In this document: piece by piece, positions 1-64,000 of the stretch
How the letters are laid out: each line of letters opens with the position of its first letter
Position numbering within the stretch: the stretch's first letter is position 1
Virus record (IMG/VR): IMGVR_UViG_3300032053_005343
Span: 64,001-128,000 of that record
DNA length: 64,000 nucleotides
Origin: a virus
Direction: 5' to 3' (one strand)
Notes under the pieces: generated by a model
What the model saw: only the letters and a program-made list of their open reading frames with translations
Databases searched by the model: none
What the model was told of the DNA's origin: nothing
Program-made: the position numbers and the translations under genes

Positions 1-325
1 GATTGGTAATTCCTATTGCATTAGATTGTACAGTATAGATAGGAATATCTCCCCCGGCCTTGACGTGAGATTGACTTGCCAATGAATATATTTCATCTGG
101 TTGAGACGATTTAATAACTTTTTCTAACGATGAGATATCTAAAAGATCGCCATATTCTAAATTAATAAGACCGGAAATGTGCGCAATTCTTGAATCCTGG
201 TTCTCCGAAACAGAGTGTCTGCGGATTATTCCCCAAACATCATAATCTTTTTCCAACAATAGTTCAGCAAGCCACGATCCGTCCTGCCCCGAAATGCCGG
301 TTATAAAAGCTCTTTTTTTATTCAT
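1..325 (-). CDS. gmd: GDP-mannose 4,6-dehydratase (5' part; runs off the window)
   Basis: Manual translation from ATG at 325: MNKKRAFITGISGQDGSWLAELLLEKDYDVWGIIRRHS...YGDLLD...QPDEIYSLASQSHV, the canonical Gmd N-terminus. Confidence 0.92.
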   Translation of the reverse strand, partial: MNKKRAFITGISGQDGSWLAELLLEKDYDVWGIIRRHSVSENQDSRIAHISGLINLEYGDLLDISSLEKVIKSSQPDEIYSLASQSHVKAGGDIPIYTVQSNAIGITN

Positions 326-1382
326 CTTTCTCCTCCACCCTTTTAATTATACGACAGATTCTTTTTATTTTTCTTCTTTTTAAATTAAGAGACGATGGTA
401 AATAAATTATTTCTTTATAAATTTGTTCGGCCACAGGATATTTAATTTTTGTTTTATATGGTGGATTGTAACTTATGGGTTTATAATATTTTACAGCTTG
501 TATGTTTTCTTTCTTTAGAGCTTCAATTATTTGATCAGCCTTTTTAGATCTATATATGACCATCCAACCGCTTTCTTTTTCCGACACATAAGGAACAAAT
601 CTATATGGTTTAATATCATTTATATAATAATAATAAAATAATTTCCATCTTTTATTAAGTAATAATTTTATATCTTTTAATTGACTTAAAATATAACTTG
701 CCTGTATGTCCGTGTAACGAAAATTTACTCCGATATATTGATGTAAACGGTCTTTGCGCCAATTGCCGCCATGATCTCTAATTTGCTCTAATCTTTTCGC
801 TATTTTATCATCGTCGGTAACTACAGCACCACCTTGGCCCCCTGTTATTAATTTAGGATACGAAAAAGAAAATATGCCAATGTCTCCGGTTTTACCAGCG
901 TTTTTTATTGCAATTGATTGGCAACAGTCCTCTATCATTGGAATATTATGTATATTACAAATTTGTCTAACTTTATTTAAATCAGAACCATTATAACCAT
1001 TGTGCGAGACAAAAATTATACAAGAAACGTTCCCAGTAATTTTAATTAAATCCGGATTCATACATAAAGTATATGGATTTATATCTACCAATTTAATCTT
1101 ATAGCCTAAAAATCTCGCTGCGTTTGCTGCGGATAGAAAAGTATATGCCGGGAATAAAATGGTTGAACCTTTTGGAAGATTAAGAGATTCTATAGCCATA
1201 ATTAAACCAGTTGTCCCACTTGTCGTTATAAAACAATATTTTAAATCTATCAATTTTTTAATCTTTTCTTCCAACAGAAGACATTCTGGACCTGGGCCTA
1301 AATTGCCTTTCATAATAGTTTTAAAAACATTCCAGGCATATTTAATTTTAATAATCTGTTTAAATTGTTTAATTTCTTTCAT
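318..1382 (-). CDS. DegT/DnrJ/EryC1/StrS PLP-dependent sugar aminotransferase (perosamine synthase-like)
   Basis: TSGTTGL, IEDCCQS and FSFSYPKLITGGQGG (PLP lysine) motifs; adjacent to gmd. Confidence 0.88.
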   Translation of the reverse strand: MKEIKQFKQIIKIKYAWNVFKTIMKGNLGPGPECLLLEEKIKKLIDLKYCFITTSGTTGLIMAIESLNLPKGSTILFPAYTFLSAANAARFLGYKIKLVDINPYTLCMNPDLIKITGNVSCIIFVSHNGYNGSDLNKVRQICNIHNIPMIEDCCQSIAIKNAGKTGDIGIFSFSYPKLITGGQGGAVVTDDDKIAKRLEQIRDHGGNWRKDRLHQYIGVNFRYTDIQASYILSQLKDIKLLLNKRWKLFYYYYINDIKPYRFVPYVSEKESGWMVIYRSKKADQIIEALKKENIQAVKYYKPISYNPPYKTKIKYPVAEQIYKEIIYLPSSLNLKRRKIKRICRIIKRVEEKDE

Positions 1383-2023
1383 TTTATTTTCTTTTTATAT
1401 TTTTTTACAGGAATTGTTAGAGTCTCTTCTGTAGACCACCCAGATTTTATCCTTGAATAAATAATTTGATAAGGAATACCAGTTTCATCGCTCCATTTGG
1501 CTACGCATTGATTTTTATTGTTATATTCCAACATATGATTGTTTCTTTTATTACGATTATTATTTTTGCGAGATGTCCATCTGCAATTTTCTTTGAAATA
1601 TCCTTTATTATTATCAATGCGATCTATTTGGTGCTGCGCACTTGGTGGTTCACCCATATCTTCAAGAAAATTAATAAATCCATTGTTTTTATCCAGCCAA
1701 CGATCACACACTACAATTGGTGAAATTCTTCCTCCATAGTTTTTATATTCTTTGTTTTTGATATTCGTGCATCTTTGAATCATATTTTCCCAAATGTGAT
1801 AAATTCTTGTATTAGAATATCCGTGTTTGGTTATAATTTCTTTGTTTAAACAACCACAACTTTTAGTATGCCCCGATCTTAGTCTCTCTCCAATAATTAT
1901 CTTTATGTTCCCACAATCACATAAACACAACCATCTTATTTTATTATATTTATCATTATTCAATTTCTCAATAACTAATAATCTTCCAAATTTTTTACCC
2001 GTTAAATTAATAAGTTTTGGCAT
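1379..2023 (-). mobile_element. Free-standing HNH homing endonuclease (family with DLTGxKFGRL / CxCDCG / SCGC / YGGR / DRIDNN motifs)
   Basis: NLTGKKFGRL, CLCDCG, SCGC, YGGR, IDRIDNNKGY..NCRW. Confidence 0.85.
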
Positions 2024-2833
2024 TTATTTAAGTTCCAAGGAACGACTAGCAAGACCGCACAATTTATTATAAAGTTCTATCAATTTATTATCTGCGCAAT
2101 ATTCTGGATTATCTGGATTAAAGTGTATCAATTCTTTTTCTGCGAAATTTTTATTAATTTCATGCCCTACAAAATCTGATAACGTTTGAAGGCCAATTCC
2201 ACTTACCAGATTTTTACAATTAACAAAAAACATGTCTAAATTTGAATAATGATGTAAGATATACGTATATGTATTGAACCATAATTTTTCAAAAGATTTT
2301 TTATCCGTATTGGTTGTCGCTAAATAATCTGCTGTTCTAACAATATTGTCTATACTTTGTAGAAATTCCGATGGATGCCTAAAAACACAAATAAATTTAC
2401 AATTTTGTAAATAGGGAAGCCAAACTGGTAGTGTGTACGAAAATCGCGGATCTTTAAATAGGTATGGTTGTATAGCAACTAGTTCGAGTATTCTTTTTTG
2501 TATACTTGCTTTTACAAGCGGGTTTTGTCCCGAATATAAAGCGCAGTGGTTAAGTTCTTTAGATTCTGTAATTTTTGTATTAATATCTAGAGTAGAAAGC
2601 CATCCTTGGCGAGATTTTACACGGCTTTTTATTGTTTCTGTTTTTGGACATGACCATAAAATATCGTCGTTTAAACCATTAACTATTCCTGTTTCAAAGT
2701 ATCCTTTTTCATTAAATTTATCTGGGGTGTGCGATTTTCCGCCAAGATTATACTTTCGGTCAGCAGTTGCGATTACCCCCGCAACCATTGAAGTACCGGA
2801 GCGCCCCGTTCCTAAAATTATTAGGTTATTCAT
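2024..2833 (-). CDS. Sulfotransferase family protein
   Basis: PAPS-binding loop GTGRSGTS; KDPRF and FRHP motifs. Confidence 0.8.
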   Translation of the reverse strand: MNNLIILGTGRSGTSMVAGVIATADRKYNLGGKSHTPDKFNEKGYFETGIVNGLNDDILWSCPKTETIKSRVKSRQGWLSTLDINTKITESKELNHCALYSGQNPLVKASIQKRILELVAIQPYLFKDPRFSYTLPVWLPYLQNCKFICVFRHPSEFLQSIDNIVRTADYLATTNTDKKSFEKLWFNTYTYILHHYSNLDMFFVNCKNLVSGIGLQTLSDFVGHEINKNFAEKELIHFNPDNPEYCADNKLIELYNKLCGLASRSLELK

Positions 2834-3476
2834 TATTTTGTCTCTTTTTATATTTTCTAACAGGTTTTGTTAAGGCATCTTCTGTGGATTGACCACGATT
2901 TAATCTGTACCTTAATATTTCTGGACTAATATTGTGTTTTCTTGCTAATTCTGTAATATTATATTTTTTATCATTATATGGAATTATATGATTATTTCTT
3001 CTGTTGTTCGCTTGTTCTTTTCTTGTGGCCCACCTCCAATTATCGGGAAAATATCCTTTGTTATTGTCAATTCTATCTAGGGTTAACCCCTTTGGGGGAT
3101 CTCCCACATCTTTATAAAAATTTTCGAACTTTAACCATCGTTCACAAACAATAATTTCACGTTTACCATAATTTTTATATGCTTCACAATTAAAATTCGT
3201 GCATCTTTGAATCATACCATCCCATATTTTATAAATTTTTGTTTTGGTGAGGCCATGTGTTGTGCTATAAATCTTGCCGTTTGAATAACACTGTTCTTTT
3301 CTTAGACAACCACAACTTTTTGTATTACCATTTTTAATATTTTTTCCTATTACACTTACAAAATTGCCACAATCACATTTACAAGACCAAATATATTTAT
3401 TATCCTTGGTTTTACCACATATTTTTATTGGAGTTAATCTATTAAATTTTTTATTACTCAAATCCAATGGTTTCAT
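2826..3476 (-). mobile_element. Free-standing HNH homing endonuclease (DLTG family)
   Basis: DLSNKKFNRL, CKCDCG, SCGC, LDRIDNNKGY. Confidence 0.85.
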
Positions 3477-3697
3477 TATGATTCATCTCTTTTTTTAATT
3501 TTATCTTCCCACATAGCAATTTGCCATCCTATTCTCCAGTCGCAGAAGTCAGATTCTTGTGTTTTTGGATAGGGATTTGCAATTAAACCCTTGCCATCAA
3601 GAAAATCTTTTTGCCCTCTTCCGAAAGCCATTTCATTATATAAATTTGGTGAATCATTAGTCATTTGAAAATTCCAATTTTTTATTTTTAGGGACAA
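3476..3697 (-). CDS. Small protein, ribosome modulation factor (Rmf)-like motif
   Basis: AFGRG...G.....NPY......W..GW pattern. Confidence 0.4.
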   Translation of the reverse strand: MSLKIKNWNFQMTNDSPNLYNEMAFGRGQKDFLDGKGLIANPYPKTQESDFCDWRIGWQIAMWEDKIKKRDES

Positions 3698-4491
3698 TAA
3701 TCCGGATCGCCCTCACCCCACAACACCCCAACATTCCTTATTATACCCGTCTCTCGTTTTTTATTATATAAAATCTTCATTTCTTCATATTTTTCTTTAT
3801 CGTTGCCATAAACATCTGGTTTTGGGTGATGCAGATGAATTGGGCGACAATTTTTATCAAAATATTGTTTTAATCCACTTTTCATTAATCTGTTCCACAT
3901 GTCGGCGTCTTCGAAGCCGTAGCTTTTAAAATCTTCGTCATAACCACCAAGTTGTCTAAAACATTCCGTAGGAGCGCTATGGCCCCAATGCCAACACACG
4001 TACTCTTCTGTAATTGGGTGTCCAGGGGTTCTTCTTTGTAATTCGTTTATGTCTATTTGATTATTAAAATATAAATCTGTATCATTTTTTGTGCAAGAAT
4101 ATGAGCATTCGCCACAACGATATAAAACATCTTGATGATCAAAAGATCTTTTAATGAAATCTCCAGTAAAAAGAATCTCAGGATCTCTCTGTGCGATCAT
4201 TTTTGATTGAGAATATTTAATTGCTATATTGCGAATAAATCCACCGCCTCGTTCAACCGGGGGGTTTCTCTCTAGCGTAAAGTAGGTTACATTCTTATCG
4301 GCAAGATCAGAAAAATCTTCGTGGATTCCATCGTTTATAATCAATATTAACCATTTATTTTTTGGAATATCGGTTTCTATTAGATTGTTTAGAGTTTTTC
4401 TAATATAAATGGATCTTTTAAAGTTGGGTATTAAAAATAATAGTTCCACATTTGTTTGAGACCAATCGAAATTAATCATATATGATTCCAA
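3688..4491 (-). CDS. GT2 glycosyltransferase with galactosyltransferase-type C-terminal motif
   Basis: IPNFKR, INDG, RNIAIK, DPE, GGYDEDFKSYGFED, HLHH. Confidence 0.85.
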   Translation of the reverse strand: MESYMINFDWSQTNVELLFLIPNFKRSIYIRKTLNNLIETDIPKNKWLILIINDGIHEDFSDLADKNVTYFTLERNPPVERGGGFIRNIAIKYSQSKMIAQRDPEILFTGDFIKRSFDHQDVLYRCGECSYSCTKNDTDLYFNNQIDINELQRRTPGHPITEEYVCWHWGHSAPTECFRQLGGYDEDFKSYGFEDADMWNRLMKSGLKQYFDKNCRPIHLHHPKPDVYGNDKEKYEEMKILYNKKRETGIIRNVGVLWGEGDPDYCP

Positions 4492-5171
4492 CTTTGTTTA
4501 TTTAGGATTTTATATATACACGAATTGCTAACATCAAAAATTTTGGCTATTCTATACCCAGTTATACCCTTTTCATGCATTTCTCTAATTTTTAAAATAT
4601 CGTTGTCATTAAATTTAGACATTCCATTTTTGCTACCACGGCAATCAGATTTAAATAAATGTATCTTATTTGTTCCATGTTTTACTCTATCTTTGGCATT
4701 TATAGATCGGGTAGTCCATTCTAAATTATTTATATTATTATTTAATTTATTCCCGTCTAAATGACGAGCCTCCATTCCCGGTGGACAGGGACCAATAAAG
4801 GCTTCAAGAACCAACCTATGGACTAGAAATTTTTTATGTTTTTTATTTTTACATAATGTTACATACAAATATCCATGATTACCTATGTGTTGTTTTAATA
4901 CTCTCTTTTTATTTAAATATTTTTGTGAATTATTCCGCAAATTAAAATAAAATGATTGACTAATATTGAATCTTTTAATAACTGAATATCTTGATTCTTT
5001 TTTATTTATTGCACATATTATTTGTTTTATTTCTTCTGTGGATTTTCCTTTGCAATTTATAGAATTTATATTACCAAAATTGGATGCTTCATATAAATTT
5101 TCATATTTATAAATATCTTTATAAATTTCATTTTTCATTACTTTCACACCGATATTCTCTTTCTTATTCAC
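4476..5171 (-). mobile_element. NUMOD4-HNH homing endonuclease with C-terminal HTH
   Basis: EIYKDI..YENLYEASNFG, VHRLVLEAF, HLDGNKLNN...NLEW. Confidence 0.85.
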
Positions 5172-5939
5172 TTATCCCTCTCCCCAGTTTATCCCAATAT
5201 TTCTTATTATACCCTCTTTTTGTTTTTGTTTATATACATTTTTCATTTCTTCGTGGCTGGTATTTGGAACCCCGTGATATAAATGAATTGGGCTACATTG
5301 TTTATCGAAGAATGGTTGAAGTCCGCATCCCAATAATCTGTCATACATATCGTGATCTTCTGGGCCATACGACGTAAAATCTTCATCATAGCCGTTTATC
5401 TTTCTAAAATAGTTTATTGATACGCAATGGCCGTAATGGAAATATACGTATTGATTTTCTAATATAGGAAATTTTACAGATATTTGTGCCAATTCCTTTT
5501 CATTTATGACTCCATTGAAAAACTTATGTTTTTGGTCTTGCTTTGTTAAATGCGCTATTCCTCCACATCTATATAAAACACTTGAATTATTAAAGCATCC
5601 CGCAATAAAATCTCCTGTAAACAAAACCTCTGGATCTTTCTGCGCCAATAAATTGCATTGGCAACGTTTTATGGCTATATTACGTATAAAAGCACCATTA
5701 CGTTCGACAAGGGGGGATCTTTCAAACGTAAAATAGTAGACATTCTTGTCTTGCAAATCTTCAAATGATTCATGGAACCCATCATTAATAACTAAAACGA
5801 CCCACTTGTCTCTTGGGATAGATGTTTTAATTAAATTGTTTATTGTTTTTTGTATGTAATCCGCCCTTTTAAAATTGGGTATTAATATAACTAAATCTTT
5901 TCTTGTTATATCCCAGTCAAAATCAGAAGATTTAATCAT
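5172..5939 (-). CDS. GT2 glycosyltransferase (paralog of 3688..4491)
   Basis: IPNFKR, INDG, RNIAIK, DPE, NGYDEDFTSYGPED. Confidence 0.85.
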   Translation of the reverse strand: MIKSSDFDWDITRKDLVILIPNFKRADYIQKTINNLIKTSIPRDKWVVLVINDGFHESFEDLQDKNVYYFTFERSPLVERNGAFIRNIAIKRCQCNLLAQKDPEVLFTGDFIAGCFNNSSVLYRCGGIAHLTKQDQKHKFFNGVINEKELAQISVKFPILENQYVYFHYGHCVSINYFRKINGYDEDFTSYGPEDHDMYDRLLGCGLQPFFDKQCSPIHLYHGVPNTSHEEMKNVYKQKQKEGIIRNIGINWGEG

Positions 5940-6832
5940 TTTGTTTTCCTAGAAAGCGTATTTCCGGTGGGTCCGATAAATTTTTGTAAATTAAATTTTT
6001 CTAGTATTAAATTGAAAAAATAATTTGCTTTTTCATTTTTAAGTTTTTCATAATTTTCAGATGAATTTTTTCTAGTATGGGAATGATCTACTTTAACTCT
6101 ATCGCAATAAGCAATTTTTATTTTGTTAAAAGCTCTTAAAAAGAATACGCTATGTTCAACCACTTTAAATTCATCGTCCCACGCACCGAACTTTTTAATT
6201 GCCTCTGTTTTGCCCATCCAAAACGACAGGGTTATATCAAATAATGGACATCCATACTCATTTCCCTTGTTCTTTTTCTCGAAATGTACTATTCCATTTT
6301 TAAATTCTTCCTCGTTAAGACAAGCCTCGTAATGGGGAAATCCTTGCACATCCCCTCCAACCAAATCTATACTTGAACTTTCTAATATATCTAACCATAT
6401 TTCCAGTTGTGTTTTTTCTGTAAAAATAAAATCATCGTCCAAGACAACAACATACGGAGTTTTGACCGCAAATAATGCCCGATTTTTTCCATAAGAAATT
6501 CCAGTATTAAATGGTAACACGATACGAGAAAAGTTTTTTCTTGAAATTGAGAATATTTCTCTACTATCATCAGCAACAATAATTTTAATATTTGGGTAAA
6601 ATTGATCAATACTTTTAATAAGTCTATCTAAACACAACGGTCTTTCAAAAGCTTTAATTATAAGTGTAACATCGTCTAATGACCCACGCAATTTAACAAG
6701 TTCCTGTGGGGGTAATGGTGGTTGTAATGGTTGCGGTGGAAGCAATGGTTCTGGCAAAGGTAATATTTTAGGATTTTCCTGTGAGATGTCACCAGCTTCT
6801 CTTCTTTTTCTTTTTTCTTCTCTACTAAGCAT
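5936..6832 (-). CDS. GT2 glycosyltransferase (beta-1,4-GalNAc transferase-like) with Pro-rich N-terminus
   Basis: IKAFERP..L.RLI.SI, IIVADDS, GISYGKN, VLDDDF, KVVEH..FF. Confidence 0.8.
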   Translation of the reverse strand: MLSREEKRKRREAGDISQENPKILPLPEPLLPPQPLQPPLPPQELVKLRGSLDDVTLIIKAFERPLCLDRLIKSIDQFYPNIKIIVADDSREIFSISRKNFSRIVLPFNTGISYGKNRALFAVKTPYVVVLDDDFIFTEKTQLEIWLDILESSSIDLVGGDVQGFPHYEACLNEEEFKNGIVHFEKKNKGNEYGCPLFDITLSFWMGKTEAIKKFGAWDDEFKVVEHSVFFLRAFNKIKIAYCDRVKVDHSHTRKNSSENYEKLKNEKANYFFNLILEKFNLQKFIGPTGNTLSRKTK

Positions 6833-8024
6833 GTTTTTCCCTTATAAATAAAACCGCAGCCCTTTTTCCATTACAATAATCGTCCTCTGCTCTCATAACA
6901 GAAGAGCATGACGAAGATGGTGTTAGTTGGTGGGCTTTAAATCCGCTGTTTTCGAATTTCTTGATAATATGATTTATATCCGGTAGTTTTAGATTTAGAT
7001 GTGTATCAATGTTGCCAAAAAATATATCTGTTCTAGGTTTGAATACATTTGTACCAATCTTAGTATCTATTAAAACCGCTTCTGTGCTAGACTCGATGAG
7101 TTTATCAATAAGAAAATCGTGATCTTCTATGTGATGTAAAATTCCTGCGCAAATCACAAAATTAAACTTTCTTTCCGACATAGTTTTTTGCCAAAAGACA
7201 GGATCAAGAATGTCACAATTAACAAATTCATAATTGTCTTCTGGTAAGAACTGATTAGAACTCCAATATAGGAGACCCTGAAGAATATATTTATTTCTTC
7301 CTTCTAGTGCGGTTAAACTTTTTGCACCATATCTTACGTATCTAGAACCCCAATAAGAAACATTAGATCCAACGTCTAATATGCTTTTACCTTTGAAGTC
7401 ATATTTATCTACTACTTGGTCAACCAGTAAGTTCTCCCTGTATTTGTTTCTTACGGATAATTCTTGTGGAGATCGAGAAGTTCCAATGCCTGGAACAACT
7501 GTTTCCCCGCCTATTTCTAGTGGGTAATACCATGGATTGAGCATATTAATAACATGATTTACATTTTTAACCCTCTTTTTTATTTCTGTAGAAGAGACGC
7601 CCTTGTAATATGGTAATGTAACGATCCTTGTGGTAGATGGAATACTGGATTTAACAACATGTCTAAGCTCTTCGTCATGAGATTCACTTTCTGCGACAAC
7701 ATCTGGTTTTATATGTAATATGTTGTTAACAGGAGAGTATGTGTCTTGGCAAACTACCAAATCGACATATTTTATGGATTCTATTACCCTAACTCTTTCG
7801 TCCATTGACATAATCGGAGGATTCTTTCTCTCCATTATTGCTTCGTCTGTTAAAACCCCAACAACCAATATGTCTCCCAAAGCTTTAGCATTTTTTAAAT
7901 GAAGCACATGTCCATAATGAACTATGTCTCCACAAACATACGCATAGACTACTACAGGAGCGGTTTGTTCCTTAAGCACTTCGGATTTCTCGCACAATGC
8001 CATTGAGTTACTGGGATTTTCCAT
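6825..8024 (-). CDS. Cytidylyltransferase (TagD/RfaE-like) fused to class I SAM methyltransferase
   Basis: N-terminal GDIVHYGH (HxGH) and SSTEIK; C-terminal ILDVGSN and GILHH; true start may be downstream of 8024. Confidence 0.8.
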   Translation of the reverse strand: MENPSNSMALCEKSEVLKEQTAPVVVYAYVCGDIVHYGHVLHLKNAKALGDILVVGVLTDEAIMERKNPPIMSMDERVRVIESIKYVDLVVCQDTYSPVNNILHIKPDVVAESESHDEELRHVVKSSIPSTTRIVTLPYYKGVSSTEIKKRVKNVNHVINMLNPWYYPLEIGGETVVPGIGTSRSPQELSVRNKYRENLLVDQVVDKYDFKGKSILDVGSNVSYWGSRYVRYGAKSLTALEGRNKYILQGLLYWSSNQFLPEDNYEFVNCDILDPVFWQKTMSERKFNFVICAGILHHIEDHDFLIDKLIESSTEAVLIDTKIGTNVFKPRTDIFFGNIDTHLNLKLPDINHIIKKFENSGFKAHQLTPSSSCSSVMRAEDDYCNGKRAAVLFIREKHA

Positions 8025-8569
8025 TCCCCATATTGTTCCTCAAGATATTTTTCTATTTGTTTTACTACGTTAACTTTTACGCCCTTAAATTCGACTTTTT
8101 CAAATTCGTCAAAAAGATCTTTGGAATAACAATAATATAATATTCCAGGATTCCAGACTCCGTGCCAGAGACAATTTATCCCTTCGAAGAAAAAAAACCA
8201 TTCAATTTTAACTTCGTTTCTGACAAAAGAAATTTCTAAACCGTCGTTCCTATTTCCAAGAATATGGGCGAGTTGAAAGCCCCTGCCTTTCATCTTGTCT
8301 ATAAGTTCTTGTTGTTTTAATTCACTCAAATCAGAGATATTGGCCCCAAGGTCAATGTCATCGTCATGAGATATGAAATCTTTGTCTCTATAATAACCTA
8401 AACACGTACCGCAATGAAGCCATGTAAATAAACCAATTTCATTGCATACCTCATACGCTTCTTTTAAATTTGCTATAGCATTTTTTACAACATCTGGCGA
8501 AGATCCAAACAAAGGAGCGACCATATTAAATCTCCTTGTCTTGTCCATTATTTTCTTTACATTCATCAC
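7952..8569 (-). CDS. LicD/fukutin-family phosphotransferase
   Basis: GTCLGYYRDKDFISHDDDIDLG; YLEEQYGEWKIP. Confidence 0.85.
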   Translation of the reverse strand: MMNVKKIMDKTRRFNMVAPLFGSSPDVVKNAIANLKEAYEVCNEIGLFTWLHCGTCLGYYRDKDFISHDDDIDLGANISDLSELKQQELIDKMKGRGFQLAHILGNRNDGLEISFVRNEVKIEWFFFFEGINCLWHGVWNPGILYYCYSKDLFDEFEKVEFKGVKVNVVKQIEKYLEEQYGEWKIPVTQWHCARNPKCLRNKPLL

Positions 8570-8804
8570 ATTGATATTTTTCTATTTCGAACTCTTCATT
8601 ACAATTTTTGCATTTCACATCTATTGGATATAGATATGACGCCGCACTCACTGCATCGGGATCGTCCAAGTCTTCTAGTATAGCTTGTTCTTCTTCTGGG
8701 TCTATTTCCTCATTGATTAGTCTTAAAAAATTATCTTCTCCACATTCATTACAAATCCACATCGCTGCTGGTATTAGTTCCACCGTTTCTTTTCTTTTTT
8801 TCAT
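8526..8804 (-). CDS. Small acidic zinc-ribbon protein
   Basis: Three CxxC pairs. Confidence 0.55.
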   Translation of the reverse strand: MKKRKETVELIPAAMWICNECGEDNFLRLINEEIDPEEEQAILEDLDDPDAVSAASYLYPIDVKCKNCNEEFEIEKYQCDECKENNGQDKEI

Positions 8805-8816
8805 TTATATCTCCTG

Positions 8817-9359
8817 TTAAACTTTTATATGTTTCCATGTTCTTTCTTTTTTTATATCACAAATAGTTTGTGGCGATAGATTAAACTTGTGTGCGATTTG
8901 ATTTTGTGTTAATATTTTTTCTTTAATTAATATTTTAATTTCTTTAATTTGTAATTCATTTGATTTTGCCATTCCGCTTTTAGATCCTTTGTTGTCCGGT
9001 AATACCATGGTGCCATGCGAAATTTTATCTAACGCATTTTCTGATCTTGTTGCATATTTTAAATTATTTATATTGTTGTTTAATTTATTGCCGTCAATAT
9101 GACATCCCTCCATTCCTTTTGGACATGGACCCTTGAATGCAAGAAGAATTATTCTGTGTAATAAAATTCTTTTGCGTTTGCCATTTTTTATTAGGGATAT
9201 TCTAATATAACCACTGACTATATCATTTTTTCTTAATACTCTTTCCTTTTTACAACATATCCCTATCAATCTTTTAACTTCGCCACCACTGGAAGCTTGA
9301 TAAAAGCCTTCATATCCAGCAAAATCTTTCCACACTTCTTTCATATGCCGTTTCCCCAC
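8817..9359 (-). mobile_element. NUMOD4-HNH homing endonuclease
   Basis: EVWKDFAGYEGFYQAS, LHRIILLAF, HIDGNKLNN...NLKY. Confidence 0.85.
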
Positions 9360-10120
9360 TCTCGATTCTTGTTAGCATCTATTTGTAAATTTTCTTTTAA
9401 TTTTTTATATATTTTTTCATTATCAATTATTGTTTTGTGGAAACTCCTTATTACGGGGTGGTTAATATGATATGTTATTACACTATCATCTATAATTATT
9501 TTTACACCACTTTTTTTTATTCTATCTAAAAGATTGACATCTTCGTAACCATACCCGTCTTGAAATTCTTCCTCATATCCTTTCATCTCTTTTAATCTTT
9601 GTGTTCTTATAGTCACACAATTATGGAAGCCTTCATAATTTTTTGGAGTTACTTTCCATTGTCTCAATACCGGGAATTGTTTTAAATCAACTAATGGATT
9701 ATCAATTATTTGTTGTGTTTCTTGTGGACAAAGTTCAATCATACCTCCGGGACGATACACAATATTATCTAAATCTATTATTTTTGATATAATATCATTT
9801 TCAATAATAATTTCTGGATCTTTTGTACACAGCCATTTTGACATACATCGTTTGATAACGAAGTTCCTGATTAGGCACCCATTTCTTTCGTTCGCTGGAT
9901 TTCTATCAAACGTAAAATATCTAAGATTAAACTCTTTTTCTAAATCTTCCATTGGTTCGTGAGGTCCATCATTTACAATTAGCCACAAATATTTATCATC
10001 AGACACAGATGTTTTAAATCTTCGGAGAGTGGGAACCAATAGATGCTTACGAGAAAAATTGGGTACAAAAATTATAAGCTCCCTATTTGTTATAGACCAG
10101 TCAAATTGTTTATGATTCAT
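9341..10120 (-). CDS. GT2 glycosyltransferase (third paralog)
   Basis: FDWS, VPNFSR, VNDG, KDPE, GYEEEF..GYGYED. Confidence 0.82.
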   Translation of the reverse strand: MNHKQFDWSITNRELIIFVPNFSRKHLLVPTLRRFKTSVSDDKYLWLIVNDGPHEPMEDLEKEFNLRYFTFDRNPANERNGCLIRNFVIKRCMSKWLCTKDPEIIIENDIISKIIDLDNIVYRPGGMIELCPQETQQIIDNPLVDLKQFPVLRQWKVTPKNYEGFHNCVTIRTQRLKEMKGYEEEFQDGYGYEDVNLLDRIKKSGVKIIIDDSVITYHINHPVIRSFHKTIIDNEKIYKKLKENLQIDANKNREWGNGI

Positions 10121-10667
10121 TTTTAATATATCCCCATCTTTTGCCAGTATTAATGTTACTTATTTCTGATTGGCCTATCTTAAATATTTGACCAATTTCT
10201 TTTTGTGATAATTCGTCTTGTTTTAATAATTGTTTTATAATACGAATTATCCAATTATTTAATTTTGCTTTTCCATGAAGTTCTCCTCTATTATTTGGTT
10301 TAAGCCAATTAAAATTACCATGTTTTGTCCTGTCTTTCATATTGTTGGAATGAGTCCCCCAACAAAGATTGTCTAATTTATTGTTTCTTGGATTCCCATC
10401 CAAATGTCTACATTCCATTCCCGAAGGACATGTGCCGATAAATGTTTCCAAAACGAGGGTGTGAATTAAATAAAATTTCTTTTTCTTATTTTTGTATAAA
10501 CAAACGGATAAATATCCATCCCTATGTTTACCTGGATTTAAAATCCTTTTTTCTGTACCATTCCATTTAATTAAACTTCTAATAGAACCAAAGATAGATG
10601 CCTGATAAAGCCCTTTATATCCCGGAATATTTTTCCAAATTTCAATATTATTTTGATTTGGTAACAT
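10110..10667 (-). mobile_element. NUMOD4-HNH homing endonuclease
   Basis: EIWKNIPGYKGLYQAS, HLDGNPRNNKLDNLCW. Confidence 0.85.
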
Positions 10668-11055
10668 ATTTTATTATTTTCCTAACTTCTACTTTTCTTG
10701 TTAAATTTTGTTTTTCTTGAAAACATGAATCACAAATGCTGCCCTGAATTCTATAATCTTGCCTACTTAACATGTCCTCTAATTGATCAAATTTGCTTCC
10801 AAACCCAAAATGAATTTCGATCGTTCCACCCTCTAGGTTCGGCAATACTCCTTCTTCATCATTTCCCGCATATCCATCTGTATAAATTGGTATTTCTTTT
10901 TCACAGCAAATACAAATCCATTTCCATTTTTTATTTATTTTACAAATACATTTTTCGGGAATTTTTCGACACCCATTACACAAACCCTCTGTGCTATCTT
11001 GGTGCGGACAACAAACGTTTGATTCGCATCCACACGAATTATATTGCTTTTTCAT
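10648..11055 (-). CDS. Cys-rich hypothetical protein
   Basis: In-operon ORF with many CxxC/CC pairs. Confidence 0.55.
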   Translation of the reverse strand: MKKQYNSCGCESNVCCPHQDSTEGLCNGCRKIPEKCICKINKKWKWICICCEKEIPIYTDGYAGNDEEGVLPNLEGGTIEIHFGFGSKFDQLEDMLSRQDYRIQGSICDSCFQEKQNLTRKVEVRKIIKYVTKSK

Positions 11056-11429
11056 TATTTGTTCCTTTGTTTATCTATTTCTTTTACTATGTTTGGTAAA
11101 CTAAAATTTTCACCTTTTATTGGTTTGTTGGTTGGACCAATGGGTGAATCTTTACTCATATTAGAGCGATGTATTTCTTCGAACATGGGTTCTATGTCTA
11201 TTCCCATACAAACACACATACCAAAAGTTACATACAATAAATCGCCTATTCCATCGCATATACCAATCAAATCACTGTTTTTTGACGCACAAATAATCTC
11301 GTTTAATTCTTCTTGTAAAAAATCCAGTCTGAATTTTAATAGTTCTGGTTGTAATATAGATGGAGAATAACCAATACTATGATTATATTTTTTATGAAAA
11401 TCTTGAACCATTTGTTGCATTTTATTCAT
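11055..11429 (-). CDS. MazG-like all-alpha NTP pyrophosphohydrolase
   Basis: EELNE..DGIGDLLYV..EIHRSNMSK. Confidence 0.8.
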   Translation of the reverse strand: MNKMQQMVQDFHKKYNHSIGYSPSILQPELLKFRLDFLQEELNEIICASKNSDLIGICDGIGDLLYVTFGMCVCMGIDIEPMFEEIHRSNMSKDSPIGPTNKPIKGENFSLPNIVKEIDKQRNK

Positions 11430-11883
11430 AAATTATATCATCGAACCCTTCCGACATCTCCGGTTTTTCCATTTGCTTATAAAGATTCACAAGAATATTC
11501 TCCGGAACCTTGTTTTCTTTTCTTTGTTCATTATTTTTTAAACAAAATTCTAGAGATTTATTAAAACTAAGAGCTATAACTTTAAATCCAAGTTTTTTAC
11601 CAAAGTCAATCCAATATTCTCTACTTTTCTTATTAATGAACCATTTACTCTCGTCAATTATTATACTAAGATTTGGATTTTTAGATAGGGCAAAAATAAT
11701 ATGTCCTATAATTTGTTTTAAATACTCTTCTTTTGAGTCGTTATATTGTTCTTTATAAAACGCTAATCTAAAATCATCTACCGAAAGAACCACAATATTT
11801 TTTTCTCTTTCTGCTATTTTTCTGCATGTTGTAGTTTTCTTAGATGCAGGAGGAGCGATGGTTAAATAAAAATACCTATTCAT
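11422..11883 (-). CDS. P-loop kinase (AAA_33 / polynucleotide kinase-like)
   Basis: APPASKKTT (degenerate Walker A), SVDDFR, RKENKVPE..L...EGFD. Confidence 0.65.
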   Translation of the reverse strand: MNRYFYLTIAPPASKKTTTCRKIAEREKNIVVLSVDDFRLAFYKEQYNDSKEEYLKQIIGHIIFALSKNPNLSIIIDESKWFINKKSREYWIDFGKKLGFKVIALSFNKSLEFCLKNNEQRKENKVPENILVNLYKQMEKPEMSEGFDDIIYE

Positions 11884-11885
11884 AA

Positions 11886-12365
11886 TTAATTATCTTTCCA
11901 CGTTTTATGCAATTTAATACAAGCTTCCAATAATCTATTAATTATTCTAATTTTCCATTCGTTTAATTTTGCATTATTATTTTTTGATCCCTTTTGATTC
12001 TCTTGTAGTGGTGGTGGTTTAAATGTACCATGTTTAATTTTATCGTTTTCATTACTCTTGTGAAAATCCCACCTTAAATTTTCTATTAAATAATTTTTTG
12101 GATTACCATTATTGTGACAAGCCTCCATCCCTTTAGGTCGCTGGCCAACAAAATACTCTAAAACTAAACGGTGAATTCTTATTAGTTTATGTTTACCATT
12201 TTTATATAAATTGACAAATGGATATCTAGCTTTGATATGAATTTTTAATATTTTGTTAGAAATATTCCCATATCTATTAAATAATCTTTTTATTCTATAC
12301 AAATTAGAAAATTGATATATTCTTTCAAAGCCAATAATATCTTTCCAGACTTCAATATTATTCAT
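11886..12365 (-). mobile_element. NUMOD4-HNH homing endonuclease, C-terminal HTH truncated
   Basis: EVWKDI, IHRLVLEYF, HNNGNPKN..ENLRW. Confidence 0.8.
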
Positions 12366-14721
12366 TTATTTCGACATCTTCTTGGATTTCTATTTTACTA
12401 TCAACTTGATTAATGAGATCTTGCGCCAACCAAATCTTATCCAATGCCACAATTCCCAATAGATCGAACTTGACGCAACCCATAGCCTCCGCAGAACCCA
12501 TTTCAAGTCCGACAATTCTTGTTTTATTCTTCGGGTCGAAAACAAGAGGAACCAGTTCGCTAATTGGAATGTCTGCTATAACGAGACCTGCTGCATGTTT
12601 TGACTGACTTTTCTTCGTTTTTTCTAATCTTATCCCCTGATCAAACAATGGTTTATACCATTGATAATATTCTTTAATTTTATCTATATTATCAATACTC
12701 CAGTTTAAAATTCCGTAATCATTATTTTCTGTTTCTTCTCGCATTTTTTGTAAATCGTCTATAATAGAGGCTTCATCAGGCATCAAAGAAGTAATTTCAT
12801 TACATAAATCAAACGGAGTTATAGAAATTTCATCTGGATTTTTGCCCTCTTTTGTTGCTTTTACTTTCATTAAATGTTTTACTAAATCTGGCTGGGCACG
12901 AAACACTTCTTTAAGGGCTGCTTTTCCCTGGAGTCTACCGAAGGTCACCATTTGATTGACTCGTTCGGAACCGTACTTGTTTATTAAATATTCGACTACT
13001 TTCTCGCGGAAGACGACCGAAAGATCGAGATCAATGTCTGGAAGACTAATATGACCTGGATTTATTTTAACGGGTTCGCCTGGGTCTAATTTGCAATGCA
13101 TTCTTAATGCGTCCATAATATGTGAATTATTTGGATTTGGAAATTCTAATCCTAAAACCTGATCTTCCGAGGACGAACACATAGTTTGATTATTCTTAAA
13201 TATTTCTAATATGTATAACCACATTTTCGGATTATTTTTATCTATCCAATCAGCTTCTTCTTTAAGTAATTTTTTATTACTTATACTTCTATATTTTAAA
13301 TTATATTGAATAATCAAATTTTTAATGGTATTTCTGGCATCATCAATTTTTTCTTGAATTATAGAATCGGAATTATCTGATAACCATTGCATAAAAGTTA
13401 TTTGCCCGACATCAAAGTGTGGGGGAATATTACGCCCGCTATTATAAAATCTTTGAAAGTAGAGATCGTATTCAAGAGGATCAATTTGGGTTATGTTTAA
13501 TAGATAATTGATCAAAGACCCAGCCCCCGATCCTCTTCCCTTTCCTCTTGGTTTGTTGTTTTCGTCAACGAATTTGCAAATATCATAAACTATTAAAAAA
13601 TAATCTGCCAATTTAGCTTCTTTGATAACATCCAGTTCATATAGTAATCTTTCCCAATAAATTTTCTTTTTTTCTATTGGGAAATTTATTAATTTCTTTT
13701 TTGCTCCTTTTATACATAATTCTTTTAAATAGTCGTCGGATGAAACTTCGTTTGGGGTTTTATATTTAGGCAAACAGGGTCTTCGCCCCAATTTCGTTGG
13801 TTGGATCATGTCGGAAATTACAAGGGTTTGTTCAATTTCTTCTTTTGTGTAGTGTTCGGCCATTTCCTCTGGTGAAAAGATATAAAAAGTATCCCTAAAG
13901 AAAAAAGACATGGTATCAGAGCCTTCTGATTTCAACCTAGCCTGTTCTTCTGCTGTTGTGTGTAATTGACTATAAAGAAGTATTCTATGGTCTTCTACCT
14001 GTTCTTTTCTCGCATAATGGGCATCAAGAGTCGATACCGACCGTATATTTAAGGCTTTTGAGATCTCACGAAGACATTCTACTGCCACCTTCTGCGCAGG
14101 CATTCCCTCCTCCTGCAATTCGATAAAATAATTTTCCTTGCCAAAAATTGATATATACCTAGAAACAATTTCATCAGCTATATTTCGCCAATTGGGTTTA
14201 AGTAATTTTTTAACCTCATCTATATTTTCGGTTTGTTCACCAATTAGACATGCCTTCCCAACATCTTCAAATAACGATTTGGAAAGTTCGCCTATGATAC
14301 AGCCACTTAAACATATTAAATTTTTATTTTTTGTGAACAGTGATAAATTATCTACAGAAATTCTAGGCTTCCGGTAAAAGTTTTGAGGTAGGTTGGTATA
14401 ACTAACTAACGACATCAAATCCTTAATACCATTTTCGTTTTTTGCTAATAGTGTAAGGTGATTGTGGGATTTGTTTGTATTGTCTTTAATAGTTTGATCT
14501 AATTTACTCGTGTAAATCTCGCAGGCCACAATTTGCTTGATATCATATTTTTTACAAGCTTTTTGAAAATCTATTATATGAGACACGTTGCCGTGATCGG
14601 TTATACAACAAGCAGGACAACCAATTTCTTTTGCTCGTTTTGCTATTTGTTCCGGAGAACAAAGACCGTCTAAAATTGAATAATCCGAGTGGAGATGGAG
14701 TGGGACATATGTATTACTCAT
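12358..14721 (-). CDS. dnaE: DNA polymerase III alpha-type (family C), N-terminal part: PHP and palm domains
   Basis: LHLHSDYSILDG, TDHG, GRGSGAGSL, PDIDLD, SKHAAG, KFDLLG; ORF ends shortly after KFDLLG. Confidence 0.9.
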   Translation of the reverse strand: MSNTYVPLHLHSDYSILDGLCSPEQIAKRAKEIGCPACCITDHGNVSHIIDFQKACKKYDIKQIVACEIYTSKLDQTIKDNTNKSHNHLTLLAKNENGIKDLMSLVSYTNLPQNFYRKPRISVDNLSLFTKNKNLICLSGCIIGELSKSLFEDVGKACLIGEQTENIDEVKKLLKPNWRNIADEIVSRYISIFGKENYFIELQEEGMPAQKVAVECLREISKALNIRSVSTLDAHYARKEQVEDHRILLYSQLHTTAEEQARLKSEGSDTMSFFFRDTFYIFSPEEMAEHYTKEEIEQTLVISDMIQPTKLGRRPCLPKYKTPNEVSSDDYLKELCIKGAKKKLINFPIEKKKIYWERLLYELDVIKEAKLADYFLIVYDICKFVDENNKPRGKGRGSGAGSLINYLLNITQIDPLEYDLYFQRFYNSGRNIPPHFDVGQITFMQWLSDNSDSIIQEKIDDARNTIKNLIIQYNLKYRSISNKKLLKEEADWIDKNNPKMWLYILEIFKNNQTMCSSSEDQVLGLEFPNPNNSHIMDALRMHCKLDPGEPVKINPGHISLPDIDLDLSVVFREKVVEYLINKYGSERVNQMVTFGRLQGKAALKEVFRAQPDLVKHLMKVKATKEGKNPDEISITPFDLCNEITSLMPDEASIIDDLQKMREETENNDYGILNWSIDNIDKIKEYYQWYKPLFDQGIRLEKTKKSQSKHAAGLVIADIPISELVPLVFDPKNKTRIVGLEMGSAEAMGCVKFDLLGIVALDKIWLAQDLINQVDSKIEIQEDVEINE

Positions 14722-15372
14722 TTATATTGTACCATAAATTTTAATAGGAGTTGTTAGTGATTTTTCTATTGACCAATTTAAAGTATGTATTCTAGTATAT
14801 AATGTTCCATAATTAATTTTATATTCTATTGACCAAGCCTTTAAGCATTGAGTTTTACCTTTAAAAGTATAATTGGTATTTGACCGAGTATTCCTTGCTT
14901 GAACTTGATTTGTCGTAAATCTACAGTTTTCTTTATAATACCCCTTATTGTTGTCTATTCTATCTAAAGAAAGACCCGGTGGACATTCGCCCATGTCTTC
15001 TAAGAAATTTTCAAAAGACCCTCCTTTTTTGGGATTCCATCTGTCGCAAACTGTAATTCCTCTTCCATAATAATTCTCATCATTTTTATTTTTGCATCTT
15101 CTTATCATATGATACCATATGCTGTGTGTTCTTGATTCTTTGCCATTTCTAGCATGACCATGTTTCAAATTACAATCTTTTTTCAAACATCCGCAACTTT
15201 GGGTAGGCTTAGATTTATTTGTCAAATGAAATCCAGCAATAATTTTTTCATTACCACAGTCGCATTTACACAACCACCTTGAATTTCTAAATTTGCCATT
15301 GTCTTTTCTTTCTTTAACGACTAATTTCCCAAATCTTCGTCCAATTAAATCAATAAAGTTATGTGACATCAT
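14722..15372 (-). mobile_element. Free-standing HNH homing endonuclease (DLTG family)
   Basis: DLIGRRFGKL, CKCDCG, GRGITVCDRW, LDRIDNN. Confidence 0.85.
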
Positions 15373-16256
15373 TTTATATCATCCAAATTTAATTTATAAT
15401 ATTTATTCGTTACATATTCTTGCCCAAGTGTATTTAAATCGTACCAAATTTTCGTACACAGGTCGTTCTTTTCATAAGGGCACAGCCGACACTTCCAACT
15501 ACGGCTTCTTCTTATTAGGCTATCACCCTTTATCCTAACGAATATACAATGAAGTTGATTTAAAATTTCGGGTATCTCTTCATCCGATAATCCTATACTT
15601 GTCGGCCCCAAATCTTGAGTATAATAAAAAGTGACAACGCAATTCTTGTATTGTGGAAACAAAATTTTAGCTGCCATAAAATAAATCTTTGCCTGTAATT
15701 TTTTAGTTAAATTGTAAAAATCCATAGTGTTTTTATCAAACGGACTATTTCTCGAACCCGTCTTATAATCAACAATCTCAATCGTATCTTTATCTAGTTC
15801 GTGAATCAAATCTATGTAGCCTCGCACACATAATTGCTTCGTCTCGCCATCTTTTTTAACTTCCCATTCTTGTCCCGGCAATCCTATTTCAAACCATTTC
15901 TCCGCATCTACAACGGTAAGATTATATGGATTATAAAATTCATCCTCAACAACTTTAAAGAATGAAGCCTTGGCTTTTTTATAATCTGCTGATAATCCTT
16001 TGCTTGTGAATTTTCTTAAATCTGGATGGGGATTTTCGTCCCATGATCGTTCGAACAACCATTCCGGGCTTACGCTTGTCTTTCCCCTCTTTTTTAATAG
16101 AGCGGCCCATTCAAGAGCCCGATGAACTATTGTCCCAATGGTTGCTGCTTTACCAGAACCAGATGATTCTAATTCTAGCACATAGGTTAGCCAATATTTG
16201 AATGCGCAGAATTTATAGGTTTCCGCTAAACTCGAACTAAATTTATTTATTAACAT
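15369..16256 (-). CDS. PD-(D/E)xK RecB/Cas4-like exonuclease
   Basis: GTIVH, RGYID, VDYKTG, Q..IY; N-terminal Cys plus C-terminal CxxC...C. Confidence 0.8.
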   Translation of the reverse strand: MLINKFSSSLAETYKFCAFKYWLTYVLELESSGSGKAATIGTIVHRALEWAALLKKRGKTSVSPEWLFERSWDENPHPDLRKFTSKGLSADYKKAKASFFKVVEDEFYNPYNLTVVDAEKWFEIGLPGQEWEVKKDGETKQLCVRGYIDLIHELDKDTIEIVDYKTGSRNSPFDKNTMDFYNLTKKLQAKIYFMAAKILFPQYKNCVVTFYYTQDLGPTSIGLSDEEIPEILNQLHCIFVRIKGDSLIRRSRSWKCRLCPYEKNDLCTKIWYDLNTLGQEYVTNKYYKLNLDDIK

Positions 16257-17002
16257 TATTTATTATAAAGTTTATTTAACCATAAAGTGGCGTGAGGTTT
16301 CAAAAACTCACATTGTTCGTCCACGCTCATATTCGTGTTATCAACCACTAATGAAAATTTATTTTTATCATAATTATCAAGAACAGTTTCAGAAGAATGT
16401 TCGTCGTTTCCCGCCACGTTTCTCAATAATCTCACGGTGATTCCACCAATCTCATTAATAGCATTTATTTCGTTGGGGAAACGACCGTCTGTAATTAGTG
16501 CCAGTTTAACATTATCATTCTTGATTTTATTAATGGTTGCATTAACCCACGCATTATCGCACATTTTTCTTACTATATCTGTTCCAAAATATTGAAGAAC
16601 TTCTCTTCCGGTCATTATTGGATCAAAATCGGCAACACAAGTTCCATCATCTTTATACGTTGGCATTTTGCTCCAATGTAAATTGGTTCGGCTATTTTTT
16701 TCATCTTCTGTACCATAACATTGTTCATATGTTAAGCCAAGAACATTAATACAAAATTCTTTTAAACAATCTGCAAAACTATATAATCTAACTTCTGCTC
16801 CATTAAATATTTTGTTAAATTCGCCTTCTTCTACTGTAAACCAATGATCATTTTTTCTGGCTTCAAGCAACCCTAATTTATTTATTTTAAAATCTTTTAT
16901 ACTGGCATTTCTTTTTAAGAAAGAAGCTGCTATGTGATTTACACAAGTATTTTTACCGCTTCGTTTTTTACCAGATACGCATACTATAAGTTGATTGGAC
17001 AT
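16256..17002 (-). CDS. Deoxynucleoside monophosphate kinase
   Basis: GKKRSGKNT, SFAD.LK, REVLQYFGT, DGRFPNE, HSSE. Confidence 0.85.
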   Translation of the reverse strand: MSNQLIVCVSGKKRSGKNTCVNHIAASFLKRNASIKDFKINKLGLLEARKNDHWFTVEEGEFNKIFNGAEVRLYSFADCLKEFCINVLGLTYEQCYGTEDEKNSRTNLHWSKMPTYKDDGTCVADFDPIMTGREVLQYFGTDIVRKMCDNAWVNATINKIKNDNVKLALITDGRFPNEINAINEIGGITVRLLRNVAGNDEHSSETVLDNYDKNKFSLVVDNTNMSVDEQCEFLKPHATLWLNKLYNK

Positions 17003-17169
17003 TCGAATCTCTCCACCGTTCTTTTACAATCAAAACATTGTTTATATGTTATACTCATTCGCCCCCAAAAAGTCCATAACCAGTCTGATACCGCAAGTCG
17101 TAGTGGTTGCATTATATTTACAATAATTCCATTGCATTCTTCGCATCTTTCCATATCGTTCCCTTTCAA
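16984..17169 (-). CDS. Small zinc-ribbon protein
   Basis: CEEC...CFDC; overlaps neighbours. Confidence 0.45.
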   Translation of the reverse strand: MKGNDMERCEECNGIIVNIMQPLRLAVSDWLWTFWGRMSITYKQCFDCKRTVERFECPINL

Positions 17170-17330
17170 TAATCATAGTGACTATTAATACGATCTCTAC
17201 AATTTTCACACAAAATAATTCTTGGTTCTTTTTTGTGTCCGGGGATATCTAATCCCACATCTTCTATGGTTCGTCCACCTTTTCTCTTGGCGTCTTGTTT
17301 ACAGATAGAACACAATAATTTAATTTTCAT
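17166..17330 (-). CDS. Small zinc-finger protein (54 aa, not in ORF track)
   Basis: Manual translation MKIKLLCSICK...ILCENCRDRINSHYDY; fills the gap after the primase gene. Confidence 0.6.
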   Translation of the reverse strand: MKIKLLCSICKQDAKRKGGRTIEDVGLDIPGHKKEPRIILCENCRDRINSHYDY

Positions 17331-18479
17331 TTAATTATCCTTTAATAAAAACTCTTTATTATTATTGTTTAATATTTTACCTATTTTTTCTAATATATCA
17401 TCCTTGCTCATTTCTGCGACATCTTTTGAATTTCCAAGATCTACGGGCACAATCCTAAAATAATAATTAAGTTCTTCTGATAATTTTTGGGTAGCCTCTT
17501 TGCCAGTTTGATCGTTGTCCATTGCTAAAATTAATGTAAGAGCACCAGCTTTTTGAAGCAATAGCCTCTGGTGTTTAGACATAGAACACCCCATTAAAGA
17601 TACTCCATTTTTAATTCCATTTTCTTCAAGTTTCCAAATGTTCCCAGGTGATTCTACTACGGTTGCTGTTCCAGTTTTTGAGATATTATATTTGGCAAAA
17701 TTATAATTATACAGGTGTAACTCTTTTTTCAGACCCTTAGAATGTAACCATTTGCTGTAGAATAAAGACTTCTCTTTCGGCGGGCATTCCATTGTTGAAT
17801 TATGGTATAATCTGCATAGTTTACATTTGTCCCAAACACTTCTTCCAGAGAATCCAACAACGTATTTTCCAGAATCATCTAAAATTGGAAAGAACGCCCT
17901 CTCAAAGAATAATTTTCCTTTTTTATTACATGATGAAATATAATATTTATCTATGATATTTTGAGATATTCCGCGAGATGGATAGTATTTGGTATCTTTT
18001 CTCAACAGGGGAAGAACTTCTGATAATAGAGGAAATCCATTCTTTTCTATTTTTTTCTTTTTTTTGTATTGTTTAATGATCTTAAAAATTTCAATGTTTT
18101 CTTCGGTTTCTGCGTCTAGTTTAAGATTAGATAAATTTAAAACGGTTGCCGCAAAAGCTACCGATTCTACGAATGAAAATGGACGATTTAATTTATTGGT
18201 CATTGTACCGCGAATAAGTCCGAATACACTATTGGAATTTCCTGAAATTGAATTTCTGTGGCACTGTTTTGTGCTACATTCCCAATGACTGGTGCGAGTG
18301 GCCCACCAAAATGATCTAGGATTATCTCCGCTATGTGCAGGACAAGACCCTTGGAAATAGTCGGATCTTTCCGTATACTCAATTCCAAGAGCGTCCAATA
18401 TTTCTGTTATTCGTTCGCAGGCCCGATCCTGTATGTAGTTAATTTCTGATTGATTAAATTTCTTCATTTTAAAAACCAC
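17331..18479 (-). CDS. dnaG: DNA primase (Zn-binding domain plus TOPRIM)
   Basis: CPAH...C, VGFSGR, VVESPGN, MDNDQTG, KDVAEM. Confidence 0.85.
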   Translation of the reverse strand: MVFKMKKFNQSEINYIQDRACERITEILDALGIEYTERSDYFQGSCPAHSGDNPRSFWWATRTSHWECSTKQCHRNSISGNSNSVFGLIRGTMTNKLNRPFSFVESVAFAATVLNLSNLKLDAETEENIEIFKIIKQYKKKKKIEKNGFPLLSEVLPLLRKDTKYYPSRGISQNIIDKYYISSCNKKGKLFFERAFFPILDDSGKYVVGFSGRSVWDKCKLCRLYHNSTMECPPKEKSLFYSKWLHSKGLKKELHLYNYNFAKYNISKTGTATVVESPGNIWKLEENGIKNGVSLMGCSMSKHQRLLLQKAGALTLILAMDNDQTGKEATQKLSEELNYYFRIVPVDLGNSKDVAEMSKDDILEKIGKILNNNNKEFLLKDN

Positions 18480-18482
18480 CTT

Positions 18483-19556
18483 TTAGACAACCAATTCTAT
18501 TGGTTTGGCTCTTTTAATGTATCTATTGCATCTATAACAAAGAAGTGATAAATTATCTAAATTGAAAAGTTTCAATAATTCTTCTTTTGTTTTTGCTGTT
18601 GAGGTTGGAATTATGTGATCTACATCATATTTGATTTTATTATAGGATTTATTGCACATTGGACAACAATTATTTTGTGATATTCTTATGCTCTCTAAGT
18701 GGTCTTGTAATTGTTTGGAATTATAGGGTAAATATTTTGAAAAACCTATTTTATTCTTGTCTTTTGATATCATTTCACTTAAAGAATCTATTAGTTTACG
18801 CCCATATTGGCGGATAAGCAATGATTTTTTATCAAGATTGCTTCTTCTATTATTCGCTTGTTGCTTGGGCGTAGCCCACCTACAATTGTTAGGAGAATAG
18901 CCATCTATTAATTTATTATTATCTTTTCTATCCAAAGACAACCCAGGAGGACATTCGCCCATGTCTTCTAGAAAATTTTGAAATCCATTATCTTTATCTA
19001 ACCATCGTTCACATATTGTTATTCCTCGTCCTCCATAATCTTTATAGTTTGACATATTTGGATTAGCACATCTTTGTTTCATGCTATCCCAAGCCTTATA
19101 GGTTTTTGATCTTTTCCCAGGCTTATTATGTCCGTGCTTGAAACTTCTTTTAGCTGTTAATTCCTTACTCAAGCATCTACAACTTCTTATAGTTCCGCTT
19201 TTAAGATGGTAGTCTTTGACAATTGTTGTTTCACCACAATCACATAAGCATTCCCACAGAGAATTACCAAGCTTATATCTATTGACACATTTTGTAACGG
19301 TCAATCTGTCAAATTTTTGTCCCGTTAAATCAATAAATCTATTTTTATTTCTTTCTATAGTTTTCACTATAGCAAAACAACCACAACTATTAGTTTTACC
19401 TTCTCTTAAGTTTCCACCGAGAACTATTTTTTCGTTTCCACAATCACATTTACACAACCACATATGTTTACTATTTTTATTTTTGCCCATATATTTTATA
19501 GGGGTCAATCTCCCGAATTTTTTTCCTATCAAATCAATTAATTTTCGTCCTCTCAT
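18483..19556 (-). mobile_element. HNH homing endonuclease with duplicated N-terminal module and a second C-terminal HNH domain
   Basis: Two DL(I/T)GxKF..CxCDCG repeats; LDRKDNN; then CPMC..DVDHIIP..NLSLLCYRCN. Confidence 0.8.
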
Positions 19557-20977
19557 ATTTTCTCGTTTAAGAATGAGTGCTGTTGCTCAGAAAGCATTTT
19601 TCCTTCTGTCATTTTAGATCGAGACAAATCGGTCAAAATATTTACATAGTCCCCCTTGTCCATTCCGGGACCGTATCGCGTGTCACATATTACCAATTTT
19701 TTGACGCCATTCTGCGGGGGATCCTCTATCAACTCCTCTTGTGATTTATTCTTTAATATGCCAAAAGATGAACACAGCCATAATATTCTATCAGACGCAG
19801 AAATAAATTCCGAGCCTTCACGAGACACCCCCTCTCTATTTAATTGCACTGTAGCAAATATAGGGATATTAAACTTTAATGCAAAATTATGTAAAGAAGT
19901 CATCATAAATCCCAAAAGTTGAGTTTCCATCATGTTTGATTTCATATCGGAGGTATCCATTAATTTAATATAATCATAAATAATTAGGCATTCTTTTGTC
20001 AGTCCACTATCTAAAAATCCAACTTCTTTGATAATCCATCTTCTACATAAAGACAATATAGACTCGGTAGATAAACTAGCTATTGAACAGTGTGTAATTG
20101 GTAAATTTTTTATAATTTCTTTGCACGACCACACGGCTTCCTTTTCTTCTTTATTTGTGGAAAATTTTCCAGTCTCTATTTTTAAACATTCAACACCAGA
20201 AATTAATGAAATAAACCTATTCATTTGAATTTGTTGAGATAATTCCGTGTCAAGATACAACACAGGAATACCTAATTCGGCTAAATTTTTAGCAATATTG
20301 AGACATAGAAATGATTTTCCGCCTTTGCTTCTTGAACCCACTACATTAACAGTACTCCTTCGCAAGCCCCCTCCGATAGCCGAATCATAACGAGCCATTC
20401 CGGTGGGAAGCCCGACGATATCCTTCGGCTTTTCAGATAATGCGTTTAATGTTTGTTCAAAATTATCACAAATATGAACCATATTTTTATTATCTTTATT
20501 TAACTTAGAAGTAAATTCGAAAATAGGTTCTTCGATCTTTGAAATTATGTCATCAATTTTTTCACTACCATTTATATTTTTTAAATCTTCTACAATATTG
20601 TTGACACACTCAATACTTTGTCTTGCTAAAGACAATTTATATACTTGTACTGCTATAGATTTGGCATTGTTGTATGTTGGAGTATTTGCAAATAATGCTT
20701 CCAGATATTCTGATTCTTTTGAATTTCCATCAAATTTATCATAATTAAATATTTTTGCATTAGCGACTATTGTTGGTCCATCAAATTTATCTAAACTCTT
20801 TTCGTGAACAAGATGTTTAATAATAGAAAATATTGTTCTATTAATCGACCAATAAAAATCTTTTGTATCTAAAATTTCTTCAATATCTATAAGGAGATCT
20901 GACCCATGATTTAGGATAGCAGATAAAACAGATCGTTCACATCCCGAATCATTCAAAATATTTGTTTGTTTATCCAT
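19553..20977 (-). CDS. dnaB: Replicative DNA helicase
   Basis: ERSVLSAIL, GSRSKGGKS, YLDTEL, IYDYIKL, VQLNR. Confidence 0.9.
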   Translation of the reverse strand: MDKQTNILNDSGCERSVLSAILNHGSDLLIDIEEILDTKDFYWSINRTIFSIIKHLVHEKSLDKFDGPTIVANAKIFNYDKFDGNSKESEYLEALFANTPTYNNAKSIAVQVYKLSLARQSIECVNNIVEDLKNINGSEKIDDIISKIEEPIFEFTSKLNKDNKNMVHICDNFEQTLNALSEKPKDIVGLPTGMARYDSAIGGGLRRSTVNVVGSRSKGGKSFLCLNIAKNLAELGIPVLYLDTELSQQIQMNRFISLISGVECLKIETGKFSTNKEEKEAVWSCKEIIKNLPITHCSIASLSTESILSLCRRWIIKEVGFLDSGLTKECLIIYDYIKLMDTSDMKSNMMETQLLGFMMTSLHNFALKFNIPIFATVQLNREGVSREGSEFISASDRILWLCSSFGILKNKSQEELIEDPPQNGVKKLVICDTRYGPGMDKGDYVNILTDLSRSKMTEGKMLSEQQHSFLNEKI

Positions 20978-21465
20978 TGGATACCCGTATCACTTTCTTT
21001 TTGTTCTAATTTTCTATGACAATTTGAACATAAGACAATACATTTCTCGACCTCTTTCATTGTTTGTAATAAATCCCGTCCTTTAGAATTGCCTATAGTA
21101 AATTTCTTTGTTTTATAATCTTTGTGATGAAAATCTAAACATCTTGGATCATTTTCACAGCACACCATACATCCACTATCTTTTTTAATATTAGCAAGTA
21201 ACTCTTTTCTTTTTAATCTTCGTAATCGGCTATATTCTGGATGTTTTGCATATAAACTTCTCATATAGGTGTTATAAAGATCCCTGTTTTCGGCTCGATA
21301 TTTTCTCATATAAAGTTTATGTCTTTCGTTGCGCCTATCCTTATTTTTAAAATGATATTCTTTCATATAGAGTCTATATTTTTCTTTATCTCTATCTTTA
21401 TTCTTCAATCTATATCTTTTGTTATATTCTTTCATGTAAAGTTTACGTTTTTCTTTATTTAACAT
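20953..21465 (-). mobile_element. HNH endonuclease with basic Tyr/Arg repeat N-terminus
   Basis: CMVC...LDFHH...KCIVLCSNCHR. Confidence 0.75.
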
Positions 21466-21479
21466 ATTATATCTTATAA

Positions 21480-22022
21480 TTATTCAATTATTTTTCCATT
21501 AATTGTATCTTGCAGGCACTTTGGACATTTTTGCCCAAAATCTTTGCTTTCTTGTCTGTCCGATTCAAAATTTTGCTCACATTGCGAACACTTTATATTA
21601 TATTTTTTGGGAGGACTTCTTTTTGTTTTTCGTTCCTTGGTAATAGTAGCTTTTTCGATATTTTTGTTTACTTCTTCTTCTGAAACATTTTCTGTCAAGG
21701 GTTTAGTTTCATTGCCATAATATCCCCTTTTATTTGTTGTAGAAAATCCAGTAGCCAATGGTGGTGTTTTATATTTATCAAAAACGACTGGTTCTTTATT
21801 TTTTGCAATTTTATCTAAATCTGAAGACTTTATATTCATTCGATTTTCTGATTTTTTATACTCATTAAGTAGTTGTTCTATTTGCTGTATTAAAGGATTT
21901 ATAATATCTGGCAATGGTTCTAATTTAATTTTTTCTCCAGTTAAAAGTTCAAATCCATTACAGATTTTTTCTAAATTATGTTGTAAAATACCCTCTCTAA
22001 TAATTTTAAGTGGATTATCCAT
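21480..22022 (-). CDS. Hypothetical protein with C-terminal zinc ribbon
   Basis: CSQC...CPKC. Confidence 0.55.
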   Translation of the reverse strand: MDNPLKIIREGILQHNLEKICNGFELLTGEKIKLEPLPDIINPLIQQIEQLLNEYKKSENRMNIKSSDLDKIAKNKEPVVFDKYKTPPLATGFSTTNKRGYYGNETKPLTENVSEEEVNKNIEKATITKERKTKRSPPKKYNIKCSQCEQNFESDRQESKDFGQKCPKCLQDTINGKIIE

Positions 22023-22491
22023 TTTTTATCTCCAAATTTCTTTGTCTTATTATTGTTTGTATAGTCTGACAATAAAACTCAACACGGCGAGACAGATAAA
22101 TTATTCTAGAGAGTCTAAGCTCTACTTTTTGCGATAGTCTTCCCGCTTTTGATTTATCTTCATTAAATAATTTACCTATAACATTTTTGGTCCATTTAAG
22201 ATAGCATTCGCATTCATTAGATTTTTTCTGTAGAAATATTAAATATTGAGAAAGCATAAATGAATATTCACAAAGTCTCATTGTTGTTTCTAATCTAACT
22301 TCTTCTATAGATAATTCGAGTATTTTTTCAATCTCTGATCTATTAGACTCTTTAAAGGAGAGGCATAAAGATTTTTCCCATGCTACGAGATCATCATTGT
22401 ATTTCTTATATTCTTCATCGAAGTTATTACTTATCATATACGGCCACAAATTTAAAATTGTTAAGTAGACAAAAATTAATTTTACGTTCAT
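22015..22491 (-). CDS. Helical hypothetical protein (start probably at internal Met)
   Basis: In-operon ORF in the recA-dnaB block. Confidence 0.5.
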   Translation of the reverse strand: MNVKLIFVYLTILNLWPYMISNNFDEEYKKYNDDLVAWEKSLCLSFKESNRSEIEKILELSIEEVRLETTMRLCEYSFMLSQYLIFLQKKSNECECYLKWTKNVIGKLFNEDKSKAGRLSQKVELRLSRIIYLSRRVEFYCQTIQTIIRQRNLEIKNG

Positions 22492-22783
22492 CTCGATTTT
22501 TTTGATTATTAAAATCTATTTTTGTTTTATGAAAAAACTTTATATGCATAGAATGCTGTTTTCCTTGGATTTCTATCACAAGCTGACGTGAAGGGATAAA
22601 AAGATCAAGATAAAATTTTTCAATAGGTATGTATACTTCTTCATAGATATTGTCCGAAGGATATTCTTCCTTTAATTGTTCTTTAATTCTTGTTTGAAAT
22701 TTTGATCTCTGATATGTCTCTTTTAATAAATATTTTTTTAAATTTATATTAATTTCTGATCCATCATATATTTTAACAATCAT
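22427..22783 (-). CDS. DUF559/Vsr-like PD-(D/E)xK endonuclease
   Basis: YLDLFIP...IEIQGKQH...RDERK. Confidence 0.7.
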   Translation of the reverse strand: MIVKIYDGSEININLKKYLLKETYQRSKFQTRIKEQLKEEYPSDNIYEEVYIPIEKFYLDLFIPSRQLVIEIQGKQHSMHIKFFHKTKIDFNNQKNRDERKINFCLLNNFKFVAVYDK

Positions 22784-22784
22784 T

Positions 22785-23738
22785 TTATTTTCTTTTTTTA
22801 TATTTTCTAATCGGAGTTGATAAAGCCCTTTTTAATGACCATCCCGCTTTATTCAGTCTATACTGTAGTGTTTGGGGACTCATCTTATATTCTTGTGCCA
22901 AATCTGTAATACATTGTTTCTTATTTTTATAATCATAAAATTTATTTCGTAGTTTACAATTTTTGGGGGAATAATTACCATTGTTATTGATTCTATCAAG
23001 AGATTTACCCTTTGGTATTTCGCCAATATCCTCTAAAAAATTTTGAAATCCATTTTTATTATTAGACCATCTTTTACAAACCGCAATCGGAGGATTTCTT
23101 CCTCCGTAATATTTATAGGCTGGATGATTTTTGTTGGTGCATTTTTGAGCCATTCTTCTCCAGGTGTTATATGTTCTTGATGTTTTATCATTTGTACTAT
23201 GACCATGCCTTATTCTTAATTTGCTTGCCTCGCACGCCATTTCTTTCTGTAAACACCCACAACTTTTAGTGCTACTATCTTTAAGACTTTTCCCGGCAAC
23301 AATTGTTTCTTTACCACAATCGCATATACATTCCCATAAATAATTACCTCCCTTGGTTTTACCATTAGGTTTTATTGCAATAAGTTTTCCAAACCTTTGT
23401 CCAGTTAAGTCAATGAAGCTTCCTTTTCCTGGGGCTTGGGGATCAGAAGAAACATTAAAACCTATTTTTCTATTGCAACAATTGGTGGCGTCAATCCACC
23501 ATTTCTCTCTCGCGTATAAATCTTTTATGTTATAAATATTTTCAATAATCTCGTATCTAAAGTTTTTCTCTCCATACCTATTCCATGAATTTTGTAAATA
23601 TAGATTATAATGTTTATTTTTACGTAAAAATCTTATGTGATCTTTCAATCTTCTGTCAATATTTACGCTACTTCCTATATAAAATTTATTATTATTTTTA
23701 CATATAATTTTATAAATACCAGATATATTATTCATCAT
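22785..23738 (-). mobile_element. GIY-YIG plus HNH (DLTG family) fusion homing endonuclease
   Basis: GIYKI..FYIGSS..R..H..E..N followed by DLTGQRFGKL..SCGC..LDRINNN. Confidence 0.8.
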
Positions 23739-23743
23739 ACCAA

Positions 23744-24796
23744 TTATTTTCTTTCAGGGAGCAATATATCTCTTATCTCTTTGTCAAATTTTTCAATATA
23801 TTGAGGATTACTTTTAAAGTATTCACGAACCTTTTCAAGTCCCTGTAATTTAATAGGGTTGCCATCTGCGTCTAGTATTGATGGAACAATAAACCAACTT
23901 GCACTTTTTTGAATCAAACCAAGATTTTCTGCATTGATTAAAATATCTTTTATGCGATCTACACCCTCACCAAAGCGAAGAGGAACGGCGCAGGGAAGGA
24001 ATGGTTTACCTAAAGCAGAACATATCACGGTTATCATCGCGTCGTGCCCGGCAGGTGCGTTAGTCTCCGGGTCTTTATCCCATTGTTTAGCCCAGTTACA
24101 AGTAAGCCATACGCTGCAAGCATAACCTATTGCGAGCCCTCCTTTAGTCTCGAATTTCTTTCCCATAGGCTCCCTACTAGTCATTAGCTGCGAAATAAAG
24201 AGGACGATAGAATTTGTATCATCTATTGTTTGTTGAACTTTCCTGAAAAAGCTGGCAAGAAGTTTAGGTGTCCCGCTCATATCCCGCGATTCGCCCAGTA
24301 ATTCTGATTGCTCGGCGAGCGTGCTTAGCGCAGCGATGCTATCTATAACAATTACAGCTTTTCGATTTTCCTTTATTGTCGTTTCAATAACCCTAAGCCA
24401 CTCCTCGGCGCTTAGCACCTTGTCTGGTGTAGATTTTATAATATTTAATTTCTCTGTATTTAATCCTTGGATAGTTTTCAAAAGGCTATGGGAACAGCGT
24501 CTCTCGATGTCCACATAAAAGGCGGGACGATCTGCATCTATTGCATTCTTTAGAATTTCTAGGCAGATTGAAGTTTTTCCAACTTTGCTTTTGCCACTAA
24601 TAAGGCAGGTAGCGCCATCAGGAATCCCCCCACTTAAACTAATGTCGAGAGATAATACCGTCTTGAGAATATCTCTTTTCTTATCTAGTATTTTATCCGC
24701 TTTTTGAATGATTCCAATCCCATACTGCCTTTCGAGAAAGGAATTAAAACTTTCATCAACAATCTTGTCTTTATTCTTTTTTGCCATTTTCCTCAA
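23744..24796 (-). CDS. recA: RecA/UvsX recombinase
   Basis: LDISLSGGIP, GKSKVGKTS, YVDIE, VIDSIAAL, FISQL, GGLA. Confidence 0.9.
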   Translation of the reverse strand: MRKMAKKNKDKIVDESFNSFLERQYGIGIIQKADKILDKKRDILKTVLSLDISLSGGIPDGATCLISGKSKVGKTSICLEILKNAIDADRPAFYVDIERRCSHSLLKTIQGLNTEKLNIIKSTPDKVLSAEEWLRVIETTIKENRKAVIVIDSIAALSTLAEQSELLGESRDMSGTPKLLASFFRKVQQTIDDTNSIVLFISQLMTSREPMGKKFETKGGLAIGYACSVWLTCNWAKQWDKDPETNAPAGHDAMITVICSALGKPFLPCAVPLRFGEGVDRIKDILINAENLGLIQKSASWFIVPSILDADGNPIKLQGLEKVREYFKSNPQYIEKFDKEIRDILLPERK

Positions 24797-25226
24797 TATC
24801 TTTCAAAATCGACAATTTATTTTTTGTCCCAGTATCTACATATCTTGCATTTTCTTCTGGAGAAAAGATACTCACAACTATTTTTTCGTCACTTATTTTT
24901 CTCTTCTCTATTTCTTTTTTATATAATATATCTAATTTTTTAATTATTGTATTTAAAGTCTTTTTAGCCGAAAGAGATTTAATCCAACCATCTTTAATAA
25001 TACCAATTAATAATTTTTGAATTAAAGGATTATTAAAATCTGTTAATTTACTTAAGTTGCTTATGCCTTTAATTTCTCTCGGATATTTTTTGGCCCAATA
25101 ATTATTGGATTTCCAGAATCGAGGACCGAGTTTCTTATCCATATTTAAACACACTAATTCTACGACGTAATTACGAAAATCTATAGGAAGACCTGGGGTT
25201 GTTGGTGAATCAAAAGTCTTTTCCAT
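24771..25226 (-). CDS. Hypothetical protein
   Basis: In-operon ORF overlapping recA start. Confidence 0.6.
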   Translation of the reverse strand: MEKTFDSPTTPGLPIDFRNYVVELVCLNMDKKLGPRFWKSNNYWAKKYPREIKGISNLSKLTDFNNPLIQKLLIGIIKDGWIKSLSAKKTLNTIIKKLDILYKKEIEKRKISDEKIVVSIFSPEENARYVDTGTKNKLSILKDIEENGKKE

Positions 25227-25228
25227 TT

Positions 25229-25642
25229 TTATTCTTCGTTACAGATAAGAAAAAATCCACATTTGTCCTTATTTCGCGTTTCTTTTCCCACCATTTCTCC
25301 GTCCTCGGATATCCAAAACAATGTTGCATTTACACCATCATAATATCCAACACAAATTCCTTGCACTTCTACGTTTCCCATAAAAATTTTTACCATCTTT
25401 TTACCAAAACAATAACCTTTTTGTAATTTTGGCATATCAAAACTTTTATTTCCTTCGATAAGTCTAAGGTCTACGATTTTTAAATCTGGATTTAATTGTA
25501 AAAATTGTTTTAGTCTTATCCATGAATGAGGCCCATCTTTTCTCTCGTCTTGAAAGACTTCTTTGTTATTTGATAAAGTTGCAACATAATATTTGCTGCA
25601 ATTTGTCGGAACCATAAAACTTATTAATTCTTCATTATTCAT
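25229..25642 (-). CDS. Hypothetical protein
   Basis: In-operon ORF. Confidence 0.6.
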   Translation of the reverse strand: MNNEELISFMVPTNCSKYYVATLSNNKEVFQDERKDGPHSWIRLKQFLQLNPDLKIVDLRLIEGNKSFDMPKLQKGYCFGKKMVKIFMGNVEVQGICVGYYDGVNATLFWISEDGEMVGKETRNKDKCGFFLICNEE

Positions 25643-25997
25643 TCTTTTTTACTCCGGAGTACCTTTCACTATCAGCCTTCATGGATTCTGATGCCGTCAT
25701 AATAGTAGTTCCTTTCCCCCCATCTATTGGGTTTTTTATTTTTATACTTATAACATTAGCGTTTTTTGGTTTGTTATCTTTTGGAACAATAGGTGAAGAT
25801 GTTGATTCTGATTGTTCGTAGAGAAACAAATCTGAAACAATATACGTATTTATAAATTCTTCAAATAATGTCGTACATCTATTAAAAAGATCTAACTTAT
25901 TTTTGGTTTGTTTTAAGGGTTTGTCGTTTTTATAAAAAAGTTTTCGGTCTAAAAATTTTGAAAAATCATCAGACAGTTTTTTATCTACATGTTTCAT
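25635..25997 (-). CDS. Hypothetical protein
   Basis: In-operon ORF; C-terminal TIMTASESMKAD. Confidence 0.55.
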   Translation of the reverse strand: MKHVDKKLSDDFSKFLDRKLFYKNDKPLKQTKNKLDLFNRCTTLFEEFINTYIVSDLFLYEQSESTSSPIVPKDNKPKNANVISIKIKNPIDGGKGTTIMTASESMKADSERYSGVKKNE

Positions 25998-26012
25998 TTT
26001 ATTTCCTTTATT

Positions 26013-26327
26013 TTAATTTAAATAATTTCTTTGCGCCAGCGTTAAATGTGTCCTGTTTTTCGTTTTTAGGAAAAGAACATAATAATCAAAACATAATTTA
26101 TTACATTTTTTCAAATTGTAGGATAGTCCACCCTTCTCCAAATCTTTTTTGTTTCTATTGTCATAAGATTGAGGATTAAACAAATCGCCATCATTGGAAA
26201 TCAACACAAAATTCATATCACCAATCGTATAGGCGAAAACATCTTTATTTGAATACAATGTTGCTTCTGTTTCGGATTTAGTAATATGTGGAGTACCATT
26301 TTTATCTATGTATTTTATGTCGTGCAT
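26013..26327 (-). CDS. Hypothetical protein
   Basis: In-operon ORF. Confidence 0.55.
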   Translation of the reverse strand: MHDIKYIDKNGTPHITKSETEATLYSNKDVFAYTIGDMNFVLISNDGDLFNPQSYDNRNKKDLEKGGLSYNLKKCNKLCFDYYVLFLKTKNRTHLTLAQRNYLN

Positions 26328-26671
26328 TATTTTCTCCTATTAACTTTAAAAATAACGTCGCAGTCAGGACTTAATCCACCACCATGTTGAATATTTTCAT
26401 CTATTTCGAATTTAGTTTGATCATTTGCTGCTCCTGGATAAAATTGTCCTTTGATTGAGATAACCCTATTTATATTTTTACAATTTTCGCAATAAACAGC
26501 TATTCTTGTGGTGATAGGATTTTTATTTTCTCCTACAAGTTCTTCGTTTGTTTTTGTTAATTGAAAAATCATGAGATTTTTTTCGCACTTATTACATTTT
26601 GCTACGACAGAACCTCTGTCTGCAATACCAAGAGTAATTCTTTTTCCTGGTTCATTTATATTTAATTCCAT
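26327..26671 (-). CDS. Hypothetical zinc-binding protein
   Basis: CNKC...CENC. Confidence 0.55.
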   Translation of the reverse strand: MELNINEPGKRITLGIADRGSVVAKCNKCEKNLMIFQLTKTNEELVGENKNPITTRIAVYCENCKNINRVISIKGQFYPGAANDQTKFEIDENIQHGGGLSPDCDVIFKVNRRK

Positions 26672-27210
26672 TAAATTTCTCCTTTATCTACGGTTATATG
26701 TTTCCATATTTTCTTTCTTTTGATATATGAAATTGTTTGTCTCGTTACATTAAATATGTCGGCGATTTCTTGCTGAATTAAATATCCATCTTCTATTAAT
26801 CTTATAATTATTCTAACTTTCCAGTCATTTAATTTTGCTAACCCCTGCTTAGAACCCTTAATAAAAGTCCCGTGTTTAATTGAATCTTTAGCATTATTTT
26901 TATGTGTATCCCATCTCAAATTTCCAACATAGTTATTTGAGGGTTTTCCATCATTGTGGCATCCTTCCATCCCTGGTGGGCAAGGACCAACAAATGCTTC
27001 AAGAACCAATCTATGTATAGAATAATTTTTTCTTATATTATTTTTATACAAACTTACTTGCAAATGTCCATATTTATTGATTTTTAAAGATTTTAAAATT
27101 TTAAATGGTTTATGATTTTTATTTCTATTGAATCGTTTTATTCCTCCGTAATTTGATACTTGATATAATCCTTCATAATCTTTAATATCTTTCCAAATTT
27201 CCTCGGTCAT
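26671..27210 (-). mobile_element. NUMOD4-HNH homing endonuclease
   Basis: EIWKDIKDYEGLYQVSNYG, IHRLVLEAF, HNDGKPSNN..GNLRW. Confidence 0.87.
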
Positions 27211-27380
27211 TTGGTTTTATCTTCTATTTCCTTCACAACAAGATTTTTATCTATTTTCATTTCTTCACGATCTTTATCGCCCATAATATTCAATTTCTTT
27301 TTACCAAACACAGATTCCCAGTTTGCGGTTTCAATCTCCGGAGAAACTTGGCATTTACGTTTATTAGAACCTTTCCCCAT
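27207..27380 (-). CDS. Small hypothetical protein (57 aa, not in ORF track)
   Basis: Manual translation MGKGSNKRKCQVSPEIETANWESVFGKKK...; ATGA overlap with next gene. Confidence 0.6.
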   Translation of the reverse strand: MGKGSNKRKCQVSPEIETANWESVFGKKKLNIMGDKDREEMKIDKNLVVKEIEDKTK

Positions 27381-27391
27381 TTTAAAATCCT

Positions 27392-27568
27392 TTAAATTAT
27401 TGGCCAGTTAATATCATTATTTTCTTTTAATCTTTCATCAAACAATTTTTTTAATTCCAGTGGGTCGTCATCAATAATTCTGTTGAGACAAAAACATTTT
27501 ACTGTTCTAACAAACAAAAGGATCTCTCCCGTTCCTTTACAGTCCGGACACTTAGGGTCTGGCATCAT
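27392..27568 (-). CDS. Small zinc-finger protein (58 aa, not in ORF track)
   Basis: Manual translation MMPDPKCPDCKGTG...KCFC... Confidence 0.55.
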   Translation of the reverse strand: MMPDPKCPDCKGTGEILLFVRTVKCFCLNRIIDDDPLELKKLFDERLKENNDINWPII

Positions 27569-27574
27569 AACGTA

Positions 27575-28159
27575 TTATACTATGGATTTAATTACTTTTT
27601 CGACGAAAGTTCCGTTGGCTTTAGTGAATTTTGCCAAAAGATTTTTATGCTTCTCCGTCAAAGGTCCGCCATTAGATGTTTGAGATTCAATAGCACCCTT
27701 AACTCTTCTTTGGGTTTCTGGGTCAACATTTTTAACCGCCTTGGTTACTAAATTTAACATATTCATACTATTCTTAGCTTTAAGATAATATTTGAGAAAT
27801 ATACCGATGGCCAAAAGAAAAATAATAGCCATTAAAGAAGTGCCGACAATAACGGCCAATGCCCCACTATATTTGATTATTCCTGAATTATTTACAGTCT
27901 TACTTACTTCAAATAATTGTTGTTTTAATTCCTCTATAGTTTCGGCATCAACTTTGTTGTCAACTATTTTTTCAAGTTTATTTAAATTATTTTCTACCGA
28001 TGCAATTTTTGCCATAGCCTCTGTTTTAACGGCTCCCGGAGAAACACAAGACGTTGTAAAGAAAAGTATTATACCCGCTATTATTCCTGCTAACAATATT
28101 GCCAACATCCCAGAGCCAAACATAATTTTATTTCTTAACATTTTTTTTCTTACCACCAA
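27575..28159 (-). CDS. Membrane protein with two hydrophobic segments
   Basis: N-terminal hydrophobic stretch followed by TTSC; second hydrophobic segment. Confidence 0.6.
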   Translation of the reverse strand: MVVRKKMLRNKIMFGSGMLAILLAGIIAGIILFFTTSCVSPGAVKTEAMAKIASVENNLNKLEKIVDNKVDAETIEELKQQLFEVSKTVNNSGIIKYSGALAVIVGTSLMAIIFLLAIGIFLKYYLKAKNSMNMLNLVTKAVKNVDPETQRRVKGAIESQTSNGGPLTEKHKNLLAKFTKANGTFVEKVIKSIV

Positions 28160-28565
28160 AGATTTTATTCACTAACTCATCAGCTAACTTATTGTTTTCT
28201 CTAGATTCCCATTTTATTGAGAATTCTTTAAATTGCTCTAATAATTCTAAAACTTTATCCCTATGCTTAATCAATTCTTCGTTATTTGTTTTTGCTGCCT
28301 TTGTAATCTGTTTTACAATCAATTGACTATCAACTATTATATGAATTATTTCAATTTTTTCTTTAAGAGCATGTGTCAAACCGGCGATCAACCCCCGGTA
28401 CTCGGCTATATTACTTGTGCCTTTTTTTCCACATTTTTTAGAACCTTGAAAAACAATTTCCTTAACATCTTCTGGATTGAATGCAATCCAAGCACAAGCC
28501 ATTCTACCTTCTCTTATTCCTCCGTCCGTCCTCAGTATAATCTCTCTCATTGTATGTGTTTCCAA
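28128..28565 (-). CDS. Ribonuclease HI (archaeal/Gram-positive type)
   Basis: TDGG, TSNIAEYRGLI, DSQLIV, RENNKLADEL. Confidence 0.85.
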   Translation of the reverse strand: METHTMREIILRTDGGIREGRMACAWIAFNPEDVKEIVFQGSKKCGKKGTSNIAEYRGLIAGLTHALKEKIEIIHIIVDSQLIVKQITKAAKTNNEELIKHRDKVLELLEQFKEFSIKWESRENNKLADELVNKIFGGKKKNVKK

Positions 28566-29182
28566 CTCTTGTTGTTTATAATATCATAAATTGTGTTTGA
28601 ATGAACATTATAGATATTGGCTATTTCTTTTACGGAAAATCCATTTTTATACATTGCTCTAATTTCTTGAATATTAAGATCTGTTAATTTTGCAAAATGA
28701 TTTTTAGATCCCTGGTGTGTAATACTCATTTTAAGCTTACTTTCTTTGGTGTGCTTATTGCCGTCACGAGAAAGTCCAATATTTCTTTTGTGACTATCGG
28801 TTAATATTCTACCACTCATTGCTATACTTATTTTTGATTTAGATTTTTCACTATGTTTTCGTCCAAGCATAGGAAATGTACCTGGATTAATAATATTAAA
28901 TCCATATTTATGATCAAAACACTTAGTCCTTTTGAACCAACTTAATTCTCTTTCTATCAAAAGATTAGTTTTAACATTTTCCATTATTTCAAATTTAAAA
29001 TTATTTTCTCCATATTTATTCCAGGAATTTTGTAAATATGTGTTCGGATGTGCATTTCTTTTTAACGCACTTTTATGTAATTTCCATCTGATTATTATAT
29101 TTGTTGAACTTCCTATATAAAATTTATTATTTTTTAAACACGTTATCTTATAAATCCCACCAATATGACCTTTTATAAACAT
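28547..29182 (-). mobile_element. GIY-YIG homing endonuclease with NUMOD3 repeats and C-terminal HTH
   Basis: GIYKITC..FYIGSS..RW..H; KHSEKSKSKIS. Confidence 0.85.
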
Positions 29183-30102
29183 TATCTTTCAGCCCCAGGG
29201 CAGATTCTCTTAAAATTGCAATAAATACATTTATTGAGATTCTCGGTCATTTCAAATAATTCTCTATCTTCCCTATTCTTATGGGCCTTCGCCAATAGAG
29301 GATATTCTCTTTTAATAATATCAATTTGATTTTTAATCTGCAATTTATTAATCTCAATTGTAGGAAATGCTGCCACGGGATCGTCCTCAAAATAGGCTAG
29401 AAACGCCGGAATAATTACTATATCTTCTAACTTTTCTACCCATTTCATTTTTAGGGCATACATCGAATAAACAGTCATCTGTTCAACAATGTCATTGTTC
29501 GGCTTACCTGTTTTGAAATCTACGAGAATCAGCTTTCCATTATCCTTAAACGCGCAGTCTAATTTGACACTAATTTCTTCTCCTGTTATCATTTTAAATT
29601 TTTGAAATTCCTCGACAGTTATCCATTGATTTTTTTCTAGTGAACTCATAGTTTTAAACAGGTCACACTTGTAAAAAGCTTCTATGCATTTTAATGCTTT
29701 TATTTTATAGCTACTCAACTTTTGCTTGTCGGGCATTCTGTCATAATACATTTCGAAGAAGTTTACCTTTTTGGCACTAGTTTTCCATTCTTGATTTTTT
29801 GATTCCACCCATCCCTTCCGCAACAAATTAACAACTTTATCTTTAGAATCATTTAAAGATATCCATTTTCCGGTTGACCTAAAAGTTTTAATCGCATACT
29901 CTATTGTTTCATGTACAATCGAACCGACATACATCGGAAAATTAGTCAAGTTCTTTAATAGATATGCTTCTTTTTGTTCTTTTGTGGCATTCTTCATCCA
30001 GCCCCCCCAAGAGGCAAAGTAATTATACCAGTATTTGCGAGCACATTCCCGGAGAGTTTTAATCCTACTGGCCGACCAAGAAAAATTTAATTCTAAAGAC
30101 AT
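29182..30102 (-). CDS. PD-(D/E)xK nuclease superfamily protein
   Basis: SWSASRI..C, GSIVH, KLD..VDFKTG, Q..Y, CxxC..C. Confidence 0.8.
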   Translation of the reverse strand: MSLELNFSWSASRIKTLRECARKYWYNYFASWGGWMKNATKEQKEAYLLKNLTNFPMYVGSIVHETIEYAIKTFRSTGKWISLNDSKDKVVNLLRKGWVESKNQEWKTSAKKVNFFEMYYDRMPDKQKLSSYKIKALKCIEAFYKCDLFKTMSSLEKNQWITVEEFQKFKMITGEEISVKLDCAFKDNGKLILVDFKTGKPNNDIVEQMTVYSMYALKMKWVEKLEDIVIIPAFLAYFEDDPVAAFPTIEINKLQIKNQIDIIKREYPLLAKAHKNREDRELFEMTENLNKCIYCNFKRICPGAER

Positions 30103-30644
30103 CTTATTCCATTCTTTATTCTTGATATAGTAGCCTGAACAACATTAAATATTTCGGAGATTTCTTTTTGGGTTAAATAATCGTCCTCTATTAATCTTGT
30201 AATAACCCTAAATTGTGATTCGTTTAATTTTGAACTATGATGTTTTGATCCTTTTGGAGGAGTGGGAAAGATAGAATAATGGGTGCCATGCTTAATAGAA
30301 TCTTGGGCATTTTCTGATTTTGTTCCCCATTTTAAATTTTCTAATCTATTATTTTGGGGATTACCATCAAGATGTCTACACTCCATTCCGGGTGGACATG
30401 GACCTACAAAAGCTATTAAAACTAATCTGTGAATATAGAATGTTTTTATTTCATTGTTTTTACATAGGGCGACACCAATATGACCCATTGCGTCACAGCG
30501 ACGTTGTTTTAAAATCTTTTGTTTTTCATATTTTAAACTTTTAATTCTCCCCAAATCAGAAACTTCATATAATCCTTCATAATTAATAATAGGCTTCCAA
30601 ATCTCTTTTGCTGTTTCTGTAATTTTAGCCATTAATAAATCCAA
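30093..30644 (-). mobile_element. NUMOD4-HNH homing endonuclease
   Basis: EIWKPIINYEGLYEVSDLG, HLDGNPQNNRLENLKW. Confidence 0.87.
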
Positions 30645-30832
30645 ACCTCAACATAATCACAACATGGTTCTTCGATATAATATATTGGAGATGGAACATA
30701 TACTGTATCTGTCACAAAATCTATATCACAACCGCTGATTAAAACTAAAAAACCAATTCCTAACAATAATTTTTTCATTTTATTCCTTCCAAAATATATA
30801 AACATTTTTACCATCCCTCTTTGCGAGATCAA
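30632..30832 (-). CDS. Small putative lipoprotein (real start probably MKKLLL)
   Basis: MKKLLLGIGFLVLISGC lipobox. Confidence 0.55.
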   Translation of the reverse strand: MISQRGMVKMFIYFGRNKMKKLLLGIGFLVLISGCDIDFVTDTVYVPSPIYYIEEPCCDYVEVWIY

Positions 30833-31154
30833 TACTATTTTTCGTTCCCTTTGATTCTCCGTTCCAAAAAGCTATGATGGCGTCTGATTGATTTATTATT
30901 AATTTGTTTCTTTTAAATCCGGCGCTTTTTCCGTACTGATTCCAATCTGGTAAAATTTCTGTTATAGGAATATTTTTTTCTTCTGCGTATCTTCTTGCGA
31001 GACTGTCTGCGCCTTTCGCGCCTCCACTTACAATTTCAGAAAAAGAAAAACTATCAAGAATTTCTTTCATAAATTCATAGTTAACAAAAGTTCGTGAACC
31101 TATTACACCAACTTTATTAAAATCTTTTATCACCATAAATTCTATATTATTCAT
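30780..31154 (-). CDS. SLOG / DUF2493 (YspA-like) protein
   Basis: IGSRTF, VSGGAKGAD, AGFKRN, FWNGESKGT. Confidence 0.8.
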   Translation of the reverse strand: MNNIEFMVIKDFNKVGVIGSRTFVNYEFMKEILDSFSFSEIVSGGAKGADSLARRYAEEKNIPITEILPDWNQYGKSAGFKRNKLIINQSDAIIAFWNGESKGTKNSIDLAKRDGKNVYIFWKE

Positions 31155-31879
31155 TTTTCATCCATTGTTATTAATGCGTCGTCAATTATTTGATTATTAT
31201 CTATTGTTCCCGAAGAAAAATGGAGAATGTATGGCTTGTAAATTTTAACTCTATGTAACCATTCTTTTACATATCCAACCCCACCGTTGCAGGGATGTGA
31301 ATTATAAATATTACCGTTCAATAATTTAATTTTATAGATATCGTTATGGTTTTTATATAGATTTGTAATTAATTCCGATAATGCTCGTTGGTCCCTAGAC
31401 GGAGCATTGTGTAAACTTTTTTGTCTTTCCACCCACTGGTTTATAAAATCTTTTATTTGATCACAATTTTTAAGTGCTACGAATCCCGCGCTTATATTAT
31501 TTGTTCTATATTTTTCCTTGACTTCTGGATAAATTGTAACAAAAATATTTGCATTTTCTTTGAACAAATTATTAAGATCCTTCACAATTAAGCAATCAAT
31601 ATCTAAAAGAAGAATATTTTCAAATTTATTATTATTAATAAAATATTTTAATGATTCAGCCTTTCTTGCGCAATTTATACCAAAACATGTCGAATCATCA
31701 TCAAATATTTCAATAAATTTTACTTTATTTAAATTTTTATACTTGTTAAGATCAGATTGATCTATTTCGTTTGTGTAGATAAAAATATTTTCTACGGAAG
31801 ATTGGTCGTTCCAATTTTTAAGTGTTTTTTCTAGTTTTGAAAAATAACTTGCTGAGCAAAAACTAATTATGTCAAACAT
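31151..31879 (-). CDS. GT-A nucleotide-diphospho-sugar transferase-like protein
   Basis: LLDIDC (DxD), NISAGF, DQRAL, ILHF. Confidence 0.7.
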   Translation of the reverse strand: MFDIISFCSASYFSKLEKTLKNWNDQSSVENIFIYTNEIDQSDLNKYKNLNKVKFIEIFDDDSTCFGINCARKAESLKYFINNNKFENILLLDIDCLIVKDLNNLFKENANIFVTIYPEVKEKYRTNNISAGFVALKNCDQIKDFINQWVERQKSLHNAPSRDQRALSELITNLYKNHNDIYKIKLLNGNIYNSHPCNGGVGYVKEWLHRVKIYKPYILHFSSGTIDNNQIIDDALITMDEK

Positions 31880-31880
31880 T

Positions 31881-32909
31881 TTATTCTGGTTCTAGTCCAT
31901 TGTGTTTTAGAAAATTTTCAAAACCTTTACCCTTTGGCTCTTTCCAGTCGCAGTCGGTGGCTAACCCGATCCCTTTCCCTCCATAGTCTTTGTATTCGGC
32001 GTGGTCTGGATCTTCATATCTTCCGAGAGTGTCTTCGTAAGCCTTATAAGTTTTAATCATTCTTTTTTCAAAAGTTCCATTTGCTTTAGCTTCCTCTATA
32101 TCTTCTTCTATGGTTGATCTCCACTCTAATGGATATCCCAATTTAACACCATGTTTACCTAATTTTTTAACGTCTTCTTCTGTAGCTCTGCGAGTGACTA
32201 TACTGTTTCTCCCCATATATCTGTCGTTATGAATAAGATCGTACTCATCTATCTCCTCTTCCTCTTCTATTTCTGAATCATTTTCTTCGTTTTCACAACA
32301 ACATTCATCCAAAGCCCCATTCGCTTCTGCCTCGGCAACCTCTTCTTCAGTTGCTTTTCGAAGAACTGTCAAATTACCAAATTTTTGGCCTGTTAAATCT
32401 TCTTCTGGTTCCTCTTCTTCGTCGTCTCCTGTTAATATTCTTTTTGCTCCACTATAGATACCTTCTGCAAGAACAGTAATTCCAAGAGCAATTGTAAAAT
32501 TTTGATCATCGTCATATACTTGTTTAAGGGCATCATTATTAAACGAATCGGCAATAGCAATGGCGGAACATGTTTGAAAAATGAAAACTATACTCTCTAA
32601 AATTTCGGCACTAAAAAATTTATCTTTAACATATTCTTCAACAAGTTCGCCAAGTGCTTCAAAAGAATTATCGGATTTTATATCTTCTTTCTTATCTTTC
32701 TTAAATTCTTCTGCCATTTCAAGTATTGCTTCTACTACTTCTTGTTCTTTGTGGCAAAGAAATTTATTAGTTATAATATCACACTTAAGTTTTACAAGCT
32801 GTAATGAATTTGCAACATTCTTTAATTCTTCTTTTGTGTCAATAGCAATAGTTTCTACTCCATCTTTGTTTGTTATTTTTGTTTTCTTTGTTAAATTTTT
32901 CTTTTTCAT
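31881..32909 (-). CDS. Acidic protein containing degenerate fragments of the DLTG-family HNH endonuclease
   Basis: DLTGQKFGNLTVL and KTYKAY...YKDYGGKGI...W...GKGFENFL; no DRIDNN region. Confidence 0.65.
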   Translation of the reverse strand: MKKKNLTKKTKITNKDGVETIAIDTKEELKNVANSLQLVKLKCDIITNKFLCHKEQEVVEAILEMAEEFKKDKKEDIKSDNSFEALGELVEEYVKDKFFSAEILESIVFIFQTCSAIAIADSFNNDALKQVYDDDQNFTIALGITVLAEGIYSGAKRILTGDDEEEEPEEDLTGQKFGNLTVLRKATEEEVAEAEANGALDECCCENEENDSEIEEEEEIDEYDLIHNDRYMGRNSIVTRRATEEDVKKLGKHGVKLGYPLEWRSTIEEDIEEAKANGTFEKRMIKTYKAYEDTLGRYEDPDHAEYKDYGGKGIGLATDCDWKEPKGKGFENFLKHNGLEPE

Positions 32910-32930
32910 TTATTTTCCTTTATTATGCAT

Positions 32931-33052
32931 TTAAATATTTCCACAATGGATTTGTATTTTTAATTGGAAGTTGTATATTTTTGTACATCTCATCATATTA
33001 CAACTTCTAGTTTTCCAAACACTTGTCCGGTTAAATCAATAAGTTTGCGCAT
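32931..33052 (-). pseudogene. Remnant of a DLTG-family HNH endonuclease gene
   Basis: MRKLIDLTGQVFGKLEVVI* (33052-32993), then MMRCTK... in another frame. Confidence 0.65.
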
Positions 33053-33056
33053 AATT

Positions 33057-34244
33057 TTAATCCACAAAAATAGGAGCTTCTACGGTTTTGCCCCATATCG
33101 GATGTACCAAAAAGAATGATTGTTGGGGCTTTTCAAACGCGGCCTTTATACTAAGACTATAAGGCCCATACCCAATTATTGATCCATTTACTATAAAATT
33201 CTTGCTTGACAATCTTTGGTGCCAATGCCCAAAGACATCTAGATCAGCATATTTACCCTGGTTCCATTGGGCTATTGCCTTATTAATGGGGATACTAATA
33301 CCCCCCACGCCACCAGAGTATCTTATGAAGTTTCCGTGATGAAATCTTACGGTATAGTCATATATATCTAAATAATTAAAATATCCTCTAGATAGTTTAA
33401 ACTTAATTATATCTGATTTTTCGTAGTGGCTTGACAAGAAATTGTATATTAGCCATTCGTAATTGTTTTCCACGCAGGTGGATATTCTAATTTTTTCTGT
33501 AGTACGAGAGTGGTTGCCTACGCTTGTTACTATTACTATCTCGTTGAAATCTCCGGCTTCTATCAGAAAATCTATTGCTGAAACACATAGTTTATAAACA
33601 TCTATACTTGCCTCTATTGGACTCATGGCGTTGTTTTCCACAAGCTCCTCATGAATATAACCCGATATCAAGTCTCCCCCTAGCCACAAGACAAGTTTTT
33701 TAATATTTGATTTACTTCTGCACATTTCTATTAATTTTAATCCATTCTGAAACACTTTATGGAATCTCTCTTTTGCTATTGTTATATTATATTCATTTAA
33801 ACCGTCTACCGTTCTAGGATCAACGGTTTCTTCATAGTGTAAATCGGAGCATAAAATAATAGCTGTTGATTCGGAGGGCTTTCCTTCAGAAACTATTTTA
33901 ATTTTTTCGTGTTGAATTAAATCTATATTTTTACTAAACAATTCTATTGTATTAATTTGTCCAGACTGGTCCTCAAAAAGTTTTAGAAGTTCTTCGTATT
34001 TTTTCTGAAGATCTCTTTTTTCTTTGACAACTGTTTTCAACTTAGAATCAAGACCAATTTCTTGTTCCGGAGAGAGCATGGGGGTTCCAGAAACATATCC
34101 TTTATCCAGTGCCTTGTTGTATCTTCCTGACAAAGTTTTTCTAGGTATTTTCAAAACTTTTGCCGCTGCCGCAATAGAACCATATTTCTTTACTGAATCT
34201 ACAGCTTCTTGGAGATTTTTTCTTTCATCATTCACTAAATTCAC
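33057..34244 (-). CDS. HTH plus coiled coil plus calcineurin-like metallophosphoesterase
   Basis: SIAAAAKVLKIPRKTL; SDLH, GGD, GNH, HHG, GHWH. Confidence 0.75.
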   Translation of the reverse strand: MNLVNDERKNLQEAVDSVKKYGSIAAAAKVLKIPRKTLSGRYNKALDKGYVSGTPMLSPEQEIGLDSKLKTVVKEKRDLQKKYEELLKLFEDQSGQINTIELFSKNIDLIQHEKIKIVSEGKPSESTAIILCSDLHYEETVDPRTVDGLNEYNITIAKERFHKVFQNGLKLIEMCRSKSNIKKLVLWLGGDLISGYIHEELVENNAMSPIEASIDVYKLCVSAIDFLIEAGDFNEIVIVTSVGNHSRTTEKIRISTCVENNYEWLIYNFLSSHYEKSDIIKFKLSRGYFNYLDIYDYTVRFHHGNFIRYSGGVGGISIPINKAIAQWNQGKYADLDVFGHWHQRLSSKNFIVNGSIIGYGPYSLSIKAAFEKPQQSFFLVHPIWGKTVEAPIFVD

Positions 34245-34248
34245 ACCC

Positions 34249-37200
34249 TTATTCTAATGAGCATTTCCCATTAAGACAACTATTGTCAGTAGATTCTACC
34301 TTTGTTGTTATTTCTTTTAAATATTTTTCTGCTTCTTTTGTTGGAAGGGGCATTAGTGGACTTTCGCCCTTGCTTCCATCTCGGAAAATACTTATTCCTT
34401 TGAGATCATACATATACTTTTTAATTAAATTTGATAATTGATTTTTTGTTGTATCTTTGGGCAAATTTATAGTTTTCGAGATGGCTCCGTCTATATGTTT
34501 CTGGCATATTGATTGTATTTTACAGTGTTGCTCTGGGGATATTTCGTGAGCACCCTCAAAATGAGAATAATCTTTTCCCTTTTCTATAAATTCTTTTAAT
34601 AGTGGATGAATAACAATTTCTGTTGATTTATTTGTAAGTTTTGAATGAATATCTTTATGTTTATTAAAATTCCTGCGATAAACCGGAGAGAATAAAGGCT
34701 CTATACCAGAACTACAACCAGCCACTATACTTGTTGTCCCAGTTGGTTGTATAGATAATATCGCGCAATTTCTAATCCCATAAGATAATATTTTTTTTCT
34801 TGTAGATATAGTCAAACATTCTTTACAAAATCCACTTTCTAAGAATTTTTTCCTATCAAGAAGGGGGAATGATCCCTTTTCCACCCCCAAAAAAACACTT
34901 GCTTCATAAGCTTTCTTTTTTATAAAGAGCATAATTTTATCTGTTATTTTCAATGCCTCTTCTGAACTATATTTTATTCCCATTTTAAGGAACATATCAT
35001 GTAAGCCTAAAATTCCAAGCCCAATTCTTCTGTGATTTTGACATGTTTTTTTAATTATTTCGAGGGGATATTCATTTTTGTCTAAAACATTATCTAGAAA
35101 TCTTACTCCCATACGAATTGTATCATCTAATAAGTCCCAATTTATTTCATCGTTACTTGTTACATGGACAGATAAATTTATTGATCCCAGTGTACATGCA
35201 TCATATACCGGCAACCATTGTTCACCACAAGGGTTAGTGGATGACATAGGAGCAACCCACCATATATTGTTATATTTATCTGCATTACCTATAGATAAAA
35301 TTCCAGGATCCCCGCACGACAAAGAATTTTCTATTATCTTGTCGTATAACCATTTTGCTTTAACAGTTTTTATTTCTTTTCCTGCCCATTCCAATATTAT
35401 ATCTTTATCTTTTTCTACTAAGTCTAAAAATTTATCGTCTATTAATACGCTAATATTAGCATTATTTAATTCCTTCTCGTCTAATTTGACACGTAAAAAT
35501 TCTTCAATATCTCCATGATCGTATCTTAAACAAAACATTAGCGCGGAATTATGTACCAATAATCCCTCGGATATAAATTTCGCATCATGTTCAATCTGGA
35601 TATCATATGTTTCTTCTTTTTCATTTTGTCTTGTTATGCTTAAAACTTTAATAGGAAGAAAATCTCTGTCTCCTTCTGTCAAAATAAATTTTTTCCAACT
35701 ACACTCCATTTTTGCTTTTTCCGAATTCTTAAGATCTGTCCAATACGCAGGACTAAAATTCCCTCTGTTATTATATTCTCGTAACATTTTTCTTGGTACT
35801 GTTAATGAAAATTGTTCCTTTTTTCTTTCTTGGATGCCATCTCTGGCATATTTTAAAGAATATGGAGATATATCATTTTTAATTTTTTCTATTCCAAAAT
35901 AAGAAAATGCTGCAACAGAATACATGTCTTTCCATTCTCCTGTGGCTTCCCTATCAAGTCTAGTTTTAGAGACTATACCAAGAGAAGAAAGAACGGCTCT
36001 TATTTGTCTTAAAAAATCTGGATAGACGGATGATGCTATTTTGGGCAAAGTTTTCTTTTTTGTTTTTCCAAGATATCCATCTGCATCTAATAACCCCGCC
36101 AAGTATGCCTTTCTAATTTCTGGCAATCCTTGTAAAATAAAATCAGGCACGTTCATTGTTTGGTGGGGTAATTTAAATTGAGATAAGTATTCTGCAAGTT
36201 GTTTTGAACAAACACGAGGCTTACTACATTTTTCTTTCGTTTGAAAGTAATCATTTATATGTAAATTATCCCCGAATCTTTTTATATTTTTAACAATTCT
36301 ATTGTGTATTTCAGGAATATCATATGGACAAGAAAATGAAACAGTGCCCTTGTTTCCTTCGTTTAAGATTTCTACACATCCATTCCCATGCAAATATCCA
36401 AAAAGCCATGCAATTTCTGTATCCAGGGTCGGTATTGTAATATCCTTGCATGTTGTGGACATTTTTGGTTTAATATAATTATATTCGGGCAATTTTGTTT
36501 TATGCCCTTGTATTTCTTCTGGAATAAATAAAATTCTGTCCCCATAAATTAAATCTTTGGCAAGCTTCCATTCTACTTTACCAGTTAAATTTTTTAGAGT
36601 AGCCCATCTATGATTTAAAGAAGATTTAAATATACCCATTTGTGTATCAATTAAAACTATTTCTTGATTTCCGGTGCGTTCAGATGCAATAACTTTATCG
36701 TATTTGTTTAATCCCGTTTGTACAATATCTCCAATTTTAATATTTTCAATTTTGATTAGTCCGTTATAAGTATGTATTAGCGATCCCTTTGGGAGACATC
36801 TTCTCCCGCCGCCTTCTCTTAATTCATTACATATACCATCTACCATTTTCATCAAACTTACAGCCCCAGTAGCGGTTCCACCACTGCCTTTTATTGGTGT
36901 TCCTCTTGGTCTTACTGAGCTAAAATTGCATCCAACGCCACCACCAAGACTTGTAATTACTGTTATATCATATAGTAATTGTGCCCATTCTTCTCTACTG
37001 TCACCACATTTTACTACGAAACAATTAAGCATAGCAGATTTTTTTCGTCCTGCCCCACGGAATATTCTTCCGCCAGGAACTAATCTATTCTGACTCAATA
37101 TTTCATAGAATTTTTTTTCAAATTCTTTTATTTTTTCTCCATCTTCTGCACTTGCCATAAAGTTAGCTACACGACGACACGCTTCCTGGAATCCCTCGTC

Positions 37201-37278
37201 TTGACTTATCGCATAACGATCTTTAAATATCTGAAGAGCGAATCCTGAAGGTTCGTAAATTGGGAGAGTATTTTCCAC
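34249..37278 (-). CDS. Ribonucleotide reductase (probably class II, NrdJ-like), intein-containing
   Basis: LNCFV, GGGVG, NANISV, TNPCGE, CTLGSINL, RRIGLG, QPTGTTS, C-terminal CxxxxC. Confidence 0.88.
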   Translation of the reverse strand: MENTLPIYEPSGFALQIFKDRYAISQDEGFQEACRRVANFMASAEDGEKIKEFEKKFYEILSQNRLVPGGRIFRGAGRKKSAMLNCFVVKCGDSREEWAQLLYDITVITSLGGGVGCNFSSVRPRGTPIKGSGGTATGAVSLMKMVDGICNELREGGGRRCLPKGSLIHTYNGLIKIENIKIGDIVQTGLNKYDKVIASERTGNQEIVLIDTQMGIFKSSLNHRWATLKNLTGKVEWKLAKDLIYGDRILFIPEEIQGHKTKLPEYNYIKPKMSTTCKDITIPTLDTEIAWLFGYLHGNGCVEILNEGNKGTVSFSCPYDIPEIHNRIVKNIKRFGDNLHINDYFQTKEKCSKPRVCSKQLAEYLSQFKLPHQTMNVPDFILQGLPEIRKAYLAGLLDADGYLGKTKKKTLPKIASSVYPDFLRQIRAVLSSLGIVSKTRLDREATGEWKDMYSVAAFSYFGIEKIKNDISPYSLKYARDGIQERKKEQFSLTVPRKMLREYNNRGNFSPAYWTDLKNSEKAKMECSWKKFILTEGDRDFLPIKVLSITRQNEKEETYDIQIEHDAKFISEGLLVHNSALMFCLRYDHGDIEEFLRVKLDEKELNNANISVLIDDKFLDLVEKDKDIILEWAGKEIKTVKAKWLYDKIIENSLSCGDPGILSIGNADKYNNIWWVAPMSSTNPCGEQWLPVYDACTLGSINLSVHVTSNDEINWDLLDDTIRMGVRFLDNVLDKNEYPLEIIKKTCQNHRRIGLGILGLHDMFLKMGIKYSSEEALKITDKIMLFIKKKAYEASVFLGVEKGSFPLLDRKKFLESGFCKECLTISTRKKILSYGIRNCAILSIQPTGTTSIVAGCSSGIEPLFSPVYRRNFNKHKDIHSKLTNKSTEIVIHPLLKEFIEKGKDYSHFEGAHEISPEQHCKIQSICQKHIDGAISKTINLPKDTTKNQLSNLIKKYMYDLKGISIFRDGSKGESPLMPLPTKEAEKYLKEITTKVESTDNSCLNGKCSLE
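35548..36798 (-). mobile_element. Intein with LAGLIDADG endonuclease in the RNR gene (417 aa)
   Basis: GGGRR|CLPKGS...LAGLLDADG...TYDIQIE..LVHN|SALM. Confidence 0.92.
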
Positions 37279-37583
37279 TAATCAATACTTTCTTCGTATT
37301 CGTGAATTTCCGCGAGTTCTTTTTCAACTAATTCATCAATAAAATCGTCTGGACCTTCGATGGATATGAAATGACAATCTGCATCTATTTTTATATTTTT
37401 AATTTCTTTAAAATATTTATTTTTAATAAGATTTCTAATTTTATCTAAATGACGACCACAGTATTTGAGCATTTCTGAATGATTTTCTAGTCCTTGAACA
37501 ATATTATAATCCGCCCCCTCTAGACACGCTTGTAAGTCATCGCCCTGTTTAAAATATAATAAATGAATTTCTGCTGTTTTCAA
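37278..37583 (-). CDS. Hypothetical protein
   Basis: TTG start with AGGAG upstream. Confidence 0.55.
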   Translation of the reverse strand: MKTAEIHLLYFKQGDDLQACLEGADYNIVQGLENHSEMLKYCGRHLDKIRNLIKNKYFKEIKNIKIDADCHFISIEGPDDFIDELVEKELAEIHEYEESID

Positions 37584-37631
37584 AATTTGATCTCCTGTTT
37601 CTTGTTAGGGATTATACACAAGTTTGGATTT

Positions 37632-38162
37632 TTAAAATGGAATATCAATTGTTTTATAATTTTCTTCTAATATATTAATAATTGATTTGAATTCCTCAAT
37701 TAATAAATTCAAATTTTGAGGTTCCCACTCTTTCAATTTAATATCATATCCATCTAATAAATTTTTAATTATTTTATTTTCAGATTCTTTAAAATGCGGA
37801 CTTTCTGGATTTTTAGATTTTACGGGACCATAAATTATTTCTTTAATTCCGGCTTGCATCAATAAACATAAACATCTAACACATGGATGTCCAGAAATAT
37901 ATGCCTTGCATCCTTCTACACTAGAATTTGCGTTGAGTAGAGCATTGGATTCTCCGTGGATATAGACAAAATATTTGTCTGGAGCCAAATGCGAAAGCAA
38001 TTCCTCTTTGCACGATCTAGGTGTTCCGTTGTACCCCCAAGAGACAGCTTTATTGTTTTTATCTACTAAAAGGCAACCGTGGCGTGTTGAACTATCTTTA
38101 CTTTTCCTGCTAATAAATAGGGTTAATCCCATAAAATAATCATCCCAACAAATCCTGTCCAA
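37632..38162 (-). CDS. dCMP deaminase
   Basis: WDDYFM, SKD, GYNG, HGE, PCVRC. Confidence 0.9.
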   Translation of the reverse strand: MDRICWDDYFMGLTLFISRKSKDSSTRHGCLLVDKNNKAVSWGYNGTPRSCKEELLSHLAPDKYFVYIHGESNALLNANSSVEGCKAYISGHPCVRCLCLLMQAGIKEIIYGPVKSKNPESPHFKESENKIIKNLLDGYDIKLKEWEPQNLNLLIEEFKSIINILEENYKTIDIPF

Positions 38163-38182
38163 TTAATTCTCCTTTTAATCTA

Positions 38183-38971
38183 CTATTGAATTATACATGA
38201 TCTCGAATTTAAATTATTATCAAATTTTTCACCAAGAGAACCGTCTGAATTAATTTTCCACCAGACACAATATAATTTTTTGTCTTTATGCATTCCTCTT
38301 TCTATTTCTCTGTGATGATTTGGACAAAGAGAAGAAATATTTTCTTTGGTGTTGTTTTCTCTGTTCCCGTCTATGTGGTGCAAATCTATACACAAATTAT
38401 ATCTACATAAACAGCATTCTGATCCAACAGTCCCATTTTGCATTGCTTGTTTGATAGATGAATAGAAATTTTTTGACCTAAAACGTAGTTTTGTACTACG
38501 TTCTTTATATGAAGATATATGATATTTTCTTAATTTTGTTCTTATAGAGTTAATTGATAGTCCAAGTATTTCTTTTATTTCATTTAAATTTTTATTTTCA
38601 TTATATAAAATAAGAAGTTTTTGATTTTCTTCTTCTCCACCCCTTTTACGACCATTGCCTATACAATGTTTAATAGCATAAAGTTTACAATATACCTGTT
38701 TTTTAGATCTATGCAAAGTTTGGGCTATTGTTTTTATAGATATTTTTTTATAATTATCTGTTAAATAATTTATATCTTTTTGTGTCCAATGTTTTTTATC
38801 AATTGACTTAGCACAATTCAATTTGATTAGTTTGTTGTTGATAGAAGGAATTGTTCTTCCAAGATATTTAGATAATTCATGGATTTTCATTAATTTATAA
38901 TTATTTATTAACCAAATCTCGTCTTCTCTTGACCACTGCTTATTCATATTTTTATTAATTCTGAACCACAA
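38183..38971 (-). mobile_element. HNH endonuclease with Myb/HTH-like WSxEED repeats
   Basis: WSREDE and WTQKD repeats; CCLC..HHIDGNRENN..LCPNHH. Confidence 0.7.
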
Positions 38972-39689
38972 TTGGAATCTTGTTATCTTTTAAGAATCTG
39001 ATAAATGATTTCGAAGAAACATAATAAGAACAATGGAAAAAGATATACTCCCCTCTTATCGCTACCTGTACTGCAACTCCGATTAAACAATATTCGTCAC
39101 CATATTTCACAAATAATCCGCCGCCACTTGAGCCTGGAGATATTTGAGCATCACTAATTATAAAGTGCCCCGCTAATCTTGAAATTATTCCTTTAGTCAC
39201 AGATGGAAATTCCGATAATTGACAAGTACAAGAATAAACTTCTTTTATTAATTCATAATTCGTAGAAATTTTTGTTACAGCAAAATCTCGCGTAGACAAA
39301 AAAGTAATTACCATCACATCTAATTTTTCGTCACTAGAAAAAAATGTTCCATTATTAACTCCTACAACCTCCTCTTTATCATTATAAGAAGTTAACAAAA
39401 ATGGAATTTCTTGTGAAGATAATTTGTCTTCTTCAGGTATCTGGCCATTTATTAGATGGAAGGCCGTCAAGACATAATAAAGAAATTTTTCTTCCTGTTT
39501 TTCTTTACCTATGATAACCCCAGAACCATATCCAAACTCAGTTTCTATTTTTACTACCGAATCGTTCATTTTTTGAGTCGATTTAATAGGGGTACTTGTG
39601 AGAAAAAATACTGTCACACACACCATCACAAGACATACAAAATACGACGTTAATAATTTTTTATTGTTTTGAAGAAAACTTTTTTTCAT
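38955..39689 (-). CDS. Trypsin-like serine protease with N-terminal membrane anchor
   Basis: GSGV, LTAFH, D, PGSSGGGLF. Confidence 0.85.
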   Translation of the reverse strand: MKKSFLQNNKKLLTSYFVCLVMVCVTVFFLTSTPIKSTQKMNDSVVKIETEFGYGSGVIIGKEKQEEKFLYYVLTAFHLINGQIPEEDKLSSQEIPFLLTSYNDKEEVVGVNNGTFFSSDEKLDVMVITFLSTRDFAVTKISTNYELIKEVYSCTCQLSEFPSVTKGIISRLAGHFIISDAQISPGSSGGGLFVKYGDEYCLIGVAVQVAIRGEYIFFHCSYYVSSKSFIRFLKDNKIPIVVQN

Positions 39690-39708
39690 ATTATGTCTCC
39701 ATTATATT

Positions 39709-40191
39709 TTACGGCGTCGGCTTTGAATTTAAAGCTTTAATTTCTTTAAGTAGATCCAATATTTCTTTCAAAGAAGGGGTAGAGGATGGCGGTGATGGCT
39801 GATTATTTATTCCACCAAGAACACCTGGAATAGCTGAAATAGCATTATTAATGATGCTGGCAAACGCCTGCATATCTGCTTTATGGGCTTCTGCTTGAAC
39901 TTGATAGAACTGGAACATCGCCTGTGCTCTTTCTGATTCTGCGGCTATAACTGGAGACGGGCTAGAATTAACCTCCGTATCAATATCAAACGATCCAGTT
40001 GTTGCATCATATTTACCCTTAAGTTTACCATTAAATTCACTTCCTGCATCAAATGTAACACCGCGACTATTCCTTTCAAAGTGAAGTGAAGGATTACTAA
40101 GTTTCGCCGCATTTTGGGGGGAACTCAACATCGCACAACCGCCATACAAAAACATTTGTGACACCAGAGCCAATTTAATCATTTTTACCAT
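39709..40191 (-). CDS. Putative lipoprotein
   Basis: Hydrophobic leader ending LYGGC. Confidence 0.55.
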   Translation of the reverse strand: MVKMIKLALVSQMFLYGGCAMLSSPQNAAKLSNPSLHFERNSRGVTFDAGSEFNGKLKGKYDATTGSFDIDTEVNSSPSPVIAAESERAQAMFQFYQVQAEAHKADMQAFASIINNAISAIPGVLGGINNQPSPPSSTPSLKEILDLLKEIKALNSKPTP

Positions 40192-40209
40192 AAATTTCTC
40201 CTTTTCTTT

Positions 40210-40962
40210 CTATAGATTTAATACACCTTCGTTTAATTTATAACAATCCAGATTTTTATCAAAAATTATTATTTTTCTTTTAATTAATTCATACCCTATT
40301 TTCGAAATTTGAGCTTCAATTTTTCTATGAGTTGACATATTACATAAGTATAAATTTTCTATAATATTATTCGATTTATCTCCGTCTATATGGTGAATAA
40401 CTTCTTCTGTTTTTAATGATCTGCCTATATATTTCTCTATAACCAAGATATGTTCTTTAGTTTGCTTTCCTCTGTGATTATCTGGATGATAACGATTTAC
40501 AATTATATATCCGTTTTGGTTCTTATATTTTCCCATATATAAAGGATGTTTTTCTCCGCTATAATTTATACCTGTTGTTTTTGTTTTTTCATAAATATTT
40601 AATTGCTTTCTAGCTTGAACAACAACATTTTGACAAACTTGAAAACAATTTGCTACTTTTCGCCAATTTTTAAATTTATTATATGTTTCTAATAATAATT
40701 CTTTAGTTATTATTTTTCTAAAATTTATAATTGATTGAGTCGTGTTTTGATTTGTTGTTTTAGGACATCTCCAATCCTTTTTGTCTCCATATCCTAAGAT
40801 ATTAAACAATTTTTGAATCTTGCTTAAAGTTCCCCTATGCATATTAAAATATTTGGCAACTTTAGACCAATATTCTAATTCTGTATATTTTTCTAATAAT
40901 ATTTCTTTTGTGAGAAAATTATATGATGACCTCTTATACCATTTTTCTAGTTTTTCATTCAT
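40210..40962 (-). mobile_element. HNH endonuclease with two HTH-like repeats
   Basis: TKE.LLE.Y....W.KVA twice; EHILV...VIHHIDGDKSNN.IENL. Confidence 0.78.
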
Positions 40963-40967
40963 ATGTT

Positions 40968-41852
40968 TTATTTAGAAGAAAATTTATGAAGTTCTTGAAG
41001 CCTATTTTCGGCCTCTTTTTTAGTTGGGTAACATGCTAATTTCTTCCCTGTTCTTTCACTCACAACACACCACTCTTTGCCAGGAGGACCAACTTTTTTA
41101 ACAAACGCCTCGGCCTTTTGCGCATCGAACTTGTCTAATTCTTCTGAAATTGATTTAAGATCATCTTGCATAATCAAATTACCTTTCAAATCTATTCGCA
41201 GTTTATTTCTTTTTCTAATTGGAATATTTAATGCCTTTTCTAAAGACATACCATTACGAATTCTGCCACGAATTGTACTATAGTTTAAATTTTTAATTTT
41301 GCAATAATCTTTTAAACACAGTCTATCAATTTTTATATTTGTCCTTCTATTTTTAGCCTGCACGCTTCTTGTTGCTAATCTCCAGTTGTCAAGAGAATAA
41401 TCTCCATTGTTATCTATTCTATCGAATGTTAGCCCTTTGGGTATTTCACCAATATCTTTTAAAAAGTTTTCAAACGATCCGCCCTTTTTGGGATTCCATC
41501 TATCGCAAACCGTTATTGGCTTATCTCGTCCTCCGTAATTTTTATATCCTATGTGTTTTGAATTGGTACATCTTTGAATCATACTACCCCAAGCCCTATA
41601 TGTTTTTGTTCCAGAGCATCCATGAGTTTCCCCATGTTTATTTTTAATGTTTCGAAGTTGTATTTTCTCTGTGTTTAGACAACCACAACTTTTGCTGCTT
41701 CCGGACACAAGACTATTGCCATTAATTATCTTTTCATTTCCACAATCACATCTGCACAACCACCTTGTCTTTCCAAATCTATCGTTTTCCTCCCTTTTTA
41801 TTACTAATAATCTATTAAATTTTTGTTCCGTTAAATCAATAAACTTGCTCAT
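40968..41852 (-). mobile_element. DLTG-family HNH endonuclease fused in frame to a small downstream phage protein
   Basis: HNH motifs, then MQDD...WCVVSERTGKKLACYPTKKEAENRL (internal ATG at 41171). Confidence 0.75.
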
Positions 41853-42377
41853 TTAAATTTTATCACCAAACTTTAATATTAATTTTTCGGTTGCTTTTTT
41901 TTGCAAATTCAATATAGAATAAGTTGAAAATCCCGTTTTTTCTGTAATTTCTAAAAGAGTCATATTACTTAGATATCTCAGTCTCAGAACTTCCGCTTCT
42001 TCTTCTTTTAAAGAATCAAACATTTCTTCAATAATAAGTCCCGATCCGACTGGCTCGTTATATTCAGCATTAATAAACTCTTTTCTTAATTCTGTTTCGT
42101 ATCTCGTTGCTTGTTTTATGTTTGAATCTATAAAATGTCTTATAGACCCACTTACACGATGATAAAGAAAAGTATTAAAAGCACCTAAAGTTATATTAAA
42201 ATGAATCATAGAATATAAAAGTTCTGTTCTTGCAATTGAAAGAAAATCGTTGAGATAATTTTCATCATATCCTTTTCCAAATTTTTTAAACAAATCATTT
42301 GCTATTTTTTTTAATAAGTTATATTTTTGTTTGTAATAAAAATCAAAATATCCACTGGTTATTCTTCTTTTAACCAT
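41853..42377 (-). CDS. RNA polymerase sigma-70 family factor (regions 2 and 4)
   Basis: FNTFLYHRVSGSIRHF; LKEEEAEVLRLRY..MTLLEI. Confidence 0.75.
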   Translation of the reverse strand: MVKRRITSGYFDFYYKQKYNLLKKIANDLFKKFGKGYDENYLNDFLSIARTELLYSMIHFNITLGAFNTFLYHRVSGSIRHFIDSNIKQATRYETELRKEFINAEYNEPVGSGLIIEEMFDSLKEEEAEVLRLRYLSNMTLLEITEKTGFSTYSILNLQKKATEKLILKFGDKI

Positions 42378-42379
42378 TA

Positions 42380-43009
42380 TTATTCCTTTAAAGAATTAAT
42401 ATTTAACTTATCTTCCATTTCCTTTGTCCAAATTCCATCTACAATCCCAATCTTAATAGCTTCTTCCGGCATTAACCAAGTTGTTTTATTTAACAATTCA
42501 TTAAATTTTTTCCTATTAATTTTAAGTCTGGAAACAAGATCTTTCGTTTTATCTTCCGAATATTTCGTCAAATGTTCTATAGCTGTTTTTTGTGAAAGAA
42601 TTTCATTCTCAGGAAGTGCAACATTAATATTATGAAGAAACATCGTACTATTTTTAGTAATGAAACGACACCCCTTGGTTCCGTAAGCTGTTATCGTAGC
42701 CGCCATACTTGCCGAGGTTCCGCGCACAATGGTATATATAGGAAATGGACTAAGTTCCATAGTATCTATAATTGCATAACCACCACCCAATTCTCCACCG
42801 GCACTATTAATATAAATATATACTGGTAATTTATTAAAAGCGTATGCCTGTAATCTCTGGCAAATATAGTCTGCTTTTTGATCTGTAATTTCTCCTGTGA
42901 GAAGGATGCGACGGGTCTTTATTAACATTTCTTCTAGATCGTTATTTAAATCATTTTCTGCTTGGCAAACTTCGCAATCGCATTCGGGCTCTTCTTTTTT
43001 ATTTTTCAT
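42380..43009 (-). CDS. clpP: ATP-dependent Clp protease proteolytic subunit
   Basis: RRILLTGEI, YINSAGG, SASMAA (catalytic Ser), FLH, EAIKIGIVD. Confidence 0.88.
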   Translation of the reverse strand: MKNKKEEPECDCEVCQAENDLNNDLEEMLIKTRRILLTGEITDQKADYICQRLQAYAFNKLPVYIYINSAGGELGGGYAIIDTMELSPFPIYTIVRGTSASMAATITAYGTKGCRFITKNSTMFLHNINVALPENEILSQKTAIEHLTKYSEDKTKDLVSRLKINRKKFNELLNKTTWLMPEEAIKIGIVDGIWTKEMEDKLNINSLKE

Positions 43010-43069
43010 TTAATTTCTCGGAATTGAAAAAAAAAATGTACATAGGGGTATATTGCCAATGTTTCATAA

Positions 43070-43081
43070 TTAATTATACCA
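43070..43081 (-). promoter_or_regulatory. Extended -10 promoter upstream of clpP and the sigma gene
   Basis: Minus strand TGGTATAAT (TATAAT at 43078-43073). Confidence 0.4.
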
Positions 43082-43226
43082 CAAGAATCATTTAAAAAAT
43101 GAAATTTTTTAGGCTTGCTAGACAAGGATAAGATGTGTGAATCGGGGAGATTCGCGGCATTATTTTTAATGGGCATCATTTTATTCATCCAGCCTTACCT
43201 TTAACCGCAATTTCTTGTCGTGCTAT

Positions 43227-43255
43227 ATTATACATACACATTCGGTTTGTGTCTA
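43227..43255 (-). promoter_or_regulatory. Sigma-70-type promoter
   Basis: Minus strand TAGACA-17 nt-TATAAT in an intergenic gap. Confidence 0.6.
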
Positions 43256-43274
43256 ATTATAATAAAGTATATCT

Positions 43275-43478
43275 TTAATTCATACTATATTTACTGAATC
43301 TAAAATCATTATTAAATAACTTTATCTTTCTTCTCAATCTTTTATTTGTTTCTATCAATTTTCGTATCTTATCAATTAATTGTATTTTTGATAAATCCAA
43401 CATTTCAGTATCTTCTTTTAAATCTTTTACTAATTTTTTAATTTTTTTTCTACTGCATTTAAAGAATTCCTTTTGCAT
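43275..43478 (-). CDS. Small coiled-coil hypothetical protein
   Basis: ORF with upstream AGGA. Confidence 0.5.
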   Translation of the reverse strand: MQKEFFKCSRKKIKKLVKDLKEDTEMLDLSKIQLIDKIRKLIETNKRLRRKIKLFNNDFRFSKYSMN

Positions 43479-43499
43479 ATTATTTTTCCTTAAAATTAT

Positions 43500-44162
43500 T
43501 TAATTTTTTTTTCTTTTCTTGATTGATGTTGTTAAAGCTTTTTCTAGGGGCCATTTAAGAGTATTTATTCTTATTATAATCGCATTGTAGTTTAAATTTT
43601 TTATTTTACAATAGTCTTTTAAACACAATAATTTTCCATTCAATGGAATAACAATATTATTTCTTTTATTTCTATTCTGTTCTTTTCGTGTTGCCCATCT
43701 GCAATTTGATTTATAATACCCTAAATTGTTATTTATTCTTTCAAGTGTTAATCCAGGAGAACATTCTCCCATGTCTTTTAAAAAGTTTTGAAATCCATTT
43801 TTCTTATTTGACCATCTTCTACAAACAGTGATTGGCTGTGTTCTTCCTCCATAGTTTTTATATGATTTATCATTTGGATTTGTGCATCTTTGTATCATGT
43901 GATGATATGCTTCATATGTTTTTGATGCTTTGTTATTTTTGGTATGATTATGTTTTGTTTGAGCCAATTTTATTTTTTCTATCATCAAACATCCACAACT
44001 TTTTGTATTCCCTGTCACAAGGCTATAACGAGGAATTATTTTAATAATACCACAATCACACAAGCACTCGTATAGGATTCGACCTAATTTGTTTTTACCA
44101 TATTCTTTAATGACAGTTAATCTTCCGAATTTTTTACCAATTAAATCTTTAATTTTATTCAT
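43500..44162 (-). mobile_element. Free-standing HNH homing endonuclease (DLTG family)
   Basis: DLIGKKFGRL, SCGC, YGGR, LERINNN. Confidence 0.85.
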
Positions 44163-44982
44163 TTAAAATTCTACGCACCCCCTCGCTTCCATCCTGGAGT
44201 TTAAAAAGTTCCATTTTGTACACAATAAGAGGAAATTCTTGTTGCATTATTTTGAACATTTCAACACTCAAAGATCTTATTTCAGGTTCTACACCTTCTC
44301 CTCCTCTTAGACTCATAAAATATCTAACGGATCTTCCGTTTAAAGTTGTCATGATTTTCGTTTCCGTCGCATTGGGCAACACAGACCTAGCTGCTTGTCT
44401 AGCTGCTTTTCTTTGTTCTGTTTTATTTGGCATATCTTTATACAATTCTGATAATTGGGTTGTTAATATTTCATAAAAATCTCTTGATTTTAAACAAAAT
44501 GTTTTCCATTCTTCTACTACAGATGGATTTATTTTTTCTAATTCTTGAATAGCTTTTGGTATAATAAAACAAACATCCGAAGAGTCTACGTATCTTTGGC
44601 TAAGTTGACTGTATGCGACTCCAATTCTAGTTCTTACGAGTTCGTGAGTTAATGATCTTGACACATTCCAAATTTGGAAATTAAAAGTCGCATGTTCTAA
44701 ACAACTTTCATGTCCTACATCTATTAAATGTTTAAGGTGTTCATCGTGTGTTCTACCTTTTAATTCTTCTCCTTTTTTAGGCCATGATTGGTAGCAATTT
44801 CTTCCGCCGAACTCTATTAGCCAGTTTCCATCGTCGTCGCCGAGATCAATATTCGAGTCAAGTTTTCTTTGAAATTCTGGCCAACACATATTTGAATCTT
44901 CTAAGAATGCCGTTAGACCATCTATATTTATTATGCTTTTTCCAATTAATTTTACTTTTGGTTTAATTATAAAATCATTCAT
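44155..44982 (-). CDS. thyX: Flavin-dependent thymidylate synthase
   Basis: GHESCLEH, SRSLTHELVRTR..YSQLSQRYV, ARSVLPNATETK, EIR. Confidence 0.9.
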   Translation of the reverse strand: MNDFIIKPKVKLIGKSIINIDGLTAFLEDSNMCWPEFQRKLDSNIDLGDDDGNWLIEFGGRNCYQSWPKKGEELKGRTHDEHLKHLIDVGHESCLEHATFNFQIWNVSRSLTHELVRTRIGVAYSQLSQRYVDSSDVCFIIPKAIQELEKINPSVVEEWKTFCLKSRDFYEILTTQLSELYKDMPNKTEQRKAARQAARSVLPNATETKIMTTLNGRSVRYFMSLRGGEGVEPEIRSLSVEMFKIMQQEFPLIVYKMELFKLQDGSEGVRRILNE

Positions 44983-44983
44983 T

Positions 44984-45235
44984 TCAATTATTCTCCTTGG
45001 CGAGTTCTATTTCAAATTCTTGAACATATATATCTTGAAAAATCATATTATTTGGTACTGTATCGCCGCCAAAAAAAGAGGCATTGGCGGATATATTTGG
45101 TGTAAGACTATTTTTAATTGGGCATCTAATTGTATAACCATATCCATCCCTTCCAACAACTTGACACATATGTTGTGGATTTATTTTCATTCTTACCATT
45201 TGTCCTTCAGAATATTTTCCAGATGACCTTCTCAT
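44984..45235 (-). CDS. Small hypothetical protein (SH3-like)
   Basis: In-operon ORF. Confidence 0.5.
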   Translation of the reverse strand: MRRSSGKYSEGQMVRMKINPQHMCQVVGRDGYGYTIRCPIKNSLTPNISANASFFGGDTVPNNMIFQDIYVQEFEIELAKENN

Positions 45236-45295
45236 ATTTTTTCCCTTCAGTCTTCATCAATTTCGTCTTCAACATTAACATCAAATCCTTAGTTT

Positions 45296-45574
45296 TCATT
45301 TAACAAGCTTTTGTAAAAAATCATGAAATAAATAATCCGTATTTGTATTCTTACAAGAATCAATAATTTCTTTGCATTTTTGAATACAGGTGTCTTTTCC
45401 TCTATGGCTCTCAAGAATATCATACAATAATTTTAATATATGTTGAGCGTTTCGAACATTTTCTTTGATCATAAAATGATTAAAACATATCTGACATCGA
45501 GTGTGTTCACCTTCTTTTCTTCCTGGACATTCTAAGCCGGGACGATTTCCACATTCAAAACATATATTATTCAT
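45296..45574 (-). CDS. Small Cys-rich hypothetical protein
   Basis: CFEC..C..CQIC. Confidence 0.5.
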   Translation of the reverse strand: MNNICFECGNRPGLECPGRKEGEHTRCQICFNHFMIKENVRNAQHILKLLYDILESHRGKDTCIQKCKEIIDSCKNTNTDYLFHDFLQKLVK

Positions 45575-46133
45575 TTTTTAAAACCTCCCACAAATGAACG
45601 TTAAACCACGCATCAAACAAAGCATGATGCGCACCAAGTTTGTATATTTCTGGTTTCATAGACTTAAATACGTTGATAGCTTGCGCGGTTTTTTCTTTTT
45701 TGAAATCTACAAAATACAATTTTGAAAATTGCGACATATACATCATTACAGAATTTAAATCTAATGAACGATAATCAAATAATTCTATTGTTCCTGGTGA
45801 ATTTACCGATTGCGATAATTTTTTAATAAATTGTAAATCAAAAGATCCAACATTTAAACCCATAACTATTATTGGTTTATGATTGTATTGTCTTATTAAC
45901 CAAGTATTAAAATCACAAATTGCAATATATGGCTCTGATCGTTGAACATTTTCAATTTTACTAAAATCAATTTTTAAAAATGCTTGAGTTTTTGTGGATA
46001 CAAATAAATCTTTATAATATATTTCCCTATAAAATTCATCGTCGTCTATTAGATTAACTGCACCAATAGATATAACATTGTGTTTGTCTGGATCTAATCC
46101 GGTCGTTTCTATATCCAAAGATATTATATTCAT
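45567..46133 (-). CDS. DEDDh 3'-5' exonuclease (DnaQ-like)
   Basis: LDIETTGL, NVGSFD, HHALFDA. Confidence 0.85.
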   Translation of the reverse strand: MNIISLDIETTGLDPDKHNVISIGAVNLIDDDEFYREIYYKDLFVSTKTQAFLKIDFSKIENVQRSEPYIAICDFNTWLIRQYNHKPIIVMGLNVGSFDLQFIKKLSQSVNSPGTIELFDYRSLDLNSVMMYMSQFSKLYFVDFKKEKTAQAINVFKSMKPEIYKLGAHHALFDAWFNVHLWEVLKNE

Positions 46134-46169
46134 TTAAAAATTCCTTTTATTGTCCAATTTATTTCATTT

Positions 46170-46562
46170 TTAGTGTTGTGAGTCACTTATTTCAACCATT
46201 ATCTTTTCAAATTCTAAATTAAATATCGCCTTGCCGCACAAGATATGCCTATCGCTGACATTAGATATCGTATCATTGAGATTGATCGTAATTTTTCCAT
46301 CTGAATCTTTTTGAAAAGTTTGACAAGTAAGATAACCATCTTTAATTTCTTTTACATATATATACAACCACCAATAATCTTTTTCTTCTTGTGGACACGA
46401 ATAACAATTCTTATATTTATAACATTTTCCAACAAATTCTTTTAAAGCTTTCTCTTTTTTAAGTTCTTCTCGTTTGTGTATTTCGTCCCAACAAATTTTA
46501 TAAATCTTTTCTAATTGAATGGGTGTCATATTTTCTGGCTTTTTAAGCAACAATTTGTTCAT
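46170..46562 (-). CDS. Hypothetical protein
   Basis: In-operon ORF. Confidence 0.55.
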   Translation of the reverse strand: MNKLLLKKPENMTPIQLEKIYKICWDEIHKREELKKEKALKEFVGKCYKYKNCYSCPQEEKDYWWLYIYVKEIKDGYLTCQTFQKDSDGKITINLNDTISNVSDRHILCGKAIFNLEFEKIMVEISDSQH

Positions 46563-47307
46563 CTAATTTTCCTTTAAACTTAAATAATTTTTCTTTTCTA
46601 TCAGCTTTTCCTCCGGTGATAGTATTCATACAAGTTTTTCTTTCTATTTGCCAAACACATTCGAAATCTTCTGGAGCTTGATATTCCGATATATATATAT
46701 CATGCTTGTCCGAAAATTCTCTTATAATATTCCAAAATCGAACATGGTCAAATTTAGATTTATATCCCGTTGTTTCCATATATGGCGGATCACAATAAAC
46801 AAAACACCCCAAAGGAAGAGTTCTTAACAAATCTTCATAATCCCTAGAATAAAATTTAACATCTTTTATAGTTTGTAAAAGTCTTATAGTACTATTGCGA
46901 GCGCCTTTAATAAAATCATATCCGCTCTTTGGATCACGAGCATATCCTCCCCAACCCTTTCCACCGAATGAACAAAAATACATAGCAAAACCTATTTCTC
47001 CGTTACACACTGTTTCTTTATATAATTGTTTTAACTCCTTATATCTTTCTTCTGATAATATTTCTGGAGGTAGCCATCCATCTTGTAACTGGCGATAGAA
47101 GGTTATTAGGTAAGGACAAAGATCAGATCCTATTCTTGGGCCATCTATTAAAGAAATAATAGCGCCACCTCCAACAAAAGGTTCAACATATATTTGCCCA
47201 GGCTTGCGAACCGATTTTAAAAAGGCTGTTAATTGTTTTGCTATTCTTACTTTTCCACCTAAATATCTCATCTTATTAATATCCTCTTGGTAGAAACCAA
47301 ACTTCAT
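46543..47307 (-). CDS. DNA adenine methyltransferase (Dam/D12 class); real start probably MRYLGGK
   Basis: YLGGK, YVEPFVGGG, YCDPPY. Confidence 0.88.
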   Translation of the reverse strand: MKFGFYQEDINKMRYLGGKVRIAKQLTAFLKSVRKPGQIYVEPFVGGGAIISLIDGPRIGSDLCPYLITFYRQLQDGWLPPEILSEERYKELKQLYKETVCNGEIGFAMYFCSFGGKGWGGYARDPKSGYDFIKGARNSTIRLLQTIKDVKFYSRDYEDLLRTLPLGCFVYCDPPYMETTGYKSKFDHVRFWNIIREFSDKHDIYISEYQAPEDFECVWQIERKTCMNTITGGKADRKEKLFKFKGKLDEQIVA

Positions 47308-47527
47308 TATATATCATTCTTTGTCCATCTTGGAGTTTTTCAATACCCTTAAAAAGAATACCATCGGCAGAAATAATAATGTCTAAAATATCCATTTCTA
47401 GTGTAAGACTATCTCCTGTAAAACAATATAATTTTTTATCATTACAACAAATATATCCTATATTTTTATTAGGATTTTTTATTTGCAAACCATCTATAGT
47501 TCTTTGAATGTAAAAATCTCCACGCAT
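47276..47527 (-). CDS. Hypothetical protein
   Basis: ORF with GGAGAGG upstream. Confidence 0.5.
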   Translation of the reverse strand: MRGDFYIQRTIDGLQIKNPNKNIGYICCNDKKLYCFTGDSLTLEMDILDIIISADGILFKGIEKLQDGQRMIYNEVWFLPRGY

Positions 47528-47581
47528 TTATCCTCTCCCACACACGTAATTAGATACTGGTCCCTTTGGGCCTCCAACATT

Positions 47582-47920
47582 TCATAAAATTATCTTTCTT
47601 TTATTGGATTTTACTTTAATAGGTTTGTTTTTAATTAATGGTTTAAAATATCCATATTGCTGTTGAACTATGTCGTTAAATTCTTCTATCCAATCAACAC
47701 CATCAACATTTTCTGTCCATCTTACTTTTACTCCACAAATAGTAATATCACCAAAAAAATCTCTTACTGGCGAACACACATCTATTGTAAAAGAATTATG
47801 AAACATTTCAAGAAATTCTCTTCTTTTTTCTTTTGATATAAAAATAACGTTTGGGTATTTACCATGCTTTGTTCTAAACTCATACATTGTTTTTCTTATG
47901 TCGTCAACATTATTAAACAT
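47582..47920 (-). CDS. Hypothetical protein ending RKIIL
   Basis: In-operon ORF. Confidence 0.55.
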   Translation of the reverse strand: MFNNVDDIRKTMYEFRTKHGKYPNVIFISKEKRREFLEMFHNSFTIDVCSPVRDFFGDITICGVKVRWTENVDGVDWIEEFNDIVQQQYGYFKPLIKNKPIKVKSNKRKIIL

Positions 47921-49322
47921 TTATTTTATATCCAATTTGTGAATTTTTAAACTCTCCGGGACTAATAATTTTTAATTGGTCCAAAATTCTTTGTCGTAGA
48001 GAAATAGATAAATTCATAATCAACTCAAGTTCCTCGTTTAAGATAGTTTCAATTGTTCTATGAGGAAAAATAATTTTCAATAAACCTGACGCCAATTTTG
48101 TTAGAGCAATTTGATTTCTAAATCCTGTTTCTAAAAATTGAATCTTGGAATTAAGAACATAAGAATAATTCTTATCTCTCAATCTGTGAAAAATTTCAGA
48201 AAGATAGTCTGATGCAAACGCGTAATCTTGGGACAAAGAAGAAACAGAAATTTGTGGTAGTTTCCATCCAGGCAAGTATCCATGAAAACGATCCAAGAAA
48301 GCTCTGTCGTTTCTTATTTTTATAGGTAGCGGAACAAATAAATGTTGATACGTATTTTTAGGTTCATAGATTTTAAGATCACAATCAATATTACCTAAAA
48401 GTATGACTCCACAAGATGATGATAACTCCGTTTTGTCTCTCGAAAATTTTCCAGAATTTAAATAATCCTTGAGGGTATTGATTAATTCTTCGTTATTGAA
48501 CGATACGGAAGAAATTTCATCAAAAGCAAGAAAATCTTTATAACAGATTACGCCCGGAGATCTCCTTAGTTTATTATAAAAAAGACTCGCAATAGTAGGG
48601 TTGCTGCCCGATAAAACAAGACCGTATTGACTTAGGTTTCTAAAAAAATGAGTCTTGCTAGTGGCAACTGGCCCCAACTCAATTAAATTAACATTAGATT
48701 CTACAAATAAGATGAGACGACAAATATACAGTAGTTTTTGTTCTTGTGTTAGTCTTTCGGGATTAAAACCTATACTATTAATTAATAAATCAATCCATTC
48801 TTCTGTAGAAAACAATTTTCTTTTTTCAATATATTCATCCAAATTAATTTGAGTTATACTTAAAGGAACAAAGTCTATTATGACAAAAGGATAATTTTTC
48901 TTTTTTATTAGAGTGTTCGGATCATATGCAACAACTATATTTCCAAAACAACCCTCGGACAATAATTTGTCACCAAATTTTTCAAGCACGGTTCTATGTA
49001 TTCTAATATTATTATCTTCTAAAGAACTAATAGTTGCGAAATAGTCGTCTTTATTTTGGTCAAGTCGAACCTGGAGATGTCCCAAAAGATTATATCTTCC
49101 GATTTCTTTTATTCTAGATTTGATTAATTCTTTTTTAGAAGATTCTGCATAATTTTCTTCTAAGAGTTTTTGTATTTTCAATATACCTGTCTGTGGATTT
49201 TCGGAATCAACAAGTTGAGAAACAAGATAATCCGAAACAAAACTCGGAATTTGTCCAAACTTAACAGATATTTTTTTATCAATAATATATTCTTTTGGGA
49301 AGATTTCTAATATTTTATTCAT
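47913..49322 (-). CDS. BrxL-related MCM-type AAA+ ATPase lacking the Lon protease domain (TIGR02688-like)
   Basis: IPSFVSDYL, FSTEEWIDLLINSIG, NLIELGP, AFDEI, LKDYL.SGKFSR, AFLDRFHGYLPGW, DYLSEIFH. Confidence 0.8.
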   Translation of the reverse strand: MNKILEIFPKEYIIDKKISVKFGQIPSFVSDYLVSQLVDSENPQTGILKIQKLLEENYAESSKKELIKSRIKEIGRYNLLGHLQVRLDQNKDDYFATISSLEDNNIRIHRTVLEKFGDKLLSEGCFGNIVVAYDPNTLIKKKNYPFVIIDFVPLSITQINLDEYIEKRKLFSTEEWIDLLINSIGFNPERLTQEQKLLYICRLILFVESNVNLIELGPVATSKTHFFRNLSQYGLVLSGSNPTIASLFYNKLRRSPGVICYKDFLAFDEISSVSFNNEELINTLKDYLNSGKFSRDKTELSSSCGVILLGNIDCDLKIYEPKNTYQHLFVPLPIKIRNDRAFLDRFHGYLPGWKLPQISVSSLSQDYAFASDYLSEIFHRLRDKNYSYVLNSKIQFLETGFRNQIALTKLASGLLKIIFPHRTIETILNEELELIMNLSISLRQRILDQLKIISPGEFKNSQIGYKINV

Positions 49323-49809
49323 TTACATCTCCCCAATTTTTACCAGTTCTAATTTTAGAAATTGTTGATGGTGTTACTTTATATTTTTTTGCCAATTCCG
49401 TTCCTTTTAATTCCGATTTTTTTATTTCTATAACTTGAAATATTTTTAATTTATAATTACCAAAAGAAACCTTATGTTTAGTTCTATCTTGCGAATTTTC
49501 TTTTGGTGTTCCCCAACATAAGTTATCTAATCTATTATTTAATTTATATCCATCAATATGTCTACATTGCATTCCTAAAGGGCAAATACCAACAAATGTT
49601 TCTAAAACCAATCTGTGAACGGTATGTGATTTAATTTTACAATTTTTACTTAAATGAACAAATAAATATCCATATCTATCCTTACAAAGTTTTAAAATTT
49701 TAAACGGCTTAGCTTTATAATATTTATATAATCTTTTTATTTTTCCAAAATTTGAGGCTTCATATAATCCCCCGTATTTCGGAATATCTTTCCAAATCTC
49801 TTCTTCCAT
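49315..49809 (-). mobile_element. NUMOD4-HNH homing endonuclease
   Basis: EIWKDIPKYGGLYEASNFG, VHRLVLETF, NNRLDNLCW. Confidence 0.85.
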
Positions 49810-49820
49810 TAATTAATCTT

Positions 49821-50168
49821 TCAAAAATTTAAAATATTATTTCTAGCCAATGAATTGGAATCACCATCTATTATACGAGAATTCGGCGCAAAATTTTCTT
49901 CGTTTGCCCGACAAGAAATTATAGGAATATTGCCGTTCTGTAGACAATTAAAGTGTATGTAGAGTTCTTTTTGATCGTTTTCATACTCTAATCGCGCAAT
50001 CGTTTCATCGTGTTGTATTCTTTTTATTAATATTATTTTCGCTATTTTAGAGTCCTTAGAAATTTTATTTTTACAAATACAGCAAATTAAATTCATATAA
50101 ATTCTTGTCTCGCAAATCGGCATGTGAAGAGATATGATTTCATTGACTTTTGGTAGATAATAAAACAT
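49821..50168 (-). CDS. Hypothetical zinc-binding protein
   Basis: CCIC...HFNC. Confidence 0.5.
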   Translation of the reverse strand: MFYYLPKVNEIISLHMPICETRIYMNLICCICKNKISKDSKIAKIILIKRIQHDETIARLEYENDQKELYIHFNCLQNGNIPIISCRANEENFAPNSRIIDGDSNSLARNNILNF

Positions 50169-50302
50169 AAACTACTATCTGTATAGTTCGTTTTCGTACT
50201 TTTGTTTCACAGAAAATTTGAGAATTCGTTAACCCTATATTTTATAACTATTTATGAATGAAAATTTTTTTGAGGAAGAGATTTGTGATTTAAATATTTA
50301 CT

Positions 50303-50824
50303 TTATTTTTTTAATCTAGGTTTAAATTTTCTTCTATTATTTGATTGCTCTTTCATCGTAGACCACTTACAATTTTCTTTGTAATAACCTTCGCTATTGT
50401 TTATTCTATCAATTGAATATTCTTTTCCAGGTCTTTCTCCCATATCTTCTAAGAAATTCTGAAATGATCCACCCATTTTAATATTCCATCTATCACAAAC
50501 GGTAATTCCGCGACCTCCGTAGTCTTGATGTCTTTTATAATTTGGATTATTGCATCTATTGAGCATATTAGTCCATGATCTATGTGTTATTGATTCTTTC
50601 CCAACCCTGCTGTGTCCGTGCTTTGTTGCATTTTTAATTTCTTTAAACAAACACCCACAACTTTGTGTTCGTCCAACGAGAAGACTATTTCCAATAATTG
50701 TTTTAATGTTTCCACAATTGCATTTACAAGACCACAGATATTGTCCATGTCTATTTTTACCCGATAGACCTATAACTAAAAGTCTTCCAAATTTTTGTCC
50801 AATTAAATCAATGAATTTTCCCAT
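50303..50824 (-). mobile_element. Free-standing HNH homing endonuclease (DLTG family, no C-terminal HTH)
   Basis: DLIGQKFGRL, SCGC, YGGRGITVCDRW, IDRINN. Confidence 0.85.
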
Positions 50825-50870
50825 ACTATATTATACTATTTTTTATCAGATTTTTAATTAAATTTTTACT

Positions 50871-51038
50871 TTATTTTTCAACAATATCTGTTAGAGGAAC
50901 TAAAACATTGGCTCGGATATCAAGAATATTAACTAGGGCTTCCGAATCAAAGATTTCAAGAATTATTCCATCCGAACAGACACGTCCCCATTCTAGATCG
51001 TCTATGTCTACGTGAACAACGTCGTCTACCATCATCAT
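50871..51038 (-). CDS. Small acidic protein (55 aa, not in ORF track)
   Basis: Manual translation MMMVDDVVHVDIDDLEWGRVCSDG...; AGGAGA Shine-Dalgarno. Confidence 0.6.
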   Translation of the reverse strand: MMMVDDVVHVDIDDLEWGRVCSDGIILEIFDSEALVNILDIRANVLVPLTDIVEK

Positions 51039-51114
51039 TAGGTTTTCTCCTTTTAAAATCGGCTAGAGGTCTGTAAAAATCAATTTGGGTATACTTTAGG
51101 TGGTGAGTTTGGGC

Positions 51115-51744
51115 TTATTTTGTTCCATGTTTGAAATAGTAATGGCCGGTTTTAAATCCATTCATACTCTTTTTATTTTTTCCATTAATTTGGAATAATA
51201 AATAAAGATTAGGGTCTAATATTTTTAGCCACTTTCTTAAAGTAGGATCAGATATTTTAATAGTTTTTGATATTTCATACAAACTTTTATTTTCTTTTAC
51301 TAATACTCTAAGATTAGTCAATATATTTTTTATTATATTTTGTTTTGTCATATTTTGTAAGAATTTTTCACTCTTGCGAGTTAAACTCATTATTTGTCTT
51401 GTCTTTAATGAATGCTTCCTACCCGCCATCAACGCAAATGGATTTGTTGCAATATTAAAACCTATTTTGCCGTTACAACAATTAGTATTATCTAACCAGC
51501 ACTTTTCTTTTAGTAATAGTTGATTTGTATCGTTAATAGTTTCAATTATCTCAAATTTAAAATTTTTCTCCCCGTATTTATTCCAGCAATTTTGTAAATA
51601 TTTGTTGGGATGTTTATTGTGTTTCAAGAAACTAACATGATTCATTAATCTTTTATTTATATCAATAGTACTTCCTATATAGAATTTATTATTATTCAAA
51701 CACGTTATTTTATAAATACAGGAAGTTTTATTCTTCTTCGTCAT
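51115..51744 (-). mobile_element. GIY-YIG homing endonuclease
   Basis: CIYKITC..FYIGST; GRKHSLKTR (NUMOD3); C-terminal HTH. Confidence 0.82.
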
Positions 51745-53668
51745 TATTTATTTTTTCTTTTTTGAACATAGAAAAATTATATGTTTTAATATTTTGAAGA
51801 ATAATAGTTTTAAAAAAATTAGATTTGATAGGTTTATGATCCAGTAACGAAAAACACAAAGCCAGCTTTTCTCCAGAATATTTCTGTTTCATTAAAAGGG
51901 CAAAATCTTTTCTTGATAATTTTCTATTTTCTTCTACTAAGTTCGCTATGTGATTATACACATCGTTCGCTATTTGAGAAGCGGTACAGATAGAAGAAGC
52001 CGCCGGTACAATCACAACCCAAGTTTCATAATCAAAAGTTGATTGAAATTTGTTTTCAAAATCCCTGAAAGATGGTCTACCCCAACTCAGATATAGGTCT
52101 GTAATTGCTTCAGAATCAAGTTTAGATTTTAAAGCATGTAATATAAAATAATGGTCTGACTTAATTTTTACCAATTCTTGTTCATTATTCAATCTTATTA
52201 CGTATCCTTCAATTTCTTTTTCTGTTTTTAATTTTTCTATAAGATTAATTATTTCTGCATTATTTTTTAAACAAAAATATTCTGTGCAAGGCATCATATG
52301 ATCGTCATAAGTTGTTAAATCTTCTGTTATTTCTTCTAGTTGTTTCATTGTTAATAAAGAAAATTCATTTTCATACCATTTTGTATTTCTCTTAAAAGAT
52401 ACAGCGCCAACCAAATATATCTCTGGTTGATCATATTTTATTACAATCTGATTTTTTGGAGAAACCCATTCAAATAATAGAGATGTATCGGGATACATAG
52501 AGGCATGATTTAATTTTGGATATTTTTTAATAAACCCATCTATCTCATCTTTATTGTCAAGTCCAACCGTTAAAGATCCCCTTGTTCTCCATCCTACTAT
52601 TCCATCACGAACATATCTTATCAATAAGCTTCCGTCTATTTTTAGCGTAGCCATCAATCCTGTTTTATTGTCCAACAGATCTTGTTCAGAAACATTAAAA
52701 TCTCCGCACCCTTCTCCTATATTCATAAATTTTGGAAAACCAACGGAAATAACGTGGTCATTTCTATCTATATGCATCGACCTTAACCATCTTAGGTTGA
52801 AATCTTGCCATGCGTCATTTCCTACGCCAAACTCTGGACCTATTAGGGTTTCAAATTTTTCATTTGTCGATGTTTTAAATTGTTCTGGTATTTTCATGTC
52901 TTTTTTATATCCTTCTATTTCGACAATCTCATACTTATTATTTTGTATAATCATCGCTCTCAAAGTTCCTCCGTGACAACAACCACCATCCAAACAAAAC
53001 ACATTTGGGTTTGGTTGTACAATTGGTGAAACAATATGGCCCGACAGAACTGTGTATGTGCCGTCGAGAAAATCATACCAAATTCCTTTAGACTCATCAA
53101 AATAATTTTTTGGATCTATACCTCTAATATAGATACAAGTTTCTGGGGTTTGTTTGTCTATCGGATATTTGGCATCTACCCCTGCGTGGACGACATAACA
53201 TGGTTTATTATTTAAATCTGGTAGACGTATTATATGAGGAAGTGCGCCAAGATAAAGAGCTACTAATTGTTGAAAATATTCATGCGGAGATTTAATTTGA
53301 ATTTCATTTATTGTTGATTGCAGTGTTTTTCCTATCTTTACTTTATTACCAATTAAAGCTCTTTTTAATTTATCGTCGTGATTACCAGTTACAGAATAGA
53401 TATTGTGTTCTTGATGAGGATTGTCAGGCATAAAAAATCTTAGTACGTCTACAGAATTTGGGCCGCGATCACAAAGGTCTCCGCACGATATAATAATATC
53501 TGTTTCGTTATTATAATTACATTTTTGCAAAAGTTCTATCAATTGGTCGTAACAACCATGTATATCACCTATACATATAAATCTTCTATAATGTGTTCTT
53601 CCGGTTGACGAATATCTCCACCCTGTCGTTATTGATGATAAATCTAATATTTTAGCTAATTTTCTCAT
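51728..53668 (-). CDS. Metallophosphoesterase fused to Rnl1-type RNA ligase
   Basis: GDIHG, GDLCDRG, GNHD, HAG, GH; ligase FPKFMN, KIDGSL, FEW, EGYV, KIKS. Confidence 0.82.
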   Translation of the reverse strand: MRKLAKILDLSSITTGWRYSSTGRTHYRRFICIGDIHGCYDQLIELLQKCNYNNETDIIISCGDLCDRGPNSVDVLRFFMPDNPHQEHNIYSVTGNHDDKLKRALIGNKVKIGKTLQSTINEIQIKSPHEYFQQLVALYLGALPHIIRLPDLNNKPCYVVHAGVDAKYPIDKQTPETCIYIRGIDPKNYFDESKGIWYDFLDGTYTVLSGHIVSPIVQPNPNVFCLDGGCCHGGTLRAMIIQNNKYEIVEIEGYKKDMKIPEQFKTSTNEKFETLIGPEFGVGNDAWQDFNLRWLRSMHIDRNDHVISVGFPKFMNIGEGCGDFNVSEQDLLDNKTGLMATLKIDGSLLIRYVRDGIVGWRTRGSLTVGLDNKDEIDGFIKKYPKLNHASMYPDTSLLFEWVSPKNQIVIKYDQPEIYLVGAVSFKRNTKWYENEFSLLTMKQLEEITEDLTTYDDHMMPCTEYFCLKNNAEIINLIEKLKTEKEIEGYVIRLNNEQELVKIKSDHYFILHALKSKLDSEAITDLYLSWGRPSFRDFENKFQSTFDYETWVVIVPAASSICTASQIANDVYNHIANLVEENRKLSRKDFALLMKQKYSGEKLALCFSLLDHKPIKSNFFKTIILQNIKTYNFSMFKKEKINNDEEE

Positions 53669-53862
53669 TATTTAATCATACTATATAAAAGAGTATTTAT
53701 TTTATCACACACATCTTGTGTTTGTGAAATTGCTCTAGATAAATTTTTAAGACGAATTTCTTTTTCGTCTTCTACGTATTGAGATAATTGACGTTGAAAT
53801 TCTTCTAATTTATCTTTTAATTTTTTCTCATAAGTTCTAAGTTTTTTGATTTCTTTGGTCAT
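53668..53862 (-). CDS. Small coiled-coil protein
   Basis: In-operon ORF. Confidence 0.45.
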   Translation of the reverse strand: MTKEIKKLRTYEKKLKDKLEEFQRQLSQYVEDEKEIRLKNLSRAISQTQDVCDKINTLLYSMIK

Positions 53863-54325
53863 TTTCTTCCCCCGTCTTAATTTCTGTCATATCGAAATTT
53901 TCCAAATCTCCTGGTTCTTCATATTTATCTTGAAAAAATTTTAGAACTTTCTTTTGTGTTTCATGATCATTATTTTTTATTGTTGGATGATTTTTTCTTT
54001 CTTTCATTCTTTTAAGACATATACTTTCTGGAGCAACGAAAAAATAATACATTATTTTATATCCAAATTTTTGTGCAGGTAGAACATATTGTAATCGTTG
54101 CTGGATAGAAAAGTTCATACGGTCAATTACGATAAGATCCATTCCCGATAAAAGTATTTCTAAAAATTTTCTATAGTGTCCTTTTCCAAAGTTGTCTTGT
54201 GAAATTCTAAAATAATTGTAAAGTGTGTGTTGGCAATAATAAGATTTTCCAGAACCAGGAGGTCCGATCAAAATCGCAAGTATTTTCTTATGGTGTTTTT
54301 TCTTTTCTTGTTTTAATTTTTTCAT
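53837..54325 (-). CDS. Polynucleotide kinase-type P-loop kinase (AAA_33)
   Basis: GPPGSGKS, ISQD, VIDRMN, RMKERKNHPTI. Confidence 0.78.
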   Translation of the reverse strand: MKKLKQEKKKHHKKILAILIGPPGSGKSYYCQHTLYNYFRISQDNFGKGHYRKFLEILLSGMDLIVIDRMNFSIQQRLQYVLPAQKFGYKIMYYFFVAPESICLKRMKERKNHPTIKNNDHETQKKVLKFFQDKYEEPGDLENFDMTEIKTGEENDQRNQKT

Positions 54326-54543
54326 AAAGGATTACAAACAGTATATCTTATCACATCTTCGCATAGTATATCTAAATTGTCCCAATATAAATCTATATCA
54401 TCCAATTCATCAGGGTCATCCTCAAAAACTTTGATATTTATATTTGTAATTTTTGTTAATCTTTTTGTTTCTTCGTTTATGTCTTTGGCCAATTTTTGTA
54501 ATTTTCTATTAAATGTATTTAATTTTTTAATCTGTCTTTTCAT
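54322..54543 (-). CDS. Hypothetical protein
   Basis: ATGA overlaps on both sides. Confidence 0.5.
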   Translation of the reverse strand: MKRQIKKLNTFNRKLQKLAKDINEETKRLTKITNINIKVFEDDPDELDDIDLYWDNLDILCEDVIRYTVCNPL

Positions 54544-55199
54544 TTTATTTTTTTTCTATATTTTTTAACTGGTGTTGTTAATGCCTTTTCTATTGACCAC
54601 CCAAGCCTATATAATCTGATCCATAATGTATTTGGATTAATATTATATTCTTTCGCCCAATCTATTAAAAATTGTGTTTTATTATTAAATGTTATTGGTC
54701 TATTCCAACGTTGATTTCTACGTTGCTCTTTTCTAGAAGACAGTTTCCAATTGTTAAAATCATAATTTCCATTATTATCTATTCTGTCTAACGTTAATCC
54801 TTTTGGTATTTCGCCAATATCTTCAAGAAAATTTTCAAACCCAGTTTTCTTGTTTAACCATCTTTCACAAACAGTTATTCCTCGTTCTCCATAATTTTTA
54901 TAATCTTTATTATTTTTATTAAAACATCTAGATTTCATATCTTGCCATGTTTTATATATTTTTGATTTTTTATTTCTTGCAAGACCATGCTTTAAATTTA
55001 ATCCATTTTTTATTTTTTCTTTATATAGACATCCACAACTCTTTGTATTCCCGCTCCTAAGACTATTTCCAGGAACAATTATTTCCTTGCCGCATTCACA
55101 CAAACAAGACCATGTTATGTGTCCATCTTTTGCATAACCAATTCTTTTCATAACTGTTAATCTACTAAATTTTAATCCTGTTAAATCAACAAATTTCAT
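54540..55199 (-). mobile_element. Free-standing HNH homing endonuclease (DLTG family)
   Basis: DLTGLKFSRL, SCGC, YGERGITVCERW, LDRIDNN. Confidence 0.85.
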
Positions 55200-55218
55200 T
55201 CACGATATATCCTTCCTT

Positions 55219-56361
55219 TTAAATATCTTCTTCAACACGAACTCCGACAGGGAATCGTGGTAATCCATCAGAGGTTAGATTTTGAAATTTGACAGTTATT
55301 TGTTTTCCAATAACTATTTCTGGATTAATTAGATATTTTTTAAGATTTCCCAAAGACCCTTCCATTTTGCAGGAAAATTCATTACCCGTTTTCGTCCTAC
55401 ATATAAAAATTGCACAATCTACCATTCTCCCTTTCCCATTTTTTACACCTATGATTTCGAATTCATCGTCGGAGAATAATTTTATTTTTTGTAAATCATA
55501 AGACCTACCGTGTTTATACAAACTTTGAGCATTGCGTACCATACTTCCTTCCCACCCCCCGGCCAAATCTTTTTCAAATAAATCCATCAATTCTTCGACA
55601 TTGTTGACTTTCCGAGTTTCAACTTTTACAACCTTACTTCCGGCAAATTTTATTTTTTGAATTTTTTCTGTTCTTTCTTCAAAAGTCAAAGAATCATCTA
55701 TTAAATCATAAACATGATACTGGACCACTTCATATCCAGGTTTTGGGTTCTGTGATCTTATGAAGGATGTTATTTCTTCAAAATTATTTTTATAGGCGTG
55801 ATTATAAAGCTCCCCATCAAGAACAATACTTTCATTTGGAAATGTTGCTTCCATTACTTTGATAATATGGGGAACACTAGTTATTGGTTTGCGGGTGCGA
55901 GACCACAAAGTACACTTCCCATTATTTACAACACAGGCACAGCGATGACCGTCGAGCTTACTTTGAGAGTAACAAGGATAAATAATTTTTGATTCGTGAT
56001 CCTTGAACCGATGGGCAAGCATCACCTCCGCGCCCCCAGTTATAAACTCCTTATCCACCTTTCCTTGTCTCGCTTCCGCCTCTGTTTGACAGTATCCTGA
56101 TTTTAATTTTTTCTCCCATTGGGATTGTGCTTCAGACAAAGCTTGTTCTTCTGGGGAAGTTTCATTGACCTTTCCGATGTTTTTCCCTGCATTTATTTCA
56201 TCTTTTGTTTCCTGGATTTTGCCATTTATTTTACCATATTTTTTAATAATTATATTATCTTTTACAGATATATTCCATTGTTGGATTGAACCATCATTGT
56301 TTTTTGAATAAAGTGTGGGAAAATTTTTAATCATTATTTTATTCTCCTGTCCTAATTTCAT
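55219..56361 (-). CDS. ATP-dependent DNA ligase with N-terminal WGR-like domain
   Basis: SKLDGHR, LDGELY, YHVYD, EGSMVR, LQKIK, PRFP. Confidence 0.9.
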   Translation of the reverse strand: MKLGQENKIMIKNFPTLYSKNNDGSIQQWNISVKDNIIIKKYGKINGKIQETKDEINAGKNIGKVNETSPEEQALSEAQSQWEKKLKSGYCQTEAEARQGKVDKEFITGGAEVMLAHRFKDHESKIIYPCYSQSKLDGHRCACVVNNGKCTLWSRTRKPITSVPHIIKVMEATFPNESIVLDGELYNHAYKNNFEEITSFIRSQNPKPGYEVVQYHVYDLIDDSLTFEERTEKIQKIKFAGSKVVKVETRKVNNVEELMDLFEKDLAGGWEGSMVRNAQSLYKHGRSYDLQKIKLFSDDEFEIIGVKNGKGRMVDCAIFICRTKTGNEFSCKMEGSLGNLKKYLINPEIVIGKQITVKFQNLTSDGLPRFPVGVRVEEDI

Positions 56362-56549
56362 TTAAATGTCCTTCCTACTGATGGGTGAATCATTATATCT
56401 GATTCTATCATAGCGCGAAGTCTTGCTTCGTAATTTTCAATTGCTAATTTGCTAACTCTAGTAATTTGTTTTTCAAATCCTGGTCTAAGTGCCGCTATTT
56501 TTGCCAATATAAATTTCTTAGTGGCAGATTGATTTAATATGCTGTTCAT
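56358..56549 (-). CDS. Small protein, candidate histone fold
   Basis: LNQSATKKFI...RVS.LAIE..E..L...I......GRTFK. Confidence 0.45.
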   Translation of the reverse strand: MNSILNQSATKKFILAKIAALRPGFEKQITRVSKLAIENYEARLRAMIESDIMIHPSVGRTFK

Positions 56550-56740
56550 TAATTTCTCTCTTTCTGCTTAGTGCTGGTTTTCATATTGTATTCTTTTTTC
56601 TTCGTGGAGGATATTGTTTTACCTATCGAATCCGCTATCTCTTTTATGAAATGATCGCATTCAGGTCCGACGAAATTATTTCCTTCTATTGACACATCTC
56701 CTGTTTTGGTTATATCTACTATAATTTTTTTATTATTCAT
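56549..56740 (-). CDS. DUF2997-like protein
   Basis: IIVDITKTGDVSIEGNNFVGPEC....I..SIG......KKEY. Confidence 0.75.
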   Translation of the reverse strand: MNNKKIIVDITKTGDVSIEGNNFVGPECDHFIKEIADSIGKTISSTKKKEYNMKTSTKQKERN

Positions 56741-57026
56741 TATAATATTTACCCCCGCATTGAAAATTTTCTATCTCCCATTCGACGCACTTATCTCTAA
56801 TCTTATTTTGATAGACAATTTCATTTGTTTGTGCGTTTATAATTTCCCAATATTGTTTTTCTTGATTAAACAAAATATGAGATGCTCTACGGATATTTGT
56901 TACTAAACCTAGATCATATAAATCTATAAAATCATTATAAATCGTTGATATATTGCCTTTTTCATTTATTTCCATAATAGGTATTTGCATTATTATTTTC
57001 CTTTCGTCAAATCGTTGAGGCAACAT
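56733..57026 (-). CDS. Small protein of the DUF2997/DUF1257-associated type
   Basis: IYND.IDL..LG....IRRASHI...W...R..C..WE. Confidence 0.55.
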   Translation of the reverse strand: MLPQRFDERKIIMQIPIMEINEKGNISTIYNDFIDLYDLGLVTNIRRASHILFNQEKQYWEIINAQTNEIVYQNKIRDKCVEWEIENFQCGGKYYNE

Positions 57027-57232
57027 CTCAATTCGTGGGAATCTAGATCTTTTGCATCTCTCCCATTTATTTTTACATTAACGATATCGTTTGCACCATT
57101 TAATTCTACATATACTCTTCTGTCGCTTATTGTAGAACAGGGCCATTGCGCATTAGGTCTGCGACTCCATTTAAACGTGTCGTTTTGGGACAACCACACC
57201 CTCGTTGTGTTTCCTATTTTTTTAATTTTCAT
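56993..57232 (-). CDS. Hypothetical protein
   Basis: In-operon ORF; WPCSTI. Confidence 0.55.
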   Translation of the reverse strand: MKIKKIGNTTRVWLSQNDTFKWSRRPNAQWPCSTISDRRVYVELNGANDIVNVKINGRDAKDLDSHELRCCLNDLTKGK

Positions 57233-57552
57233 AGAATTATTTTCCTCAATAGTTTTTTGGTTTGTTCTGCAATAATTTTTTGCTCAAACTCGGCTTTATG
57301 CTCAGTACATGTATTGTTTTTTATATTACACATTACAAAAAATGTTTGTGGGCCAATCAAATCTATGCCATTTTCACGAGCCTTTTTTGCCTTAGTTGAT
57401 TGGCTATTCATATCCATTATAACTAGTATAGTTGTTTTATTAGTTATAGACTTTGTGACCGATGCTCCAGCCTTGATAGCTATGTCTGTCATTTGATTAC
57501 GAGATATTGGACCTTTCCCGGTGAAACAGAATACTATATCTTTATTTAACAT
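57229..57552 (-). CDS. Stand-alone BRCT domain protein ending RKIIL
   Basis: FCFTG...SR......GASVTKSITNKTTILV....STKAKKA...GI. Confidence 0.82.
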   Translation of the reverse strand: MLNKDIVFCFTGKGPISRNQMTDIAIKAGASVTKSITNKTTILVIMDMNSQSTKAKKARENGIDLIGPQTFFVMCNIKNNTCTEHKAEFEQKIIAEQTKKLLRKIIL

Positions 57553-57561
57553 ATTTAGCCT

Positions 57562-59628
57562 CTATATCAGAATAAATTCACACCCCCTCTGAAAATCTTG
57601 AATGTTATCAAAACCGGCATAACTTATCGCGCTTCTTAATGCCCCCGCATACCTATTTAAAAGTGATTCTACTGGTTCTCCTATGTCAAGATGAATTAAT
57701 TTGCCCTCTGCCGAAGTTCCTGGTTTTAAACCACCCTTCCATTTATTCTGGACATATTCACTATTGCCACACCACGTATATTTATTGTTTCTTCTTACAC
57801 ATAATATTCCATTAGGAACCTCTGCGCAATACACTTTGCCACTATAATCTATAAAACTATAGTGTTTTGGGAGGATGGTGGGGTTATGCCAATATTTACC
57901 TACATAAACAGAAAATGAATCATATTTTCTAACGAAACTTTTCCCATTAATTTCTCCTAAAGATCCCTTTGGATGATTCAAGTGAATTGTTGGAGTTAAT
58001 CCACATTTTATACATATCTCTGATATATCGTCTATAAATTTAGTGGAAGAACTAGTTATAGAATTTCTGTTTTTACAACCGTCACCGAGAAATATTGAAT
58101 TTATTAAAATCTCTAATAATTTAGTCGGTAGATTTTTAATTTTTTTCGGAATAAATTTTTCATGAGCCTTCCCAAATTTCATCAAATAACTGCAAAGGGG
58201 CATGTTTTGTATTGTAAGTTCATAATTTTTATTCCTTTTTCTTACAAAGGAACCAATATTATATTTTCTTAATAAGGTTACATAATGATTTATCAATTTT
58301 TTATTATTATTTGAAATACTTATGGAATACACAAAATGATTAGGATTATAACTGATATGTTTTTTTGATTTTGATATTCTTTTATTTGCCCACCCTTCTG
58401 CTAACCAGAATCCAAAAAAATCAATCCATTCTTCTGTCAGAAAATTTGTTCCTATTTTCTTATATTTATTTTTATATCCAGAGACAACATCGGGTATCTT
58501 AAAAAATTTGGAATATTCTCCCTTCCATCCGCATATTTTTTGATACTTAAAATTTTCCTTACAACACCGTTCCGCCTTAACGAATTTAAATTTTTCTTTA
58601 TATCCATCCTTAATTCTTGCTCGTTTAGCAACATACATTCTGTGATTTGGTGTTACTAATAAATCAATAGCTTTATGATTTATATTTATCATTTCCCCGT
58701 TATAATTATAATTAAAAATATTTGTTGGTTTTTGAAATTCCATTAATTTTGTTTCTGTATTTAAAGTTGCTAAATCGTCAGATAATTTTATTTCTGAAAA
58801 ATTTTTCCATCCATTGATGGTTAATATTTCTGTGTCGTCGCTATAACATGACATGCCCGCCAGAATTTTCTTCTTTATCCCATCAATTTCTATCGTTTCT
58901 GAAGCACTCTCTGGGCATCTGGCGAATATACTACCAGCCATAGCACAACTAGCTCCTGCCCCGATAGCTTTGGTGAAATCGGCGGGGCAACGAATGTTCC
59001 CGTCACTAATGATTGGCATACCATATTTTTGTGAGATTTCTTTTAAATCATAGATAGCAGAAAATTGATTTTTTGTACAACCAACTACTGTCGCCGTCGA
59101 ACAGGAATTACCACCACCTATGCCGATTTTTATTGCATCTACATAATCATTGAACATCCCTATCATATCAGGATTAATAGTATTTCCGGCGACAACTTTT
59201 ATTGTTGGATAGAATTTTTTTATATGTTGGCACATTTGTAATGCATATTTATTAAAACCATGAGCTACATCGACGAAAATAATGTTAGATCCAGCTTTTA
59301 TTAATTTTTCAACCAATATATAATCTGAATCTTTTATTCCAATGGAAACCGCAACAGAGGGAATTTCCTTTGTTATTTTTTTTGTTTCCGATATATAATC
59401 ATCTGTATTTGGAAAAGCTCTGTGTAAAACCCCCATAGCCCCAAGCCTATAAAGCCCTATCGAGAATTCCGCATTCGTGACTGTTGACATATTCGCTGCC
59501 AAAAGGGGAAGTGGACGGATTACTCCGCGAATTATCTCGCTTTTTATTTTTGTGTCAAGCCGACTTTTGCAAATATTCTCTTTTTGATAAATTGCTATGT
59601 CAGAAAATTTATATGATTTTTTAAACAT
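57562..59628 (-). CDS. IMP dehydrogenase / GMP reductase (no CBS domains), intein-containing
   Basis: AANMSTV, VDVAHG, VAGN, IGIGGGNSCST, ISDGNI, KAIGAGA, AEG, LRSAISY. Confidence 0.88.
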   Translation of the reverse strand: MFKKSYKFSDIAIYQKENICKSRLDTKIKSEIIRGVIRPLPLLAANMSTVTNAEFSIGLYRLGAMGVLHRAFPNTDDYISETKKITKEIPSVAVSIGIKDSDYILVEKLIKAGSNIIFVDVAHGFNKYALQMCQHIKKFYPTIKVVAGNTINPDMIGMFNDYVDAIKIGIGGGNSCSTATVVGCTKNQFSAIYDLKEISQKYGMPIISDGNIRCPADFTKAIGAGASCAMAGSIFARCPESASETIEIDGIKKKILAGMSCYSDDTEILTINGWKNFSEIKLSDDLATLNTETKLMEFQKPTNIFNYNYNGEMININHKAIDLLVTPNHRMYVAKRARIKDGYKEKFKFVKAERCCKENFKYQKICGWKGEYSKFFKIPDVVSGYKNKYKKIGTNFLTEEWIDFFGFWLAEGWANKRISKSKKHISYNPNHFVYSISISNNNKKLINHYVTLLRKYNIGSFVRKRNKNYELTIQNMPLCSYLMKFGKAHEKFIPKKIKNLPTKLLEILINSIFLGDGCKNRNSITSSSTKFIDDISEICIKCGLTPTIHLNHPKGSLGEINGKSFVRKYDSFSVYVGKYWHNPTILPKHYSFIDYSGKVYCAEVPNGILCVRRNNKYTWCGNSEYVQNKWKGGLKPGTSAEGKLIHLDIGEPVESLLNRYAGALRSAISYAGFDNIQDFQRGCEFILI
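57763..58848 (-). mobile_element. Intein with LAGLIDADG-type endonuclease in the IMPDH/GMPR gene (362 aa)
   Basis: AGMS|CYSDDTEILT...VTPNHRM...FGFWLAEG...IFLGDG...VYCAEV...WCGN|SEY. Confidence 0.9.
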
Positions 59629-60254
59629 TATTTTATTTTTCTCCTGATGGGTTCGTTTAATGCTCTATCAATATTCCAACCCCTCCTTATTCTTGTCCGA
59701 AGTGTATCGTAAGGAAGATTATATTCTTCGGCCCAGGCTGCAATACATTGTGTTTTACCTTTATATGTTAACATATGGCTATCTCTTCTGTTGTAATTAT
59801 TTTCTTTATTGGTGCTCCATCGACAATTCTTTTTATGATATCCTTTATTGTTATCAATTCTATCTATCTGATGCTTCTTGCTTGGCGGTAGTCCCATGTC
59901 ATTAAGAAAATTAATAAATCCGTTATTTTTAGGCAACCACCTTTTGCAAACCGTAATGCCTCTATTTCCGTAATCTTTATATCTTGGATTTTTGGGGTTG
60001 GTACACCTTTGAATCATAGATTTCCATATTTTATCAATATGAGAATTGCTAAGCCCATGTTTGGTCATTATATCTTTGTGCAGGCATCCGCAACTTTTTG
60101 AATCTCCTGTTCTTAAACTATATCCGTCTATATTTTTTATGATTCCGCAACTACATTCACATTTCCATCTAGATTTCTTTTTGTTGGTGTTTATTTGTTT
60201 AAGAATTGTCCATCTTCCAAATTTTAATCCCGTTAAATCAATAAATTTGCCCAT
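59628..60254 (-). mobile_element. Free-standing HNH homing endonuclease (DLTG family)
   Basis: DLTGLKFGRW, SCGC, YGNRGITVC, IDRIDNN. Confidence 0.85.
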
Positions 60255-60370
60255 TACCTATATTCCCTTATTTCCCCTCTATTTTTTGCGTCTAGCCTAC
60301 TATTACAAATATTTTCTTTTTGGCAAATTGCTACGTCCTTAAAATTATATGATCGGACTAAATCGCTCAT
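60254..60370 (-). pseudogene. 38-codon duplicate of the IMPDH/GMPR N-terminus (orphaned 5' stub)
   Basis: MSDLVRSYNFKDVAICQKENICNSRLDAKNRGEIREYR* versus the IMPDH start MFKKSYKFSDIAIYQKENICKSRLDTKIKSEIIR. Confidence 0.85.
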
Positions 60371-60375
60371 TTATT

Positions 60376-61047
60376 TTATTCCTTGATATGTTTCCATGTT
60401 ATTTTATGTGTCAATAACCAAATTGTTTTATAGCTGGCTCCATATTTTATAACTAATTCCTTATAAGACAATCCTTTTTTATGATCTCTTATAATGTCTA
60501 TCGCTGTTTTTTCGTTTATTGTAGCTGCTCCGTGCTTACTTCCTGGTTGACTTGATTGTGGTTTCGGGATACCAATCTGTGCTTTTCTAATTTTTTCCTT
60601 AACTAAACTGGGTCGGTGTCGTCCCTTTAAAGCAATACTTAATTTTAATTTATGTTCTTTGGTGAGCCTTGTTCCTTTTTTAGAATTGCTTATTTTTTCT
60701 TTTGTTGCTCTTGTATGATTCCGGCCCAACATTGGAGTAATAGTATTTTTAGAAATATTGAATCCAATATTTGAATTATAACATTTTGTTTGGTCTAACC
60801 ACAATTGTTCTTTTATTGATAATTTTTTTATATCATAAACAATTTCAATTATTTCAAATTTAAAATTTTCTTTTCCATATTTATTCCATGAGTTTTGTAA
60901 ATAGGTATTGATATGATTTCCGTTTTTTAATCTAGATAAATGAAACTCGAACCGTCTTTTAAGATTAATAGCACTTCCTATATAAAATTTTCCTGTTGAT
61001 GAACAGGTTATTCTATAAATACCAGAGATATAACCTTTAATAAACAT
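60376..61047 (-). mobile_element. GIY-YIG homing endonuclease with NUMOD3 repeats
   Basis: GIYRITC..FYIGSA; HTRATKEKIS, LTKEHKLKLS. Confidence 0.85.
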
Positions 61048-61053
61048 AAAATT

Positions 61054-61245
61054 TTAACATACACTTCCTTTGCTTATATGACGACCATTTGTGATTTTAA
61101 ATTTTGGATTACAGACAAAATCTTCAATAGGTATTCCTTCGGGAATAAAATCTTCCGATAGTTCGCAAAACATAGTAAAAATTGTTTCCTTATCTCTTAT
61201 TAGTGTACAGTATCCCTCGCTGTTAAAATATAATATTTTTTGCAT
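61054..61245 (-). CDS. Hypothetical protein
   Basis: In-operon ORF. Confidence 0.45.
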   Translation of the reverse strand: MQKILYFNSEGYCTLIRDKETIFTMFCELSEDFIPEGIPIEDFVCNPKFKITNGRHISKGSVC

Positions 61246-61256
61246 TTCATTTTCCT

Positions 61257-61670
61257 TTATCTATATCCATGAATTGTTACCCTCTGTTTACCGTCTGGTA
61301 ATTTGGTTCTAGATACTTGTCTACCTTTCTTTTCTTGTTGAAGGCGAATTGCTTGGAAAGCGTAGTTTTGTTTCAACTTATTCGTCCAGTGTTCCGAATA
61401 TTTAGTTTTGTCAAATTCTGATATAATAGCCGTATAGGTATTATCTTCGTTTTTAATAAATCCCAGGTCGTTTGAAGACATTCCCACATTTTTACGACGA
61501 ATAATAATATTAGCTTTATCTTGTCTTAAATCTCCCCTATATCCGAAAAGATGTTGTGGTTCATCATAAATTTCTATTTGTTCCCTTTGCCACAAGCCAG
61601 TTTCCATCAAAGCAAAAATTAAAGCTTCTTGATTTTTCATAGCAGTTTCAATTTGACAATAAAGGGACAT
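61257..61670 (-). CDS. DUF1257-like protein
   Basis: MS..CQIET.MKN..ALI.AL, LFGYRGD.R...A.IIIRR.NV...SNDLGF, L.Q.YA. Confidence 0.78.
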   Translation of the reverse strand: MSLYCQIETAMKNQEALIFALMETGLWQREQIEIYDEPQHLFGYRGDLRQDKANIIIRRKNVGMSSNDLGFIKNEDNTYTAIISEFDKTKYSEHWTNKLKQNYAFQAIRLQQEKKGRQVSRTKLPDGKQRVTIHGYR

Positions 61671-62314
61671 TATTTTTTTCTCCTATTATATTTTCTTATT
61701 GGTATTGTTAAAGCTTCTTCCATAGAATATCCGTATGTATCTATCCTTGTCATTATCGTATGATAATTTAGATTAAATTTTTTGCAATGATCTTTTAAAC
61801 ACAATCCATTAATGTTTATGTTAGTTTTCATGTTTCTATGTTGTTGTTTGTTTGTTGCCCATCTCCAGTTACCTGGAAAATACCCCTTGTTATTGTCTGT
61901 TCTATCAAGAGATTTTTTATATGGTGGATCGCCAACGTCTTTATAAAAATTTTCAAATCCGTTTTTCTTATTTGACCATCTTTTACAAACTGTAATTGGA
62001 GGGATTCTTCCTCCATAGTTCTTGTATGCTTTATGATTTTTGTCGTTACATCTAGAAATCATACTCGACCATATATAATAAATTTTAGTTTTGCATTTTT
62101 GGTGCTTGGTTCTATTTTTATTTCTTAATATTGTTTGTTCTTTACTAAAACATCCACAGCTTTTTGTGTGTTTACTTTTTAAATCACCGGATGTTACTTT
62201 TATTTCTTTTCCACAATCACACAAGCATAACCAAAGTATTTGGTTGGATCTATTTCTACCGTCCTGTTTAATAACGAGAAGTCTTTCAAATCTTTGCCCG
62301 ATTAAATCCATCAA
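61670..62314 (-). mobile_element. Free-standing HNH homing endonuclease (DLTG family)
   Basis: DLIGQRFERL, SCGC, YGGR, LDRTDNN. Confidence 0.85.
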
Positions 62315-62665
62315 TTATCTCCGTCCCGGATCAGTTAAGCTTTTACCAAAACAACCACTTACCGGCTCAAACATTGGCATTGGTATATTTTTGTTCATCG
62401 CTTTTTCTATTACGTGAGCCAAAAATCCTTGGCCGACCGGACTTCCTAACCACTGAATTAGTGTCGCTGCAAGTTTGTAATTTTCATTAGATTGAATTTC
62501 AACATAATGTTCATCTACATTCCCTGAAAACAAATGATCCAAAGTACAATTTCTTACAGCTAATTGGGTGTTTTCTTCTTGCCAACATTCGGCAAACAAT
62601 TTTTCTAAGGGTTCTCTATTGTATCTATGAGAAGAAAATCCTTTGAATTTATTTAAAATTTTCAT
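62315..62665 (-). CDS. Phage hypothetical protein
   Basis: EKLFAECW..EN; AATLIQWLGSPVGQGFL. Confidence 0.6.
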   Translation of the reverse strand: MKILNKFKGFSSHRYNREPLEKLFAECWQEENTQLAVRNCTLDHLFSGNVDEHYVEIQSNENYKLAATLIQWLGSPVGQGFLAHVIEKAMNKNIPMPMFEPVSGCFGKSLTDPGRR

Positions 62666-62666
62666 T

Positions 62667-62927
62667 TTAATTGTCCGTAACCTGAAGAGAAAGTGGTTCT
62701 ACCATTGTATTTTCGCTTATTCCGTGCTCGTCGCCGTTTGACAGATCCACAAATCTTGCGGGCCAAGCCTCCATACATTCTGTTATACAAAATCTTCCAT
62801 CTGTTCTTATACATATGTGATATTGAGATGGAGCAGATCTTGAATCTGGCCAATATTTAAAACATTCCCCAACACCAATATTTCTTGCTTCGGTCATTTT
62901 TGGCTTATTTTCAATATTAATTTTCAT
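62667..62927 (-). CDS. Hypothetical protein
   Basis: In-operon ORF. Confidence 0.5.
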   Translation of the reverse strand: MKINIENKPKMTEARNIGVGECFKYWPDSRSAPSQYHICIRTDGRFCITECMEAWPARFVDLSNGDEHGISENTMVEPLSLQVTDN

Positions 62928-63096
62928 TTCGAACCCCTTCTATGGATCTTGAAAAATTTCCTTCGCCATCATAACCAATTGGTTGACCAGGAAATAAACG
63001 ATTGTGTTCTTCTGCTAGTTCATCGCCATCTAATGTTTCATATATCTCCGTAATTTGTTGTATAACTTCATCATATGTTATTTTTTTTGTTTGCAT
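62917..63096 (-). CDS. Small acidic protein (59 aa, not in ORF track)
   Basis: Manual translation MQTKKITYDEVIQQITEIYETLDGDELAEEHNRLFPG...; fills the gap between neighbours. Confidence 0.5.
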   Translation of the reverse strand: MQTKKITYDEVIQQITEIYETLDGDELAEEHNRLFPGQPIGYDGEGNFSRSIEGVRNEN

Positions 63097-63479
63097 TTAT
63101 ATTCTGCCCTTTCTAGTAAATCTTCAAAAAATTCTACTTTGTTTACTCTTCTATTTTTAGCAACAGTGTCGCATAATCTACAAATACTACCAATACGTGA
63201 TTTTAATTCGTTTAATTTATAAGTTAATTGATCTGAGGTGATACATTTTTTCATTGTCCGTTTATTAAAATCTTGAACATAAACATAATTTATATCTATA
63301 TTTGTACCTGAAACCCACGCAACTTCAATTATTATGCCTTGATTTTCATATAATTGAATACAAAAACATCTTGTAGAAATTAAATCTCGTATTTCTTTAA
63401 CTAATAAATTTGTTTCATATTTTTCTTTGTTCATTAGTTTCCTACCAATCCATAGTAAAACTTCCAAAATTTGTTTCAA
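63078..63479 (-). CDS. Hypothetical protein (start probably MNKEK)
   Basis: In-operon ORF. Confidence 0.5.
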   Translation of the reverse strand: MKQILEVLLWIGRKLMNKEKYETNLLVKEIRDLISTRCFCIQLYENQGIIIEVAWVSGTNIDINYVYVQDFNKRTMKKCITSDQLTYKLNELKSRIGSICRLCDTVAKNRRVNKVEFFEDLLERAEYKCKQKK

Positions 63480-63825
63480 TTAACATTTCTTTAAATTCAT
63501 CAATAGATAATTTATTAATCGTAGATGGCAATTCATCATATTCATCTATGTATTCTATATAATGCAAAAAATCTTCCCATGTATAAACCCTGTATTTATT
63601 ATAATCTCCAGGCCAACAAGAATCTACCATTTCTCCTATTATACCATACTGGGTCTTGTGTATAAGCCAAGGTTCATCTTTTTTTATACAATGTTCTGCC
63701 CAAATTTTAAATCTTTCTTTTAGTGGTTCATTTTTATTTGTTACAATTTTTCTTAATTTTGGTTGAGCCTCTTTAATCATTTTCTTATAGGAATTTAATT
63801 GTATAATTAAATCTTTATCCTTCAT
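63442..63825 (-). CDS. Hypothetical protein
   Basis: In-operon ORF. Confidence 0.55.
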   Translation of the reverse strand: MKDKDLIIQLNSYKKMIKEAQPKLRKIVTNKNEPLKERFKIWAEHCIKKDEPWLIHKTQYGIIGEMVDSCWPGDYNKYRVYTWEDFLHYIEYIDEYDELPSTINKLSIDEFKEMLIETNFGSFTMDW

Positions 63826-63826
63826 T

Positions 63827-64000
63827 TTATATAATCACCTTCCTTTTAAGGCTATTAATAAATTGTGAACCTTCTCCTTCTTCGAGAGAAGCTTGTTTTC
63901 TAATGCTGGATAAGGATAGAGAGACGGCTGTTTTCATTGCTGCGCTATCAAAACTTTTTGATGTTGTGCCCAAATCAAGATACTGGTCTCTAAAATCTGT
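63827..64000 (-). CDS. C-terminal end of a gene entering the window (possibly DUF3150-like), ending RKVII
   Basis: Manual translation ...TDFRDQYLDLG...SLSLSSIRKQASLEEGEGSQFINSLKRKVII*. Confidence 0.5.
   Translation of the reverse strand, partial: TDFRDQYLDLGTTSKSFDSAAMKTAVSLSLSSIRKQASLEEGEGSQFINSLKRKVII

What the first reader, a model, noticed from the sequence alone, without database searches (positions are those of the whole stretch)
59530..60370. Homing endonuclease flanked by a recoded duplicate of the IMPDH N-terminus: gene invasion by 5'-end replacement
Seen: an unannotated 38-codon ORF (60370-60254, MSDLVRSYNFKDVAICQKENICNSRLDAKNRGEIREYR*) is a clear homolog of the first ~30 residues of the IMPDH/GMPR starting at 59628 (MFKKSYKFSDIAIYQKENICKSRLDTKIKSEII). 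The HNH gene sits exactly between them. The stub's stop overlaps the HNH start (TAATG), and the HNH stop overlaps the IMPDH start. Several conserved residues use different codons in the two copies (GAA/GAG, TGT/TGC, AGG/CGG, CTA/CTT). Inference: the endonuclease entered the 5' end of the gene without an intron or intein. It left the old start as a translational-coupling leader for itself and supplied a diverged, possibly cleavage-resistant new N-terminus. This mirrors the terminus-duplicating endonuclease genes known in fungal mitochondria. I cannot say whether this N-terminal version has been described in phages.
Basis: partly seen in the sequence, partly recalled or inferred. Interest (0 to 1): 0.75.

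Follow-up and report, generated by a model that had tools for sequence, protein, structure and literature searches.

The report
Endonuclease gene flanked by duplicated gene start
In an uncultured sediment phage crowded with selfish DNA-cutting-enzyme genes, one such gene sits between a working nucleotide-metabolism gene and a dead 38-codon copy of that gene's start taken from a different variant, a scar showing how these elements pile up in front of a gene without breaking it.

Summary
The 38-codon ORF at 60254-60370(-) matches the start of the IMPDH/GMPR-like gene (19/29 residues, E 3e-11). An HNH-family endonuclease gene lies exactly between them with TAATG overlaps on both sides.

The two copies are not in-situ duplicates. 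The stub carries the "MxxL[IV]RSY...DAK..GEI" start found in other alleles. The live gene, both its start and its body, belongs to the "MFE[KR]SY" clade.

New here: the stub's last four codons and stop (REYR*) resemble the 3' end of DUF1257 (..GYR*), the gene that abuts IMPDH in endonuclease-free relatives. I read the stub as a chimeric scar of one illegitimate, probably microhomology-mediated, recombination. That event stacked a DUF1257-HNH-IMPDH(A) allele onto an orf63-GIY-YIG-IMPDH(B) allele.

- No intron was found.
- No B-type body or breakpoint was detected.
- Only this one of 33 endonuclease-like genes in the genome has such a duplication.
- A second contig shares GIY-stub-HNH-IMPDH::intein with 1 mismatch over about 3.4 kb.

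The leader role and cleavage resistance are untested.

This mirrors fungal mitochondrial mORF hybrids and yeast WHO elements. The scan has noted similar stubs on other DNA. I class it as a new member of a known kind.

The parts
57562..59628 (-). IMPDH/GMP-reductase-like gene (688 aa including an intein). Both its start (MFKKSYKF...) and its body belong to the type-A clade.
   Evidence: PF00478 E 4.2e-56, 190.9 bits against a cut-off of 25.6. NCBIfam IMPDH and GMPR equivalogs all fall below their cut-offs. The body tree puts it in a clade with 5 type-A homologues, support 100/98.
57763..58848 (-). LAGLIDADG intein (residues 261-622; starts with C, ends with N, followed by S)
   Evidence: PF14528 30.6 bits against 22.5. 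Boundaries come from alignment with intein-free homologues. One intein-free contig in run X7 joins 57760 to 58850.
59533..59628 (-). Live 5' end of IMPDH (codons 1-32), copy 2 of the repeat
   Evidence: BLASTP, blastn and tblastx. Nearest N-termini are P0001 and P0004.
59628..60254 (-). Free-standing HNH-family endonuclease gene (208 aa), one of at least 14 full-length paralogues in the genome
   Evidence: phrog_374 E 3.8e-69. 18 matches in the genome. The model shows beta-beta-alpha topology at residues 128-158. Weak similarity to PacI, Z 5.5.
60269..60370 (-). Stub codons 1-34: the displaced IMPDH start of type B (MSDLVRSY...DAKNRGEI)
   Evidence: Best N-terminal matches are P0016, P0012, P0006 and P0008 (scores 135-122), against 100 for the window's own gene.
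60254..60268 (-). Stub codons 35-38 plus stop (AGG GAA TAT AGG TAA). This tail resembles the 3' end of DUF1257. Its stop overlaps the HNH ATG.
   Evidence: 10/12 and 9/12 nt identical to the DUF1257 ends of L102 and L028. Across the ends of 181 genome ORFs the maximum is 8/12 and the mean 3.56.
60376..61047 (-). Free-standing GIY-YIG endonuclease gene (223 aa) directly upstream of the stub
   Evidence: PF01541 45.1 bits against 22.6, and NUMOD3. TIGR01453 99.5 bits against 56.05.
61054..61245 (-). orf63, a small ORF of unknown function between DUF1257 and GIY-YIG
   Evidence: ORF list. No family hit. 78% identical in the twin contig.
61257..61670 (-). DUF1257 gene, the neighbour of IMPDH in endonuclease-free relatives. 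It ends ...HGYR*.
   Evidence: PF06868 E 2.6e-12. Synteny in L102, L103, L104, L027 and L024.
61670..62314 (-). Second HNH-family paralogue, inserted between orf116 and DUF1257. It marks the outer edge of the block shared with the twin contig.
   Evidence: phrog_374 E 7.7e-60. In L102, orf116 and DUF1257 are adjacent. Similarity to the twin contig starts at 61894.

Best explanation
The stub is a recombination scar, not a designed part and not an exon. Two alleles of the DUF1257|IMPDH junction existed in related phages.

- Allele 1 had an HNH endonuclease gene wedged exactly between DUF1257 and a type-A IMPDH, with TAATG overlaps on both sides.
- Allele 2 had orf63 and a GIY-YIG endonuclease gene in front of a type-B IMPDH.

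A double-strand break was repaired on the other allele. It was most likely made by one of the endonucleases during co-infection. On one side there was no homology. The join therefore fell between codon 34 of IMPDH(B) and the last codons of DUF1257, probably at a short microhomology (GAAATAA-like).

The product keeps both endonuclease genes. It has an intact type-A IMPDH with its intein. It also has a 38-codon chimeric ORF made of IMPDH(B) codons 1-34 plus the DUF1257 tail REYR*.

Shown:
- the duplication itself;
- the different ancestry of the two copies;
- the absence of the endonuclease genes and of any stub in relatives;
- the type-A body;
- the DUF1257-like tail.

Inferred:
- the two parental alleles, neither of which was recovered;
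- the microhomology;
- that an endonuclease made the break.

Which side was the recipient is open. One version has HNH plus IMPDH(A) invading GIY-IMPDH(B), with a break near codon 34; I rate it about 45%. The mirror version has orf63-GIY plus the first 34 codons of IMPDH(B) invading DUF1257-HNH-IMPDH(A), with a break at the DUF1257 end; I rate it about 30%.

The stub keeps the original IMPDH(B) ribosome-binding region and ATG. If so, it is probably still translated and ends on the HNH start codon. I regard this as a by-product.
For: Duplication:
- BLASTP gives E 3e-11.
- 71 nt at 81.7% identity, the only long flank repeat among the 33 endonuclease-like ORFs screened.

Different ancestry:
- 9 of 120 homologue N-termini score higher with the stub than the window's own gene does (P0016 135 against 100).
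- 35 of 120 are nearer to the live start than the stub is.
- The two-residue-longer MxxL[IV]RSY start, AIC and DAK..GEI are shared with P0016, P0012 and P0008.

Empty sites:
- In L102 the DUF1257 stop lies 1 nt before the IMPDH ATG.
- DUF1257 also lies 17 to 284 nt upstream in L024, L103, L104 and L027.
- 0 of 16 non-twin loci have a second start copy, or a tblastn match (E<=1e-3) to the window's HNH or GIY proteins next to IMPDH.

Tail:
- The stub's 12 nt before its stop match DUF1257 ends at 10, 9, 8, 8, 7, 7, 6 and 6 of 12.
- Across 181 genome ORF ends the maximum is 8 and the mean 3.56.
- GGAAATAA occurs in L103's DUF1257 end, and GAGAAATAA in its IMPDH codons 31-34.

Body: the type-A clade has support 100/98, and the sister P0002 99/98.

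Plausibility:
- Microhomology-mediated rearrangement next to segB in T6 (PMC13096335, passages read).
- The WHO model of stacked elements and gene fragments (PMC7282813, abstract and section 10 read).

Recent mobility: the twin contig differs by 1 base over about 57600-61000, while its flanks diverge.
Against: - Neither parental allele was found (DUF1257-HNH-IMPDH(A), or GIY-IMPDH(B) intact). The best HNH relative elsewhere is 51% identical and the best full-length GIY relatives about 31-34%, and none sits next to IMPDH.
- The DUF1257-tail match covers only 12-15 nt. It is the best of 8 related sequences. My estimate of the chance probability is about 1e-3; this is a binomial reckoning, not a tool result.
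- At DNA level the stub is no closer to L103 (66/87), the only partly type-B locus with DNA, than to its own gene (66/87).
- N-terminal type does not track the body tree in the family at all (A 8 changes, B 6, no better than shuffles). 'Type A' and 'type B' are therefore labels for starts, not for whole alleles.
- No cleavage data exist.
Confidence: 0.7

Rival explanations
1. The mobile unit is HNH plus a short resistant 5' end. It entered a resident type-B IMPDH at about codon 34, and the body is still the resident's. The stub is kept as a working part: a translational-coupling leader for HNH, or a homology arm for the next round of homing.
For: - The stub keeps an ATG, an AAGGAA ribosome-binding-like motif and an open frame ending on the HNH ATG.
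- It is 100% conserved in the twin contig.
- The start and the end of the gene are phylogenetically uncoupled from the middle, with correlations of 0.35 and -0.01 against about 0.7. The WHO model predicts this for a repeatedly replaced gene end (PMC7282813 section 10).
Against: - The body clusters with type-A sequences, like the live start, and no breakpoint is seen.
- The whole 3.4 kb is identical in the twin contig, so conservation of the stub says nothing.
- HNH has its own AAGGGA motif 9 nt upstream of its ATG.
- TAATG and ATGA overlaps are general in this genome.
- The stop looks inherited from DUF1257.
- Only 1 of 33 endonuclease-like ORFs has such a stub.
Confidence: 0.15
2. In-situ tandem duplication of the IMPDH 5' end when the HNH gene was inserted (a long target-site duplication), followed by divergence of the unused copy.
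For: Direct repeats flank the insert. At DNA level the stub is as close to its own gene as to L103, 66/87 each.
Against: - The stub shares a two-residue-longer start and several residues with other alleles. It scores higher with 9 of 120 homologues than with its own gene.
- The live start is nearer to 35 of 120 homologues than to the stub.
- The stub shows no frameshift or stop, as a drifting copy at 24% DNA divergence might.
- The tail is not IMPDH-like.
Confidence: 0.06
3. The stub is exon 1 and the HNH gene lies in an intron, or is bypassed by some other recoding event.
For: The GIY-YIG neighbour matches the NCBIfam 'group I intron endonuclease' subfamily. Phage endonuclease genes often sit in introns (general knowledge).
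Against: - No Rfam family matches at E<=1 in 55000-64000.
- The live gene has its own ATG and a full N-terminus aligned with the starts of 22 homologues.
- Splicing would duplicate 30 residues.
Confidence: 0.02
4. Assembly chimera of two co-occurring strains.
For: The source is a sediment metagenome with many related strains.
Against: The same junctions occur in a second viral contig. They also occur in separate contigs of four further runs with 0-1 differences (table 8).
Confidence: 0.02

Closest known systems
Mobile endonuclease ORFs (mORFs) of fungal mitochondria that create gene hybrids (Allomyces macrogynus atp6; Glomus atp6, atp9, cox2, nad3). Source: PMC3630166, abstract and passages read. 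Partial C-terminal duplications of atp6 and cob beside endonuclease ORFs: PMC6279837, passages read.
   Same: An endonuclease ORF lies between two diverged copies of one end of a host gene. One copy is in use and the other is a leftover. The two copies have different ancestry, pointing to transfer from another lineage. No intron or intein is involved.
   Different: There it is the 3' end; here it is the 5' end. There the leftover matches the native allele of close relatives and the gene is a demonstrable hybrid. Here the gene body goes with the copy in use, and no hybrid breakpoint is visible. Here the leftover also ends in a few codons of the former upstream neighbour (DUF1257), and a second endonuclease gene sits in front of it. 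The host is a phage, not an organelle.
WHO elements of Torulaspora and Lachancea yeasts homing into FBA1 (Coughlan et al. 2020, PMC7282813; abstract and section 10 read)
   Same: Elements and gene-end fragments are stacked next to a full-length gene. The gene end evolves discordantly with the rest. In the model, each arrival pushes the previous end and the older elements outward.
   Different: WHO proteins are intein-like LAGLIDADG-zinc-finger proteins acting in diploid meiosis, and cleavage and allele specificity were shown experimentally. Here there is one fragment only, the enzymes are of HNH and GIY-YIG types, and nothing is tested. The junction looks like a one-off illegitimate join, not a regular homology-arm mechanism.
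Free-standing homing endonucleases of T4-like phages ('intronless homing', SegF; mobE; SegB). These are recalled, and cited in PMC8351571 and PMC13096335 (passages read). 'HEG islands' bracketing essential genes in ICP1 and other phages: PMC10448857, passages read.
   Same: Endonuclease genes are inserted between genes and are present or absent among relatives. Flanks are co-converted, giving near-identical blocks in otherwise diverged genomes. Microhomology-mediated rearrangement next to segB has been shown in T6.
   Different: In the passages I read from these papers, no host-gene start duplicated around the endonuclease gene is described.

Membership tests
Free-standing HNH homing endonuclease gene | HNH / beta-beta-alpha-metal nuclease domain | tested here: inconclusive
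   PHROG profiles annotated as HNH endonuclease match strongly (phrog_374 E 3.8e-69, phrog_3377 1e-54). Pfam and NCBIfam give no hit and PDB sequence search gives none. The AF2 model (pLDDT 74.6) has strand-strand-helix at 128-158 over the DRIDNN...N...N motif. Foldseek finds nothing at E<=0.001. VIA-align matches the PacI HNH enzyme at Z 5.5, rmsd 3.2, 84 aligned, below the tool's own caution level.
Free-standing HNH homing endonuclease gene | Present or absent at one locus among related genomes; inserted between genes | tested here: met
   Absent next to IMPDH in 16 of 16 non-twin loci and present in the twin contig. In L102, DUF1257 and IMPDH abut. There are 18 matches in the genome, mostly with overlapping stop and start codons.
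Free-standing HNH homing endonuclease gene | Site-specific cleavage of the endonuclease-free allele and gene conversion | not testable with these tools
   Only indirect evidence: a 3.4-kb block with 1 mismatch shared with an otherwise diverged contig.
Terminus-duplicating endonuclease elements (mitochondrial mORF hybrids, WHO elements) | Endonuclease ORF flanked by two diverged copies of one end of the host gene | tested here: met
Terminus-duplicating endonuclease elements (mitochondrial mORF hybrids, WHO elements) | The host gene is a hybrid: a foreign end joined to a native body at a breakpoint near the duplication border | tested here: not met
   Sliding identity shows no switch. The body tree puts the gene with type-A sequences, like its own start. 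The nearest relatives are only about 73% identical, so a short tract could escape detection.
Terminus-duplicating endonuclease elements (mitochondrial mORF hybrids, WHO elements) | The two copies have different ancestry (transfer, not local duplication) | tested here: met
   This holds at protein level only; DNA of type-B relatives was not available.
Terminus-duplicating endonuclease elements (mitochondrial mORF hybrids, WHO elements) | The same unit (fragment + endonuclease + replacement end) recurs in several genomes as filled, empty and decayed sites | tested here: inconclusive
   Filled: the window and one twin contig. Empty: L102 and others. No decayed or independent filled site was found in viral or JGI metagenome contigs.
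Group I intron with endonuclease ORF | Ribozyme core, and a downstream exon that lacks its own start | tested here: not met
   No Rfam match at E<=1 (described families only). The downstream gene has its own ATG and a complete N-terminus.
IMPDH/GMPR family (PF00478) | Profile match above the curated cut-off | tested here: met
   190.9 bits against 25.6. No NCBIfam equivalog cut-off is reached, so the choice between IMPDH and GMP reductase is unresolved.
GIY-YIG homing endonuclease | GIY-YIG catalytic domain plus NUMOD-type DNA-binding module | tested here: met
   PF01541 45.1 bits against 22.6, PF07460 25.2 against 20.4. TIGR01453 99.5 against 56.05.
LAGLIDADG intein | In-frame insert with a C at its start, N at its end followed by S, and a LAGLIDADG domain; absent from homologues | tested here: met
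   An intein-free allele contig was seen in run X7. Protein splicing was not tested.

The most novel reading that the evidence does not exclude
The unit [IMPDH 5' fragment - HNH gene - diverged IMPDH 5' end] is a self-contained, WHO-like 'replace-and-insert' homing cassette of phages. The stub would serve as the upstream homology arm, so the cassette can enter any IMPDH allele whatever lies upstream. The diverged live start would make the carrier immune to its own enzyme. Repeated homing would build the observed stack (GIY-YIG older, HNH newer, intein inside). It would also keep the gene's 5' end phylogenetically uncoupled from its body.
Probability: 0.15. Interest if true: 0.7.

Novelty: new member of a known kind. 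Interest (0 to 1): 0.42.

Why it matters
It is a clean molecular fossil of how free-standing homing endonuclease genes pile up in front of a conserved phage gene without inactivating it. The junction can be read almost base by base: the first 34 codons of one allele, then the last four codons and stop of the former upstream neighbour, then the endonuclease gene.

It shows that when two endonuclease-bearing alleles of one site meet, an illegitimate join can yield a genome that carries both. Such a genome may be protected from both enzymes, though this is not tested. This may help explain the extreme endonuclease load of this phage, where 33 of 181 ORFs fall in one endonuclease-like cluster.

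It also gives concrete substrates for testing target sites of an abundant HNH family that Pfam does not recognise.

It does not reveal a new kind of element. The same logic is described for fungal mitochondria and yeast WHO elements, and this scan has met similar stubs in other phages.

Tried and rejected
- GenBank phage collection, blastn 'distant' with 57500-62400: no match.
- Rfam at E<=1 over 55000-64000: nothing.
- Promoter scan of 57400-62500: 27 sites against 26.4 expected. Terminator-like sites: 7 against 2.4, none placed between GIY, stub and HNH on the coding strand.
- Breakpoint search in the IMPDH body: no clear switch between type-A and type-B relatives.
- Search for orthologues of this HNH or GIY-YIG next to IMPDH in viral contigs: only the twin contig. 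The others are at most 51% (HNH) or, for near-full-length matches, 31-34% (GIY) identical and lie elsewhere.
- Genome-wide tblastx self-search for further stubs: too noisy to use. It was replaced by a flank-against-flank screen of 33 endonuclease-like ORFs. That screen found only the focal repeat and one 32-nt repeat.
- PDB sequence search for the HNH protein: one chance-level row.
- Foldseek against PDB: no match at E<=0.001.
- VIA-align wide: PacI at Z 5.5 only, with SH3/Tudor-like rows for residues 1-51.
- Expression: no RNA holder is listed among 14 runs.
- In the four runs laid, no contig joins stub to body across the HNH gene. Contigs cannot show absence.
- Several joints between 59931-60255 and 61937-62148 (table 5) come from contigs of other HNH paralogues and were set aside.
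- Literature: I found no paper describing a phage gene start duplicated around a free-standing endonuclease gene.
Full report
**What is there.**
On the minus strand the order is:
- HNH paralogue (61670-62314)
- DUF1257 (61257-61670)
- orf63 (61054-61245)
- GIY-YIG endonuclease gene (60376-61047)
- a 38-codon ORF, the stub (60254-60370)
- HNH-family endonuclease gene (59628-60254)
- an IMPDH/GMPR-like gene of 688 codons (57562-59628)

The IMPDH-like gene carries a LAGLIDADG intein at residues 261-622. The stub's stop and the HNH start share one base, and so do the HNH stop and the IMPDH start.

Family assignments:
- PF00478 for IMPDH, at 190.9 bits.
- PF01541, NUMOD3 and TIGR01453 for the GIY-YIG gene.
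- PF06868 for DUF1257.
- The 'HNH' gene has no Pfam or NCBIfam hit, but it matches PHROG families annotated as HNH endonuclease (phrog_374, E 3.8e-69).

A model built from nine paralogues (pLDDT 74.6) has a strand-strand-helix unit over the conserved DRIDNN...N motif. It resembles the HNH enzyme PacI only weakly, at Z 5.5.

**Is the duplication real?**
Yes. Stub residues 6-34 align with IMPDH residues 4-32 at 19/29 identity, E 3e-11. The DNA copies are 81.7% identical over 71 nt.

I compared the two 300-nt flanks of each of 33 endonuclease-like ORFs of the 137-kb genome. This ORF alone gave a long repeat (E 9e-17). One other ORF gave a 32-nt repeat.

The arrangement is also present in a second viral contig. 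Contigs of four further sediment metagenome runs bridge each junction. It is therefore not an assembly artefact.

**Relatives.**
A protein search with the N-extein returned 355 proteins at E<=1e-5. The closest are 65-73% identical, 325-332 residues long and without an intein. Their starts fall into two patterns:
- MFE[KR]SY.F... (here 'type A': P0001, P0002, P0004, P0005 and others). The live gene, MFKKSYKF, has this pattern.
- M[DN]xL[IV]RSY.F..VAI.QKENIC.SRLDAK.EGEI (here 'type B': P0008, P0012, P0016, P0018 and others). The stub, MSDLVRSYNFKDVAICQKENICNSRLDAKNRGEI, has this pattern.

In local-alignment scores, 9 of 120 homologue starts are nearer to the stub than the window's own gene is (P0016 135 against 100). 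And 35 of 120 are nearer to the live start than the stub is. The two copies are therefore of different ancestry and are not a local duplication that drifted.

DNA for true type-B relatives was not available. With the one partly B-like locus, L103, the DNA comparison is uninformative: 66/87 both ways.

**Empty sites.**
In 16 related loci other than the twin contig, the stub peptide hits only the gene's own start (15 loci) or nothing (L028). None has a tblastn match (E<=1e-3) to the window's HNH or GIY-YIG proteins beside IMPDH. Four of them (L022, L026, L028, L030) do carry unrelated HHxxG-type HNH motifs fused in frame to the N-terminus of IMPDH.

The conserved order is orf116 - DUF1257 - IMPDH - orf107 - orf97. 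In L102 the DUF1257 stop is one base from the IMPDH ATG. In L024 the gap is 17 nt. In L103, L104 and L027 it is about 280 nt. Both endonuclease genes, orf63 and the stub are thus insertions at the DUF1257|IMPDH junction.

**The junction.**
Similarity of the stub to IMPDH ends at codon 34 (...GEI). The remaining AGG GAA TAT AGG TAA (REYR*) resembles the 3' end of DUF1257, which reads ..[KRH]GYR* in all nine DUF1257 genes at hand, the window's own included. L102, for example, has AGG GGA TAT AGA TAA followed by T ATG.

I compared the 12 nt before the stop, anchored at the stop. The DUF1257 ends of seven relatives and of the window itself give 10, 9, 8, 8, 7, 7, 6 and 6 matches. The ends of 181 ORFs of this genome give a mean of 3.56 and a maximum of 8.

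The HNH gene therefore most likely once sat directly after DUF1257, with the same TAATG overlap. The stub's stop codon would be DUF1257's.

A relative's DUF1257 end (L103: GTG GAA ATA AAA GGA...) and its IMPDH codons 31-34 (GGA GAA ATA ATA) share GAAATAA. A 7-8-nt microhomology at the join is thus plausible but inferred, because the true parents are unknown.

**The gene body.**
A maximum-likelihood tree of residues 37 to the end, without the intein, places the window's gene in a clade with five type-A sequences (support 100/98; sister P0002, 99/98). Sliding identity shows no switch to type-B relatives. There is thus no sign that a type-B body survives. Either the conversion tract covered the whole gene, or the type-A gene was the resident.

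Across the family the type of start does not follow the body tree (8 and 6 changes, no better than shuffled labels). Both ends of the gene are uncoupled from the middle: the distance correlation is 0.35 for columns 1-36, about 0.7 mid-gene and -0.01 for the last 36 columns. This fits frequent recombination at both ends. It is not specific to the 5' end.

**Recent mobility.**
The twin contig differs from the window by one base between about 57600 and 61000, which is exactly GIY-YIG, stub, HNH and IMPDH with intein. It differs by 2-14 per 100 nt in orf63 and orf107, and is unalignable or under 75% identical beyond 56993 and 61894. This is the pattern expected from endonuclease-driven conversion with co-converted flanks. 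It gives no independent view of the state before the event.

**Reading.**
One illegitimate join between two endonuclease-bearing alleles explains every feature: DUF1257-HNH-IMPDH(A) and DUF1257-orf63-GIY-IMPDH(B). Two mirror versions exist.

In the first, HNH plus IMPDH(A) entered a GIY-IMPDH(B) genome after a break near codon 34. Perhaps a second break at the intein site helped, which would explain replacement of the whole body.

In the second, orf63-GIY plus the first 34 codons of IMPDH(B) entered a DUF1257-HNH-IMPDH(A) genome after a break at the DUF1257 end.

I favour the first (about 45% against 30%). Free-standing endonucleases typically cut conserved sequence of the neighbouring gene (general knowledge of the T4 seg and mob genes), and the stub ends inside the most conserved stretch of the 5' region. 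The data do not decide.

**The 'leader' idea.**
The translational-leader idea is possible, but the anatomy does not need it. The overlap is inherited. HNH has its own AAGGGA motif 9 nt upstream. Such overlaps are the rule in this genome.

The two repeats share at most 9 identical bases in a row. Loss of HNH by recombination between them should be rare. If it occurred, it would leave an intact B/A hybrid start.

**Comparison with what is known.**
The layout mirrors the mobile endonuclease ORFs of fungal mitochondria, which carry a foreign 3' end and leave the native one behind (PMC3630166; PMC6279837). It also mirrors the yeast WHO elements, whose repeated homing stacks elements and FBA1 fragments (PMC7282813).

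Papers on phage endonuclease genes that I read in part (PMC10448857, PMC8351571, PMC13096335) describe endonuclease islands, split genes and microhomology-mediated amplification. They do not describe a duplicated gene start. My seven searches found no such description.

Earlier notes of this scan report similar stubs on other DNA: a P22-like gene 10, a jumbo-phage gp6, a resolvase, pcrA and PNKP. The kind is therefore recurrent, and this is one more member. Its unusually legible junction and its setting between two endonuclease genes and an intein set it apart.

**Verdict.**
- I class it as a new member of a known kind, of moderate interest.

Noticed in passing
window 57760/58850 (IMPDH intein borders): One 193-nt contig in run X7 joins 57760 to 58850 with three other letters between. 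This is an intein-free allele of the same gene. The flanking serine codons are spelled differently: TCG and TCT instead of TCA and AGT. Depth is 2.2 with 32 nt on the short side, so the evidence is weak.
   Followed up: partly
window ~57600-61000 versus L001 (IMGVR_UViG_3300031873_000043): A block of about 3.4 kb covering exactly GIY-YIG, stub, HNH and IMPDH::intein differs by 1 base between two contigs. Their flanks diverge stepwise and then become unalignable. The outer edge at 61894 lies inside the second HNH paralogue, whose N-terminal half is replaced in the twin contig.
   Followed up: partly
window 50279-50310 and 50848-50878: A truncated HNH paralogue (50303-50824, 173 aa) is flanked by a 32-nt direct repeat at 87.5% identity. 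Its core of about 24 nt (AAAAATAAAGTAAA.ATTTAA) includes the stop and 3' flank of the upstream ORF. The endonuclease ORF therefore ends in a copy of its neighbour's end.
   Followed up: partly
L022, L026, L028, L030; P0041, P0046, P0053, P0080, P0108, P0111: Many more distant members of this IMPDH/GMPR family carry an in-frame N-terminal extension. It has an HHxxG.K.N-type HNH motif followed by a conserved 'L..LA..LV....I.FD....Y' module. Four of the 120 listed homologues carry PF13392. It could be a fused or domesticated endonuclease at the same gene end.
   Followed up: no
whole genome G000 (137 kb); window 1-64000: 33 of 181 predicted ORFs fall in one BLAST-linked cluster that contains the HNH, NUMOD4-type and GIY-YIG genes. 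Most have stop and start codons that abut or overlap those of their neighbours. The members were not checked one by one.
   Followed up: partly
IMPDH alignment of 23 sequences (window 57562-59628): Both the first 36 and the last 36 alignment columns are phylogenetically uncoupled from the middle of the gene. The distance correlations are 0.35 and -0.01, against about 0.7 mid-gene.
   Followed up: partly
window 61245-61257 versus L021 3111-3384; L103, L104, L027 upstream of IMPDH: The twin contig has about 270 extra bases between DUF1257 and orf63. Three endonuclease-free relatives have a spacer of about 280 nt between DUF1257 and IMPDH that shares an ATTCCATTCATGTT-like motif. Its nature is unknown.
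   Followed up: no
HNH protein residues 1-51 (window 60102-60254): The conserved N-terminal 'IDLxGxKFGRL' module of this endonuclease family is predicted to form a small SH3/Tudor/KOW-like beta-barrel, with Z 4-5.7 to many such domains.
   Followed up: no
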